Below, in pieces: positions 1-64,000 of a stretch of DNA of 64,000 nt. This stretch comes from Chlorokybus atmophyticus. Its lineage: Eukaryota > Plantae > Mesostigma and Chlorokybus algae. The stretch is from contig RHPI01002368.1 of NCBI GenBank assembly GCA_009103225.1, positions 773,397 through 837,396 on the forward strand, in the 5' to 3' direction. The notes below the pieces were generated by a model that worked only from the letters and a program-made list of their open reading frames with translations, did no database searches and was not told the DNA's origin. Position numbers and translations under genes: made by a program. Within the stretch, counting starts at the first letter, position 1, and the number at the start of each line of letters is the position of its first letter.

Positions 1-3000
1 CTATGTTAAGAACTAGGTGAGATAGCGTAGCACATTTAACTTGGGTAGGTCAAGTTATATTGTTTTCTACTTATTAGGCTAGGGGTAGTGTTGCTTCTTA
101 CAATGCCACCAATATTCTTGTATGCAGTAAACTCAAATGACTAAATTTAACCCTCTCTTGTGCGGTGCTATGCGAGTGTAGCATGCATCTGTGTCACAAA
201 TGATAGGTAAGTATTGGTCATGCTAGGGTGGGAGAGAGTGCAAGGTTGATCAAACCATATATGTTCATTAGTGTAGGTGTTACCCACCATGCAACAACAT
301 AAATTGCTTGCTCGATTATTACTTTCCATGTATGCAGGAGTAACAACCATACACCCCACAATTCTCAACAATGTCATGCATGTGTCAATCTAATCACACG
401 TCAACACATCTACTTAATTGCACACAAGGAAGCAAGGTAAAGACACCATACACTATCAATGATAGTTGGCATCATCACACACTATGCATGACTGTGGTGT
501 TGTATCAACACCCTGGACACACACCGCCAAAGCATGGTGCCCTAGCCTTTAGAGCAAGAGCATTGTGTTGTTGTCACCTCCTTGACAAGCGTAAGCAGCT
601 ACAACAGCTATATCTCATCGTATTTGTTTATGCATTTCAGGCCAAAAACGTTGCAAATAATAAGTGTCATCAAAGCAACTTTGAAGTCTCATTTAAATGT
701 ATAATACTGAACGTGTAACACAGCGCATATATGCTACAAGAATTGTCCAACACTGTAAAGGTGCTGCAAGACAGCGAAGCGTTTACCGCACGCTGATGTT
801 TAAAGTGGCACTTTCAATGACATTAATGCTTGACAATTCAACTCGTGTGGCAGGGGGCGCGGGCCTTGTCACAGAGGCTCCGCCGCTGTCACGGGGTATT
901 CCTCTGCGATGATTGGTTGGGTAGACTTGCTTATACCGGGGTGAAGAGCATCCACGCGCTGCAGTTGATAAGCAATTACGAATTAGCGCTCATCACTTGC
1001 AGAGTTGATCTTGATATATATGATCTTGTTATGTTGACATCAACATCTGATGCGGCGTTGCAATGAAGGGAGAACAATTTGTTGACATCTGGCCATCATC
1101 ACAACATGTAAATGACTCGATTTTCTTAGCCGCAGCTACAACGGTGGCATTTAATCTTATTGTTAATTCGCATATGCTGGAGACTTTTAGAAGTCTTTAT
1201 GAAATCAAGCATAATCAAATTCAGTATTTAACAATGCTTGTTATAAAGTTTGCTGTGTCAACTTAAATGGGATGGGATGGGACGGGTAATCAATTATAAA
1301 TACATTAACTGAAAGTTGCATTGAAACGTTGATTAGATATCCGTTCATGAGTTGTTTTACAGCGTGAAAAATTGACACAATTATCAGTATAGCTCGCTTT
1401 TGTTATATCTGCAGACATTGCTATTGAGATCATCAGTGACCACTTCTTAATAACAGACGCTTGTGCAGCTTGCCCTTGGTCAAGGGCTTGATATGCTTAA
1501 GACCTTATGAGATCTAAGTTTATTAAACTATATGGCACGAGTGACTTGCATAAGGCTGCTTGGTTGCAACACCGCAACATGCTGCCGCGTGCAAGGCTGC
1601 TATATGGCTTTCGCAAACTGGAACCACACACATCTTGGTTGGCAAATCTTACGTGTATGAAAAAGACATTGTATATTCTTACAATATGATGTAAAATACA
1701 AGCGTAATCCGCACCTTGATATATGTATGACTTAATCAAGTCGATAAATAAGATTGTGAAGATAACATTACGCACTATTTTCACCCTCACAAGTTTTTGC
1801 ATCCGCTTGCCATTGCATTGTTGAAGTTTACACCTTGATCTCCACAACATCACTACAAGCTAAGCTAATCTTACTTAGGTTACTTACCTATGTTAGTTAC
1901 AACAATGGAGTTCATGATCTTAAGCTTGCCTTCAATTTGTTTACTCTTTCTCAATTGAGACGGATGCAACAACAAATACAACCAGATTAAAACATGCATC
2001 AGCACATTGTGGCAGCTTGAGCTACTGACACATGTGTTCCACACATATATATGAATTTGACGTTGACGCGTATGTGTCGGCGTCAAAATCATATATGCGT
2101 AGACTATCACAACCGTTTTTCGAAATAACATTGGCATAATATGCAACTTGCATGCTTGCTTTACACGTGTGGGGGGCTTTAGGCATGACAATGGTCAATC
2201 ATTACCACCCTTACTTTTATGTGCTGCATCTCATGTTACAATGCATCGGTTGTTTACAATTTGATGGTGTACATCAACAATGGTAATGGTTTATGATAAG
2301 TATTACACAAACAATTGTGATAGTTTTAATGTGGTGCACAACAGGTCACACTCCTGTTACGTTCGTATTACTCGCAAAACATGCTACACTATGTGTTGAA
2401 TACATTCATGCACAATATTCTGGTTTGGATACAAAACATTCATATCTTGAAACAAAGCTACGACTCACTTGTGGTTACGTAACACTGAGAATCCTTCAAG
2501 ATAATACCCTTGCTGTTCGACATGAAACTTATGCATATGCGTATAAGAATCTGACATAGCCATTACAAATACATCAACGCGCCGTGTATTGCTGTTTGTA
2601 TGCAACATTGTGCATTAGAGGTGATGGCTAAGTTTGATAAACATCAGATTTCAATATGTTTAAGTGCAGTTATGTATACAGGCTTACTGATCAAAAACAC
2701 ACCTTCCCTATCCGCGGTATATATACCTGTGACTTGCTTGCGCACGTCAACGTCGATAGTGGTAACATAGAGTACATCCAAGGTTGTGCGCACTTCGCGT
2801 AGTCGAAGCATTGTGTTGGGTTGGCAACTGGTAAGGCAATTGCGCTGCACTATGACACGAGCAAGATGTGTACTATTCCAATGCGAAAATAGTGCATGCA
2901 TGCTTTAAAGCACTTTCTACTCCTTTGAGGTGCACTTCTAACAGCACACAATGCGATATACAATCTGGGGCCTCTTGGTATTAGATCAACCCGGGTACAA

Positions 3001-3222
3001 CCATTTCATGGTCGCATGCTACAATTACAAGGGTACCTATGCTATGGAAATGTAACTAGCTACGATGCACGTATAAAGCATAGCTCACAACTGGGCAACT
3101 ACAAGGACCGATCAGCACAATGAGAGCTTGTGCTAAGGTGGAAAAATAAGGTGGGATGAAAATCAAGGGTAGCAAAGTGAGTGTAGTGGCATCACCACTG
3201 GTTGGTGATTCACCAGCCACTA

Positions 3223-6200
3223 TCACGACGACATGCCAGCAGCCTGCTGCTCCCTTGCCAATATGCGATGGTATCTCCTGCGTGTTCGGACAACCAGCCA
3301 GACTGCGCAGATGGTAGAAGTTGCACACGCGGCGGATACAATCAAAAAGGTGTCGCCGAAGCACTGGGGCCCAACACATGTATGTTCTGTATCACCACCA
3401 GCGTTTGGGCTCAGGGAATGAGTTGCTCCAAATGATGCTGCGATGTGTTGTTGAGGGAAAACCAGGAGCATCAATGTCACCACTGCCTTGGGCAAATGCA
3501 GCGAGTAAATGTACCCTGCCAGCATGCTTGAGAACAGTATTGACCCCACTCCTGCTGATAACCTGCACGCATGGAGATGATGAGGCATGGGAAACAGAGT
3601 GAAGGCAATGTCACTTGGAAATGTACATGAACACCATCAGGCTTACATGACAGCGGAGGAGATTGCACCAAAGTATGTAAGGCCAAAGAGTTCAGATGCA
3701 GTAGGTGCTAGCAAGCCCCAGTGTGCACCAAACGCAAAACCCACGCCCACCACACCAGGATAAAGGATAGCCACACCTGTAAAATTCACATACGACGTTG
3801 CCATGTCTGTGGGTGTGTGCAGATGGTATAGAAGAAATACCAGGCACGCACGCACGCACCTCCAAAGGAAAGGAAAAGGTGGGCGCATGACATCATAATG
3901 GCGGAGATTGCAAGGAAGGCGGGGCGAGGCGTACCGCGCGACTTGACAAAATGCTCCGACACATTACCGGCGACAATGCGGCCAAGGCAGTTGGCAACGG
4001 AGAAAGAAGCCACCAGAGGCGCAGGCCGATTGCCTCCCGCAGCAACCAGTATCTGTACACAACGCACACATGCTTAGACTTGCTGCACAGTTGCGATAAA
4101 TGGCAAGACTAAGGCTCAGCAAGGGCACACAAATACATGCGCACACAAGCGCGCATGAACACGCACGCGCACACACACACATGTAGCAGCTTGCCTGGCC
4201 GAGGTTGTTGACCACCATCAAGCCCGCACCAGCGCCGCATAGCACAATGTAAGATAGCATCCTGCCAAGGGCGTCACAATTGTGTAAACCGCAACACATG
4301 TAGTACCGCACGTGCATGCCACTTGACTGTCTGAAAGTGCTACGGTTGTGTTGCCAGCTTACCAAAAGTTCGCTTTGCGCACGGCAACAAGCAGCGTGTA
4401 GTCGCCCTTGTCCTTGCTCGCGTTGGAGCTAGATGGAGTTGAGGCTTGCTGCAAGCACAGATGGAGCAGCACCAGAGAGATTAGGGCACGATACCACATA
4501 ACACAAGCACACGTACTATCCAGCACACAACAAACCTGCAAGGGGCCAGGCGATGTTATCAGTACAGATGAGATGGAGGAAGGAGGCAGTAGGGGCGATT
4601 GAAGGCCGGCCTCAAGTGTTTTACTGTTTGTTGTCCCCGCGCTTAATGGCAACGCTGCCCGTACAAACATGTCGCCAGAACCCGATGCAACAAAGATGGG
4701 CAGCATCAGCATGACGACGAGGCCTAGCAGAATGACGTCGTACGCCTCCTCCGGGATAGGCAACATCTCCTGTATAGTACATGCAATCAGAATCGCACAA
4801 CAAGCAAACAAAAACACTAGCAAGAATGCGCGCAGGAACATGCACACCCACACCTACGCATGCACACAGGCAGGAGTGCACACGCGCTCATACGCGCACG
4901 CACACCTCAACAATGCTTGGGATGACGCAAATACCTGGACAAGGATGGCGCAGAAGATGTAGACTGCGAGGGCAAGGACGATGGTGTTGGCGAGGCGGAG
5001 TCGGTGTTTGGTGCCCTCCTCCTCGTCATCTAGCAACAACCTCCGGACATCATCACCACCCGACTCCTCCTCTCCCTCTTCATCATCATCCTGGTCATCG
5101 TCATCCTCGCGCGCGCCACGAACCTTCTCCGGGACAAGGTTGACGAACGGGACCAGCAACGACACAACCGCTAAGGGCACCAAGCCCAAAAACAGTATGA
5201 AGCTGTTCACGTCGGGTGCAAACAGCGCCCTGTAGCACTGCGCAGCATGACACAACAAGTCCACAATCAGATCTCACATGAGACTAACCATTGCAAACCT
5301 GTACTGTACCTGCGTGAACACGGCTGAGCCCAGGCCGAGCATCGCCTTGAGCACGCCGACCACCACGCCTCTGTGTCGGGGGAAGTTCTTCAGACACGTG
5401 GAGAGTGCGGCGCAGTCAAGCCAACCGGCTCCGTTGGCGGCGACAGCGAAGGCTATGGCCAGAGCGGAAGGAGAGAGCACTGCCCTCGATGTCATCGCCA
5501 ACCAGACCTGTTGGAAGGGTTACCTCTATGAGTGCATGTGTGTGTGTACGTGTGCGCGTGCTCATGCATGTATGTGAATGTGCAATTGCGTTTGTCATCA
5601 ACCATATATTCATTGCTTGACTACGCAGCTCATCAGGTTGTTGTGTTATGGACACCAAGTAGTGGTGTTGTAGCATAATGCCACAACACCACACATAGCA
5701 ATCAATGATATAAGCGTTACGCGACGTGTGTATGCATCTATGGCCCATACTGCATTGTTAAGGAGACAACACGATATCCAACCACTCCAGATTTCTTCCA
5801 AGCTCCACCCACTTACCACAAAGTAGCCAGAACACGTTGTGAACATCCCCACAGCAAGCGTCCAACGCGGTCCGTAGGCATCGAAGAAAAGGCCGGTGAT
5901 GATACCAACGAAACCTCCAACATCTTTCGCTGTCCCGATGCTGCTTATCTGCGTGGTGACCGTCTTGTGTGTGGCGCGTCATGCTTGTACCAAAGGTGCG
6001 GCTGGGCACAACGAGGCAAACACGAAGGCGCACGCAATGCTCAACAGCGCGTGTTGCAGAAGTGTGTGGGTGTGCGCACGTGCGCGCGCGTGTGCGTGTG
6101 CGCGCGCACATGCACGCACGCAATGTTCGGTACAAATGTTTATAATTTTTATAACATTGTATACTCTTAAGTGTACACAACCCCTGTCTACCTGGTCCTG

Positions 6201-6670
6201 TGAGAGGCGGAGGAACTGCTTGAGATGCTCGCTGTACACGCCGAAACAGTACGACGTCCCTGCTACCACCTGTGCCACACCATCAGCACGCTCACCATCA
6301 CGCACATTGTTCAGCAATGCTGCTGCTGATGGTATGGTGTGAAAAGTATCATGGGCAATAATAACCAATGCTGTGTTCAACAACGACAGCACCAACAACG
6401 CATTTTTGACGCTGTCAGTCACTACAATGTGCACCAACATTGAAGGTACGTTTCCTCACGACAAACGCAACTTACAACAAGCACCACTACCACCACCACC
6501 ACCACCGCCCTCACCACCAACAATAACTTTTGCACCGGCACTAACGCCAACAATCGAAACCACACCCAACACCGCGCACTCACTTGGATCCACATGCAGG
6601 CGGCCAGGACGACCCACTTGCTGCACAGCAGCGTCTGCTGCTGCCGCCCAGCACCCCCTGCGCCGGCCAT
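3223..6670 (-). CDS. Nodulin-like / NFD4-family major facilitator superfamily transporter (multi-exon)
   Basis: ATG at 6670 (gccATGG). Exon translations in family order: MAGAGG..KWVVLAACMWIQ | VAGTSYCFGVYSEHLKQFLRLSQDQVDR | ..KDVGGFVGIITGLFFDAYGPRWTLAVG | GAGWLDCAALSTCLKNFPRHRGVVVGVLKAMLGLGSAVFTQ | ..FILFLGLVPLAVV | GDYTLLVAVRKANFW | GAGLMVVNNLGQ | ASFSVANCLGRIVAGNVSE | GFAFGAHWGLLAPTASELFGLTYFG | AGYIY..HTCVGPQCFGDTF..RTRRRY..stop at 3223. These match the plant Nodulin-like (PF06813) plus MFS pattern. Confidence 0.9.
4053..4194 (-). other. Probable GC-AG intron in the MFS gene
   Basis: Donor CAG|gcaagc at 4194 and acceptor gtacag|ATA at 4053 join NNLGQ|ILVAAGG in phase 0. The family motif is NLGQI. 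Confidence 0.7.
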
Positions 6671-9274
6671 GGCCGCTGACCGAGCAGGGGAACGATCTCA
6701 CGCGCTACCACCATCAGCCACTACACAGACTACTCCTACCTGTACAGCAACATTCCCACCCGCACCCTCAAGGGTATCCTAGACAACAACGCCGTCGTCG
6801 ACAGCGACGACCAGCACCTGCTGGTCAATGCTCGCTATACAATGCCTGTGTCTGCAACTGTGCTGAAAGACAAATCTACAGATCTACTTGACTCCTACGC
6901 CGTCACACGCTCGCAGCTCGCCCACCTCTCCCCTTATCGTCCTCGTCGTCCGCCTCTTGGTCCTCGGCAGCAGCAGTGCCAGCGGCGGCGGCGGCGACGG
7001 CAGTGGCGCGAAATTTGCTCACAATAGAATCCGAATTGGACCATCCGTTTTGGGACAGCTGCTGATATCGTCGATTCAAAAGATATTGACGGATTTAGCC
7101 CTGGTACTGTGCTGATACAGCGCTGGTAGCGCCCACCAGCTTCTACTCGATATCCAGGCGATGACGCACAATGCATACGTGGCTCCTCGCGGCATGAGAT
7201 GCGTGCACGCGGCATTTTCCAGCATTGGCCGGTCACATTATGACTGTATGTGCGTAGGGCCTACAACGTACCGGTAACGTACAAAGCTGACACATGCAGT
7301 ACAGCAATGTATCAACCAACTGTATCAGCAAACCGGTAGTCATTGTGAGCCTTATGCAATCAAGTCTTAGCGGTGTAAATTGATAACTGTAGTAATTTTG
7401 TGTTAATACAGTTATCAATGTTATGATTGTGAGCGGTCCTACGAATGCAGTTTTGTTCTTGTTGTGATTTAGATCTAATCTGTGAGGGTGACCGTATTAT
7501 TGCCCATGCTTTGAGCCATTCGCATGTGTAACTTCACATGAACCCATCAAACTAAGCAGGTTTAGTTTACAAGCGGTTCGTGCGCTTTTATGTTACTAGA
7601 TATATGCTAAAAAAAATTGAATTAACTATATGGTAAGTTACGAATACATAACCTCCTCTACGATAAAAATGGTCAATGATAAATTATAAAGAAACACATG
7701 TTTTAACAAACATTTCATGGCAATATGGCCTGCATAGCATGTTTGATGGCATGTCACAAAGTACATGTACATATAACATATACCGCAATTATGCAACCTA
7801 CATGACCATCAGGGAGCACGCAAGTGGCATGGATTGGTTGGTGTACTATGGTCGTAAGGCCTGTCCATAATTGTGTGTTTTCTTGACACCCACATTATGT
7901 GGAAAGCAATCAATTTGCATGCTGCAGTTTGAAACTGCATGGTGTTGCTGCTGATATCAAAGTATTATTATGGTCAAGTTGCTTAACAGGGACCTTGCTC
8001 AAAAAATCTTAACTTCGATACTCCTGACTCGGGGAAGGGCTGCCGCAGTAGTGCAGCATCGGCGCCTTAACCATGAGGCTGTCAGCAAAAGACGTTGCCA
8101 TGAAAGAAGCAACATGCATAAGTACATGTCCCATTCGATGTACATGCTAGGTATCAAGTTGTAATAAGGCAACTTGATATCGTGAGGCAACTTGCTGCTC
8201 ATTGTGGCGCGATGTGTAGGTGAAGAGCTCTCTATGTTGCCGTAGGGCCTTGCTCTTGCTGCCAGTGCTGCCAAGAGGCCCATCGCACTGCTGTTTGCTG
8301 ACCGCCGTACTCACTACTGCCCAAAGCTTTTTTGTTTACTCTCGTTGTGCTTGCTGCCTGACAAGAATTGTTTCTTTGCCTCATACCCTAAATATGCTTG
8401 TCTTAGGTTGATTGGTTACATGCTGTGCCAATGAGTCCGTCCATCATATTTGCTTACGCACCGCAAAATGCTCCAAGGCCATACACTTATATATTGATAG
8501 ATATTGCTTCACTTATCTTGGCCAAGTACTTGTGCTTAGTGTACAAAAATGTAGAGTGCAATGCGCACATGAAGCAGCACGATTCAGCTGTGCGCATGTG
8601 TCGGAAGGGTTGCTTGCAGCATGTTGGCTGCATGCACGCATGTCCGTATCCATTGCCACATCCTTACCATCCCTAATCACTGCCAACCTCTCCTCTCCTT
8701 CCCTTGCCTGTGCTCTCCTACCATTGTACAGGTGGGCACCTTCTGTTCTATGCACCACACCACCACTTCCAGTTGCATTGCTCCTAGCGAGCTATAGTCG
8801 TACAGTTTAATCTAACCTTGGTCGACCCATCGCCGATGTGTCACAGACTGTACGGGTCGATGACATTGTGCACAAGTGCGGCTGCCCTATGCACGGTTGT
8901 ATTGACTGCTGTCGAGTTTCAAGTGAAGGACACAAATGCCTGCGTGCCACCATATATGGCAGATCAACAGTATGCTACAGTTTATTGCCAAAACTTACTT
9001 AGTCGCGCTGGGCGACAAGTGCCCATTGCAGCTTGGCGCTGCGCACCAAACCTTGCGGCAACTGACAACACGCATGAGTCCAATGACTGACCTTGTTTGG
9101 CTGCTATAGGCACTGTAACTGTTGCAAGGGAATAGACTTATTGGCGATGTAATTTACCAACACAGCAAGAAGCGGCGCCACTGCGCAAAGCTCTGCTGTC
9201 ATGTACTTTACAATTGTCATTATCAAAATTGAAGACAATGTGCTGCACGCACAGCAGCAACTACATAGGAGCAA

Positions 9275-12200
9275 TTACAAAAACCGCACGACAACGAGGG
9301 TGGTGTTATCCACGGTGCGGCTCTTTTGCGCATGGTCGAGGAGGGCGCCAGCCATGCGCTCTGCTACGGACGCCGACTGATCAGACGCTGTTGATGCCGC
9401 TGCATTCGCGGTTATGTCAACTGCCTGTTGCGCGCTTGTGACATCCCATAGACCATCGGATGCCACGATGGCAAAGCTACTGGACGGCATCTGCAATGAA
9501 ATCAACATATTCAATGATGGTAATAACAGAAATGGCAACACGCAAGGATGCTGAGATCTGATCTGACATGATGATGCCAGCATGCCGGGCTGACCTCAAT
9601 GGCTTCGCTAACAAAAGGCTCAGCTGACAGAAACACGTCTTCAGACTTGAGGAACTTGTCACCTAGGGCGCGACCGAGGTTCAACCCAAAGCGCCTGTTC
9701 TCTCCATCTTTCAGCGCAACACCCAGGTCTGCAGAAAAATCAACATGCTTGAAGATGGAGATGGCAGCCTTCATGCGAGCCAAGCAAGTGTTGGCTGGGT
9801 GCAAGCATGCGCATAATGCTCTGTCAAACACAAAGCGAATGCAATGGTCCTGCAGTGGTTGCAGTTTGGCTGCAGCTTACCAGCAAGGCGCTGGCGCTCT
9901 TTCGGGTCAGATAACTTGTGATCTGCACTAAGCTTGATTGCAGCTTTGTCTTTACCAAGCACACAAGCCGAGTCGCCCACATTTGCAACCTGCATTTCAA
10001 GCCGGAAAACATCTTTAAAAAATGCAGAACTTGCGCATGGTCGTGTGCAGCAAGTTCAGCGTGCATACCTGACAGTACGTTTGCTCTGGAGTTTGCCATA
10101 ATAGCAACGCAGTGGCAGTACAGCCTTCATGTTCTGTGCCAGATGTGCAGATGAATTACCAACAAGCATTGCTGTGAAGGACGGCATGTAGATACCTAGG
10201 GACTGGCTGACCCTTCACTTTCTAGCAACAGATCCACATAACGCCAGGCATGCACTTGCGATACCTGATGTCATGGACTTCTCAGTAGCAGCGAAGGCTT
10301 GTTGCAGAACTGCCAGAGCGCTCTTCTCTCTCATAACCGCGTCAATTGCACCTGACAGAACAGAGCATCAGCAACCTGTGTAGCGACCAATCATGCATAT
10401 GCCTTGCGTATGCGAGAATCATATGCGGCGTATGTACATGCTACTCTTGCATGACATGCTGAGAGGCTGATTTGGCAAAAGCAACATCCTTCATCATCGT
10501 CGAACCTGGAGCAGCTAGGAGGCTTGCAACGTTTCTGTGCAGTGCATCTTTGGCCTGGTCAGCGCCTGCGCGGCCCAAGTGGCCATCGAAGACACACACC
10601 AGCCCAAACTCTACCGTCTGCGCATTGCTGCCCCGATCCTGTAGCAACGCCAGGTTGTAAGATTTGCTAAAGCAGCCTCACCAAACAGGACTGCATCACC
10701 TACTTGGTTGTATATTTCAGGTGAGAATTTAACTTCCGACCACAATGGCAGCGGAAACAGCTGGCATATTTACAATCAAGATAACGACTCGACAGCCGGG
10801 CGTTGTGGTCAACAACTTCCCCTGGGGATAAACGTTGACAACACGGATGCATACCAGTTGAAGCGGCCAGTGGATGTCCACGACATCTTCCATTGGCAGT
10901 GGCTCTCCAGTGCGGTTTGTATTGGGATGCTCCCGAACCGCAATCTCTAGGCGAGTGCTTGGTGCAAGGGTTGCGCTTGTTGGGAACATATCTACAAGAC
11001 CCACTTTCACCTTGGTGAGAGTGCCAAACGTAAGGGTGTCACCGTGCTTCAAGGGAAACATTGTGCCAGACTTGCGCTCTACAGTGCTGGATATCACTCG
11101 ATCATTCAAGAACGTGCCATTCAGCGAGCCTAGGTCTTGCACCTGCCATGGTTTTACTTAGGCTTGCATCTGCAGAATGTGTGTGTGCAGGACAAAGCGC
11201 TGCATCATGTACCATAAATCCAGGTGATTGAAAAAGGTTGTGAACCTTGTCTGAAACCTTCATGAACTGGCGGCACATACCTGCCAAGAACCCGCTTGCG
11301 AGTTCCAGTCAATGCGTGCATGCCTTGACGACACTTCAATGTCTGGCAGTGTAAAGTCAACCTTTGTTCCACGCCCGACAGCAATGGAGTAGCAGCTGGG
11401 TGGTTCCTTGATTGTAGCTGCTTGGGCGGTGTTTGAGAAAGTAAAAGGCGCAACATTACAACCTGCTACAACCTGCAGGCATACTCATGTGAATACGCAA
11501 TATACCATACGCCAACTGGCGGCAGCGACCGTCAAAAGATACACACTGCAACATTGCAGCCGCAGATATAAACTAACCGTGAGGGTCAAATCTGTTGTTG
11601 GGTACCACTTGCTGCTGGCAGCAGGAGGTCGCTTCACGTCTTCAAGTGGCTGCACATAAAGAAAAGTCAAATAGGCATGCAGCTTGACATTTTGCGAATT
11701 GCACCATAAGATAGCCAACGCATCTCATGTCTGCTTGATGCATCAGTGCAACGACTGCACTCACACGTTGATCAGCAGAGTACCCATTGCTGGTATCCTT
11801 TGTCGCTGAATTTAATGAGGTACCGGTAAGCTGCAAAGGGGCTGTGTCTTTCATGTGTATCTGGATGTCATCTACGGAGTCTACATCTTGACTGGTACTC
11901 ACGTCAACAGATTGTTGGGCCTCTGCAGAAGCGGCTTCATTAGACTGCAGTGCCTGTGCAATGGCCAGCGCAATATCGCCTGTGAAGTCCACATCTCCGC
12001 TAGACGGCGCCTCACTAGCTACGGATGGCAGCACGTCTTCAGGGTCCTTGTATGAACTCACGTCAGAAGTTTCCAAGGCCAAAGAATCTTGAGCCTCCTT
12101 ACTAAACGTGGCATTGCTGCCTGCGGTGCGAACACCTTGCCCTTCCTCCTGTTGCAGGCTGCTAGCATCTGCTGTTGGTGCAGCTGTATTTCCAACAACT

Positions 12201-15200
12201 TTGTGAATGCCCACATCTTGGCCTTCTTGTGAAGTCATGGTAGTCGATATCTTGTTGTCCACTATGGTTTCGTATGCGGCGTGCGCAGCAACTTGCTCGA
12301 CCTCAGCCTGTGGTAGGCGGCTGCTGGCAACTGCTGGTGGTGCAGCTGGAATGGCAACGTCCTTCTGAGCAGCTGTGCCTACATCTTGCGACCTGCTTTC
12401 TAATGGAGTCAGAGGGGTGGTAACCATTGCCTTCTTGTCCACAGCACTTGCATAATCCCTTCCGACAGCTTGTGCCAAGCGAGCTTGAATGGGGCTGATC
12501 TCAGGTACCCCAGCCTTGCTGCTCTCAGCTGTACCACGGATGCTGGTATCAACCCCATGAAGGCTCTTGGCTTGCTGTTCGTTTTCTTCGGCTGGCGTGG
12601 GCTGGAGATTGTTGACAGCAGCAGCGGTATTAACAGCAGGACTGCTGGCGCTTTCAACACTCTGTGTTCTGGCATGCTGCAACTGGTCTGACTGCTCTTT
12701 CTCCTCACTGGCAGAGGCTGCAGCTTCTGCACTCTCTTCTGTAGCTTGAATAGGGCTGACGTCAGCTTCCAAAGCCTTGCTGCTCTCAGCTGTCCCAAGG
12801 ATACCAACCCCATGACTGCTCTTGGCTTGCTGTTTGTTTTCTTCGGCTGGCTTGGGCTGGAAATTGTCGACAGCAGCAGCAGTAATAGCAGCAGCAGGAC
12901 TGCTGGCGCTCTCAACACTCAGTGTTCCGGCATGCTGCAACTTGTCTGACTGCTCTTTCTCCTCACTGGCAGAGGCTGCAGCTTCTGCGGTTTCTTCTCT
13001 AGCTTGAAGAGGGCCAACGTCAGGTTCCAAAGCCTTGCTGTTCTCAGCTGTCCCAAGGGTACCAACCCCATGACTGCTCTTGGCTTGCTGTTTGTTTTCT
13101 TCGGCTGGCTTGGGCTGGAAATTGTTGACAGCAGCAGCAGTATTAACAGCAGGACTGCTGGCGCTCTCAACACTCTGTGTTCCGGCATGCTGCAACTGGT
13201 CTGACTGCTCTTTCTCCTCACTGGCAGAGGCTGCAGCTTCTGCACTCTCTTCTTTAGCTTGAATAGGGCTGACGTCAGCTTCCAAAGCCTTGCTGCTCTC
13301 AGCTGTCCCAAGGATACCAACCCCATGACTGCTCTTGGCTTGCTGTTTGTTTTCTTCGGCTGGCTTGGGCTGGAAATTGTCGACAGCAGCAGCAGTAATA
13401 GCAGCAGCAGGACTGCTGGCGCTCTCAACACTCAGTGTTCCGGCATGCTGCAACTTGTCTGACTGCTCTTTCTCCTCACTGGCAGAGGCTGCAGCTTCTG
13501 CACTCTCTTCTTTAGCTTGAATAGGGCTGACGTCAGCTTCCAAAGCCTTGCTGCTCTCAGCTGTCCCAAGGATACCAACCCCATGACTGCTCTTGGCTTG
13601 CTGTTCATTTTCTTTGGCTGGCTTAGGCTTGAAATTGTTGACAGCAGCAGCAGTATTAACAGCAGGACTGCTGGCGCTCTCAACACTCTGTGTTCCGGCA
13701 AGCTGCAACTGGTCTGACTGCTCTTTCTCCTCACTGACAGAGGCTGCAGCTTCTGCGGTCTCTTCTCTAGCTTGAAAAGGGCTGACCTCAGGTTCCGAAG
13801 CCTTGCTGCTCTCAGCTGTCCCAAGGGTATCAACCCCATGACTGCTCTTGGCTTGCTGTTCATTTCCTTCGGCTGGCTTGGGCTGAATGTTGTTGACAGC
13901 AGGACTGCTGGCGCTCTCAACACTTCGTACTCCAACATGCTGCAACTGGTCTGACTGCACTTTATCCTCACTGGCAGAGGCTGCAGCTTTTGCGCTCTCT
14001 TCTTTCTCAGGTACATTTTCAGTGCGGGAAGTTGCTGCGGGTTCCAGTGCAGCCTTGGCAGTGATAGTGGCGCTCTCGGACTCAGTATCCTGTTTTCCAA
14101 CATGCTGCGACTGACCTAACTGCTCCTTCTCCTCACTGGCAGAGGCTGCAGCTTTCGCGCTCTGTTCTTCGCTTCCAGCAATGATGCCAGGAGTTGCTGC
14201 GGGTTCCACTTCAGCCTTGGCAATGCTTGCTTCTGCACCTTCAACCAGCTCTGTAGCGCTGCTGGTCCCAGTCTCCTGCATCTGGCTGACGTCAGCGCAA
14301 TTGATCTGCGTTGATCTGCGAGCTCCACATGTATGTTGGTTCAGTAGGACATGCTCGCACCTGTTGCTCTCGGGCTGGTTGTGCGGCACCAATGACGCTT
14401 CCAGAAGCAGCACTCACAGCTTTGTCCGTTTCAGGAGCCGTTGGAGCGTAGCTGGTAGCAACATGTAATCGATCTGTGTAGACTGCTTCTGCCAGCTCCT
14501 CATCAGTCAGCAAACCACAATTGCCTCGGGAGTGCTCGCCCTGTGCTGGAGCAGACTGCGGCAAAGACAGTTCCCCAGTCGCAAGCGTCTCATCAAGCAG
14601 CACCTGCGAAAGTAGCAAGAAAATCCTGTCAATACAGACTAAGTAGCCCCACATGATGATATGGTTGGACATCAAGTGATATGCGCAACACCCATGTTGC
14701 GCAGAGCCCTACATGCACAACCACCTTTTCGACCACCGTCAAGTCCTCAAGAACGCGAGCAGCGCCCTCAGCTCCAACATCGTCGGCTTCAATATGAATA
14801 TCACCAGTGAGGGCATCCGCACTTTTTACGATGACTTTCGACTCTTCATTCCGTTTTGAAGCAGACTGCGGCAATGATAGGTCCCCAGTCGCAGGCTCAT
14901 CAAGAAGCACCTACACAAGCAGCAAGGAGGCCCTCTGACTAAAGTCAAACACCCCCAATGACTACATGGTTCTGCCGTCAAGTGATATATGCAACCCCCA
15001 CGTTATGAGAACCCAGAACCCTGCATGCACGGTCACCTTTTCAACCACTGTCAAGTCCTCAAGGACGCGAGCAGCGCCCTCAGCCCCGATGTTGTCTTCA
15101 ACGTGGATATCACTAGTAAGGGGATCCGCACTTGTAGAGGTAACTTTTGACTCCTCAGTCGGTGTTGGAGCAGGCTGCGGCACAGACAGTTCCCCAGTCG

Positions 15201-16199
15201 CAAGCGTCTCATCAAGAAGCACCTACTTAAGCAGCAAGAAAGCCCTATTACTAGACACTACAGGTCGAACAGCCCCCAGTGATGACACGATTCTACTGTC
15301 AAGTGTTATGGGCATCGAACGGTACGAAGAGCCCTACATGCATCACCTCTGCAACCACTGTCAAGTCCTCAAGGACGCGGGCAGTGCCTTCAGCCCCAAT
15401 ATCGTCATCTTCAAAGTGGATGTCACTCGTGAGAGCATCCGCGTTTTGACTTAGCAATGCCTGCATGTACACAACTGTCAGCACGCAACAACCACTTGCC
15501 AAAAATTATCTAACGCCATAAAGACAACAGCTGCTTGCGTTTCACAAGACAAGCACTGGTTTCACATAACCCACCTCCTCAAAGACCCGCAGATCTTCAT
15601 TCATGCGACGAGCTCCTTCTGATGAAATGCTGGCTGCTGAAGCAACGCGCTCTACAGTTGCCTGTCAGGCGGCAAGCGATGGTGACCAGGTGACAAACTG
15701 ACGTGTAATGCATACGAGCACGCTGACGATGGCATCCAGTCACTTGCTGCAAGGTAACTGGCCAAATAACATATAGTCAACGAAGCCCCAACGCAACATG
15801 CATGCAGCTTGGTGAGTGAGGACGGCAATGTCTACCCTGAGCAACTCATGTCCTACACAACAGCATGGGTTCATGTGTAAGCATGCGTGCATATGTTGTG
15901 GCCGTTTCCTACTCTATTGAAAGAGTTGCATGCACCAATCCAGCATGCAGGGGCGTGGTGCAGCATGCACTGTGTCAAATATCAACAAGAACCTTGGAAT
16001 TGGCTGACGGAGCGTTGAGTGCCATGCCCGCAGCGCTGGCATGGTCGTCCACCGTCTCCTTTCCCTTCTCGTTGCCCGGATCGGCCGGAGGAGGAGGCTG
16101 TTCAGGCAGCTTTTTCCTGCTGCCGAGTGGTCTGCTTCGCACGTAAGCAAGCAGCGACAGTGCTGCCACCAATCCTCCTACCAGCACGACTTTCGCCAT
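9275..16199 (-). CDS. KAPP: Kinase-associated protein phosphatase (KAPP)-like: N-terminal signal anchor, long repetitive acidic linker, FHA domain, PP2C domain
   Basis: ATG at 16199 gives MAKVVLVGGLVAALSLLAYVRSR (hydrophobic anchor). FHA exons (~11.0-11.6 kb): LTLT|VVAG..AVGRGTKVDFTLPDIEVSSRHARIDWN..WQ|VQDLGSLNGTFLN. The KAPP-specific junction reads GEPLPMEDVVDIHWPL. PP2C motifs: FGLVCVFDGHLG, HEGCTATALLLW, VANVGDSACVL, LSADHK, FGLNLGRALGDKFLK..SAEPFVS, IVASDGLWDV, DNTTLVVVRFL* (stop 9275). Some linker exons at 15.5-15.95 kb are not resolved. Confidence 0.85.
12480..14170 (-). repeat. Coding tandem repeat: about 6 full units of 255/258 bp (85/86 aa) plus a partial unit, with a 513-bp higher-order dimer
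   Basis: Units read EE(S/T)AEAAASASEEKEQSD(Q/K)LQHAGT..VESASSPA..NNFQPKPAEENKQQAKSSHGVGILGTAESSKALEADVSPIQA. Shadow ORF starts at 12746, 13004, 13259, 13517 and 13772 are spaced 258/255/258/255. Units alternate between PAVNTAAAVNN and PAAAITAAAVDN variants. Confidence 0.95.
14550..15460 (-). repeat. Tandem duplication of an exon+intron unit (~310 bp, 3-4 copies) in the KAPP linker
   Basis: Phase-0 exons 15347-15460 (38 aa), 15037-15222 (62 aa) and 14725-14910 (62 aa) all end GAEG.ARVLEDLTVV.E/K. Exons starting at 15222, 14910 and 14603 all begin VLLDE..ATG.LS.PQ. Spacings are 307-312 bp. Confidence 0.9.
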
Positions 16200-16257
16200 C
16201 GACACCAACGCCGCCAACACCGCCGTCGCCAGCGTCGCTCATACCATAAACCTGATT

Positions 16258-16280
16258 CCTAAACCCTAGACCCTAAACCC
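16258..16280. promoter_or_regulatory. Telo-box / interstitial plant telomere-like motif in the KAPP-ITPR divergent promoter region
   Basis: cctAAACCCTAgaccctaaaccc lies ~60 bp upstream of the KAPP ATG. AAACCCTA is the plant telo-box. Confidence 0.55.
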
Positions 16281-17198
16281 AATTGATCTGGTTTGACAAA
16301 CTCAGACGTCGGCAAACTAGCTGTGTCGATCCCGGTCGCCCTCCCGCCCAGCGGTCAGGCCTTTGCTCATGGGCGGCGGTGGCGGCATAAGCAAGCAGCT
16401 GGCGTGCTTGCACTCTGCTGTTGGTCATGGTGTTCAAGTCCACAACAGCACTGCACCTAAGTTAAGCTGTGTTTGTTGTGTCTAAGCATTGTGAGCTGAA
16501 GCAACAACTCGCTTGCATGTGCCCTCCAGGCTAGTAGCTTCCGCCCCATTTGAGACGCAATTTTCGCGCGTTTTGCTGCTTTCTTCTTGCACATTGTTGA
16601 TTACGAGCATTGTGGAGCCAAGACATATAAAAGCCATTGGCTGCGTGTTTCACGCCAGCAACAAAGAGACATGACAGCTAATTGGGCAGCTGAGCCACCT
16701 GGCTGAAAGAGCAGGAGCGCAGTGGCTTGGGCCAGGCCAGTAAGGTTCAGGCCAGGCTGGTATGGATGAAGCTTCTCCTCATATCAGCGGAAGCCAGGTA
16801 ACATGACATGCTCAGTGAATTGCTTGCATGCTTGACGGTGGCTGAGGCTGTCGAGTCAACAGCGCCAAGTTCAGGCTTGCCGTAACTCAAAGTTTTCAAC
16901 GCACTGTAGCTCATGTCACGCTTCAAGTCCAGTCCTAAGTAGTACTGACGAGGGCACATGTTTAGTGTGCTTAACAGTTGAGTGTCTGCGTGAAGGTCTG
17001 ATAGCAGCAAGCAGTGTGATGTATGTACTCTGTGGCATGCACAAGCAATGCAGTGAACTCTCTCGTAAGTAAAGGGTAGGCAGTAGGCGGCATGAGTCAT
17101 GTACTTTTAAGCACAATCATGATTCTCCAAACGCACTGTTGTGATTGTGGTTGTGGTAGTGGTAGCTCATAGCTCTGTTTGTGACCAAGGCTTTGCAG

Positions 17199-19661
17199 GT
17201 GCGCTTTGGCGACACCCTGGTCCTTGGCGTTGATGGCGCAAATGGTTGGTGTGTTGGCACTGACGACGGCTCCTTGGTTCTGGAGCTCCTGGACCCTTCC
17301 GTACAGGGGTTACCGCATGTGTCGCACAGCATCTTCACAGTACGTGAGCTTTTGCTTGAAGTTTGCATGTTAGCTACTTGCAGGGAAACAGCTGCATTGT
17401 CTACCATGCCACTGCTTGTGCTTGAGTGTGTGCATGCGCTTGTGCGGGGGTGTGCGCGTGTGTGTACATGTGCTCTTATGTGCACTTGTGCACGCGCATG
17501 TGCATGAGTGCGCGTGTGTAGGTACGCTTACGTCCGCTTTGCAGGTGCACACGCGATGCCAGTATGCTGCAATGCTGGCCTTGCACGAGCAGACAAGCTT
17601 TTACAACCAGCACAGTCACAGCGCTTCTGCACGGCTTGATGAGGTGTATGTGCTGTTGCATTGTTGTTGGGTGTTGATGCTATTGTCATGTATGGTCGCA
17701 AGCAAACAACTTGACCATTCACTGGCTTGCATTCATCATGGTGTGTTGCTTACTCACTTGCGGGCGTGACACAGCCCGCGCAGCAGTTCTCCGTGGCTAA
17801 GGAGCAGGCTCGGCTACAAGAACTGCAGTACAACAAAGGTACAACAATGCACTATAGTGCAAAGAGTACTGCTTGTGCGCCATGACTCATTGCTGTTTGT
17901 GCGTGTGTCTCACGGCCACAACAACATGTCACCGAATGTGCTTGTACCGTGCACAACATGTGTGTGCGTGATGACGCATGTAACCAAATGTGTTGCACTG
18001 TGCATATACGGTGCATTGGGTGTGTGTGCAAGACACCTCAGGCAGACCATGAGGCATGCATTGCACATGCCACTCAACTGTCATTATAAGCTATCAGTAC
18101 CTGTAGTGTTTATTGTGTTGGGTTTTATGGAATGTACTCTCATCCGTCCATGTTACGTAGAACTCTTTCATCGTAACATTGGTGAGGCGCTTGTGTATGG
18201 AGAAGTCTTACAACTGCAGCACGTCGCCACCGCTTCGTTTGTGACTGCCCGCAAGCAGCGTGCGCTGGTTGAACGCAACAACTTCAGCGTAAGCTTCATT
18301 ATGCCCAACACGTGAGTATCGCATAAGTGTTGTCCCAACACAATACCGTTTGGCTATTGCCATGTACTTGTGTATGGAGCAGGTTGTTCTGGACGCCAAT
18401 GGCGATGAAGGCTCGTGGTTTGTAATTTTGCCAGCCCACAATGTGAAGGTATGCCTGGTTCGTTTCTTCAATTGAGACCAGATTTGTTACATGTGGCTCA
18501 TCTGCACATGCTAAAGGTGCTTATCGTAAAAGTCCTCTTTACTGACAACGGCACTCAATCTAGGGTGTAGGCGACAAAGTGAACTATGGGGATATTGTCA
18601 ATGTTGTCAGTGCAAAGTATACCAACATCGGGTCAGTACAATAACATGCATGATGGTCATCATGTCGTTGTAATCAGTACCTGTAAAGCTGAACACATTG
18701 GTATTTGTATGTTTGTCAAAGGCATAATCTGTAACAGCATAGCAGCATGTATGTCGCTTTTGTGTACTGCTGAGTTCGGTTCCAGGCTTCATGTGTCTCT
18801 GCAACCTGTTGCCATGGAAGCGCATCAGCCACACCCATACATACGTGACGTTCGTGAGGTGAGATGTGCACTTTGCTATTGAGACTCTGTGTTCATTGCA
18901 TCTGGTAGTGCTGATATGAGCCTGCACAACAACAGGTTAATGGAGCAGAGCAGGTCACCCACCTATCATTGACTTTTGCCTCGGAGCATCGCACGTCAGC
19001 ACAACTCAAGTCAATCCTGTTTGGCGGAGATGTTGTAATGTTGTGTCACAAGTAAGTGCAAAGCACATATGTTGGGCGCATATTGGCAAACAGGACTTTG
19101 GTTGGCTTACGCTGTGGTTTGTCGCAGAGCAAGCAACAGCATATTGGTATGCGAAGACAAGGTTGTTCACTTCACCCACCCACCACAGGTGTACAGTGCA
19201 AGGCACACATCCAACTCACAATGGCATTCACTCGCTGCTAAGCCTCTTTCTGCTGTGAACTCTTATGAATGTGCTGTTTGTGTCTCTAGCGAATCTGGTG
19301 TACTTATGTTGGACATCTGTGTCGATGTTACATTTGCTGCAGGAAGGCTGCAGTTCAACTTCACTATGGATTGTTCAGAGCACTGGAGTGGAGGGAAGCA
19401 CGACGGCTGTCAAGCGTGTGCAGGCATGAGCTGTCATCATCACACGCACACACACACATGTGCACGCACGCACAAACACATACACACCGTGGCCTGATGG
19501 CTCACGTATGCATGTCTTTCAGACAGTCTTGTTGTGTGCAGTTGGTGCGCTTCAAGCATTATGCGAGCGAGCTGTACCTGGAGATCACGGCACCCACAGA
19601 CACAGGCAGCACTCAGCAAGATAGGTATGTTGCAATTGGTACTCGTGTGTGGTGGGTGACT

Positions 19662-19705
<44 letters not shown>

Positions 19706-22700
19706 NNNNNNNNNNNNNNNNNNNNNNNNNNNNNNNNNNNNNNNNNNNNNNNNNNNNNNNNNNNNNNNNNNNNNNNNNNNNNNNNNNNNNNNNNNNNNNN
19801 NNNNNNNNNNNNNNNNNNNNNNNNNNNNNNNNNNNNNNNNNNNNNNNNNNNNNNNNNNNNNNNNNNNNNNNNNNNNNNNNNNNNNNNNNNNNNNNNNNNN
19901 NNNNNNNNNNNNNNNNNNNNNNNNNGGGGGGGGGGGGGGGGGGGGGGGGGGGAAGAGGTGTATGTGGGCGTGTGTGTCAAGGCAATACGCAGTACCCACG
20001 GGTATAATTGGTGTTACTGATTGCTGCATGCTTGGCCACCTGAACTCCGAGCAGTAGGTCCAGCCACATGCTAGGAGTACAGGTCACCGAGTTGTATGAC
20101 TCATTGAGCACGCTATGGCGGCTGCACATTTTTGCTGATGACGCTGATGACTGCGTCCCCGTGCCCAGCACAATTTATATGCAGGTGACACCTGATGCCA
20201 CTTGCACAGGTGTGTGTGCAAGTGGCATCGAACGTTGTGTGTGCATGTGCATGAGTGCGTGCATGTGTGAGCCATACGCGCATGCACGTGCACGTGCACA
20301 AATAGGCATTGTAGTCGAGTTCTTTGGCTCTGTCACTTGCGCATGACGGGCTCCATTGTTATTATGCAGTCGTATGAAGCACGCGGTTGGCTGTCGGAGG
20401 AAGTGGCTTTTAGTTCTGTTACACTAACGTCCGATAGGCCTGATCACAGTGGCTCGGACCACAATCTGCGCCAACATGTTTTTGATAGCATATCAAGCGA
20501 CCGCAGCACTGCAACATCTTCAGGTCAATGCACACATGGTCAGATGCTGTATTGCGGCACAGAAGAGTTGTATACCAATGTCAACTTTTTCTGCAGATAC
20601 CCTTCACGGTGTGAGCATTGCACCATATCGCTCAGAGCGCGATGCACTTGAGTTGACAAAGCCCGATGCACAGTACCTGAGTCAGCTGGCAACTGTTCTG
20701 CATGTGTGTAATGTGCTGTGGAGAATTGTGTCTATCTGATGTTGTATGTTTACTTGAGGTGCTCTGCACTGACTGTGTTCGCATGTGGCAGGCACAAAGG
20801 AAGCTTGCAAAGTTTATTCAGGACTTTCACCAATGTGTGAAGCCTTTGACTGCCAGTGATGATGCAGCAGGCATCCTAGAGATAATACAGCAGGTTGTTG
20901 CCCCTGTCACATGCTCATCTGTGTGCACGTGTTGGCGCGTGCATATTTGCGTGTGCGCATACGCTTCATCAAGCGGATGTGCAAAATGTTAGGGACATAA
21001 AGCTTGTCAACCTATGGCATATGTCGCCTTGCAGGATCAAGACGTTTCGGCAGTGCTGCAAGTGCATGCTGATGTTGTGGAGGTGCAGCTGCTGAATATT
21101 GTCCATCTGTTGGATATCCCGGAGCACTTGGTGCAATATGGCAAATACCATGTGCAGGTGTTGTAAGTTATGCAACCTAGAAAACTTTGCTGAGGTGGTT
21201 GGTGAAGGGTATGGTGATGTAGCAAGGTGTACCTCTAATTACACGCTGATGTCTCTATTGTGTGCAGGCGATGATGTACGAGCAAAAGCTTTGTGACACC
21301 ATTCTCACCGTGCTGGTAGTCATCTTTCTGAAGAAATGCTTTCCTGCAGCGTGTGTGGACTCGACCAGCATCGAATTGCAATACACTGCTACCAGGCTGA
21401 GCTCCGTGTGCACCATGTGTCTTCAAGTAAGCGTGCAGTTGAGAGTGTTGCTTGCTCGCAAGTGTGTACGAAGTAGTGCTCGTTGCTGACTCGTGTCACC
21501 CTCAGGTGCTGCGATTGGCTGTGGCGGCATTCCCTCCAGCACAAGCGAAGCTGGCACGGGCTCGACACGTGTTCTTCAAATTGCTTGGTATGCAATTGGT
21601 TGAGAAGCCATAACACTTGTTGTGTAAACTCAACAAAGCCCATGCAAGTAACTCACACGCACATATGTGCACACGCACATATGTGCACGTGCACACAAGT
21701 ACGCCTGTGTGTACGCGCGCGCATACGCACAGCCACACACGGATGCGGGTACACGTACATGTTTTAGGATGCACGCCATGTGAGCACCTTGAACACAAGT
21801 GCCCGTGCACATGCGAGCGTACACAGACACAATGTAGGACGCATGCCTCGTGAGTCATACACATGCAGGTGCACGCGCACACCTCATACACACGCACGCG
21901 CTGTGCAGGCAGTGAGCAATTAGCTGATGTGACGATAGACGTGCTATATGCCACTTTCCACGGTAACTCGGAACTGCTTGGCACCTTACGCATGGAGGAC
22001 TTAGAAACTCTCACAAACGGTTTGAGAGTACATCATCGCCACCGATGCGTGTCCTTGTTGGAGGGACTCTGCAGGTATATATCATGTTGGGTGCCGCGCG
22101 CGTGCGGGCATAGTTGTGTATGTGACAAAACTGTTGATTCACAGCGTGGACGGGGCTCCCGTGCCCAGCATACAGAACATGCTTGTGGACCTGCTGCTGC
22201 GTCCCGGTGTTCTGCTGCAGATCACCGTGCAGGACGATGGGCCACACACGCAGGTAAGAACCGTGTGTGCATGCGTGCGCGTGTGTGTGCGCGTACAGTT
22301 CGTCAATGGTTGGTGCGTGTGTAGACAGTGCGCATAGCTGGCCCAGATGGTCTGCAATACGACTGTCGACAAACCAATATAGAAGATGATAACGCCGTTT
22401 TGGAAGGCTCCTGGGAAGAGAGCCAAAGTGTCAGAAATATTCACGGCAGTGCTGGCGAGAAGTACTGCCGCTATCTCCTCGCCTCCTTACAACTCTTGTG
22501 TGCTCTTTGTGCTGGAAGGTGCGCTTAACCCTCAAGAAAGCCCTCTTGCATGTCATCTAGATTGCATCTGACTGTTTGCGCGTGTGTGCGTGCGTGCGTG
22601 TACTTTTCTCAGGAATGGCAAAGTATGCTCGGTGCTTGTAGCCAACGCAGAAAGTCTGTGCATCAGTGACTATCAGCTGCTTGTTATGGCTTTCATGCCA

Positions 22701-25700
22701 GGACTGCCCATGCTGCTGCGCGCGGCGTGTTGCCGGCTGTTCTGTCGGTTATATGTACAACAAGAGCCGTTTTGCGTGGTATCACCAATAAGCCGCACAA
22801 GGTATTGAGTTAAAGATGTGCGTGTGTGCGCACGCGCATGCGTGTGCATGTGTGATGATCTGAATGGGCACTCATATGTGGCAATTGATCAGAGTTTGGG
22901 GCTTTACGGAGCAGGTGTTGGCAGACAATTCGCTACAGGTGACAAAGCGTTTCTAGCACGTTTTGCTTAGCACATAGGCAAGCACACGCATGCTGCCGTG
23001 CCTATTATGCCTAACCAACACATTGGCGTGTTGTCTGTCAGGCTGTAAACCCACACATTAATAGCTTTAAGAAAGCTGCGACAGAGTTTCTTAAAGACAC
23101 GCAGGGTTGCTTCAGCCTGAACTCTATGAGCCGCAACGTGTTCGTACTTGCAGGTGTTTGCTCCCTGTTTACAATGCATTGCGCACCGAGTGCACGCGTG
23201 TGTGCTTGCGCGTGTATATGTGTGCGCGCGTGTGTACGTGTGTGTGCGTGTGTGCACCTGGGCTTGCATGCGTGTACATGTGCACTTACTTCTTCCTGCT
23301 CTCTACCATATCCACACAGTCCTTGAAGCCTTACAATTGCTCGTCACGTTTGGTCTCTTTGACTCTCCTCACCCACCATCCCCATCCACGCTGTCGCTGA
23401 TATCTCTTCTCATCTCATTACTGAGCGGAGCCAATGACTTGGTGCCCGCTGGACGCTCCATGTTTGAGAAAGCCCCCGACACACTCATCGTCATGAGATG
23501 CAAGACCACAATCTGTGAAGTTCTAATGTACTTCCTGGAGTGCCATGAGAACCAACTGCTGACGGAGGTGTACCAAGCCTTCTGCTCCATGCGGAGTGCG
23601 TGACACACGCACATATGCACACTTGTGTGTATACATGGGTTGTATCTGGAGTTCGACTACTGTGGTGACAAGTGGTCCAGGGTGGCATTGTGCTGTGCTG
23701 ATCCTGCTTGAGGGTGGTCTTATTTGGCACGGTGGTGATTTGGAGAAACATTGAAAGTCACATGTCGCTACGTGGTGTGCTTGTGCTTCACCATCAGCTG
23801 TTGTTGTATAACAGCTGTTTGCCCGCAGACTCAACGAAGCCGCACGCCAGCCTCGGCAAACGCTTCAGCAAATCAGTCTCTGAGCGCTGGAGTGTCCGTC
23901 ACCTCAAGATCTTGCTGGTACAAAGCTCCCTCCACACATGCATTTATAGCTTGCCCAACCCACTTGCGAGTATATACTCATAGCATCCTTGGTATGGTTT
24001 TGTCAGGATGACGCGAGTATTGCTAGACCCGAGACCTTTCCAAAAGAGTCTTTTCGTGCTTTGGAGAAGGAGCTCTTTGCAGAATGCCACTCTGCCACGG
24101 GACAGCAGCAGCTGTTGAGCTCCCACAGACGCTCTCAATTGACCAACATACTCTTGAGTCTCACGCGCTATGAGTACACGCCTTTGCAGGTATGGGTGTT
24201 GTGTCTAGGTTGTGTTTGGGCTCAACTGGAGGTGGGGGGGGGGTTGTAATTAGCATGCCGCGCGCAAACACATATGCACCGACGCATATACGCACCGACG
24301 CACACAATGTGCATTATGCCATACAACATGCCACAAGCGCACGCACGCGCACACAGAAACACACCCACCCTCCCACAGGCCATTTCCTGGCGTTTGGTTG
24401 AGCGTCTCCTCGGTCAGCGTGAAGCCGTGGTCTACGACGTGTTGGGCACTCAGCTGCTGGTGTATCCGGACGTGATACAAGCGCACCGGCAGGCCATACA
24501 GGACCTCAGGCTCCTGCACAACCAGCAGAAGTGGCTAGCGAGCGATGAGGAGCAGAGGGGCCAAGAAGCGCAGATGGCGTGCAAGCAAGTATGCGAGAGG
24601 TAGAGTCAATGCGTGTGGTCGTGTGCACTACTTGTGTTATACGCATCTTCCTACGTATTACACACATACACACATATTTACGTGTTTGTGTATATATGTG
24701 TGTCGCACACATGCACACAATCATGTGTCTGTTTGCGACACACGCATACACACATTGTTTCATGTGTGTATGCACATCAAACAAACGCGGCACACACTAC
24801 GTGTGGGACTCACAGTGTGGTCCACTCGTGTGGCAGATTGTGTGCTTTGCTTGAGTTGGAGAATGGCAGCAGCGCCGGAGATCACAAACATGCGGAAGTT
24901 CAGCCGGTACGCCATTAAAACCAGTGGTTTCTTGCTTCTATTCCATTAGTCAGTACACCCAACGTTATTCAATAAACTTGTCACAGACCATAGAGCATGC
25001 GCCCGCTTTGGAGACTGTCCACCGCAACCAGGCGATGCTGTACAACCTTGACATTGTGCAAGCCATACTTGAGGTTGAGTGCACTTGTTGGCCGACATGT
25101 CATGCACATATGCACGTAATTGTGTAGTCATGGTTGACAATGAATATTTGCAGGTGCTGAAGCTTCCCATCAAGCGCATCAGACCCGACACCAGCCTGGA
25201 CGTGGATGAGACCAGCCCCGGACTGATAACACGCGCCCGTGCCTTGGAAGCTGTTGGTGAACTTGGTTTGCGAGACCTGCTCCAGGCTGCATATACATTC
25301 CTTGGACAGGCAAGCATTACCTATGCCACTACTCTTGGTGTTGAATTCTCAGTGTTCTCAGTGTGCAAGTGACTATTGCATGCATTGTGCAACTGTCATG
25401 TTGGAGCTACGAAGGGTTCTTGAGGTTGCCACACATCAGGCTTGGGAACCGAATCACAAGGAGACGTACACGCATTGCCCATCATGACCAAACAGCGTGA
25501 AAAGCACACATTGACCAACATGTTATCAAATTGTGTTACGTCATCACCAACCTACATTGTGTTATCGTTGTTGTTGCAGTTATGTTGCCCTATCTTGCGC
25601 GCGGACCACCCTTTGCCTTGGCGTTTGCTGCTCGGTTCCAATGTTGCCTCAGAGTACAGCCTTCACGCAGCCTCGCAACACGATGTCGCACACAATGTTG

Positions 25701-28700
25701 GAGCGTATTTTCCTCATCTCATGTTGGACGGCGTGTGCCCAGCCGCAGCACATGCTGTTGCAATGAGCATTATGGGAAACGCTGCGACTTGTGGCGCGTT
25801 GGAACAGGATGTGGTAAGAGTGTGATGTGTGTGGACATACATGTGGGAATGCGTGTTTTTGCCTGTGGGTATGTGCGTATGTCGGTTTATGCGCGTGTGC
25901 GTGTGTATGGGTGGGTATGTTTATGTGTGCACACACATACAAATACGTATACACAACACACACAACACATCATTGTCCATGGTGGGGTGCTTTTGTCGAG
26001 TTTATTGTGTTGGGTGCTCCTTGATGTCTATATAGCGTGCAACACACGCACGTACAACACCTTTTTGTCGGGTTCATTGTGCACTACTTTAGTACATAAC
26101 ATGCTCGGAGGTGGCACTCCAACACGCACTGCGCATGGCCATACACAAAACTCAACACCCTCTTATGTTGGCTTCTTGACACACGCAGGTGCGCCGCATC
26201 TTCCGCTGCGTCCTTCAATACCGCCGCTGCAGTTTGATGAAGATACTCATCGTCGCCGTGTCCACACGCGTGCAAAAGTTGAAAGAGTGGGTGTCCCGCC
26301 TTGCGTCCGATTATCAAGAAGAGGCGTTAAATTTATGTAAGACTCCTGCTGAAGTGGCACGCCGGTTTCGCAAAATGAAAGACAATGAACACGATGTGGC
26401 GGGAGATGTGTCTGAGCTGCGGTATCACACGCTGTCTGTCACCCTCATCGCCTTATGCTGCCAGGTATGATGAGATTGTACATGTATGTCTTACATGTGT
26501 AGTTTTGTGTGAATTGGTATGTGCACACATGCATACGAAATGTATCTGCTGAGCCACGTGAATGCCATTGCGTTGTGTGCAGTATGTCTATGTAAACGTA
26601 AACCAACATAGCATCATGGTGCTGTACGTATACATAACCATGCTGTCACGATCGTTTGATTAGATTTCAGTATGTGTGAGCATTATGGAAGAGTTGACGT
26701 CGTCACTCCAGTCTTACATCTGAAGCTCTTCTTGACACTGTTCACTCTTCATTCCAGGGCTCTCCCAGGCCAGAGACAGTGCATCAGGCATCCGAGTTGG
26801 TGAGTTGGTCCGACTGCATGGCGTCGCTATTGGACCAGCGCGGGGGCACACGGCCATCATCGGAACACAACAGCAATGACAACACCAGCAACCGACCAAC
26901 TAATGCCGCTGCTACGACGCTGAGATTCGTCAAGATGCCTTATATGCTCATCCTGCATTATGTGTATGTACAGGTAAAATCTGGTGATGTTGCTGTTACT
27001 ATCTTGCTTCTGCCAGTCCGGTTGTTTTGTGTGTTCATTGTATTGCTGTGATTATTGAAAGTAATGTTTGTACAATAGGCGGAGTCTTCTAAGGGCAATG
27101 TAGACGTTCGCTCCTCTCACAACAGACTCTGGCCTGGTGTGAATAGGAGTGGCAACAGCCTGATGCAGGTCGAGTGAGGAGTGTGCAGTTGCACAACATG
27201 GCGTGCGTGCGTGCGTGCGTTTGTGCGTGCGTGTGTGTTCATACCGTCTGAAGCTAGTGACATGCAGGACGTGTTGATTGATTTGAAAGATGCAGTAGAT
27301 GAAGCAAACAGTGCAGATTTGACACATTGGCAGCCGCATCATGTTGGTGAAGAGGGTTCGGCCCTGGATTACATCATATGGGCTGTCCTGCCTATGCTCA
27401 CTTGCTACATGCGCAATCACTGCCCACCTGTGAGCACAATGACTGCCGCACAAGTCAGCGCACTACAAGCCGTAAGTCGGTGTGGACAGTATGTGTACGT
27501 GCGCGCACACATGCATGCGTGCTTGTAGTGTTGAGATTGTTTGCACTCCTGTGTGCATCTGGGCATACTTTTGTGTATGAGTGTGCGTGCGCGTCTTTGT
27601 TGATGCGTATGTGCGTGCATGAGGGTGTGAACACTTGCTACTGTGCAGTTGAAGTCCACATGTGAAGACCTTTACACCGCCCTTCCAGCTGGCGTCGAGC
27701 GTTCAGCCGTGGAGGCGTTCCTATCTAGCCTGCAGCAGCAACACATCAACTTAATTGATGCAAATCGCACGTGGCACAGGATACCTTCACAGGCTTTGCA
27801 GCGATTGGACACGCAGCCTCCTGCAGAAGAAGAGCTCATTATGATGGACTGGGCCATGTTCACACGTGCATTCGCTCAAGCGTTGGGTGTGGATGTGTCG
27901 AGTGATGTGGTGGAGGGACGTAGCAGACGCGTGTACAGGAAGTTGCTTGGAGGTGGAGCAGCTGGCCAGCAAGGAGAAGGAGGAGTGGTGCGGCAGCTGG
28001 TGCAGATGATGTGTCAGCCTGGTAGGAGTTGTGCAAGCGTGGTTGCTGATGTGGCAAGAACACACGTATATGCACAAGCGTGCGCAGACACCCGCCCACA
28101 CATGCACACGCACACGCACAAACCCATACACATTCTCATCTCAGGTGCCCTTGAGCACGTACAGCCTCAGCTCCTCCGCGCGGACATTGTCTCTCACCTC
28201 GCCTTCATGTTGGCCACCTCTGCCGACTCTGCTCTGCCCCCAGACTCCGCCATCAGATTACTAAAAGTCCTCATCGGTCTCCTCTTTGTCACCGACGTTG
28301 ATGGTGTAATCTCCACGGATGAGTTTGACAAGAGGTGGGACCTGTGGCAGGCAGGCTTGCACGCCAACATGGCGTATGCAAGCCGAGAGGAGTATGCTGA
28401 AGTACAGGCATGGTATGTGCATATGTGTGCGTGTGCGTGTACACGCGTGCGTGTGTGTGTAGCTGGACGATGCGTCAATGTGCATATGGATATTTCGTGG
28501 TTGTGTTCTTGTGACTGTTGAATTATTGTGTATCAGTATAATTCTACCATACAAGTACAAGGTCAGTCATAATGATTGGAGTAATATGTATCATTAGAAT
28601 GTCATCATGCAGTGACCTAACGCCAAATGCAATGGTCTACTACTATCTGTTGCCGTGTCGTTGGTACCACTATCAATGCGTATTGTTAATGAGTATTGTT

Positions 28701-31700
28701 GTTGCATCAGGTACCACGAGTTGGGTGTGACGAAATGTGCAGCGACGCTTGTATCACATCCGCAACCCAGCATTGCGGCTGGTATGTGGCTATTTATAAT
28801 GAATCCTGTGTACCCATTGCTTTGCTATTGTTGCGTGCTGAACTGACACCAGTGTGCCACAGAGGCTACTGTCTTGCTCATGCTTTTGACGGATAACGGC
28901 ACCGAAGCCATCACAACCGTCGCGCTTGAGGCTTTGTCGTCCAATGCAAAGTTTCTCAACACAGTGAAGAAGATCTTGCAGGTGTGTAGGCGTGTATGTG
29001 TCCGTCATCAACGTGCGTGCGTGTGTATGCACGCGTGTGCGTGTGCATGCGCGCGCACGTGTGTGTGCTGGTGCCCGTGCGCTTGAAGAGTGTTTGTGTG
29101 CATGTGCGTATGTTGATGTGATTGCCTTGGTTGGTTGATAATGTACAAATCTATCAAGTAACTCACGATAGTAACACATCAGGAAGCCAGCACCACCGCG
29201 CGCAAGCAGATCAAGATTCTTCAGCGCATCCGTCAAGAGCGCGTCTTGCAGGCTCTTCAGGTGTCGTTGCCTAAATCCCAATCTCAGAACAGTTTCATGA
29301 ACACAGAGCGTGAAAAGAGCGTGTGGAGCGGCGGCAACAGCAGCCTACGCAGCAGCGGCTTCACGACACTGTTGAGGACAGCGACGGCGCAGTTGAGACG
29401 AAGCTTCGCACGGCGAGCATCGCTTGGGTTCAGAAGACATAGGCACATGACACATGATGAAAGTGAGGTACCTGGTTGCTACATATCATGCCTCTATTCA
29501 TGTATATCTGCACTTCATATTCATGTATGGGTACAGGTATATACGAATGCGTGTGCGTGCATGCGTGCGTTCGCGCACGCACGTGTGATTGCACATACAC
29601 ATGTTACAATATACATACAGAAATGTGTACATGCATGCATACACACGCAAATTTGTAAGTGTACATAGTTATGTCCGTTCGTGTACACGTGGTCACATGG
29701 TTGTGTTCTGTTCCGTGCAGGTGCCCAACGTGCAACACGTGCTACGGATGCTCCAGTCCTTCTACAAGAGGCAGTCCAGTGGAGCACCGCGACTTTTGCT
29801 GACTCCCTCCGGCACGCAGGTATGGTGATACATCAATCTTCAATCTTCACCTCATTCTGCCAAATATGAACGCATTGAAGTGGAAATCCATCAAGTTGTA
29901 TACAACATGAGCCGGACAAAGGAAATTGTTAGTTAGTGCACATTGTGAAGTCTTTAGAGTACAGGGCACTCATTTATCATTTTGGACGTTTAACTGGCAG
30001 GAACTACTGCTGTACCTTGTGCGCTACTTGGAAGCTCTGCAGCCGGGCATAGAAGACTCGATGGGTAAGCTGTCATTTATACATCTCTGTTGCTGTTGAC
30101 ACCTGCCAGCACACACCTACACACAAGTGCGCAGGCTTGTATGCATGCGCGTGATCAGTACATGCCTGTGCCCACACGAGCGCGCACATCTTTGCAACAT
30201 ACGCGATTAATGTGATGATGATGCAGGCCTTGGAGATGGAAATATATCCATTGCAGCTGTTCAGGTGTGCAAGACAATCACTGCTTTGATGTCAGGCCCC
30301 ACACTGGACAATCAGGTACATGAGTTAAGACTGTTCTCAGCAATTAGCTCTTCATCAGCCTGCAACCCAACAACACAACCTTGTACAGGTTTTAGTGGCA
30401 CGCAGCAACTTCCTGCAGCTCTCCCTTTGGATCTTCCGGAACCAACGCTACGAGCCAATGCTTCCTTCTTCAGAGACACACATCCCAACCCAACAACAAA
30501 TCCACTCAACAACAGACCCACATGGCACACACATCGCGCGCGCACAATCACTCAAAGGCGGTCCCGCCGTGAACAACTTTAAGTGCCTCCTTAAACAGGC
30601 CATTTCGGACTCATGGCTCGCTCTGCTGGAGGAACTGCCTTATATCCAGACCGAGATACCAGCCAAGCTGCTGGATATATTAGACTTTGAGCTGGTTTTG
30701 GAGAATGCTCAAGTCATAGTGGATCTGATACATGATGCGAGGAGCTTTCTTGTGCGCTCGGGTTTAGTTGGATCCGATTCAGCAGCAGCCATAACAGGTT
30801 TATTGAATCGGTCCGCATGGCCAGCGATGTATCAGAGCTTCTCTGGACAAGATATCGAGCTCAGGCTGCGAAGGGAAGCGATGTCATGCCTGCTGCTACT
30901 GCAACGGCTCGACGATATAGAGACAGTCCAGAGCCGATATCGAGTCGGGCATGTACGAGTCGTGTTTCTCGCAGGGGTGACAAAGGGTCATGGAACAGTG
31001 CGTGTGCCCGTGCGTGTGCATGCGTGCTATGTGTTCATGTGTGTTGTTCTGTGTGCAGCCTCGTTGCACTCATGCCAGCGGCTGTTTGAAAGTTCAGCGC
31101 AAAGGAACTCTCTGTCTTGCTCATGCACTTGACAAGCATGAGACTTCAAAGGCGTTCTTTGACAAGCACAGAGGGACTGTAGAAGTTCTACATAATGGCC
31201 AGGTGAGAATCATGTAGACCGCAACTGTCTGGGTGATGTTATGTAGGCGGTTATTGTTTGTACATACTCTGTGTGAGACGTGTGCAGCATTACAAAGAGC
31301 ATACTGTTGTTGGACAAAGTCAATAGCTGATTGTGTTTTGCTATCATTGCGTACTGGGTAAGTACTTAAATTTTCCAAGTAACAGAGTCAAAAGTTTTGT
31401 GCATATGATACTGCTTCTTTGGGTTCTACGTGTAACCTTCTGCAAACTACGTCAGTTGTGTGTTGATGCAACTTTCACAAAATGGCTAGCATGTATCTGT
31501 GTGGTCATTGCATGCGCGTGCGCACATCATAACCATCTGACCCCTGCTCTCATTTACAGGTCCAGCTTGTTCGTTTCCAGTTGCCTGATGACTTGCATCG
31601 TGCGCACAACTCCCGCGGCATTCATACTATCCTCAAGTCCTTGCAAAAGCACCGTTCAGTCCAAACGCCCAGCCAGCACGCCACACTTCTCATGCAGCAG

Positions 31701-34494
31701 TTGAGACTGGAGGTGTTTAGAAACAACCACAAGGCGAGGTTGAGGGCGGCGGGGGTGGTACTGCCGGTCGTGCAGAATAATATGGCGGTAAGGGAGGGGA
31801 GGGATATGTGCGCGCGCAGGCATACATGTGCACATATGCGTACATGTGCGTGCGTGTGCGTGTGTGCGCACGTACACACACATGCATACATATGCGCATG
31901 CACAGCACAAACTAGATGCAAATGCAGTGTTAGTAAAACATGGCAGTACATAGGTCTGCAAATTTGTAATTCTTCGTGTGTTGCTAACCATCATGTCACG
32001 ACTGTGTTTGTACAGTACATCCTCGCTGTCCCCTTCTTCATCTCCTTGTGTCTGCTATTGGTGCTCACGCTTTGGTACGGTGACGGTTTCAACAACTGGC
32101 GCAACACCGGAGCGCCCTACATCGTGTTTCATGTGTTTGCTTGGCTACAGGTGCAGTTCATGTGTTGTGTGGGAGAGTGTGGCTGGGGGCGAGGGGANNN
32201 NNNNNNNNNNNNNNNNNNNNNNNNNNNNNNNNNNNNNNNNNNNNNNNNNNNNNNNNNNNNNNNNNNNNNNNNNNNNNNNNNNNNNNNNNNNNNNNNNNNN
32301 NNCGCATATGCGTATGTGATATTGTTGTTATGCATTAGGTGTTGGCCACATGGACCACACTTGTGTTGTACACCTTGGCGGAAGGTCCAGTGTTTGTGTA
32401 TGAGCATGAAGGCCGCCATACCCGCCCTGATGAAATGTAAGCATAGTAATGTACTTCATGCCACAATCCGTGATGTTGGTTACATAGCACGACAACCGAA
32501 GACTAATCAGCAATGCTAGTAATGTCAAATGTTGTCTGTTGCGTGCAGTGAGCAGCGCAGTGTTAAGAAGAAGGCGCAACAGCAAGAACAGCCGCATGAA
32601 GCCGAGCAGACGGATCTTGTCGGCGTGTTGAGGCACCTGGATCGCCCTTTTGACTTTGTGTTCAGGCTGGTTCGCAGATGGTTTAGAGGTGAGAGAGCTG
32701 TGTGCGTGTGCGTGTTGTTATGTGTATGTGCGTGTTCTGGTTGTTGGCGTTGTTTGCCTGGTGGCACTAATTGCCTATGCAGGCTTATCGGAGTACATCA
32801 GGCAAGAACTCCTTGCCGTTAGGTGGCCTTTGTTGTTGTACTCACCACAGGTATGTGCACAGGCACGCTTGCACGCACGCACGCACGCATGCCACTAGAT
32901 ACATGTGTGCATTTTATAGTAGCAAGAAATTGTTACCATTGTGCCTCATGCTTGATGCTTTGCATGTGCTGACAACTTTGTCCCGTAGTTTATCTACTAT
33001 GGCGCTATGTTTATTGCGGCGATTCTCGGCATCTTCTGGGACCCCTTTTTCTTCGCTCTCCACCTGCTCTTTTGGGTCTTCAATCAGCCGCGCGCGTTCG
33101 TTGTGCTGCGCGGACTCCGAGTCGCCGCGAAGGAACTGCTGAAGCTGGGGCTTTTGGGACTCATTGTCATGTATCTCTTTGCGGGTATAACAATTCTAAT
33201 AATAATACTCTTGGCAATTTGGTATGTGGGAGTGTGCGTGCATGTGTGTACATGTGCATTACTGTGTGCGTGTGCGTGTGCGTCAAACTAATAAGTGCTG
33301 CCCCTGCAGTTGCCACATATATGGCGTTCAATCCTCAAGGCGATGGCGACGATGCTTGTGGGTCTGTTTATCAGTGCGTTGGCAAGTATTTTGTTTATGG
33401 TTTCTCCAACCAGCCAATATCTGACATATTTGGTGCGCCGTGGACTTCCGTGCCGATATCGCCATTCAATGAGAATGCCCGCCAACAGCGACGCATCATT
33501 TTCATACTGGCGTTTTACACTATTTATGCCATACTGCTGCTGAACTTCCTCATCGCGCTTATTGTGGACGCCGTCTTAACTGGTAAGTGCACGTGTGTGC
33601 ATGTGCGCGTGTTGTTGGGGGAAGGATGTGCGTGTGCATGTGTGTGTGTATGTGCATGTTTTCACACACTGTTATGGGTATGCATATAATAGTCTGTGCC
33701 TGCCTGCGCGCGCGCGCATGCTTGCGTGTGTGTGCAATTGCGTGTATAATGGAGACCACTTTCAGCAAGTCGAGGTTGTAACTCCAGTGTGCCTCATTTC
33801 AACAGTTCGAGCCTCAAAGGCTGCGCGCCGTGATGACTTGAAGCAACGCTGTTTTGTTTGCCGGCTGCCATGCAAGGTAACTCCCACACTGTGTCAACAC
33901 TATGTCCAGGGAGTTAGACACAGGTGGTCATCGCCATTGGCATGAACGCGCAGGTTTTTGAAGACTTACAGCCAGGCGGTTTTGAAACCCACATAGCGGA
34001 TGAGCACAACCCACTCATGTACCTCTACTACCTGCTGTGAGTGTCCTCATGCATTGCATATGATGTGTATGCATTATGCATATTCAAAATCAGGTATTAT
34101 GTTATGTTGGTGTCATGAGCGATAAAATACGTGCCTGAGGTTTCTCACAGCCACACATATGCACGCACAACCGCACGCGCACACACCTGCACGCACACCG
34201 TATCTCATAATGTTGCTGAACTCTCCCTCTCGTAGTTATGTTGGCAAGAAGGACCCCTCAGAGCGCACAGGTTTGGAGGCGTTTGTGGCGCGGCAGCTGT
34301 CGCAATGCGGGACGGAGTGGTTGCCCGTTGCACGCTCGCACGCGGTGGATGCCCACACACTCGCAACGCGCATTACACGCAACTCAACGCTTGTTGTTGA
34401 TGGTGGTAACGACTTGTCTTCGTTGGCAAGCGCCATCCGAACACTCCAGCAACGCTTCTCACGGCTCGAAGCTGCACTGATACAGAACCCATGA
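17199..34494 (+). CDS. ITPR: Inositol 1,4,5-trisphosphate receptor (ITPR)-family intracellular channel, dozens of exons; true start codon lies upstream of 17199 and was not identified
   Basis: Exons align in order to ITPR domains. Suppressor/MIR: VRFGDTLVL, LVYGEVLQLQHVAT, VVLDANGDEGSWFVILP, GVGDKVNYGD, ILFGGDVVMLCH, SSTSLWIVQ, LVRFKHYASELYL. RIH: CTMCLQVLRL..TFHGNSELL..VSLLEGLC..IQNML. LLRAACCRLFCRLYVQQEP. Second RIH: TFLGQLC..SIMGNAATC. RIH-associated: HVLRMLQ, TALMSGPTLDNQ, LKQAISDSWLALLE. Six TM segments (32.0-33.6 kb). C-terminal zinc finger CFVC..FETHIADEHN and KDPSERTGLEAFVARQLSQCGTEWLP, stop at 34494. No SPRY or RyR repeats were seen, so ITPR-type rather than RyR. Confidence 0.93.
19706..19925. 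other. Assembly gap (N) flanked by poly-G; other gaps at 32198-32302, 45580, 47441-47646 and 53440-53541
   Basis: N runs bordered by G- or C-rich or homopolymer sequence. Confidence 0.99.
25310..25579 (+). other. Probable GC-AG intron in ITPR
   Basis: CAG|gcaagc at 25310 joined to ttgcag|TTA at 25579 gives AAYTFLGQ|LCC. This aligns with ITPR1 AHEFLQNFC. Confidence 0.65.
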
Positions 34495-35402
34495 ACACAA
34501 TACGTGAGCACATTATGTGTGAACATGATATGCAGACAGGTACTGTTGCGCCGATGTGCTGTTGCCATCTACTGTTCCACCAAGTGTGTCATTGAGTACA
34601 CGGCGGTCTGTTCCTGTTTGCATGCGCTTGTGGAGTGTGCAACTGGACGTGTAGAGCTACTTTGCACTAATGCAAACGTTGCATAGCCAATCTTGTTCTT
34701 GATGCTTATAAATTCGGCTTAGCTATTACGCAACAGCAGCTCAACGCTGTGCAGCAGTGATAGAATAGAAGTCATGTAACTGTGAGGAATGCGCAGCAAG
34801 TGCTGGCAACCCAATTTAGAGCTCGCTTACCTTCCGCACAGGTTGTGGTATGTGCACAGAGCCTCAAAGACTAATACTACAACATCAGCGAAAGGCAATC
34901 TGTTTGCGTTTCTTATGTGTATGTGTATGACAGTGCACACAGTGTCAGTGGTGTGTACATAAGTCTCTAAGGGCATGCATGTGCAAAGAGACACCACAAA
35001 ATTGTTCATGCAAACAGGCAGCAAAGCTCCTAGTGCTAACGACCAACAGCATTTAGGCTGTATCATGCAACAGCATGAACTGCAAAATCCTGATATGGAA
35101 TACATGAACGTCTGCGACCCGACAATATGCTACAAAACTTAGCATGAACAGTCTGCCCAACCTACACCCAGATATAAGGCTCAGCAAGTAGCATTACAGA
35201 GTGTCATAATGACAACCACCCAACGTGTCAGTTATAGTTAGTAGCAGAGCCTCTCTACCACTACTAGTGCTACTCCTTCTGCAGGTAGATATGGTACCTG
35301 ACCCTAGACCCGCCCTGGATGAGAGCGTGAAATAACAACAAAAAGAATGACAACACCCAACTCACCTCTCACAAACACCTCGCAGACACACTTTCTCTCC
35401 TC

Positions 35403-38400
35403 TCAGTCAATAACCTTCTCCCCGGTCGAAAACACGTTCCAGATGACAGTGCCTATGAGATACAACCACACGGCCACGGAGAACACGTCGTCCCACGAGC
35501 CCCGCTTGAGAATGTATCCTGTTGTGAAGGTGCCCACCACGCCCGCGAGCACGCCCGCCGTATTGGACAGACCCAACAACACCCCCTACACAAAAGAGAC
35601 AAACACACACATTCAGCATGGACATGCAGCATGGACATGAAGTGGTTGACAACATGTAAGCCCTGTTGTACGTTACTTACAGCATATCGTGGGCCAATAT
35701 CTTGGTGATTGGAATACAGTCCCGATTGTGAGAAGGCGTCAAAACCCTGCGAATACCAAAAACATGTTAACACACGTCGTGCAAGCATGCATCCAGTTGT
35801 ACTCTGCGTTGGGTATTGCCCTGTTATGACAAACCCCACTATATCTGTATATCGCTATATAATGCGTACCTGAGACCCCATCATGCAAGCGACGGCGAGC
35901 AATGGCGAGCTCACGTACTTCAACCGCGAGAGGAAGAACGCCGGCCCCAAGAAGCCCAATGACTGATAGTACACAAAGCGCGTCACAAAACAGCCAGACA
36001 CACATAAAGTACACATGCAAGTGTGTATGTAAACGTGACATGTGTTTCCATATGTACAGCTATCACACACTCGTATGGAACGTTGCACACTAATGATGAG
36101 TGCGTGTATGCATGCTAATGCTGATGTTAGCCGTCAAGCACTAAATACATGACCTATGCTACTGCAACAAACCACTATCATACTCGTGGATCCGGCACAA
36201 CAGCTCACTGCAATCCTTCAGTCCAACACACTCATGCACACACGCGAGCACATGCACCGACCCACACCTAGTCCCAATCCCAAACCCAATCCCCTTTCAC
36301 AAACACACTCACGCGGGCAACACACACTCTGGCTACCCGATGTACAACCTCGCATACAAGTGTGACACACCCCCAACCCCACTCCCCTCCCACCTGCATG
36401 ATCTTTCGCACGAGCGTGACAGACACGCCCCTCTTTACAAGCGAATCGGCGAGCCAGCCGCCGAGGTTGGACGCGATCGCCATCGTGAGCCAGGGGAGGA
36501 CGGAGTAGAGACCGGACTGGGAGAGGTTGAAACCCAACACCTGGTAGGTAGGGAATGGTATAGGAACGATGATACAAAAATACAATCACTCAGGTTGTGT
36601 ACAAGAAATGATACAGGAATTTCAGGTGCGATCATGGAGGTTGTATCAGTGTTACTTTGTGATGGTGAGGTTGTTGTGAAGAGCTTGTTTCAAAGTTTGT
36701 TGTTGTTGCAGTGTTTGAGGGGAGGGTAGTGTTGTAGTATGGTAGCATGATGGGTGAATTGAAGGTTTGTGTCAGCTTGGGCGTGTGTTGGTATTTATGA
36801 GCAATGATGTGATGCACATACATATGTAACCAACCGGTATTGCATCCTCGCGTGTGTGAGGGTATACGAGCACTATAACTGATACTCCAATTACCATCCT
36901 TACTTCCATGTACACTTGACGTGCCATTAATACAACATATCATAGTTGTCATGCTACACTATCCGCCTTAGTTGCATTACTCACTTTAAGTGATTACAGC
37001 GCACCGAGTCATCACAACTGTATGAATCAAGTGTGCGCGCATGTGTGCGCGCATGCATGTGAGTGCGTCCCACACCTGGTTGTAGTAGGTGGGCATCCAT
37101 GTGAGGAGGATGAACGTGCCCCAGTTGTGGCAGAAATGGCACACGATGATTGCCCACACCGCCGGCTTGCTAAGCAGCTTTCCCCACGGGATTCTCTCAA
37201 CCTGCATACACTAATATGAGTACAACACTCCAACAAAAAACACTCTAGTGACCACCAGCAACTCGTAGGTGAGAACTGTTGTGTCCAGGTGAGACAACAC
37301 TTCACAACAGTTCTGTGTTGCGTTTCACCTGGACACACAACATGGACACAACATGCGTTTTTTCGAACCCAACACACGTTAACCACAAACACCGCCTCTC
37401 TTTGTTGGGGATACAACACCTCAATAAACCACACAACATGTCCCATATACAAAACAATAAGGTCGTGTCTCACCCTGACACACGACCTTACTGCCTTCCA
37501 CTAGACACGACACAAAATAAAATACAACATAAACACAACACAAATTGTTACAAAAACAACAAACACGCACCCTCTCTTGCTTGGGGATATTTGCTGCAAT
37601 GTACCGACGCTCCATGTCTGCGAGCCCCGCGTCCTGCTCGGGCGATGACGCAGCAAACCTGCAGAAAAAGAGTATGCGAGTGTGTAGTGACTGGCTGATC
37701 CATGCGTGCATGCGTGCGGCGTGTGCCATGACTAGTTTTATCGGTTCTTCTATGACACAAGTTCCAGTCCATGCTGAGTGTATATGCAGTGTAAGCTGTG
37801 TACATTCTTATAAATGATAACAACAGCGACCACACAACACACTAGTTAATAATCATGCAGTGCTTTGCATTGGAAATGCAACTGTTGCTGTATGTCACTA
37901 TGCATACGCCTTACCTTTGCCAAAGAGCGAACCAAATGATGCCGGCGGCGCCAAACAGATAAAACACCGAAGGCCAGCCGTAGGATTGAATCAGGGACGG
38001 CGAGCACGAAAGCCCTATACCAAAACCCAACTTTGAGTATTCATTAATGAATGAGCATATACTGTCATCAAGTATCGTTATGACGGCCTCAATAGTCACC
38101 TGCGACGCTGCCCATAAACATGCCCGAATAGACAAGAGCCAGGGAGCGGCTGCGTTCATTCACAGGAACCCATTTCGACAAGACCGAATTCATCGCAGGC
38201 ATCGCCACGCCCTGAGACAGGCATAGATTCACATGAACACACATCACGTGCTTGCTTTACCAACTACTGACATCAAGCCTGAAGTGCTAACTGTATGAAT
38301 AAGCAGCCCACTGCGCTTAATGATAGTACAAAGATAATACAGTACATACAGAGAGAATGATTCAACAGACTTTACGACTACCTGTTGAATCAATGACTTG

Positions 38401-41109
38401 AGATGAGTGTTTCAATGACTGAAACACCTGTTCAGTAACAAGGAAAACCTTGATTACAGCCAGTAAAGTTACTTATACTTACGTAATGTGGATTAAACAA
38501 TTGCTTACGCATATTCCCTCAAATAAGGTAGTCTGGACAGCGGAACATGAAGCAATTGACACATAACTAAGGCTGAACTCAAACAAACAGGCAACGAATC
38601 ATCCATAACAATAGAAGCATACCTCTCCAATGCCCATGCACGCACGCGTGGCGAGCAGCACCGGCAGGCCCGATTTCGCCGCAATGGGCGTCAAAGCCGT
38701 GGCGAGCGACCTACCCACGAAGTCATTGAAACCAACCCCGTAGCACGTTGATACACACACATCAGTCTGGATACACACACACACGCACATGCACGCAAGC
38801 GCGCGCGCGCGCACAACCGCACGTAGGTGCACGTGCGTGTGCATACACGTGTACGCACGCACACACACGCGCACACGTACACGCATGCGCACTCGCGCAC
38901 GAGCACGCGCGCTTGTGTGCGCGCACACATGATACTCACCACCAAATGACGCCGAAACCCAACACCCTCTTGCCTCCTATCCGATCCGCCCACACACCTC
39001 CAGCAATCTGATATCGCACAGAACAGAATCCAGTATCAGCGGGCCATTTACCCAGCCAGCGCTAATGAACACGTGGGGCAGTAATAATATCACAATGAAT
39101 AGTGATGTTATGCATGTGGGGATTGTTGAAGGACGCACGTGCAACTTACAGGCAGCGCGCACACACGCATGCACAAGCACAGGTGGTAATGTGTGTACAT
39201 GTGTGCGCGCGGTTACGTGCAAGCATGTGGGTGCGCAGGCCACATCACACACATGTGTGCAGGTGTGTTATTGCCTGCAAAATTGCACAAACACAGCTGT
39301 TTGTGCAATTTTGCATGTGCAGTTCTGCTCGCATGCATGCACGCATGTGCGTGTGTGCATGTGCGTGCACACGTATACAGGTTTTGCTGCGCTCGCAAAC
39401 AAAAAGCCACATGCACAAGCAGAGGTGTACTCGTGCATGCGTGTACCCGCACACATGCATGTTGTAGTAAACGTGTCCGTGCATGCATACGTGCGCGTAC
39501 ATGTTTGCATGCATGCTCGCATGTGTCCTCGTGGACATGAGCGCGCGCCTGCACCCGCGCATGTGTGCATGTGCATGTGTGTGCACACTCTCACCTGTGT
39601 GAGCAGGTATCCCCAGAAGAAGGAGCTCTGCACGACCCCCATCGTGGTGGAGTCCCAGCCGAACTCCGTGCTCATCGGCAGGATCGAGATCGCCATGTTG
39701 ACGCGGTCCATGTTGCAGAGCAGGAAAGCGAAGAAGCAAAGGCCGACCTGAAAGAAGAGTGAGTGAGTGCATTGTATGTGAGTACACGATTGACTGGACG
39801 AAGTGTAAGTGCAATATGTGCATAACTGGACGAATGAGTGACTGATTTCCAAGTCATCAACAGACTGAGTGGTCGAATCCATCAATACATGCGTGAAATT
39901 ATTGAATGTACCATGCGTGCGCGTATTCATGCATGCATGCGTAGTTGAATGCGAGAATGAAAGCATCACGAATCAGGTCGACATGGCCACCTTTGTCGAC
40001 AGTTCATTTTCGATGAGTGATTGACTGGTCGACCTTATGACTCGTATGGTATGATACGAGCATGTACATCTACATCTATTGTACCGATCGCACATGTGGC
40101 CCTTGCACATGACTGACAATGCAAGTAGTAACAATGCGTGAGTGAATGATGGAGACAAAAGTTTGTGGTCACTCAGTACTATTGGTCATGACTGCATGCA
40201 TGCATGAGTAGATAGAAAGAGTTAGAGTTATTGACTGCATGCCACATCAACCTGTAACACACAATGTGAATAACATAAAGCACCATACCATAGTCCACCG
40301 CGTACGCCATCCTGTTACGTCCGACACCGGCAAAGCCTTTTCTCCAGCTTCTGTTGGCCTAAAATTATGCACAACTAGTGATTACATTGAGACAAAAGAA
40401 CATCCACATCAATATGTTGCATGCATGCAAGTTGCTAAGTACTCGCTAAAATTACACTGGCCTGATGTGTGCATGTATGCATGCAAGCACGGGTAACACG
40501 AGTTGCATAGTGCCAGATTGCATGCGATGCTTGCATGCAATGTGTGATCAACGACAACGATAACAACAAACAACACCAATGTATGTTACAGTATGCACTG
40601 CGTGTCGATCAATGTGCCTCATCAACAACCATCAACAGCATGCATAAGCAGCAGAGCACATTCCAAGCAGGTGACATGCATGATTTGTGTGCAAAGTACA
40701 TGCATGGTATATTGCATGCAATATATGCTTACAACGAAGTGGCCACGCCATTGCCAGCTGTCCCAGCTGAAGCCGATATCGACGCTGTTGACGGATCAAC
40801 AGCGTCCTCATCTCCTCTGGGGCCGAGATCAGCCACACGGGATGAGGCGGCATTGTCAGGCTTCTCCGCCCTGAGCCTGTGCGAGCCGGTGAGCGCCCTG
40901 CGGCGGCGGCGGAGAGCGCATGCCAGGCCAGGCCAGCTGGCCTTGTCCTGCAGTGAAGGCGGAGGCAAGAGTAGGGTTTGCCCTCCGGCTCCAGCCTGCC
41001 GCCGCAAGCTCCGCTCCGGTGCACGGGAGAACGACAACACCGGTCCGGGGGACAATCCCCTAGCTACCCACCCCGCCGCCCCCGTCGCCGCCGCCGCCGC
41101 CGCCGCCAT
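35403..41109 (-). CDS. PHT4: Plastid PHT4/ANTR-family anion (phosphate/ascorbate) transporter, PHT4;1/PHT4;4-like, with transit peptide
   Basis: The Ala/Arg/Ser-rich first exon starts at 41109. Later exons: WRTRWTM|VGLCFFAFLLCNMDRVNMAISILPMSTEFGWDSTTMGVVQSSFFWGYLLTQ | IAGGVWADRIGGK | GVAMPAMNSVLSKWVPVNERSRSLALVYSGM | IPWGKLLSKPAVWAIIVCHFCHNWGTFILLTWMPTYYNQ | SLGFLGPAFFL | DAFSQSGLYSNHQDIGPRYA | GVLLGLSNTAGVLAG..GSWDDVF..FSTGEKVID* (stop 35403-35405). Confidence 0.95.
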
Positions 41110-41475
41110 GACCGCGGTTAGGATGATAAGGGAACAGCTTCAACCGTGGTTAAGTGACTGGAGTCGACGTGGCAGGTTGAGATTCAGTTTGCATAATCCG
41201 GATTTGCAACGGATGGTGGGGATAGGTTAGCCCTAATCGGACGCTTTGTGGTAGCCCACGTTAGATCTCTCTTCTCACCGTACTATTATGATACGGAATC
41301 TCCTTCTACCCAACATGTTGCTAATGCGAGCTTAAGCACAACAGTAAATCGGGGTCTAACCCAACATGATGCGTGTGTGGGTGTAAGCACAACAAGCGTG
41401 TAAAGCTAGCGTGAAGTCTGGTTGTTAGCCTGGTTGTTGGTCAAGGCGGCAGTGTGGTTGAGGAGGACAGCAGCG

Positions 41476-43938
41476 ATGCTGCGCGCGTCTGCGAGGGTGC
41501 TGGCATGCGGAGGTGGCGGTGCAGGGGTGTGGCGCCAGCTGGCGCAGCGATGCGCCAGGTGCATTCCCACAATGCGCTGTATTGTCCTATGTGATCGTTT
41601 GTCTCAATGTCATGAGTATAGCTACACCCAGTACTGAAACTATCGCCATTGGTATTTGCTAGGGTTAGATTCAGTGATGCGATTGGTTGCATATATGTCA
41701 CTTTACACAACATGCTGTTGGATATGACTGCTTTGTTGTTGTCTACCACTGGTGGACTAGTAGTGATGATGACTATGCAGGCTTGTGCATATGAAACGTT
41801 TACAGTTGTGTGATGCACGTCAATTGGCAACGCAGGTTAACTGAATAGTCGTACCAACACATACGAGCACAGATGTGTAAACAGACGTACGTGTATGTGT
41901 ATGTGCGATTATGTAATACAACAGCGTATGTATGTGTGCACACAGCAACATATGCGCGTGCGTATTCGTGTGAGTACTCGCATGCACACAGCAACATGAA
42001 TTGACAGAATGTTGGGTTTGCACACGCACACACACAAGCGCACAAACACATTCGCGCGCACTTGCCTGAACACATGCGCACGTGCGCACGAATGCACAAT
42101 CACGCACACGCCTGTGTATGATTGTATAGTTGTACACCCGCGCACGCACACGCGCACCCACGCATGCATGCATGCATTCATGATTCTACAAACAGCAGTA
42201 CGTGTGATCACGTATACGCACGCGCACGTTAAGTGGACTACATGTACATATGCATGCATGGACACGCGCGCACACGCGCAGACGAACACCATCATGTGCA
42301 CACACACCCACTCTCACTCGCCCACACTCACCCAAAGTCGCACTCACGCTCGCTCGCACGCACGCACGTCTCTTTTGTCTGTTATGTCTCACACATTTCT
42401 CTGTGTTCTTTGTTTGGCAGCGCTTTCAGCGTGGTCAATCCTGCCACAGAGGAGATTATCGCGGAGCTGCCGCAGGACTCACCGGACGAGGTAGGCTATA
42501 ATCATATCAGATCAAATCAACTCACATTGAGCTCAACCCACCCCCCAAACAAACAAAGCAAGCAAAAAGCGACGAAGGATAACCGTGGACATGGCAACAC
42601 ATTAATCAATACACATTTGCAGATCTAAGAAAATGTGTACTGCATTGGTTTCTGTTTGGTCTACTTGAACGTTTCGTGTTTATTTGAATGTAAGAATTTG
42701 CTTGCATGTGCTTGTGTGTTGGTGGGTTGAGTACTTGTGTGGGTTTGTTCATGTTCTGTGCACACTCAGGTCCAGCGCAAGTTTGAGGCGGCAGCCAAGG
42801 CTCAGAAGGAGTGGGCAAAGCGCTCCCTCGACGACCGCAAGGTATGCGTGTATATGTGTGCGTGCGTGTGAACGTACGCACGCATACGCACATGCACGTG
42901 TGTGCGCAAGCCATGCATGTGCACCAACACCCACGTACGTGCGCGCACGTGTGTGCGACTGCGTGCGTGTACACATGTCACACGAAATATATAACACGAC
43001 AACAACATCGTCCGCATGTACGTACAATCACTCTTGCAACACTATGTTGGGTCTTACGCTGTCCCAACCTGGCAGGCCGTGCTGACAAAGTTCGCAACAC
43101 TCTTGCGGGAAAATGAGGTTAGTAACCGAACTGACGTGTCAACAATCATTCGCGTACTGTTGTTCAAGCACGCATGCTTGCACACATACACATATGCGCG
43201 CATCAATCAGAAAATCACTTGCGTATTAAGCCCCCACAACATCAACAACAACGACAACAACAACAACACGTTTGTCACAGGCCGAGCTCGCCTCCACGCT
43301 GTCGAGTGAGATGGGCAAGCCTATCTCCCAGTCGCGCGGGGAGGTGCGCGCCACGGCCGCGCGCATAAGGTTCTTCAACACGCACGCGCACGAGGTGGGA
43401 ACACACACTCGCACGCGTGATACAAAGAAAGCAACTGTTTGGTAAACAGTCACTGATACTGTGACTGATACTGGTGTGTGCACGTGTGCGTGGTTGTATG
43501 ATGCATGTGTCTGTAGCAGTACGCGTCACCAGTTGATAACTGCACAACACACGCACACACACGCGCGCACGGACACGCGTGCGCACATATACACAGCGTG
43601 TCACGATACAACATGCCAATGACACACGTGTCTTCTTGTGCTGATTCAACGTGTTGGTGCTTGCATCTGCTTCGTACATACACATCCACTCCACGCTCTC
43701 TCATCTCACTCATTCATTCATCCACTCATTCACTCACTCACTCAACCCAACCTCCCACTCAGGTCCTGGAGCAAAGAGTCGTTTCAGGTGATGGTGCGTC
43801 GTCCCTTAACGAGATTGTAACCTACGAGCCCGTGGGCGTCGTCGGCAACGTCAGCGCGTGGAACTACCCGTACTTTGTCGGGGCCAACGTCTTCGGGGCA
43901 GCGATGGTGGTGAGTGTGTGCTTGTTCGTCGCGAGCAT

Positions 43939-43979
<41 letters not shown>

Positions 43980-46667
43980 TCTGACTTCAGCATCTCCCAG
44001 TTGGGTAACGCGGTCCTGTACAAGGCCAGCGAGCACGCGGCGCTGACGGGATTGAGCATCGCGCGTTTGATGCGGGAGGCGGGTGCGGGGGAGGCGTTTG
44101 TGGGAGTCACGGGGACGGGAGAGACAGGCGAGGGTTGTTGACTAACATTGTCATCAACATCACAACATCATCAGTGTATCATGATATCGTTACTGGTAGT
44201 ATTATATACTTCTTGTGGCTGTCTCAGGCACACGTGCGTACTGCGCGCGTGTGTGGTTGTTGTGCGTGGGCGCATGGGCGTGCGCGTGCGGCACAAATGC
44301 GTGTGTGCGCGTCTGTGTTTTAGTAAAGAGTGTTTTGTGTGTAAACCTTTGGTTTGGTTCCCTGTAGGTGCTGCGGTGGCGGGGTTGCGCGGGCTGGGCT
44401 CGCTTTTCTTCACGGGGTCGCATAAAACGGGCGTGAAGATCGCCACCGCCGCCGCACCCAACCTAGTCAAAGTACACAGCACTCGCTTACATCCATCCTG
44501 CGCACGCACGTGCGTCTTGTCACCTTCACACTCTGCACCCAACTCCCACACGATGCATGCATATCACTGTACCACACACACGCAGGTCCACCTCGAGCTC
44601 GGCGGCAAGGACCCGGTCTACATCCGTCCCGACGCCGATATCGCCTCAGCAGCGGCGTCGACATCGGACGGCGCCTTCTACAACGCGGGGCAGAGCTGCT
44701 GCGCCGTCGAACGGATATACGTGCACAAATCGGTGTATGAGGAGTTTGTGGAAGAGTATATCAAACATGTGAGAGGGTTCGTTATCGGAGATCCGAGGGA
44801 GGAGAGGACGCATATCGGACCCGTGGCGAGGAAGGAACAAGTGGGGTTTTTGCAGGGACAGGTGGGAGTGGAGGTTGTGTATGACATGTGTGGTGTTGTA
44901 GTGTATCGTTGCATGTCGTGTGTTCCTACGTGGTTTGTTGCAACTTGTACGGGGCGTACATACACTGTATGTGCGCGTATGTGTGTACAGGTGTGCATGC
45001 ATGCCTGTGACTGTAGGCGTGTGTGCGTGTGTGTGCGCACGCGTGTGTGTTTGTGCGCGTGTGGGCGTGTGCATCTGAGTGTAACATCGTGTTGTATGTG
45101 TACAGGTTGAAGATGCTATAAGCAAAGGTGCTGAAGTGCTTGTGAAGGGCGGGCCAATGACAGATCGCCGCGGCTACTATTTTGCGCCCGTGGTATGTAC
45201 ACAGACGGTCATCTTGCATGTGTGAAAATAATTGCACTCACGCACAGCACAAGGACGTGTGAGTGTGCGCGTGTGTGTGCACGCTAGGGTGCGAGTCTGC
45301 ATGCGCATGCGCGTGCATGCGCATGCATGTGTGTATGTGTACGACCCTGCATGTGATTATGTTGCCTGTATGTGACAAATGCAAGCACGCACACAGATGC
45401 ACGCGCATGCCCACATGCAACAACGACTTGCATGCACGGAAACCCATGCGCACGCACATGCAAAAACACACAAGCGCGCATCACAACACACTCCTTCACG
45501 CGTGCCTCTCCCTGCACACAAACCACGCACGCACAACCCCACGAGTCACAAACATATCCCCCCCCCCCCCCCCCCCCCGNTGGACCACTCCATGTCTCTC
45601 ATGCGCCTCGAGTCTTTCGGCCCCGTGATCGGCATCCAGCGCGTCTCCGACGACGACGAAGCGGTCGCGCTGATGGGGGACACGGAGTACGGGCTGACGG
45701 CGGGGGTGTATTCGAGGGACGAAGAGGCCGCGATGAGGATGCTGAAGGGTGAGGGAAGGTGTCATGTTGGGGGTGGGGGTGGGATTGGGTGAACTGTGGG
45801 TGTTTGAGTAGGTGAAGACTGGGAGGTTGGGTGGGTGACGAGTGGGTGTGTAAGTGCGTCTTGAGTGAGTCTGTGGGTGGCGTGGGTTGTGAGGGGGTTG
45901 GGGATTGCGTGGTATGTGAGCTGTTGTTGTTGTTGTTTCATTTGATGGTTCAGTTGCAATGGGTATCTGTCCTCATGTCTGCGTGTTATCGTGTTGTTCC
46001 GGTCTGCTGAGGTTGAGAGTCGGTTTATGTGTCTGTGGGTGTACATCTCAATCCTGTCTGCTTGTGCGTGCAGCGCTGGATGTTGGAACTGGCTACTGGA
46101 ATTGCTGCGATCGCGTGTCACCCGCTCTGCCATGGTAAGCCCATGACTCATATGCATATGAGTTGGGTCCATACCACTTTTATTGTTTGGTGCTTCTTCA
46201 CCGGTATTGAACTGTCGTTGTTGTATCACACTGTGTAAATCACAGTGCGATTTACGCATCACGTTTTAGGCATTAACCCCGTTACAGATGATGTGTGTTT
46301 CAAAGTTACACGCGTACTACTGTTATTCATGCATGCACTGACCACATCACACACAGCCATATATACACATTGTGAGTTTTTACTGTACAACCAAACACAT
46401 GGGTGTAACCTGTGTTGGGTTGTACAGTGCAGTGCCCAGTCCAACCTCATGTTAATGATCATAGTATCTCATGTTGTTGTTGTTGTCGGCAGCAGCTTCT
46501 ACTGACTTTATCAAGATTATGCTTATGATATTGTTTATGTGTGGGTACAACGTGATTTTGACAACAGGTCCGGGCGAAAACATTCTGGCGTGGGTTCGAC
46601 GTTGGGCCTTAACGGTTTGCGCGCGATGGTGCGGCCCAAAGCCTTGCATCTCAAGCGACAGGGATAG
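41476..46667 (+). CDS. NAD(P)-dependent aldehyde dehydrogenase, bacterial-type subfamily, with a putative mitochondrial presequence
   Basis: MLRASARVLAC.. | FSVVNPATEEII | EMGKPISQSRGEV | YEPVGVVGNVSAWNYPY | GNAVLYKASE | FFTGSHKTG | LELGGKDPVYIRPDAD..GAFYNAGQSCCAVERIYVH | ESFGPVIGI..YGLTAGVYS | VGTGYWNCCDRVSPALPW|SGRKHSGVG..RPKALHLKRQG* (stop 46665-46667). Catalytic Cys and Glu motifs are intact. One acceptor and a few codons are lost in the gap at 45580. Confidence 0.92.
43945..43978. repeat. (GT)17 microsatellite in an ALDH intron
   Basis: Perfect GT run. Confidence 0.95.
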
Positions 46668-47918
46668 AGTGACGTGTGCTGTCATCTCTCATCTTCATTG
46701 TGTGTCATTGGATGTGCGTCACATGACATGGGCTGTTGATGTTGGTTGGTTCGTGATCTGTAGCTTTTGTGTGCTGTTCTTCGGGTCTCGGGATGGTGAT
46801 GCAGAGTGCTGTGACCTTGTCATTTGACTGATGTCTGCTCTTTTGGGTTTTGTTGGTATCTGCAATTAACCGTGTGCGCTATGAGTGTAATATATGCGAT
46901 GCAAGGAGTGAAATGTATACAAAGCATGCAATGGAGTATTGTGCCATGCATGACAGATGCGATACTGACGACATGCATTTTTGTAAACTCTCAACTCCAA
47001 CACGACCACCGGGCTGAGGAACCAACCGCCGACTTCACTACTTGCGCGTGCGCTTGCGCATGCGCGTGCGCGCGCATGCTGCGTGTGCATGCATGGGAAG
47101 CAAACAGCTGCAGGTGTGATCCTCATCAGGAATATGGAACAGAACTTCAAGTTCACTGCTCTATAATCTATTTTGGGGCTTTTTTCCCCCGCAAATCCCC
47201 GCAATGGATGTTCTGCATCAAACAGCTTTGCCCTGTGTAAACTCGTGTGCATTTGTGATTGCATCATACCATCGCCATATAAGGATGCATCGTTGCTGGC
47301 TGGTGTCAACCTGAACCAGGAATCAGTCATTCAGTGAGCTTGATTTTCTCTCTCCTGACACCATGGCACCCCATGCACCCATACGTTTCTCCTCGCATAC
47401 GCATGCGCACACATGCGCGCATTACCCCACCCCCACCCACNNNNNNNNNNNNNNNNNNNNNNNNNNNNNNNNNNNNNNNNNNNNNNNNNNNNNNNNNNNN
47501 NNNNNNNNNNNNNNNNNNNNNNNNNNNNNNNNNNNNNNNNNNNNNNNNNNNNNNNNNNNNNNNNNNNNNNNNNNNNNNNNNNNNNNNNNNNNNNNNNNNN
47601 NNNNNNNNNNNNNNNNNNNNNNNNNNNNNNNNNNNNNNNNNNNNNNCGCCCCCACCTCTCGTCCCCCGTGTTTGTATCTTGTGTGAAACCCAAAACAAGC
47701 GCACTCTCTCACACAGCGCTGCGCACAATGCACGCAAGCACGCATTGTGCTACAGCAAGCTTGTAACAAGCAGGCCAACACAAATGATGCACTACACCAA
47801 AGGACATGCATGCCACAATTGCAAGACATATAAGAAACAAGAATAACACCAGCAACAGCACCTCATTAACGAGTCATACCAAGTCCTGTGATGCCTAACA
47901 ATGAAGGTTGCATCATCA

Positions 47919-50826
47919 TCATCGCTTCCGCCCTTCCACCTTCTTGGCCTCTTTCGCTGCGCAGAACAAGACAGCCTCATTGACTTGTGTACATACACAA
48001 TTGGACTGAACTCATGAAGAAAGCAACACTATAATCTAGTAACAAACACAAGGACTCACATAGCTTCTGTACGTGATGAGTGCCATGTGTGACATGCAAG
48101 CTGAGAAGACAAAATTGCTGAAAGGGGAAAATGAAACACTCTGAAACAAGTGATCGCTCAATGACCATAGTAACGTTACACAATGTTGCATACCAATGTC
48201 ACAACTGCAACCTACACCTGCATTACAACAAGCGTGTTTGTAATGTCTTCAATACCGTATACAACAACGAGAATACATAACAATTATGATGTCTACTATG
48301 GATGAATATCACAACAGGGACAACACTCGGACCAACAATACAACCCCCAACAATAACAACAACACCCACAGAAACACAAACAACAAAAATACAGACGGCC
48401 AATGCACGAACCAGCGATCTCTTCTTGCCGCTTGCGTGCCGCCTCCTCTCTTTGCGCCTTTATGACCGCCAACCGTTCTGCATATATGTATGCCAGTGAG
48501 CTCAAGTCCAACACATGCGCAAAATCACCATAAGATGTTAATACAGCACACTCACAATAGATGAACGCCATGTCATATCAAAATACCTATTCGACCAAAC
48601 AGACTAACAGACAAAGAGACAGACCAACATGACATAACCCATGCATAAGTAGATAGATGCATAACTGGATGTGAAAACGAATGGCTGGATGCATCAAGAA
48701 ATATGGCAAAACTTTAATAACATTACCAAGGTCCTTTTTGGCCTCATCCGTTTTGCCAGCTAAATGCAACTTCCAATAGCGCTCTTTTGCTCGCTGCTTC
48801 TCCAACTCCTCCCTGTTGATTGATAGCAATACTCAACATATGGCTGTATAAGCCCTGGCTATGTAAGCCCTTGATCACAAAGCAGTGTGAGCGAAAGAAA
48901 GAGTGCTTGCTTTCTGGTATTCAGCCAAACACAAGCCAAACATACATACATAACCATACCTTTCCCTCCTTGAAAGCTCAGGAGTGTCTTGCTCTACCTG
49001 CAGCATAACATACCACTCTACATCAGTTGAAACAAAGCACCAATGACAGACTAGTCAACCCACCGAGAGGTGCACAAGTATTTTGATCCTGACATGCAAA
49101 CCCATCACACAGCAGCGGGAGACATGTATGTAAGAATGGTAGTGAATCACTATTTTCCATGACAAGGGAAGTGACGACCATTCTTACATCTGCTTCAGTC
49201 GCCTTGACTGCTTTGCTGCCAGCATAGTTTGGATTCGCAACCTATTTGATAACAGACAGGGAATGAGTAATGAACCAACAGCAGCAGATGTATCAGGTAA
49301 TCGTCAGCAGCATAGACACAATAATGATATATGCGTCACCTCTACGACTCCAGCAACCCCCTTCTTTTTCTGCGTGGCAACACACACAAAAACAAGTACA
49401 TAAGTCACCACAGCATGGAGTGCTGCTTACATACACATTAAGTATGTAACATGACGGATGATTGAAACAAAGGAAGACATGTTGCTGATTGAGTACTTGC
49501 AGCGGGGTTGGCAGCAAGCAATCAACCAGCAGAACTTAAAGCTGTTTAAACAAACAAGAAATGTTGGCATTCCATTCTTACCAAGTCTGCATCATCAGCC
49601 TGCTCTCCCTCGTCAGAGGAGCCCTCCTCTTCATCATCCTCCTCATCCTCGTCAGACTCGCCCTCCTGGCAAGTATATGTACATTGGACACAAGTCAACT
49701 TTTGTGTTGCAGTGATTGTTGACAACCACCACATAACACGCAGACACACATATAGGCATATGTATACACATAAGTATGTAGATAGCTGAACACGCACACG
49801 TATTTGCATGTGCTCATACGTATGGTTTTCACTGATTGCGTTTACCGTTTGTCAGTGTTGTAACGCTAGCTGTGCAACGCAAGAGACATGACGATTTAAC
49901 CGAGACATGCTTGCAGATATTCTGTATAGTGCTATACATGTGTCTTCGATGGGGTGTGCAGACGTGCACATAAAATCATGTGTTCATACATGCACAGAGT
50001 TGGTGTATGCATAAACCATGAAATAGGTACACAACAAGTACACGTGATTGGATGTTTATTAGCACTAGACAAACAATGATGTGACCAGTATGTTGTGATC
50101 GTGCATACCGCATCAGGGTCCCGCTTCTTTGAACCCTCTCCAGCTGCCCAATTGACACAAAGGACAGTGTTAGTACACATCAGATTTCAAAGGGAACTGT
50201 TCCATTCATGAAGAAATGCAGAAGGTCAGCAAAAGAAAAGCCTTGCAGACAACAAGTGTGTAAATGAACGTACGCATCCAGATTGTAGATGAAATACACA
50301 TACGTACTTAATTGGATATATACAAGTAATACACTCCATTCTAGATTGAGAACGACAGCGAGAGGTTTCATTGAAGGGGTAAGTCAGGCGAAGTGAAATT
50401 GTACTTGAATAGGACATGCAGAACCTACAAACCAACACTTCTCAATCCCTGATCTATGCTCTCGCCGAGCCAGACGCCAGGCAACGCCACCAGTCCAGAA
50501 TAACCCATAACGTAGCTTACCATACCAAGCTATGCCATGCCATGCAAAGCCAGGCCAGACCGGATCGTATGACATAGAACAGACCAGAGCTAGCTATCCT
50601 CCAGGCCAGAAGCAGGCCTGGCCTGGCCTGGCCATGCAAGGTCTGGCCTGACCAGGCGAAGAGCCTACGGTTGCATTTCGCAGACAAAGCATGCCCTGGC
50701 CTGACCAGACCAAGCTAGACTCTCCACCAGGCCAGAGCCAGACGTACCTATCTCCTCCCTGGTGGAGAAGCGCTTGCGGCCGGTCGGACCCTTCTTTCCC
50801 CTACCGCGCCCGCCGCTCTTGCCCAT
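47919..50826 (-). CDS. PDAP1: 28 kDa heat- and acid-stable phosphoprotein (PDGFA-associated protein 1) homolog
   Basis: [26 protein letters not shown] | acidic [14 protein letters not shown].. | [10 protein letters not shown] | VANPNY | [29 protein letters not shown] | [20 protein letters not shown] | [12 protein letters not shown]. This is the PP28 domain signature. Confidence 0.92.
50470..50740. repeat. Degenerate pentanucleotide (CCAGG/CCAGA/CCATG) repeat tract in PDAP1 intron 1
   Basis: About 9 CCWGG sites in ~260 bp, including ggcctggcctggcctggcc. Confidence 0.6.
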
Positions 50827-51789
50827 GTCTGCTCCAACCGCCTGCGCCAAGCCGAGCTGAGCTAGGTTGCCCTGAAGGACGGCGACGCGGACGGCGGCGG
50901 TGGCGACGACGAGGTGGTGGACGATGAGGTGGTGGCGGCGGCCGTGGCGGTAAAGTTTGCTATGTGAATAGTCATGTAGTCGGGACTCATCAAGTCATAA
51001 GGACGCATTACTGCATGCCATTACAGTGTGAAAGATCCTTTTTGGGTTGCATGCAACAAGCAACTTGAACTTCATGACGATGCTGGAATCAATCATGCTG
51101 GAACCTAGCAGCTTAATGCGTGACTGAAGGTCTTGAACACTTGATGCCATCAACATGTATACTCGAAGGTGCAAGACTCTTACATGTTTATAAGAGTGCT
51201 CCCTTAATCTAAGTGCATGCAACGAGGTTATATTGCGACGCAATCAACCATAGCATTATATACTTCAGGCACACACTAGAGCATCGCTTATATATACGTG
51301 ACAATATTCAATGAGTGCACCAAATTCAATCCACTGTTTGTACTATGAGATTTAGATGTTCAACATGTAAAGTACGAGTTCGCACCACACTCTCGAAAAT
51401 AGTTTTCCATACGTAAGTGTTTAATATTGAAGTATATTAACCTTCTGCAATAAGCTCGTTGGATCCAACTTTTACATTATCCGACTCAGAGTGCTTGCCG
51501 CACTGCTTGATGAGCAGCGCTTACATTTGGTTATACAAGGGTGCAAGGTATTAATGGTCATCAACATATTTTATGAGAAACACGATCAATACTTGCATTG
51601 CGTGGTAATGCGTGGGCCATTCAGAATCCAGAGTTAACACTAAGTTGGTTGTAACTTACCATATCATATCAAACTATGCGACTTGTCAAATATAAGCCGT
51701 CACGCGATTATTTAATATAGTTATCATATGTCTATAAACAAAATCGGTTATATATGACATAATTGTGCGTGCATCATGTATCATGAGTA

Positions 51790-52220
51790 CAAGGCCATTT
51801 GCACGTGTTGGTTCCATGAGTGATACTACATGCGATGCTGCAAGTGCAGCACTCCGGGTACGCAAAAAAAAAAAAAAACTATGTAGTTGATTAGCTATCT
51901 AGCTCAAACTGAGACCACTTGTTTGCTCACAGAGCATGCAACATGTATTATGAGTAAAAGCCATGCGTTAATTCGATGAGTGATACCACATGCCATATCG
52001 CAATTGCAATATCGCTCTGTGTACATAGGAAAAATTATATAGTCGAAGTTAAGACCACTCGTTTGCTTACAACGCATGCACATCTCATAAGCAAAAGCCA
52101 TGTATGAGTTCGTTTAATGAAACCACATGCGATACTGCAAGTGCAGTATCATTGCTAGAGGCTCTACGTACATAGGAGACAACATATAGCTGAAGTGAGA
52201 CCACTCATTTGCTCATAGAA
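51790..52220. repeat. Degenerate tandem repeat, ~140-146 bp x3
   Basis: (g/a)agaccact(t/c)(g/a)tttgct recurs at 51911, 52051 and 52197. acatgc(g/c)at..gcaa(g/t)tgca recurs at about 51828, 51988 and 52124. Confidence 0.75.
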
Positions 52221-53034
52221 GTTGACAAAGCATATGCTCACAAATGAATAAGTAGCACATTGCTATGTGATCTTGACCAAATGCTTGCCTATCTCACCTC
52301 AATGTATGCACAAGCGGATGTGTATCATACACATGGCATGTTGGACGGTTTGTGGTCTACTGGTTGGGACGCTGACCGCAATCCTTAGGTATTATGATCA
52401 ATTCCTACTGCGGTGGAGACTATGATGCCAGTATGTTCAATAAAACAATCGCAGACCAATTTACTCCTACGGTTGGCCAACATTGCATATGAACCCTCTG
52501 AAGAGAGAGTGTGACAACTCGCAAGCATACATTACGACCGGGCATGATGTGAATTAGCACCGTGGTTGTGATTTTCATCACCACCACCACCACCACAAGG
52601 TTACAACATCATAGCCAATTATGGTGGTCACTTGCATTGATTACATGACCGACTATGCATCGTATGAGCCGGCTAGTATGTAAAAAATATACCACGACAG
52701 CATGGTCACAACATTGAAAACACTCAGTAACTTATGTTTGTGACGCACACATGATTGATGAAAGACCGATGGCCCATGCATGGTCGTGATTGCTAGCCAC
52801 ATGCAAGTGGTAGTGAGGTTACCACCATATATGATTACTACATTCAAGCCATATGGCATGCATTAACACCACATACAGAATTCTCGGCATGGGCATGACG
52901 GTTGGCCACATGTGGTCGTAATTGTTATGCTGGCCATGGATGGTCCTGATGGTGCCATATGTGGTCCTACCATTCACGACCACACTGGCGTCATTTATGA
53001 GAGCATGGTTTGAGCTGACGTTTTCATGTGAGAC

Positions 53035-53355
53035 ATTGGTGTAAAACCCAACGTCTACAGAATTTCGAAGGTGCTGGATTTTGGCGTACTGGAACTGCGG
53101 AGCCAAGATGGCGAGCTGTTGAAGGACAGTATGGAGAATTGCGCTCCATGTCATTTGACCTACGTGTCATGCATATGCTTCAACATCATCTTGCATCCAC
53201 GCCCAAGCAAAAGCAAGCGCTGCAAAGAGTGGCAGTGCAGCGAAGGAAGCACAGATGATGTTATGCGAGGGGTGCAACAACGGCATACACATTTTCAAGC
53301 TGATCCCACCACAAAAGGTCCCAGTGGAGGAGTATTGGTGCATCAACTGCCGCAA
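53035..53355 (+). mobile_element. Remnant C-terminus of a PHD-finger-bearing Ty3/gypsy-like pol (frameshifted)
   Basis: VYRISKVLDFGVLELRSQDG...ENCAPCHL, then after a frameshift MMLCEGCNNGIHIFKLIPPQKVPVEEYWCINC (PHD with one Cys changed to Lys). The GVLxLxGxDG..NCAPCHL + PHD tail is the pattern I recall from algal/bryophyte gypsy elements. Truncated by the gap at 53440. Confidence 0.65.
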
Positions 53356-55509
53356 TCACGGTCCACTGCACGCACGTGGCAACCGACCACTGCAGCAAGG
53401 ACTTCTCCAGTGTTTAGGGGGAGGGGGGGGGGGGGGGGGNNNNNNNNNNNNNNNNNNNNNNNNNNNNNNNNNNNNNNNNNNNNNNNNNNNNNNNNNNNNN
53501 NNNNNNNNNNNNNNNNNNNNNNNNNNNNNNNNNNNNNNNNNNGGGGGGGGGGGGGGCTTGTTGACTTTGTCTTCCTTTATAGCAATTGTGGTTGGAGACT
53601 CAATCTAAGCCAATGCAAGTCTCACACTACACACCATCTATCAATGAACCGTTCGCCTCATAATTCAACCTGTTGTAATCAGCACCGCTGGTAATGCACT
53701 TAATGTGACTAATGGTTCGTTATACCAATCCGGGTTCAAGTTCAGGTTCAACCAGAGCCTTGCCAGCGGTGCTATTGTACAACTAGTTGAAGAAGTTAGT
53801 TTTCATACCAGTAATCGACGGTCCCACTAATGATTGCTTTATCACCTTTATACGTGCAGCGCTCCCTTCTAGATTTTCTCAATGGCAGCTGGCCTTCCAA
53901 TGCAAAAATCTACAGCGCTCATTGAAATGGTTGGGTGGCACCATCCCGAGCAGAGTCCGAGACCGATACTGTGCCAAGAGGCCCCTTCGTCTTGTTTAGG
54001 ACAACGTTCTCGTGGTGACCTCTTCATTTAATAAGCGTTTGCGTTATTGTCAAAACGCCAGGGCTTCTCGTTGCCAGTAGCGCAGTTGATATGATTGCGG
54101 GCTCACACCGCACAAGTCGCTTATTTAGTTGAGACTAGCAAAAGGCACTATTTGCCATGGCAGGCTCTTTGTCTTTTTCCCTTTTTCATCAGCAATGCCT
54201 TTGTTGGTGTAATGGATAATCATGCTATTAAGCGTCGTCAATCGGTTCTATTGACATTTATGCATCCGTCATTGACGTGACTTTGCCATCAACCCCATGC
54301 AGCCCAACCAGTCAGATATGTATTGTACAACTACTGCAAACATAGAACAGTCTGGCGAGTGCAACTACTTTCAACCTTGTTGCAACAGGGTTGAAACAGC
54401 AGAGGGTGTGCGCGCTGCCGTACATGCTACTAAGCGCGACAACAAGATTACAATTAGGTCTCGTAGGTCAAAAAATGTGCATCTGCGCGTGCGTGTCTTC
54501 TCAAACCACAACACTGCTTTGAAACATGTACAATATAACTACACACAACATGCATGAGGTCAAACCGGGTAGGGCTGTAGGTAAGCGTGGTTGAGAACAT
54601 AGAACAGTATGAGAATAAAGCTAAAGCAACCAACCACACAATTGTGATGCTACGACACTGCATGTGTGTGCGTTGGGGATGCAACTGCATGAACAGTTGC
54701 ATGACAGCAAAGGCTCACAGCCACATACGTCACATGCAAATCCTGAAAACAACCTCACCACATCATGTCTTCCCAGGTGAAATTTCTCCATACACTTGAG
54801 TAGTACATTCGCGTAATTCTGAAATGGAAATTATCCAATTAATTGACCTGAATATTGCGACCCCAGCGTTGTAATGTTAAACAACAACAACAACGAGAAG
54901 ATGCGCACTTAATGCCTGGACAAAAAAGAAAGGTTGTATAAAATAAATAGTGCACATGTTTTATTTTAAACAGCACAGGCGTGCACGATGTAGATGCCAG
55001 GCTCATAACTGTCTGCAAGATGAACAGCGAAACATATTGCTTGTGCTTCACATTTTGCTGTACTGTTCAGTATTTGGGCAACATGAGTTTATGGGTCAAC
55101 AATAATTATCGTACACAAATATGTATTATTGCTATACTTTATACACATTAATGCATGTTGATGTATGGTTGCTACTGTAAGTTTCTGCCTTGCTGCTTTT
55201 TAAGCAATCACATCTACGGGCAATCTGCCTTGTTCTCTTAAAAGAACACATCTGCTGTATTGTTGATGCGCTCAATGGCAATTCATCCGCAAGTTGTAAC
55301 ATGTGGGGGAACAAGCCATTGCACAGATGCATGAGCGCATGTAGGGAAATGCAACATCACTCCTTACTACAGCAGTGTTCAGCGAAGTGGCCGTGCGCTT
55401 GATGCGCTCTGTGCACAGGATGCATATGGATCATGTGTGGCATGCATGCCGGCTAAACACAACTTCATCATGCAACATTACCTTGCCACCTTGCCATCAC
55501 CTTCAACGC

Positions 55510-55697
55510 TCACTACCATGCCCATACTGCTGCCATTGACACGCCACTGATTATACCGATTGCGACAGCTTCCATTCCAGAGGCTGGTGAGGGAGATCGC
55601 TGCTGACTTAAAGAACGACTTGAGATGGAATGCAGATGCGGTGCTCGCAATGCAAGAGGCGCCAGAGGCTTTTCTTGTGACTATGTTCACCTAATAA
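55510..55697 (+). pseudogene. Divergent histone H3-like histone-fold fragment (pseudogene)
   Basis: From 55563: [43 protein letters not shown] followed by TAA TAA. Canonical H3 is [42 protein letters not shown]. The upstream LII is out of frame (7-nt insertion). No N-terminal tail or alpha-3 helix was found. Confidence 0.85.
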
Positions 55698-56369
55698 GTA
55701 AGTGGCGCGCTCTCGCCGACATGCATTCAATGAGTTAAAATTGACACAACGCTGCTGTGCGACATGCAGGAACCGCACGGGACTTCCTTAGGTTCTTGAG
55801 GACTTGGCCAAGCTGCAGAAGTTACGCATGTATATGTACGGTGATGACGCGGTGGTGCAGGCAAAGGCACATATAGCAGCTGCGGCCAAGCCGCAGGGGG
55901 TGGGAGGAAAGCGTTACCCTTTGCCGAGTGCGCACATGGCAATGAAGGCGAAGACATTCACGCCTCCTACCGGTGGCACATTTGCTGGTGGTGCTGCATC
56001 TGCTGCGGCTCGCACTTTACGTTACGTATGGCATCAACTGCAACCACATTGCAAGGAACTGCCCCGCCAAGAAGGGCAAGGCCAAGAAGGTTAAATAGGA
56101 TTACGCCGTGACTGATGTAGATGCGGTTGCCAGTTGCTTCATATGCAAGCAGCAAGCTAGTTTAATAATCTGTCCCAAGTGCATGTAATGACACATGCAT
56201 GGCAACCACATGACAAGTTGCCACTCTTTGATGTTAAGAAGTGGAAGAGAACGTTGCAAGTTTTACACAATGACTGACAAGGGATTGAGGGATCCCGTTA
56301 GTCCGGACTAAAGGTTGCCTGACCCTGCTTGACCCTACCTGACGTAACGGATTGGTCCATAAAGGGGCT

Positions 56370-56590
56370 TTTTAGGACGGCCGTTACTATCAAGCAACAT
56401 ATACCGACGGCAAGCGGTCGACTGATAAGTACAATCGACGGCGGCCTGCCTGTGACGGCAACACCACACTTTAAAGTGACGGCCGATTGTCGGTCGTCCC
56501 ATTTGCGCGATGGCGACCAATCCGTATAGCAGATAAGTCACGTTTTGGTCACATATAGTGACGGCCGACCGTCGGTCGTTGTTACGGCCT
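56370..56590. repeat. GACGGC-motif cluster with imperfect hairpins; related copies at ~57840-57940 and ~59110-59220
   Basis: gtgacggccgattgtcggtcgt (~56477), gtgacggccgaccgtcggtcgt (~56558) and gtgacggccaatcgtcggtcgt (~57916). Confidence 0.7.
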
Positions 56591-57084
56591 AGCTACTATA
56601 GCTGGTCACGTACAGTGTATATATAAGTTAAAGTTTAGCGAGAGACAAAAGTTTAATAAACCTTGGTTGGATTATCTTGGTTTGTTATACAAGCTTTGAA
56701 TGCGTGTGTTTGTGTTTGAGCTCAAACACGAGTGCAATGCATCGCTAATTATAGGCCTGGCTAGTTAGAGCATTTAAATGCATCTAATTAGAAGTGGTTG
56801 ACTAGGAATTACCCTATTCATGTATGTATGGGCGTCTTGAGTAGGAAGGTAAAAGCACATGGCTTTAGTATAATGATTTATTAACGCGATGTGGGCTTAT
56901 GGGGTCAATCGCATGAAACATCATAGGAAAAAGCATGTGTAATAATAAGGTTCATTTAGGCCAATCCAAGGTGGCTTATTTGGATCAGTTGACTAGAGCG
57001 AAGTAGCCTACCTAGGGTGAACAAAAAGGACTTTGCGAAATGAGTTCGCGAAGGGGTTAATTCACCTGCGAAGTGAATCAACAT

Positions 57085-57300
57085 AGTGAACTAAATTAGT
57101 TCACTGGTTCAGTTACGAACATGAACTAAAGTAGTTCACTAAGGGTTCGTAAGTAAACTAAGTGAATCACCCTAATATGAGGGGACTAATAGAAGTGAGA
57201 GCCAAAAGTGAATCACTGGTGAACTAAGTTAGTTCACTAGTAGAGTGATTCACAATGCCGATAAGGTAGTGAACTAACATTGATTCACTAGTGAATCAAT
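57085..57300. repeat. Array of AT-rich palindromes built from GTGAACTAA / GTGAATCA
   Basis: agtgaactaa-a-ttagttcact (57085-57105), tgaacta-aag-tagttca (57122-57138), gtgaactaa-g-ttagttcac (57219-57237), attgattcact-agtgaatcaat (57279-57300). Confidence 0.9.
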
Positions 57301-58079
57301 TATGAGATCACCTCGCGACGCGAAGTCACGATAGATCATCGGCTAAGGCATTGGCCCCCTCCCGCGTGTGCCAATACGCAGCGCTATGGCAGCGCCGCCT
57401 ACCATGGCCGCAGGCACAAAAATCGCGGATTCACATTATAGGTCACTTTGCAGAATGCCAATAAACTAATGCCGGGTGAATTAAACTAATCACTTAGGTG
57501 AGTGAATGGGGAACTGGTAGAGGGCTTTAAACCAAGTAAGTCTTAGCCAAGATAGTTCCTAGTAAAGCTCACGGCGATAGAGTTCGCCAGAACAAAAGAG
57601 CCAGTCGCGGGTGGACGGTAGCCGCCGCGCGACTTGAGCTCTGGGCTTTTGGGACTAAGGTAGGACCACCTAAGCTAGGTGACCATAACCCTTAATTTAC
57701 CAAGTAGTTGTTCAATCAACGAAAGGTGGTTAAGGGAGTGTACAGTCACTACATGTAAAAGTGTGTGATTACTGTACATAGTTTTTGGTGTGATTTCCCC
57801 TCCGCGCGTCGTAACAGTCGTACCCTGACCGTCGACAAGTATGCGTGACGGCTTGCCTACTTTGGCAAGTCAGTCACCGTTAGTCCCTATCAGGTGACTT
57901 TACCGCGTTTATTAAGTGACGGCCAATCGTCGGTCGTGCACTTAACGCGGCGGCGACCTACTTATTGTGTGTCAAGTATGATAAGCAAGTGACCGCCGGT
58001 CCCTAAAGGTCGGCAAGTCGGGACGGTGGTACCGGCCGGCAAGTCGAGACGTTGATACAATGCAGCCGCCGTACTATGT

Positions 58080-58150
58080 CAATGGCACGAACAGTGCCAT
58101 TGTCGCAATGGCACTATCGCACCATACCAATGGTATGATAGTGCCATTGC
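58080..58150. repeat. Two adjacent hairpins sharing the CAATGGCAC arm
   Basis: caatggcac/gtgccattg (58080-58102), and a 14-bp stem gcaatggcactatc/gatagtgccattgc (58105-58150) enclosing a further short palindrome. Confidence 0.85.
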
Positions 58151-58282
58151 AACAATGGTACTTTCATATCATTATAATAATACGATGATGCGGTTGCGAG
58201 TCACGTTTCGACAACGTGTTGAATCTTGGGCTGCTCAAGTTATTCAAACGCTTAACGGCTTCAAGTTGAACAGAGCGTTGTG

Positions 58283-58315
<33 letters not shown>
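58283..58315. repeat. (GGC)11 microsatellite
   Basis: Perfect GGC run. Confidence 0.95.
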
Positions 58316-58640
58316 TAACAGCAGGTGAGCTTGGTTGCTGTTTGACGTTGTACTACGCGCAACACCGCATGCCATCTAACCACCCTCTTTGCCTTAGGGC
58401 GGCCAGGCATTGTCAGGCTAGGCCAAACCAAGCCAGGCGACGGCAGCGGCGGAGAAGGAACGGCGGTGGCGGAGCTAAAGCGGGCGGTGCAAGAGCCGCA
58501 GCTCAGTACAAGGGTAGTACTAGCAAGGTACCTAAGGTAGTAGTAGCAGTAGTGGTAGTGGTAGTCTAGTTGTACTAGCAGTAGTAGTAGTAGTAGCTTA
58601 GTATATTACATTGTGATTTATTTATTTTTTTGCACATTTT

Positions 58641-58826
58641 GTGGTAAGTAAGTGCCGTTCTTTGTTCACCTGCCAGGCTGTCGTAGTAAGTAAAGAACTG
58701 CATAAGGCGGGGGGCTACCATTACCATGTAGGTGTTTTAAATGATACGGCCTCCAAAAATACGTGTACAAATAAGCTTCGTAGTGCATTCTCGGAGTTTG
58801 AGGGGCGGCAACTCAATGTATCTTTC
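58641..58826 (+). mobile_element. HUH-endonuclease (rolling-circle Rep-like) gene fragment
   Basis: Stop-free RSLFTCQAVVVSKELHKAGGYHYHVGVLNDTASKNTCTNKLRSAFSEFEGRQLNVSF. The hydrophobic strand-E-x-H-xx-G-x-x-H-Y-H-hydrophobic pattern is RCR motif II (HUH at 58719-58727). Motif I and the YxxK motif III are absent. Confidence 0.7.
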
Positions 58827-58904
58827 CTTTTATCCTGTATTATTTGTCACGCATTCTTGCGCAGCTGATGACGACAATCACGTGTGACACCTAATCATGC
58901 GTGA

Positions 58905-59085
58905 GCGGTACCAGCAGGTACCTTTAAAAATACACATCATTATCGGTAGGTACCTTAAGGTACCTGACAATTTCGATCAGTTAGCGTACAGTCGCCGGTA
59001 CCTTACTGATAGGTACCGGTCAGTTACCTGTTAGTTAGGTCAAGTCCCCTTTGGTTAACTGTTGAGTACCTGACAGGTACCTATT
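58905..59085. repeat. Cluster of seven GGTACC palindromes
   Basis: GGTACC at 58907, 58917, 58949, 58959, 58997, 59012 and 59076, plus a perfect 18-nt palindrome aggtaccttaaggtacct (58948-58965). Confidence 0.85.
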
Positions 59086-59479
59086 AATTAGGGTCAGTCC
59101 CTTTATGCAGACGGCCGCCAATTAATGGTAACGGCCGTTATGCTCCGGTCCCTGTATTGAGATCGCCGGCAGACTGAAGGTCGACATTTTTTTAAATGAG
59201 TATCCTCAGGTGCACGGCCGGCAGGGGAAACATTTTGCGACGGATGCTTGTGTGCTGGTACATGTGGACTTCAACATGCAATGCATTGCATGTATTGACT
59301 GAGTTGCAAAATAAGTACAGAACCTTGAGTATGGCGGTGATGGTCACCTTTGGCACGGTGTTAAAGTATCATGGCCCATGGTTGAAGCAATCTAGCAAGC
59401 GTGAAACAGAGACAATGTGGTTGTTGGCAATATTGAGCAACCTTTTCATTAGTCACGGACTCTTGGCTACATTTCAAGG

Positions 59480-61410
59480 ACGGGTGGTACCGCTGTTGTA
59501 GACACTTAGTGGCACAATGCAGGGTGTAAACAGTTCATTCATGATTAACACTGGTGCAACACACAACTTCGTTGAGGAACAATTCTTTATGCGCAATAAG
59601 ATAGCGTGTAAACCCTCAGCATTTTCAGCTGCCGGTGCGGGGGGTGCGTCGCTAGTGAAGGAAATAAAAGATGAAAGTAAACAATGATAATTATCATCCC
59701 ATTCTTACTTTCATAGTGGTATATATCAACGTCAGGTATATGTCACGTATACGGTATCAGGTGTAAATGTGGTATATAAGGACAGGAATGGCAGGAAATG
59801 TCAAAGTGACATTCGATACTGGCACACGCTTGTGCACAGTAAAGAAAGGTCGTAAGCGTGTACCATTGTCGGTGGAAAGGGTCGCATAGCTTGGAGCACA
59901 AGCAGCCCGTCAACCCTGCGCTACTCACTGTACTGCAAGTAAAAGGTGCGTGGCGCAAAAATACACAGGCTTTTCTAGTACACTTGACGTCGTCGGACGA
60001 CTTCGTGCTGGGCAGTACAGAAGGTGTTGCAGACATCAATGAGAAGTACCAAGATGCATTCTTAAATGAGTTGCTAGGCTTACCTCCTGATCGAGGTGTT
60101 GGACACAATACCACTCATTCCTGATAGTGAGCCTCCGTTTCGACCTATGTATATGCTGAGCCCCCGAGAGAGGGGGTAAAAAGAAATTCAAATCAAGGAG
60201 TTATTGGAAAAGGGATTGATTTAATTGAGTTCTTCACCCTTTGGCGCGCCCATCTTGTTTGTGATTAAAAAAAAAAAAACGAATGGAAAGCTGCGCATGT
60301 GTGTGGGTTACCGTGCTTTGAACAAGATCACGGTAAAGAATCGATACCCGTTGCCCCGGAGTGATGATGTGTTTAAATTGTCGAGAAATGCGTACTTCAG
60401 TATGCTGGACTTGACAAGTGGGTACCATCAAATCCGGATCCATGCTTCTGATGTTTACAAGACAGCATTTAGAATACCTTCGGGCCATTATCAATACAAA
60501 GTGTTACCTTTTATATTGACCAATGCACCCGCAGTGTTTCAAAGGAAATGAATAAGGTTTTTAGTGGCATACTTGGCAAGTATGTCACGGTTTACTTAGA
60601 TGACTTGATTGTCTTTAGTAAAACCAAGAAAGAGCATAAGCAGCATTTGAAAGCGGTGTTTCGTCTTGCTGCGTACACATTGCTTGTTTGCCAACCTTGC
60701 AAAGTGTGACTTTTGCAAGACGGTATTGCCATTCTTTGGGCACATTGTGAGCGGTGCGGCTGCTAAACCTGACCCTCGCAAATTGCAAGTTGTAAAGGAT
60801 TGGCCTCAACTTAGGAATCTCCATCAGCTGCGATCATTCTTGCGATTGGCAAACTACTTTCGCAGGTTTATAATGGGGTACTCCACAATGGTGGTGCCTT
60901 TGACAAAAAAGTTGCAAAAAGATGCTCCATTCTTGTGGACAGCTAAAGAAGAAGTTGCTACGCATCAGGTTGTGAAGCTAGCTTTGACTTGAGCTCCAGT
61001 GTTGGCATTGCTCCGAATGGGGACAAGCATTTCATTGTGGTTAGCAATGCGTCCACCCTTGGGTGTGGTGCAATAATGTTGCAAGATGGTAGACCTTGTG
61101 CTTATGAGAATAGGAAGTTCATCCCAGCCGAGGTGAACCACACTACCAATCATAATGAGCAAGAGTTGCTTGGTATAGTACATGATATGGAACCTTGGTG
61201 ATGATACTTGGAGGGGGTTTAGTTCACACTAATGACTCATCATACCCATTGGTATATTTTTCCTTAACATAGCAAAACTTGTCGCGTAGACAAGCTCGCT
61301 GGAGTGAGTTTTTGTCTCGGGTCACTATTGAATGGGTATACCACCCAGGCAGAACTAATGTTGCTTATCCTTTGAGTCGCTGTCCGTCATTGTTGGCAGT
61401 TATGCGTGCG
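59480..61410 (+). mobile_element. Decayed Ty3/gypsy (chromovirus-like) pol: protease, RT and RNase H; integrase and LTRs not found
   Basis: MINTGATHNF (59541; catalytic Asp changed to Asn), [65 protein letters not shown] (60593), RSFLRLANYFRRFI, QELLGIVH, LSRRQARWSEFL..YHPGRTNV..LSR. Several frameshifts and stops. Confidence 0.95.
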
Positions 61411-61450
61411 CAACTGCTTGCGACGCGCGGTCGCACGGAATTTTTTCCAC

Positions 61451-61990
61451 GAACCAGCCCTGGTCCGCACGTACGGACCAGGGCCAAAACGCCCGGGCGG
61501 CTTGGGGTCCGGACCAGGGTCGCCTTGGTCTGCTAGCGGGGACCAGGGCTGGTCCAAACAGTACGTAATTGTCCCACGGTCCCCCAAAAAACCGGGCTAG
61601 CCCTGGTCCCGGTTAGAAACCGGTTTAAGACGGACCATTTATGGTCCTTCATTTTGCAAAGAATCATGTTTGGTTCGAGGTCTTTTGTTTTACGACGAGT
61701 ACCTGTTGCCTGTGACAGCAGCCATGGTCCGTACTTACGGATCATGGCTGGTGCGTCTCGTAAGGTAGTTCAGACCATGTGTTTCACCGGCAACTTGCTA
61801 TTGAATAGAAACTGATCGGCGATGTTATAACGCTGCAAATGAACTGTGCTATGGCGGCTAACTACGGTCAGCTGCAGCCATTAAGCCGCAGCTGACCGCA
61901 TTGGGCCGCCGCTGCTGGTGGCCTGGCGGGCGGCCTGGTGCTCCACACCAAGAGCACCAGGCCACGCCGCTGGCCTGGTGGCGACCAGGC
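61451..61990. repeat. GC-rich inverted-repeat (CCTGG/CCAGG) hairpin tract replacing the gypsy integrase
   Basis: gccctggtccg-cacgta-cggaccagggc (61457-61484); gaaccagccctggtcc versus ggaccagggctggtcc inverted pair; ggcctggtgctc-cacaccaa-gagcaccaggcc (61932-61963). Confidence 0.75.
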
Positions 61991-62289
61991 CAGCATGGCC
62001 AAGGCCAAGGGCTTGGAGGTCGCCAGGCCATAGCTATAGCCATGGCCATGGCTTCCACGATCGCCGCTGCAGTTGCAAGCCTGCACACCAGGCCAAAAGC
62101 ACATGCAACCCCCCTAGGCCGATCCCTGATGCATGCATGAGGACGTTCAAAGCCACATACACACACAACCAGGCCATAGTCACCCACCGTTAAGCATGCA
62201 ACCACGCATACATATGTCCAAATAGCAGCAGACAGACAGAGGCAGAATGGTTGAAACTGAAAGTCACTTAACAAGTAGACAACACAACA

Positions 62290-62725
62290 TCACCTTACCA
62301 GCTTTACAACCCTCGAGAACATACACTGCAACTTGTATTGCAATGCTATTCGCTAACTAACTCTAGCATAATCAATATACAGCCCGCACATACTGATGAG
62401 CACGCGCGCACGTCCGCAACCACACCAACTCAGTTGGTAAGAAGGCTTCTTACCTGCCCCAGCCTTGTGCCATCTTCACTGTCCTCCTTGAGTGCTGCGC
62501 GCTTCCATCCCCTTGCCCCGCTTCTGCTCTCTCCATCGCTGATAGACGCGCCATCCGGCACCGTCCTGTACGTGCTGCAGGAGGAGCAGGAGTGAGTAGA
62601 GGAGCAGACGCATGCGCATATGCACATGCTTGTATGTGTGTGCACGTCAATCAAGGGGGCAGACACACACCTGTTCACATGCATAGTGCAACTGTCTTTA
62701 ACGCCGCACTGACTAGCGCTTATGA

Positions 62726-62796
<71 letters not shown>

Positions 62797-63310
62797 CTAA
62801 TTGAGGCAAACAGCGAGCGTACGCGTGTGTGTGGTTGCGTAAGTGCCTGCCTGTGCGTGTCCGCGTGCGCATGCTTGCGCATGGAGCAACGCCCACGCGC
62901 ACACTCGCGTGGGCGTTGAACCATGCGCAAGCATGCGCACACGGACACATAAAACATACCAGATGCCCGTTACTATATTTGCATGAGAAAAATGCAACCC
63001 ACCTTGGTTAGGGTGAAGACCATAGCGGGACACTGCCCCGCGCAAAAGGTCCAATGCGCCTCGTTGATAGCCTTGGCCACCAGATGCACAAGTCACAACA
63101 CTGCAGCAACACAATGCGCCGTAACATATGCTGCGACATACATACGCACAGGCACACGCGCACACCTCAGGTATTCAACTGGGCGAGAGTAGCGTAATAT
63201 GGGTTTTGCATAAGTGGCCAAGAACCTAGCAAAAACCTAGCTGCGGCGGCGATTGCGGTGGCGGCCGGGGCGGGGGTGGCGGGAGTTGCAACCTTGCGGC
63301 GGCGCTCTCA
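62290..63310 (-). other. Putative spliced transcript of unknown identity (orphan gene, pseudogene or lncRNA)
   Basis: A GCC-rich leader with CTAGGTT motifs like the 5' ends of neighbouring genes. Candidate exons are bounded by ag/gt (approx. 63170-63300, 62997-63110, 62453-62576) and separated by typical CA/TG introns. No family was recognised and no convincing ATG-initiated long frame was found. Confidence 0.3.
62729..62794. repeat. (GA)33 microsatellite
   Basis: Perfect GA run. Confidence 0.97.
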
Positions 63311-63757
63311 TGGCCATGCCCGCGTCAACCGCTTAGCGTCAGGCGGTTGACTAAGCCCACAGCTGCCACTGCAACAAGGTGGGGTCATGATGTAGTGTGC
63401 AACAAGTTAACGGCCACTTACTTGCTTGCACTCAACAATGCAACAACATCCCTTCAGCTGGTTATACATTATGGGCTTGTATGCTTGCGAGAGATGCAGG
63501 GCACGCCTGCATTTGTACTCATGTGATGCGCTGCCATCTCCCATGTATATGTGTCAGACAATCCCATGTTGTATGCAAAAGGAGATAATTTCGTGACACT
63601 TGCGCTAGATCAAGAATGTGGCCTGTTGTCATGAGTGGAATACCATGGTAACGCCACCGTACTCAAAACTAACAACACTGACACGCGCATTCTGCATTGT
63701 AATTACAATGTGCGCCGAGCACCAGGGCATAATGGTAAGCTTGAGTGTGGCAGCTGA

Positions 63758-64000
63758 GCATATCTCTCTAGTGACGCGGAGGAAGGCAAACAGTCGTACC
63801 GCTGGACTACCGCCAAGTTTCTGCATGTGTATGCAAGGCTCGCCAGGACGTACGCTACGATCCTTAATCTGAAGGTGAAAACGAACCAGAGATTCGCAAA
63901 AATGGAGCGCAAATTTGATGACAACGCTGCCACCCTGACGAAGGAACTCTTTCGCCTGGAAATACACCTCACCCTCGTAAATGCTTTCATGGGACTTGCT
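63758..64000 (+). CDS. Stop-free frame running off the window end, possibly a coding exon of an unknown gene
   Basis: 81 codons with no stop: AYLSSDAEEGKQSYRWTTAKFLHVYARLARTYATILNLKVKTNQRFAKMERKFDDNAATLTKELFRLEIHLTLVNAFMGLA. No motif recognised. Confidence 0.25.

Follow-up and report, generated by a model that had tools for sequence, protein, structure and literature searches.

A transcribed ITPR-family channel gene of the streptophyte alga Chlorokybus atmophyticus without the canonical IP3-contacting basic residues

It has long been asked whether IP3 was ever a trigger of Ca2+ release in the plant lineage and, if so, how it acted. Chlorokybus, one of the streptophytes that branched off early, still expresses a channel of the ITPR family. 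Land plants lack IP3 receptors and chlorophytes have them (PMC11085791). If the IP3 pocket had already been lost in Chlorokybus, the decoupling of Ca2+ release from IP3 would predate the loss of the gene, and the protein would be a natural experiment on an ITPR scaffold without its classic ligands. Searches of the literature for Chlorokybus together with IP3R or trisphosphate receptor returned no paper, and nothing specific was found on IP3-binding residues in Chlamydomonas. Here, we ask whether the channel encoded in a 64,000-nucleotide stretch of the C. atmophyticus assembly (hereafter the window) keeps the residues with which animal receptors hold IP3, and what their replacement may mean for its gating.

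The window contains an intron-rich ITPR-family channel gene on the + strand, at 16762-34494, with about 56 or more exons. A C. atmophyticus gene model for the same locus, eukprot entry jgi/Chlat1/395/Chrsp10S00053 (2657 aa; hereafter P0001), could be placed exon by exon on the window, with about 56 exons from 16762 to 34491, and the reading frame is open throughout these spliced exons. Searches with the spliced product used this database entry as the query, rather than exons joined by hand. The locus is an intact, transcribed channel gene of the ITPR family, within the IP3 receptor/ryanodine receptor superfamily, in a streptophyte alga. Contamination is an unlikely source of it, given the many introns, the membership of the model in a JGI gene set, and the occurrence of its transcripts in two studies that share an organism label.

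The assignment to the ITPR family is supported by several lines of evidence. Pfam recognizes the N-terminal suppressor/beta-trefoil domain of P0001 (Ins145_P3_rec, residues 16-209, E 3.9e-21), the RIH domain that corresponds to ARM1, the alpha half of the IP3-binding core (residues 545-703, E 2.4e-15), and, weakly, RIH_assoc, while no match was obtained to MIR (PF02815) at E ≤0.1 or to Ion_trans, SPRY or the RyR repeat. Among solved structures searched with phmmer, the first 760 residues of P0001 match ITPR2, ITPR1 and ITPR3 with E-values of 1e-17 to 1e-22 and RyR structures at about 1e-3 only, and the ARM1/RIH region aligns with ITPR2 505-661. The C-terminal part matches both ITPR and RyR structures (E 1e-12 to 1e-17); the aligned parts are S5 and the C-terminal Cys/His domain, at ITPR2 2344-2413 and 2536-2633 (E 9e-18). 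A language-model atlas also ranks ITPR at the top, and Foldseek with the AlphaFold model places IP3R3 and IP3R1 first and RyRs after them, at a TM score of about 0.35. The open frame over some 56 exons, together with the conserved S5 and C-terminal Cys/His motif, suggests that the gene is under constraint.

At the level of primary sequence, close relatives are scarce. Animal ITPRs give weak, scattered tblastn matches to the window, and they alone were returned by a word-index protein search with P0001 residues 1-760, whereas searches with residues 225-700 and 100-340 retrieved nothing past P0001 itself and no non-animal relative. The closest retrievable relatives are animal ITPRs at 22-33% identity. 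Exon D (see below), the sole exon that Pfam recognizes by itself (RIH, E 8.7e-4), had a single true match among 1.84 billion representative proteins, namely P0001 at 100% identity, and the second match was an unrelated repeat protein. No Pfam match was found with exons A, B and C singly, which are short and divergent, and phmmer searches of the PDB with exon B or exon D alone gave no ITPR match. The gene thus looks like an unusually isolated member of the ITPR family.

The exon structure can be read from transcript contigs of X1 (2021) and X2 (2013), runs that belong to different studies and bear one organism label. About 40% of the words sampled from positions 20050-30000 of the window are present in each run (43% in X1). 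Over 17100-23000 the contigs of both runs skip at least 15 GT..AG introns and are thus cDNA-derived, and one X1 contig of 8940 nt spans this entire region. Runs X5 and X8 share the study and organism label of X1; of the sampled words, 43% are in X1 and about 3% in X5, and nothing from X5 could be aligned at 95% likeness, as might be expected of a related Chlorokybus species with a divergence of about 8%, which could supply an orthologue.

Transcript contigs and alignment place exon A at 21035..21157 (+ strand, residues 507-547). It ends in GKYHVQ and includes Y544 (21146-21148), which lies at the position of ITPR1 R504 and directly follows K543. The GT..AG intron after it (21158..21267) is spliced out in contigs of both studies, where 21150 is joined to 21261 with the cut shifted by +7. 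Exon B (21268..21426, + strand, residues 548-600) starts with AMMYEQKL, carries A548 (21268-21270) at the K508 position and Y551 (21277-21279) at the R511 position, and ends in CTMCLQ, a conserved C-x-x-C...Q. The next GT..AG intron (21427..21505) is bridged by X1 and X2 contigs that pass from 21426 to GTGCTGCGATTGG, the start of exon C; an X2 end at 21428 reads this start, and the offsets of the X1 contig fit. Exon C (21506..21587, + strand, residues 601-628) starts with VLRLAVAAFPPAQ and carries F609-P610-P611 (21530-21538) at the positions of Y567-R568-K569, with an alignment posterior of 0.95 or more. It is followed by exon D, the RIH core (21909..22074, + strand, residues 628-682). All introns in the exon A-C stretch have GT..AG ends, and the X1 contig offsets agree with P0001 residue numbers at Q15, S386, D507 and A548. 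Since the mRNA is the same wherever the ambiguous cut is put, different splicing does not bring back basic residues, and an alternative splice form that would restore them is ruled out by the match between contig offsets and P0001 numbering.

The same offsets and numbering make the run of undetermined bases at 19706-19925 intronic and rule out an exon hidden within it. It is one of four such runs in the window (the others at 32198-32302, 47441-47646 and 53440-53542), two of which have at least 20 G at both flanks and look like a scaffolding or sequencing artefact.

In animal receptors, R265, R269, R504, K508, R511, R568 and K569 clamp the three phosphates of IP3. In a MAFFT L-INS-i alignment with 44 animal ITPRs, the residues of the alpha half are replaced throughout: R504 by Y544, K508 by A548, R511 by Y551, R568 by P610 and K569 by P611, with a conservative change of Y567 to F609. 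An independent phmmer alignment with solved ITPR2, whose numbering is that of ITPR1 minus one, sets V546-Q-A548-M-M-Y551-E-Q opposite R-Q-K-L-M-R-E-Q with a posterior of 0.5-0.9 (about 0.8-0.9 at A548 and Y551), and C..VLRLAVAAFPPAQ opposite C..VLRHSQQDYRKNQ with a posterior of 0.95 or more at F609-P611; the domain i-Evalue of this alignment is 5e-4 to 2e-3. The ITPR1 chain, aligned by phmmer over 548-659 with query residues 590-703, likewise puts F609/P610/P611 on Y567/R568/K569. The two methods therefore concur at all six alpha-domain positions. From the genomic letters alone, the first-pass annotation had proposed the spliced reading YHVQ|AMMYEQKL, the changes R to Y, K to A and R to Y at 504/508/511, and YRK to FPP at 567-569. 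The two junctions (21157|21268 and 21426|21506) are both present in spliced contigs from the two studies, and both sets of replacements are borne out by phmmer and MAFFT alike. In IP3R1, the single change K508Q is enough to abolish the binding of IP3 (PMC13319452).

The loss of basic contacts is not confined to this region, 21146-21545, to which the annotation had referred, and reaches the beta half of the core. The beta-trefoil-2 region of P0001 aligns with ITPR2 by phmmer, although AlphaFold confidence there is low. One of its exons (18936..19051, + strand) carries M263 (19038-19040) at the R241 position, and the next (19128..19188, + strand) carries S271 (19138-19140) at the K249 position, both by phmmer and MAFFT. 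The latter exon also encodes the equivalent of the R265-R269 loop, K278 followed by VVHFTHPPQ up to residue 287, in place of FLRTTGRQSA, the P0001 loop being about 8 residues shorter; the following beta-trefoil-2 exon (19343..19423, + strand, EGCSSTSLW...) rounds off the loop region. The alignment posterior in the loop is low, but the absence of basic residues there is independent of alignment, as the stretch of P0001 from K278 to K311 contains no further Lys or Arg.

Consequently, none of the seven IP3-contacting Lys/Arg (R265, R269, R504, K508, R511, R568 and K569) is kept in P0001, and none of nine when R241 and K249 are added. To judge from the sequence, the canonical IP3 pocket between beta-trefoil 2 and ARM1 is without a basic side chain at any contact position. 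This has to be seen against the general divergence of the protein, which keeps 36 of the 110 columns (33%) invariant among 23 animal ITPRs and 2 of the 13 invariant Lys/Arg columns. The two belong to the structural FRFKH motif, and at one further column R has become K. On a 33% background, the chance of keeping none of seven is about 0.06, and about 0.03 with R241 and K249. The depletion of IP3-contact basics is therefore real and statistically modest, suggestive rather than decisive. The composition of the region points the same way, with 31 Lys and Arg in the 405 residues equivalent to the IP3-binding core, against an animal median of 49 in 369, and a net charge of -15, against a median of -4 in animal ITPRs.

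Our preferred reading, which we hold with moderate confidence, is that this intact gene encodes a channel in which canonical high-affinity IP3 binding is absent and the N-terminal domains act as a structural gating ring for another cue. The beta-trefoil and armadillo (RIH) domains are recognizably kept, while in the cleft between beta-trefoil 2 and ARM1 the basic residues that would clamp IP3 are replaced by Tyr, Ala, Tyr, Pro and Pro and by a shortened loop. High-affinity binding of the canonical kind would then be lost, and the N-terminal domains might work like the homologous A/B/C domains of ryanodine receptors, relaying to the pore some other cue, such as a ligand, a modification or the binding of a partner protein. 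The first-pass annotation had proposed that the channel probably does not bind IP3 and may be gated by another ligand or partner. Its structural part holds, as the canonical pocket is gone in both halves, whereas its functional part can only be put conditionally. The support is partial because, with the canonical pocket gone here, trypanosome receptors with poorly conserved pockets have nevertheless been reported to be gated by IP3 (PMC9694693), and by that precedent loss of the canonical residues is no proof of IP3 insensitivity.

This precedent leads to the strongest alternative, that IP3 or a different inositol phosphate continues to gate the channel via remodelled, non-canonical contacts, as has been proposed for trypanosome and oomycete homologues. 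We regard this as possible, if rather unlikely. Trypanosome IP3Rs poorly conserve the critical residues and yet are IP3-activated (PMC9694693), the two-domain clam architecture is retained in P0001, and the replaced positions are flanked by K543, K554, K615, R618 and R620, which might line a remodelled pocket. Against these stand the disappearance of all seven to nine canonical basics, the prolines at both 568 and 569, a beta loop that is shorter and free of Lys and Arg, and a core that is net acidic, with Lys plus Arg at about 60% of the animal level. An AlphaFold model of residues 225-700, built from a 24-sequence alignment, has a mean pLDDT of 52.7, with the beta-trefoil part below 50 and only residues 554-700 at 70-88, and is therefore unusable for pocket electrostatics.

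The preferred reading, of a channel gated by a cue other than IP3, can be extended to regions outside the binding core. In a MAFFT alignment with 12 animal ITPRs, the glutamates of two ARM3 motifs (LLCENHN and LTEYCQGPC) are replaced in the Chlorokybus protein by K (SFYKRQS) and A (ITALMSGPT); this region lies at 29727-30318, P0001 residues ~1943-2025. We take the glutamates of CENHN and TEYCQGP to be the Ca2+-activation ligands in RyR/IP3R structures. Lys and Ala at these positions would fit a channel outside the IP3/Ca2+ co-agonist scheme, and from its residues at both sites the channel seems to have left this scheme altogether. Separately, H178 of the suppressor domain (18437-18439) aligns by phmmer with high posterior to an aromatic position (SWFVILPAH vs. 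SWFYIHPFW in ITPR2), the aromatic being Y167 in IP3R1 and Trp in ITPR2 and coupling IP3 binding to gating.

The gene model probably needs a correction at the pore. P0001 jumps from IVMYLFA (33183) to VRASKAARRDD (33805) and skips an open stretch (33184-33804) which, by eye, reads as a pore helix, filter and S6 (...YGFSNQPISD...IFILAFYTIYAILLLNFLIALIVDAV, ~33330-33575). The model would thus be about 90 aa too short, with a pore/S6-like exon left out, and the channel would be ~2750 aa rather than 2657 aa long once this exon is counted. The filter region, again by eye, reads ...SNQPISD... and not GGGVGD. Also within the gene, the run of undetermined bases at 32198-32302 separates exon 32016-32153 from exon 32342-32434 and might conceal membrane-region sequence.

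Since changes affect the IP3-binding site, the GGGVGD-type filter and both ARM3 glutamates, one may ask whether the gene, although transcribed, is decaying towards the loss known from land plants and no longer makes a regulated channel. The family has been described as lost from streptophytes (PMC11085791), and no close relative was found among the 1.84 billion representatives. Yet the frame runs unbroken through about 56 exons, two studies yielded full-length spliced contigs of the transcript, and the protein still has its S5 segment, its C-terminal Cys/His motif and one third of the core positions that are invariant in animals, so that we consider decay improbable. It is more improbable still, to the point of being hardly credible, that misalignment, wrong splicing or an assembly gap has simulated the replacements, for even though exons A-C alone match nothing in Pfam or the PDB and the run at 19706-19925 lies inside the gene, the junctions and contig offsets fit residue by residue and make that run intronic, and two independent alignment methods concur with high posterior at the alpha-domain sites.

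If, as we favor, the N-terminal ring answers to a cue other than IP3, a bolder proposal can be made, which we put forward tentatively and ourselves find doubtful. By the time land plants lost the family, the last surviving ITPR-family channel of the plant lineage may already have been uncoupled from co-activation by IP3 and Ca2+. Its cleft, with Tyr, Tyr, Phe, Pro, Pro and His as its present lining, may have been re-used for a different, much less anionic ligand or for a protein partner. Such re-use of the cleft, if true, would be a new gating mode for the channel superfamily.

Among known systems, animal ITPR1-3 are the nearest, being the best PDB and database matches of P0001, of similar size (~2.7 thousand residues) and with the same order of suppressor/beta-trefoil, beta-trefoil 2, RIH/ARM, RIH-associated, S5, putative pore-S6 and C-terminal Cys/His elements. 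Compared with them, P0001 is without the IP3-contacting basics, the ARM3 glutamates and a Pfam MIR or Ion_trans match, and the filter read by eye is ...SNQPISD... instead of GGGVGD. Loss of the IP3 pocket is already known elsewhere, and the Chlorokybus channel adds a case of the same kind. The same loss of IP3-contact residues has been recorded in the IP3R/RyR homologues of kinetoplastids (Trypanosoma and Leishmania; PMC3194816, PMC9694693), where the trypanosome receptors are nevertheless reported as IP3-activated channels (PMC9694693), and residues of the IBC critical for IP3 binding are poorly conserved in oomycete homologues (Phytophthora and Saprolegnia; PMC9694693). Both are likened here by literature description, and both belong to different lineages, the oomycetes being stramenopiles; the added interest of the Chlorokybus channel lies in its position in the plant lineage, from which the family later disappeared. 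Ryanodine receptors are larger (~5000 residues, with SPRY and RyR repeats), and P0001 is half their size and has no SPRY or RyR Pfam match. Their N-terminal modules, which Foldseek also matches, are more weakly similar to P0001 (E about 1e-3) than those of ITPR (1e-22), and by this N-terminal match ITPR is clearly the nearer of the two families to P0001. The A/B/C region of ryanodine receptors, a homologous beta-trefoil/beta-trefoil/armadillo module without an IP3 pocket, is our functional model for how the N-terminal module of the Chlorokybus channel might work.

Follow-up and report, generated by a model that had tools for sequence, protein, structure and literature searches.

A green-lineage ITPR/RyR-superfamily gene of Chlorokybus atmophyticus with a glycine-free stretch at the selectivity filter position and a putatively remodeled outer pore

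The presence of an IP3R homolog in green algae is taken in reviews as a sign of animal-type Ca2+ release in the plant ancestor, lost toward land plants. The selectivity filter of the superfamily, GGG(V/I)GD, is according to the literature kept in animals and many protists, in agreement with an initial annotation of the DNA treated here that had called it near-invariant in animals, and two RyR1 residues, D4899 and D4938, have an important part in permeation (PMC5715910). Paramecium calcium-release channels of groups III, V and VI, from a different lineage, provide a precedent for ITPR/RyR-like filters that depart from this motif, the filter of CRC-VI having 'practically no similarity' to it (PMC3213138). 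In the green lineage, the Chlamydomonas reinhardtii RYR1/IP3R homolog (Cre16.g665450, XP_001701472, P0013) is a member of the flagellar proteome, its channel properties being unstudied (PMC8318260). Here we analyze a window of 64,000 nucleotides from the streptophyte alga Chlorokybus atmophyticus (GCA_009103225.1, contig RHPI01002368.1, forward strand 773,397 to 837,396), to which all positions below refer. We propose, with moderate confidence, that it carries an intact and expressed channel gene of the ITPR/RyR superfamily, belonging to a green-lineage ITPR-like subfamily, a grouping defined in the present analysis, the outer pore of which would have been remodeled before the chlorophyte/streptophyte split, with SNQPISD in the window as one variant and altered permeation as the expected consequence.

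The homology-supported part of the gene (Table 1) is outlined by local tblastn with Mesostigma P0004 and Closterium P0016, the matches of which run colinearly from 18166 (query residue ~92-101) to 34479 (~3619-3881). Read on the + strand in the frame with codon starts divisible by 3, the translation gives exactly the peptides quoted in the initial annotation, namely ACGSVYQCVGKYFVYGFSNQPISDIFGAPWTSVP and the S6 helix RIIFILAFYTIYAILLLNFLIALIVDAV. That NQPISD and this helix share a single exon was confirmed by translation and by spliced transcript contigs from two different studies, of 8940 nt (run X1) and 3108 nt (run X2). These contigs map to 28700-34650 as spliced pieces, every joint being GT..AG and no letter mismatched, and their pieces at 33309-33581 differ by 0 letters from the pore exon, which is bordered by the acceptor ctgcag and the donor gtaagt. 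All introns checked (17/17) are GT..AG, the frame stays open for 994 codons or more before ending in the stop at 34492-34494, and, by the contig coordinates, exactly 83 nt of exon remain for the interval from 33876 to 34236, which sets this exon at 33954-34036. The window contains assembly gaps, of which one (32198-32302) falls within the gene. Such gaps, and the long branch on which the window protein sits, would fit an artefactual motif derived from a contaminant, a misassembly or a decaying gene, which we nevertheless hold to be very improbable, as the gap within the gene is intronic, the exons are identical to contigs of two studies, and introns and reading frame are intact. Assembly error, intron read-through and a pseudogene remnant are ruled out by the spliced contigs and the open codons.

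Table 1 Positions in the window of the gene, its exons and its pore elements
Feature	Position	Strand	Basis
ITPR/RyR-superfamily gene, homology-supported part	18166..34494	+	colinear tblastn and weak Pfam matches
Three small exons, RIH_assoc-like region	29721..30315	+	local MAFFT; local blastp vs P0004
Exon: S3 end, S4, S4-S5 linker, first half of S5	32989..33184	+	transcript joints
Pore exon: S5 end, short luminal loop, pore helix, filter, clade-specific insert, S6	33310..33582	+	
Pore helix, approx. VYQCVGKYFVYGF	33366..33404	+	AF2 exon model: helix at residues 19-33
NQPISD at the canonical GGG(V/I)GD filter position	33408..33425	+	HMMER and hhalign
GAPWTSVP, part of the ~8-residue insert	33432..33455	+	W44, V47, P48 invariant columns
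S6 inner helix RIIFILAFYTIYAILLLNFLIALIVDAV	33492..33575	+	aligns to canonical S6; AF2 helix residues 56-89, pLDDT 81-93
Ala at the S6 'hinge' Gly position (RyR2 G4864)	33555..33557	+	alignment A4
Exon: post-S6 helix and CxxC half of the zinc finger (CFVC)	33806..33876	+	joint 33581/33805, cut +1; frame continues from pore exon
Exon: HxxxxH half of the zinc finger (FETHIADEHNPL; HIADEH)	33954..34036	+	acceptor cgcgcag
Last coding exon: TGLEAFV...WLPVARS motif, C-terminal helix, stop	34236..34494	+	transcript pieces; tblastn to Mesostigma, Closterium

On the homology evidence, the gene is a true member of the ITPR/RyR superfamily. It is colinear with homologs of 3700-4000 aa bearing Ins145_P3_rec, MIR, RIH, RIH_assoc and Ion_trans, and Pfam searches with its exon-sized pieces returned two sub-threshold Ins145_P3_rec matches (E 0.002 and 0.0095, at 17770-18312 and 18293-18472), themselves colinear (profile positions 96-133, then 129-152), and a weak, sub-threshold RIH match (E 0.001, at 21854-22321). 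The N-terminal Ins145_P3_rec/MIR/RIH part is hence recognized from these weak matches together with the colinearity with domain-bearing Mesostigma and Closterium proteins; no direct Pfam match to MIR was obtained among the exon-sized pieces, and none to RIH_assoc on separate exon pieces. The three small exons align by local blastp with the RIH_assoc stretch of P0004 and contain the G-P-x-x-x-N-Q motif. A six-transmembrane channel domain is identified through homology to RyR/IP3R S4-S6: the S4-S5 exon matches IP3R3, ITPR2 and RyR1 at corresponding positions (phmmer, best E 0.044), a clade channel-domain profile that includes the window exons matches RyR1 (E 1e-36) and ITPR (5e-35) in HMMER, and the pore region aligns to the canonical profile with an hhalign probability of 98.1. 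The fold is confirmed by an AF2 model of the Mesostigma channel domain (loop pLDDT ~53), for which RyR/IP3R transmembrane domains are the top structural matches (E 1.8e-8). Both halves of the C-terminal zinc finger, CxxC...HxxxxH, are in frame in the transcript-supported model and align with homologs; the rows of alignments A2 and A5 taken from 33924-34034 include 10 intronic residues, the pore columns being unaffected.

Considered alone, the pore exon has an S6 motif, LLLNxLIA, that resembles TRP S6, its sole PDB match is the Chlamydomonas TRP-like channel TRP1 (6pw4, E 0.37), and its sole Pfam match is the generic Ion_trans (E 0.009). The likeness to TRP1 is superficial (LLLNxxIA) and the match confined to S6. 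Membership of the exon in a TRP-like or any other 6-TM channel is next to inconceivable and was rejected, as in transcripts it is spliced to the zinc-finger exons and the ITPR-like S4-S5 exon, its best relatives are of ITPR architecture, and the clade profile matches RyR1 as given above. These relatives were among the five matches, all of at most 40 bits, obtained with the 90-aa exon by HMMER against 1.84 billion proteins, a search in which no close relative was found and the gene's own product was absent, too.

Within the superfamily, the protein is not classed as a canonical IP3R/RyR, because N-QPISD stands at the position of GGG(V/I)GD. This placement on NGGGIGD is returned both by HMMER, using the clade profile against RyR1, and by hhalign, using the canonical profile; in both alignments YGFSN-QPISD of the window lies opposite canonical xGxRxGGGIGD, in agreement with the filter position assigned in the initial annotation. 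The three glycines of the triplet correspond to a gap, Gln and Pro, and the fourth glycine to Ser. The earlier description of a glycine-free NQPISD in place of GGGVGD hence stands as regards the missing glycines and the absence of the canonical motif from the window protein, but needs amending in that the filter falls one residue short of the canonical length, with Ile and Asp of IGD retained, and in that the loss is not peculiar to this gene. AF2 monomer models are of low confidence at the filter (pLDDT ~53-58); the exon model (mean pLDDT 67.5, ~58 at the filter) gave no structural match in the PDB. A different register is improbable in our judgment, in which the narrowest part of the pore would be formed by the clade-specific insert around its invariant Trp, NQPISD merely extending the pore helix. 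MAFFT alone sets the gap elsewhere, so that canonical GGIGD falls under the W-x-x-V-P stretch; D/E-x-W in Chlamydomonadales and Mesostigma recalls the T-x-E/D-x-W filters of Cav/Nav/CatSper; the clade profile also weakly matches the Cav2.1 and CatSper2 pore domains; and AF2 places short helical turns, at low confidence, directly after the pore helix. However, both profile methods favor NQPISD on NGGGIGD, the Trp follows the end of the pore helix by 12-16 residues, much further than in Cav/Nav filters, and the acidic residue before it is missing in the window (A-P-W), in Closterium and in two fragments.

With NQPISD assigned to the filter, the comparison extends to the green lineage. GGGxGD is absent from 12 of the 12 green-lineage pore regions recovered, the known Chlamydomonas "IP3 receptor" included, which derive from five Chlamydomonadales, two Mesostigma proteins, two Closterium proteins and three metagenome fragments, a small survey of ~12 sequences from 3-4 green lineages in which word-based searches may miss relatives. 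The pore exon is 29-35% identical to the green-lineage regions. Their loops vary (GIMGDISN in Chlamydomonadales, MPEVVIGT in Mesostigma, ASSSIGG in Closterium), I-[SGA] and W-x-x-V-P being common to all 12. In alignment A4, the window protein has the loop [GA]-[ILF]-x(3-4)-I-[SGA]-x-[LI]-[FW] and the W-x-x-V-P insert. In the tree it is monophyletic with Chlamydomonadales, Mesostigma and Closterium, in a green clade with 100/100 support that stands apart from canonical GGGIGD/GGGLGD proteins. As GGGxGD is lacking and an eight-residue insert is common across the green homologs, the remodeling of the outer pore predates the window gene and is, judged by these alignments, an old family trait. The Asp after I-S is not conserved: other clade members have T, G, N, A, V or E there. 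In Chlamydomonadales the loop is almost invariant across five sequences, which argues for constraint. The initial annotation had held that a motif common among characterized functional homologs would speak against altered permeation, for which it had suggested a different ion, low conductance or a non-conducting scaffold; a non-canonical filter is indeed common among green homologs, but none of these is characterized as a channel.

The closest relatives found are Mesostigma viride Mv10976/Mv19527 (P0004, P0015; 36% identity over 261 residues, E 2e-49) and Closterium P0016 and P0017 (239 bits over 572 residues). The window protein has in common with them the insert, the zinc finger and the S6 motif IVDAF; they depart from it in having one or two glycines in each loop and in retaining the hinge Gly and the Glu residues of the Ca2+ site. 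The C. reinhardtii homolog (~30% identity to the window over the channel domain) and its orthologs in Volvox, Astrephomene and Edaphochlamys have the same architecture, fall in the same clade (100/100) and likewise combine absence of GGGxGD with the I-S core, the W-x-x-V-P insert and the zinc finger. They differ in the loop, GIMGDIS(N/A/T), with Asp before I-S, whereas the Asp of the window follows it, in retaining the S6 Gly and both Ca2+-site Glu, and in reading IAS where the window has IVD.

Homology to animal IP3R/RyR, known e.g. from cryo-EM structures of IP3R1/3 and RyR1/2, covers S4-S5, the pore helix, S6 and the zinc finger at the C terminus. The window protein has kept both the Asn and the Asp of S6, as well as an Asp where animal channels have D4899/D2551 and the Cys pair that precedes the pore helix. 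The second Cys of this conserved C-x5-C pair is inside the pore helix and the first just upstream at 33357-33359; C16, Y20, C22 and G24 of the exon are invariant in the clade. In contrast, it lacks all four filter glycines in a shortened filter, its luminal loop from S5 to the pore helix is very short, both Ca2+-activation Glu are replaced, and eight residues are inserted after the filter, where RyR1 and the canonical profile show a gap and the green clade an invariant W-x-x-V-P. In S6, N78 is invariant, canonical proteins included, the Asp of the IVD motif aligns with RyR1 D4938, and the gate position holds a hydrophobic residue, Val, which Mesostigma and Closterium also have there. Of the nearly invariant S6 residues, two are altered, W to Y and G to A. 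The latter is the change noted earlier in the FG hinge: G82 is nearly invariant in A4 and the window protein the only clade member without it, but the same substitution in RyR2, G4864A, did not significantly change function (PMC3675601). The Asp of RVIYD, also noted as changed, is missing in the window protein, though across the whole green clade rather than in this gene only.

The Ca2+-activation site was compared by local MAFFT of the RIH_assoc-like region in the window, Mesostigma, Closterium, Chlamydomonadales and canonical proteins, at the Glu pair that we take to correspond to the IP3R3/RyR1 sites. The canonical pair (motifs C-E-N/G-H-N and T-E-Y-C-Q-G-P-C) is absent from the window, Lys standing at 29766-29768 and Ala at 30283-30285; this loss is restricted to the window protein, other green-lineage proteins keeping Glu where the compared stretch covers the site. 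Gating of the window protein is therefore probably not Ca2+-activated in the animal manner. With the longest terminal branch of the green clade, the window protein is, by branch length, its fastest-evolving member. A long branch and a lost Ca2+-site Glu pair could also mean relaxed constraint.

A non-conducting derivative, i.e. an ITPR scaffold with tetramer and cytosolic domains serving a structural or signaling role, e.g. in flagella or at membrane contacts, without ion passage, appears unlikely. It would accommodate the vanished glycine run and the Pro in the window filter, the Ca2+-activation Glu pair lost in this protein only, the longest branch and the two altered S6 residues. Yet the S6 changes are conservative, G to A being neutral in RyR2, a conserved P-loop is needless for a scaffold, and pore helix, Cys pair, W-x-x-V-P, S6 Asn and Asp, the Val of the gate and the zinc finger are all retained, in addition to a non-glycine loop that is clade-wide and strongly conserved in Chlamydomonadales. 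A gated cation channel with altered permeation is most likely, as judged from sequence.

For such a channel, we propose the following. Before chlorophytes and streptophytes split, the glycine run of GGGxGD would have been replaced by the loop pattern given above, and about eight residues with the invariant W-x-x-V-P would have been added between filter and S6; SNQPISD, with Ile and Asp of IGD kept, would be one variant of this pattern. The protein would still be a tetrameric gated cation pore, having kept the pore helix and Cys pair, an Asp ring in the filter, the C-terminal zinc finger and, in S6, the hydrophobic gate and the cytosolic Asp. Instead of glycine carbonyls, side chains (Asn, Gln, Ser, Asp) and a backbone stiffened by Pro would make up part of the filter, so that conductance and the selectivity between divalent and monovalent ions are expected to depart from those of animal IP3R/RyR. 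More tentatively, and with considerable doubt on our part, the green-algal 'IP3 receptors' might represent a distinct ITPR/RyR pore class with a side-chain filter, a Trp-Val-Pro turret and a non-animal selectivity or conductance (e.g. monovalent-preferring or low-conductance), Ca2+ activation having been given up in the present protein. If so, the textbook view of green-algal Ca2+ release through animal-like IP3Rs would be wrong or incomplete. A literature search of incomplete coverage, and thus weak evidence, returned no study of the pore for the homolog of Chlamydomonas, of Chlorokybus or of Mesostigma.

At least three lineages of streptophyte algae still possess ITPR homologs, as represented by the present Chlorokybus genome, Mesostigma and Closterium. 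The pore loop of the whole green clade is devoid of the glycine filter, the importance of which mutagenesis has shown in animals, and at least one green member is also without the Ca2+-activation ligands. This raises the testable question of what the green channels conduct and what opens them, and the filter variants that occur naturally in the clade could serve structure-function studies of IP3R/RyR permeation. The window protein, of ~2800-2900 aa as inferred from the 8940-nt contig, would be shorter than the Mesostigma and Closterium proteins of 3700-4100 aa.

The plus-strand translation at 33340-33575 reproduces exactly the peptide quoted in the initial annotation, and transcript joints place the quoted stretch, as claimed there, inside a single exon, in which IFGAPWTSVP is followed by a long hydrophobic helix, RIIFILAFYTIYAILLLNFLIALIVDAV. 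Transcript evidence was drawn from contigs of four public runs placed on the window at 28700-34650. Two of these, X1 and X2, come from different studies with the same organism label, and each provides a single long contig, of 8940 nt in X1 and 3108 nt in X2, which aligns to the window in spliced segments without a mismatch, all joints being GT..AG. The joints define 17 introns, and the frame they give stays open for 994 codons, up to the stop at 34492-34494. Because the spliced contigs match, the joints are GT..AG and the frame is open, the gene is real and transcribed, and its channel half is intact; this agreement between two studies also refutes the view that the motif is an artefact. For the window gene, the joined spliced model entered local comparisons only, and remote search, family and folding analyses worked on individual exons.

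Features of the channel half placed by transcript joints and contig coordinates
Feature	Position	Strand	Content or basis
S4-S5 exon, 3' end	33184	+	transcript joint
Pore exon	33310-33582	+	Cys-x5-Cys pair, pore-helix-like stretch ending YGF, SNQPISD, IFGAPWTSVP, hydrophobic helix
Zinc-finger exon, start	33954	+	transcript contig coordinates

Taken alone, the pore exon matches only a TRP-like channel in the PDB (E 0.37) and only Ion_trans in Pfam (E 0.009). The former match would favour a TRP-type exon, a reading refuted by the neighbouring exons, which are of ITPR/RyR type. The exon on the 5' side aligns with S4-S5 of IP3R3, ITPR2 and RyR1 at matching positions, the exons on the 3' side encode CFVC and HIADEH of the superfamily's C-terminal zinc finger, upstream pieces give weak, colinear Pfam matches to Ins145_P3_rec and RIH, and full-length Mesostigma and Closterium proteins are colinear with the window from 18166 to 34479 in local tblastn. 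Judged by these matches, the neighbouring exons settle the ITPR/RyR identity of the gene. A profile of green-lineage channel domains, which took in the window exons as separate rows, matches RyR1 (E 1e-36) and ITPRs (5e-35), and when the Mesostigma channel domain was modelled with AF2, the first structural matches of the model were RyR and IP3R transmembrane domains.

Searched exhaustively with HMMER, 1.84 billion representatives gave just five proteins matching the pore exon (top score 39 bits), with two named organisms among them: Volvox africanus, as a C-terminal fragment of 813 aa, and Mesostigma viride, with the complete architecture Ins145_P3_rec, MIR, RIH, RIH_assoc, Ion_trans. With channel regions of the HMMER-found proteins as seeds, word-based searches brought in homologs from Volvox carteri, Astrephomene and Edaphochlamys, a Chlamydomonas protein annotated 'ryanodine-inositol 1,4,5-triphosphate receptor Ca2+ channel', a second Mesostigma protein, two Closterium proteins and three canonical GGGIGD/GGGLGD proteins, including one of the fungus Basidiobolus. 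In a maximum likelihood tree of channel domains, the green-lineage proteins, that of the window included, group together with 100/100 support, separate from the canonical ones, and the longest terminal branch belongs to the window. The closest relatives found for the window gene are those of Mesostigma and Closterium, as would suit a streptophyte alga. Full-length ITPR-family genes occur in three or more lineages of streptophyte algae, i.e. that of the window, Mesostigma (P0004, P0015) and the zygnematophyte Closterium (P0016, P0017). Another green-type homolog, P0014 (eukprot gene25884-11559_t, 3327 aa), is a gene model without pore helix and filter, running from PPCNTFYQ directly into YEPKKQARS, most likely through an exon missed in annotation rather than a real deletion.

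The replacement of GGGVGD by a glycine-free NQPISD does lie at the canonical filter position, but it is not peculiar to the window gene, as homologs also lack the glycine filter. The clade profile was aligned to RyR1 by HMMER and to a canonical profile by hhalign (probability 98.1), with the same outcome: window Y-G-F-S-N-(gap)-Q-P-I-S-D-I-F falls on canonical x-G-L-R-N-G-G-G-I-G-D-V-L. Under this alignment, a gap, Gln and Pro stand where the canonical loop has its three Gly, Ser replaces the fourth Gly, Ile and Asp of IGD are retained, and about eight inserted residues (APWTSVP plus one) are without canonical counterpart. MAFFT alone shifts the gap to the opposite side, in favour of a rival register with the filter centred on the invariant Trp of W-x-x-V-P, against which the two HMM methods agree. 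We prefer the HMM register, with N-QPISD on NGGGIGD, because in all tetrameric P-loop channels known to us the filter directly follows the pore helix.

Of the survey of algal and protist filter motifs proposed in the initial annotation, the green-lineage part, based on a small set of relatives, recovered a non-glycine loop common to the homologs; other groups are covered by the literature. Five Chlamydomonadales loops are near-invariant (TGIMGDIS(N/A/T)LFNSDLWDTVP), Mesostigma has YGLMPEVVIGTV..GWEYVP, Closterium NAIASSSIGGLW..WDTVP, and metagenome fragments carry GIGQGDISV, ALATSSISG and ALASSSIAE, one fragment being as glycine-free as the window. Since all green-lineage loops compared share an I-[S/G/A] core and an invariant W-x-x-V-P, the outer-pore remodelling appears to predate the chlorophyte-streptophyte split, and its conservation within Chlamydomonadales argues that the remodelled loop is functional.

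Animals and parasites conserve GGGxGD (PMC3194816), which bears out its asserted near-invariance in animals. Oomycete filters read GGGIGD or GGGLG(G/S) (PMC7399828), and in Paramecium some channels carry the full motif while those of group VI, at the other extreme, show 'practically no similarity' (PMC3213138). The Chlamydomonas homolog was already known and is abundant in flagella (PMC8318260); like the window, it has a loop without GGGxGD, with an I-S core and W-x-x-V-P. No paper was found that discusses the pore loop of this protein or any homolog in streptophytes, which, given incomplete literature coverage, is weak evidence of absence. The window gene adds a new and strongly derived member to a green-lineage ITPR/RyR branch that is known but uncharacterised, and the remodelling of the pore across the clade is of more interest than the gene itself.

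At the putative Ca2+-activation site, which we take to be represented by the conserved C-E-x-H-N and T-E-Y-C-Q-G-P-C motifs, both Glu are replaced in the window, by Lys (29766-29768) and Ala (30283-30285). Mesostigma, Chlamydomonas and Edaphochlamys retain the pair; the stretch compared in Closterium and Volvox carteri includes just one of these sites, and its Glu is retained. Among the green-lineage relatives compared, loss of both is seen in the window only and, together with the longest branch, marks its protein as the most derived clade member.

A hydrophobic Val in the window presumably occupies the position of the RyR1 I4937 gate. The reported absence of the RVIYD Asp is real but is shared by the whole clade. 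The S6 hinge Gly is indeed Ala in the window and Gly in every other clade member, but the identical substitution in RyR2, G4864A, did not significantly change function (PMC3675601), which speaks against its functional weight. Retained in the window are the S6 Asn and two Asp, one equivalent to RyR1 D4938 and the other at the position of D4899; both of these RyR1 residues belong to a set of four acidic ones reported critical for permeation in RyR1 (PMC5715910).

Beyond the homology, architecture, expression, motif position and clade-wide pattern demonstrated here, we propose that the window protein probably still forms a gated cation pore, a less likely rival reading being a non-conducting scaffold. 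As a gated pore, it would have a partly side-chain-lined, Pro-stiffened filter, with Gln/Pro/Ser in place of Gly and an Asp ring at the luminal mouth, so that permeation would be unlike that through the wide glycine-carbonyl filter of animal IP3R/RyR, and activation would occur without the animal Ca2+ site.

With regard to gene structure, a longer S5 past the donor at 33185, where the frame stays open for 37 more bases encoding hydrophobic GITILIIILLAIW, was rejected, as the transcripts place this segment in an intron (33185-33309). Inside the gene span, the N run at 32198-32302 is intronic by the transcripts, and a 220-N run at 19706-19925 has poly-G on its flanks. The introns (window 17000-34500) are short, measuring 73-357 nt in the 17 that were checked, and rich in TG/CA-type low-complexity runs (gtgtgcgtgtgc...); read-through yields long stop-free Cys/Val/His-rich pseudo-ORFs in several frames, which make ORF lists misleading.
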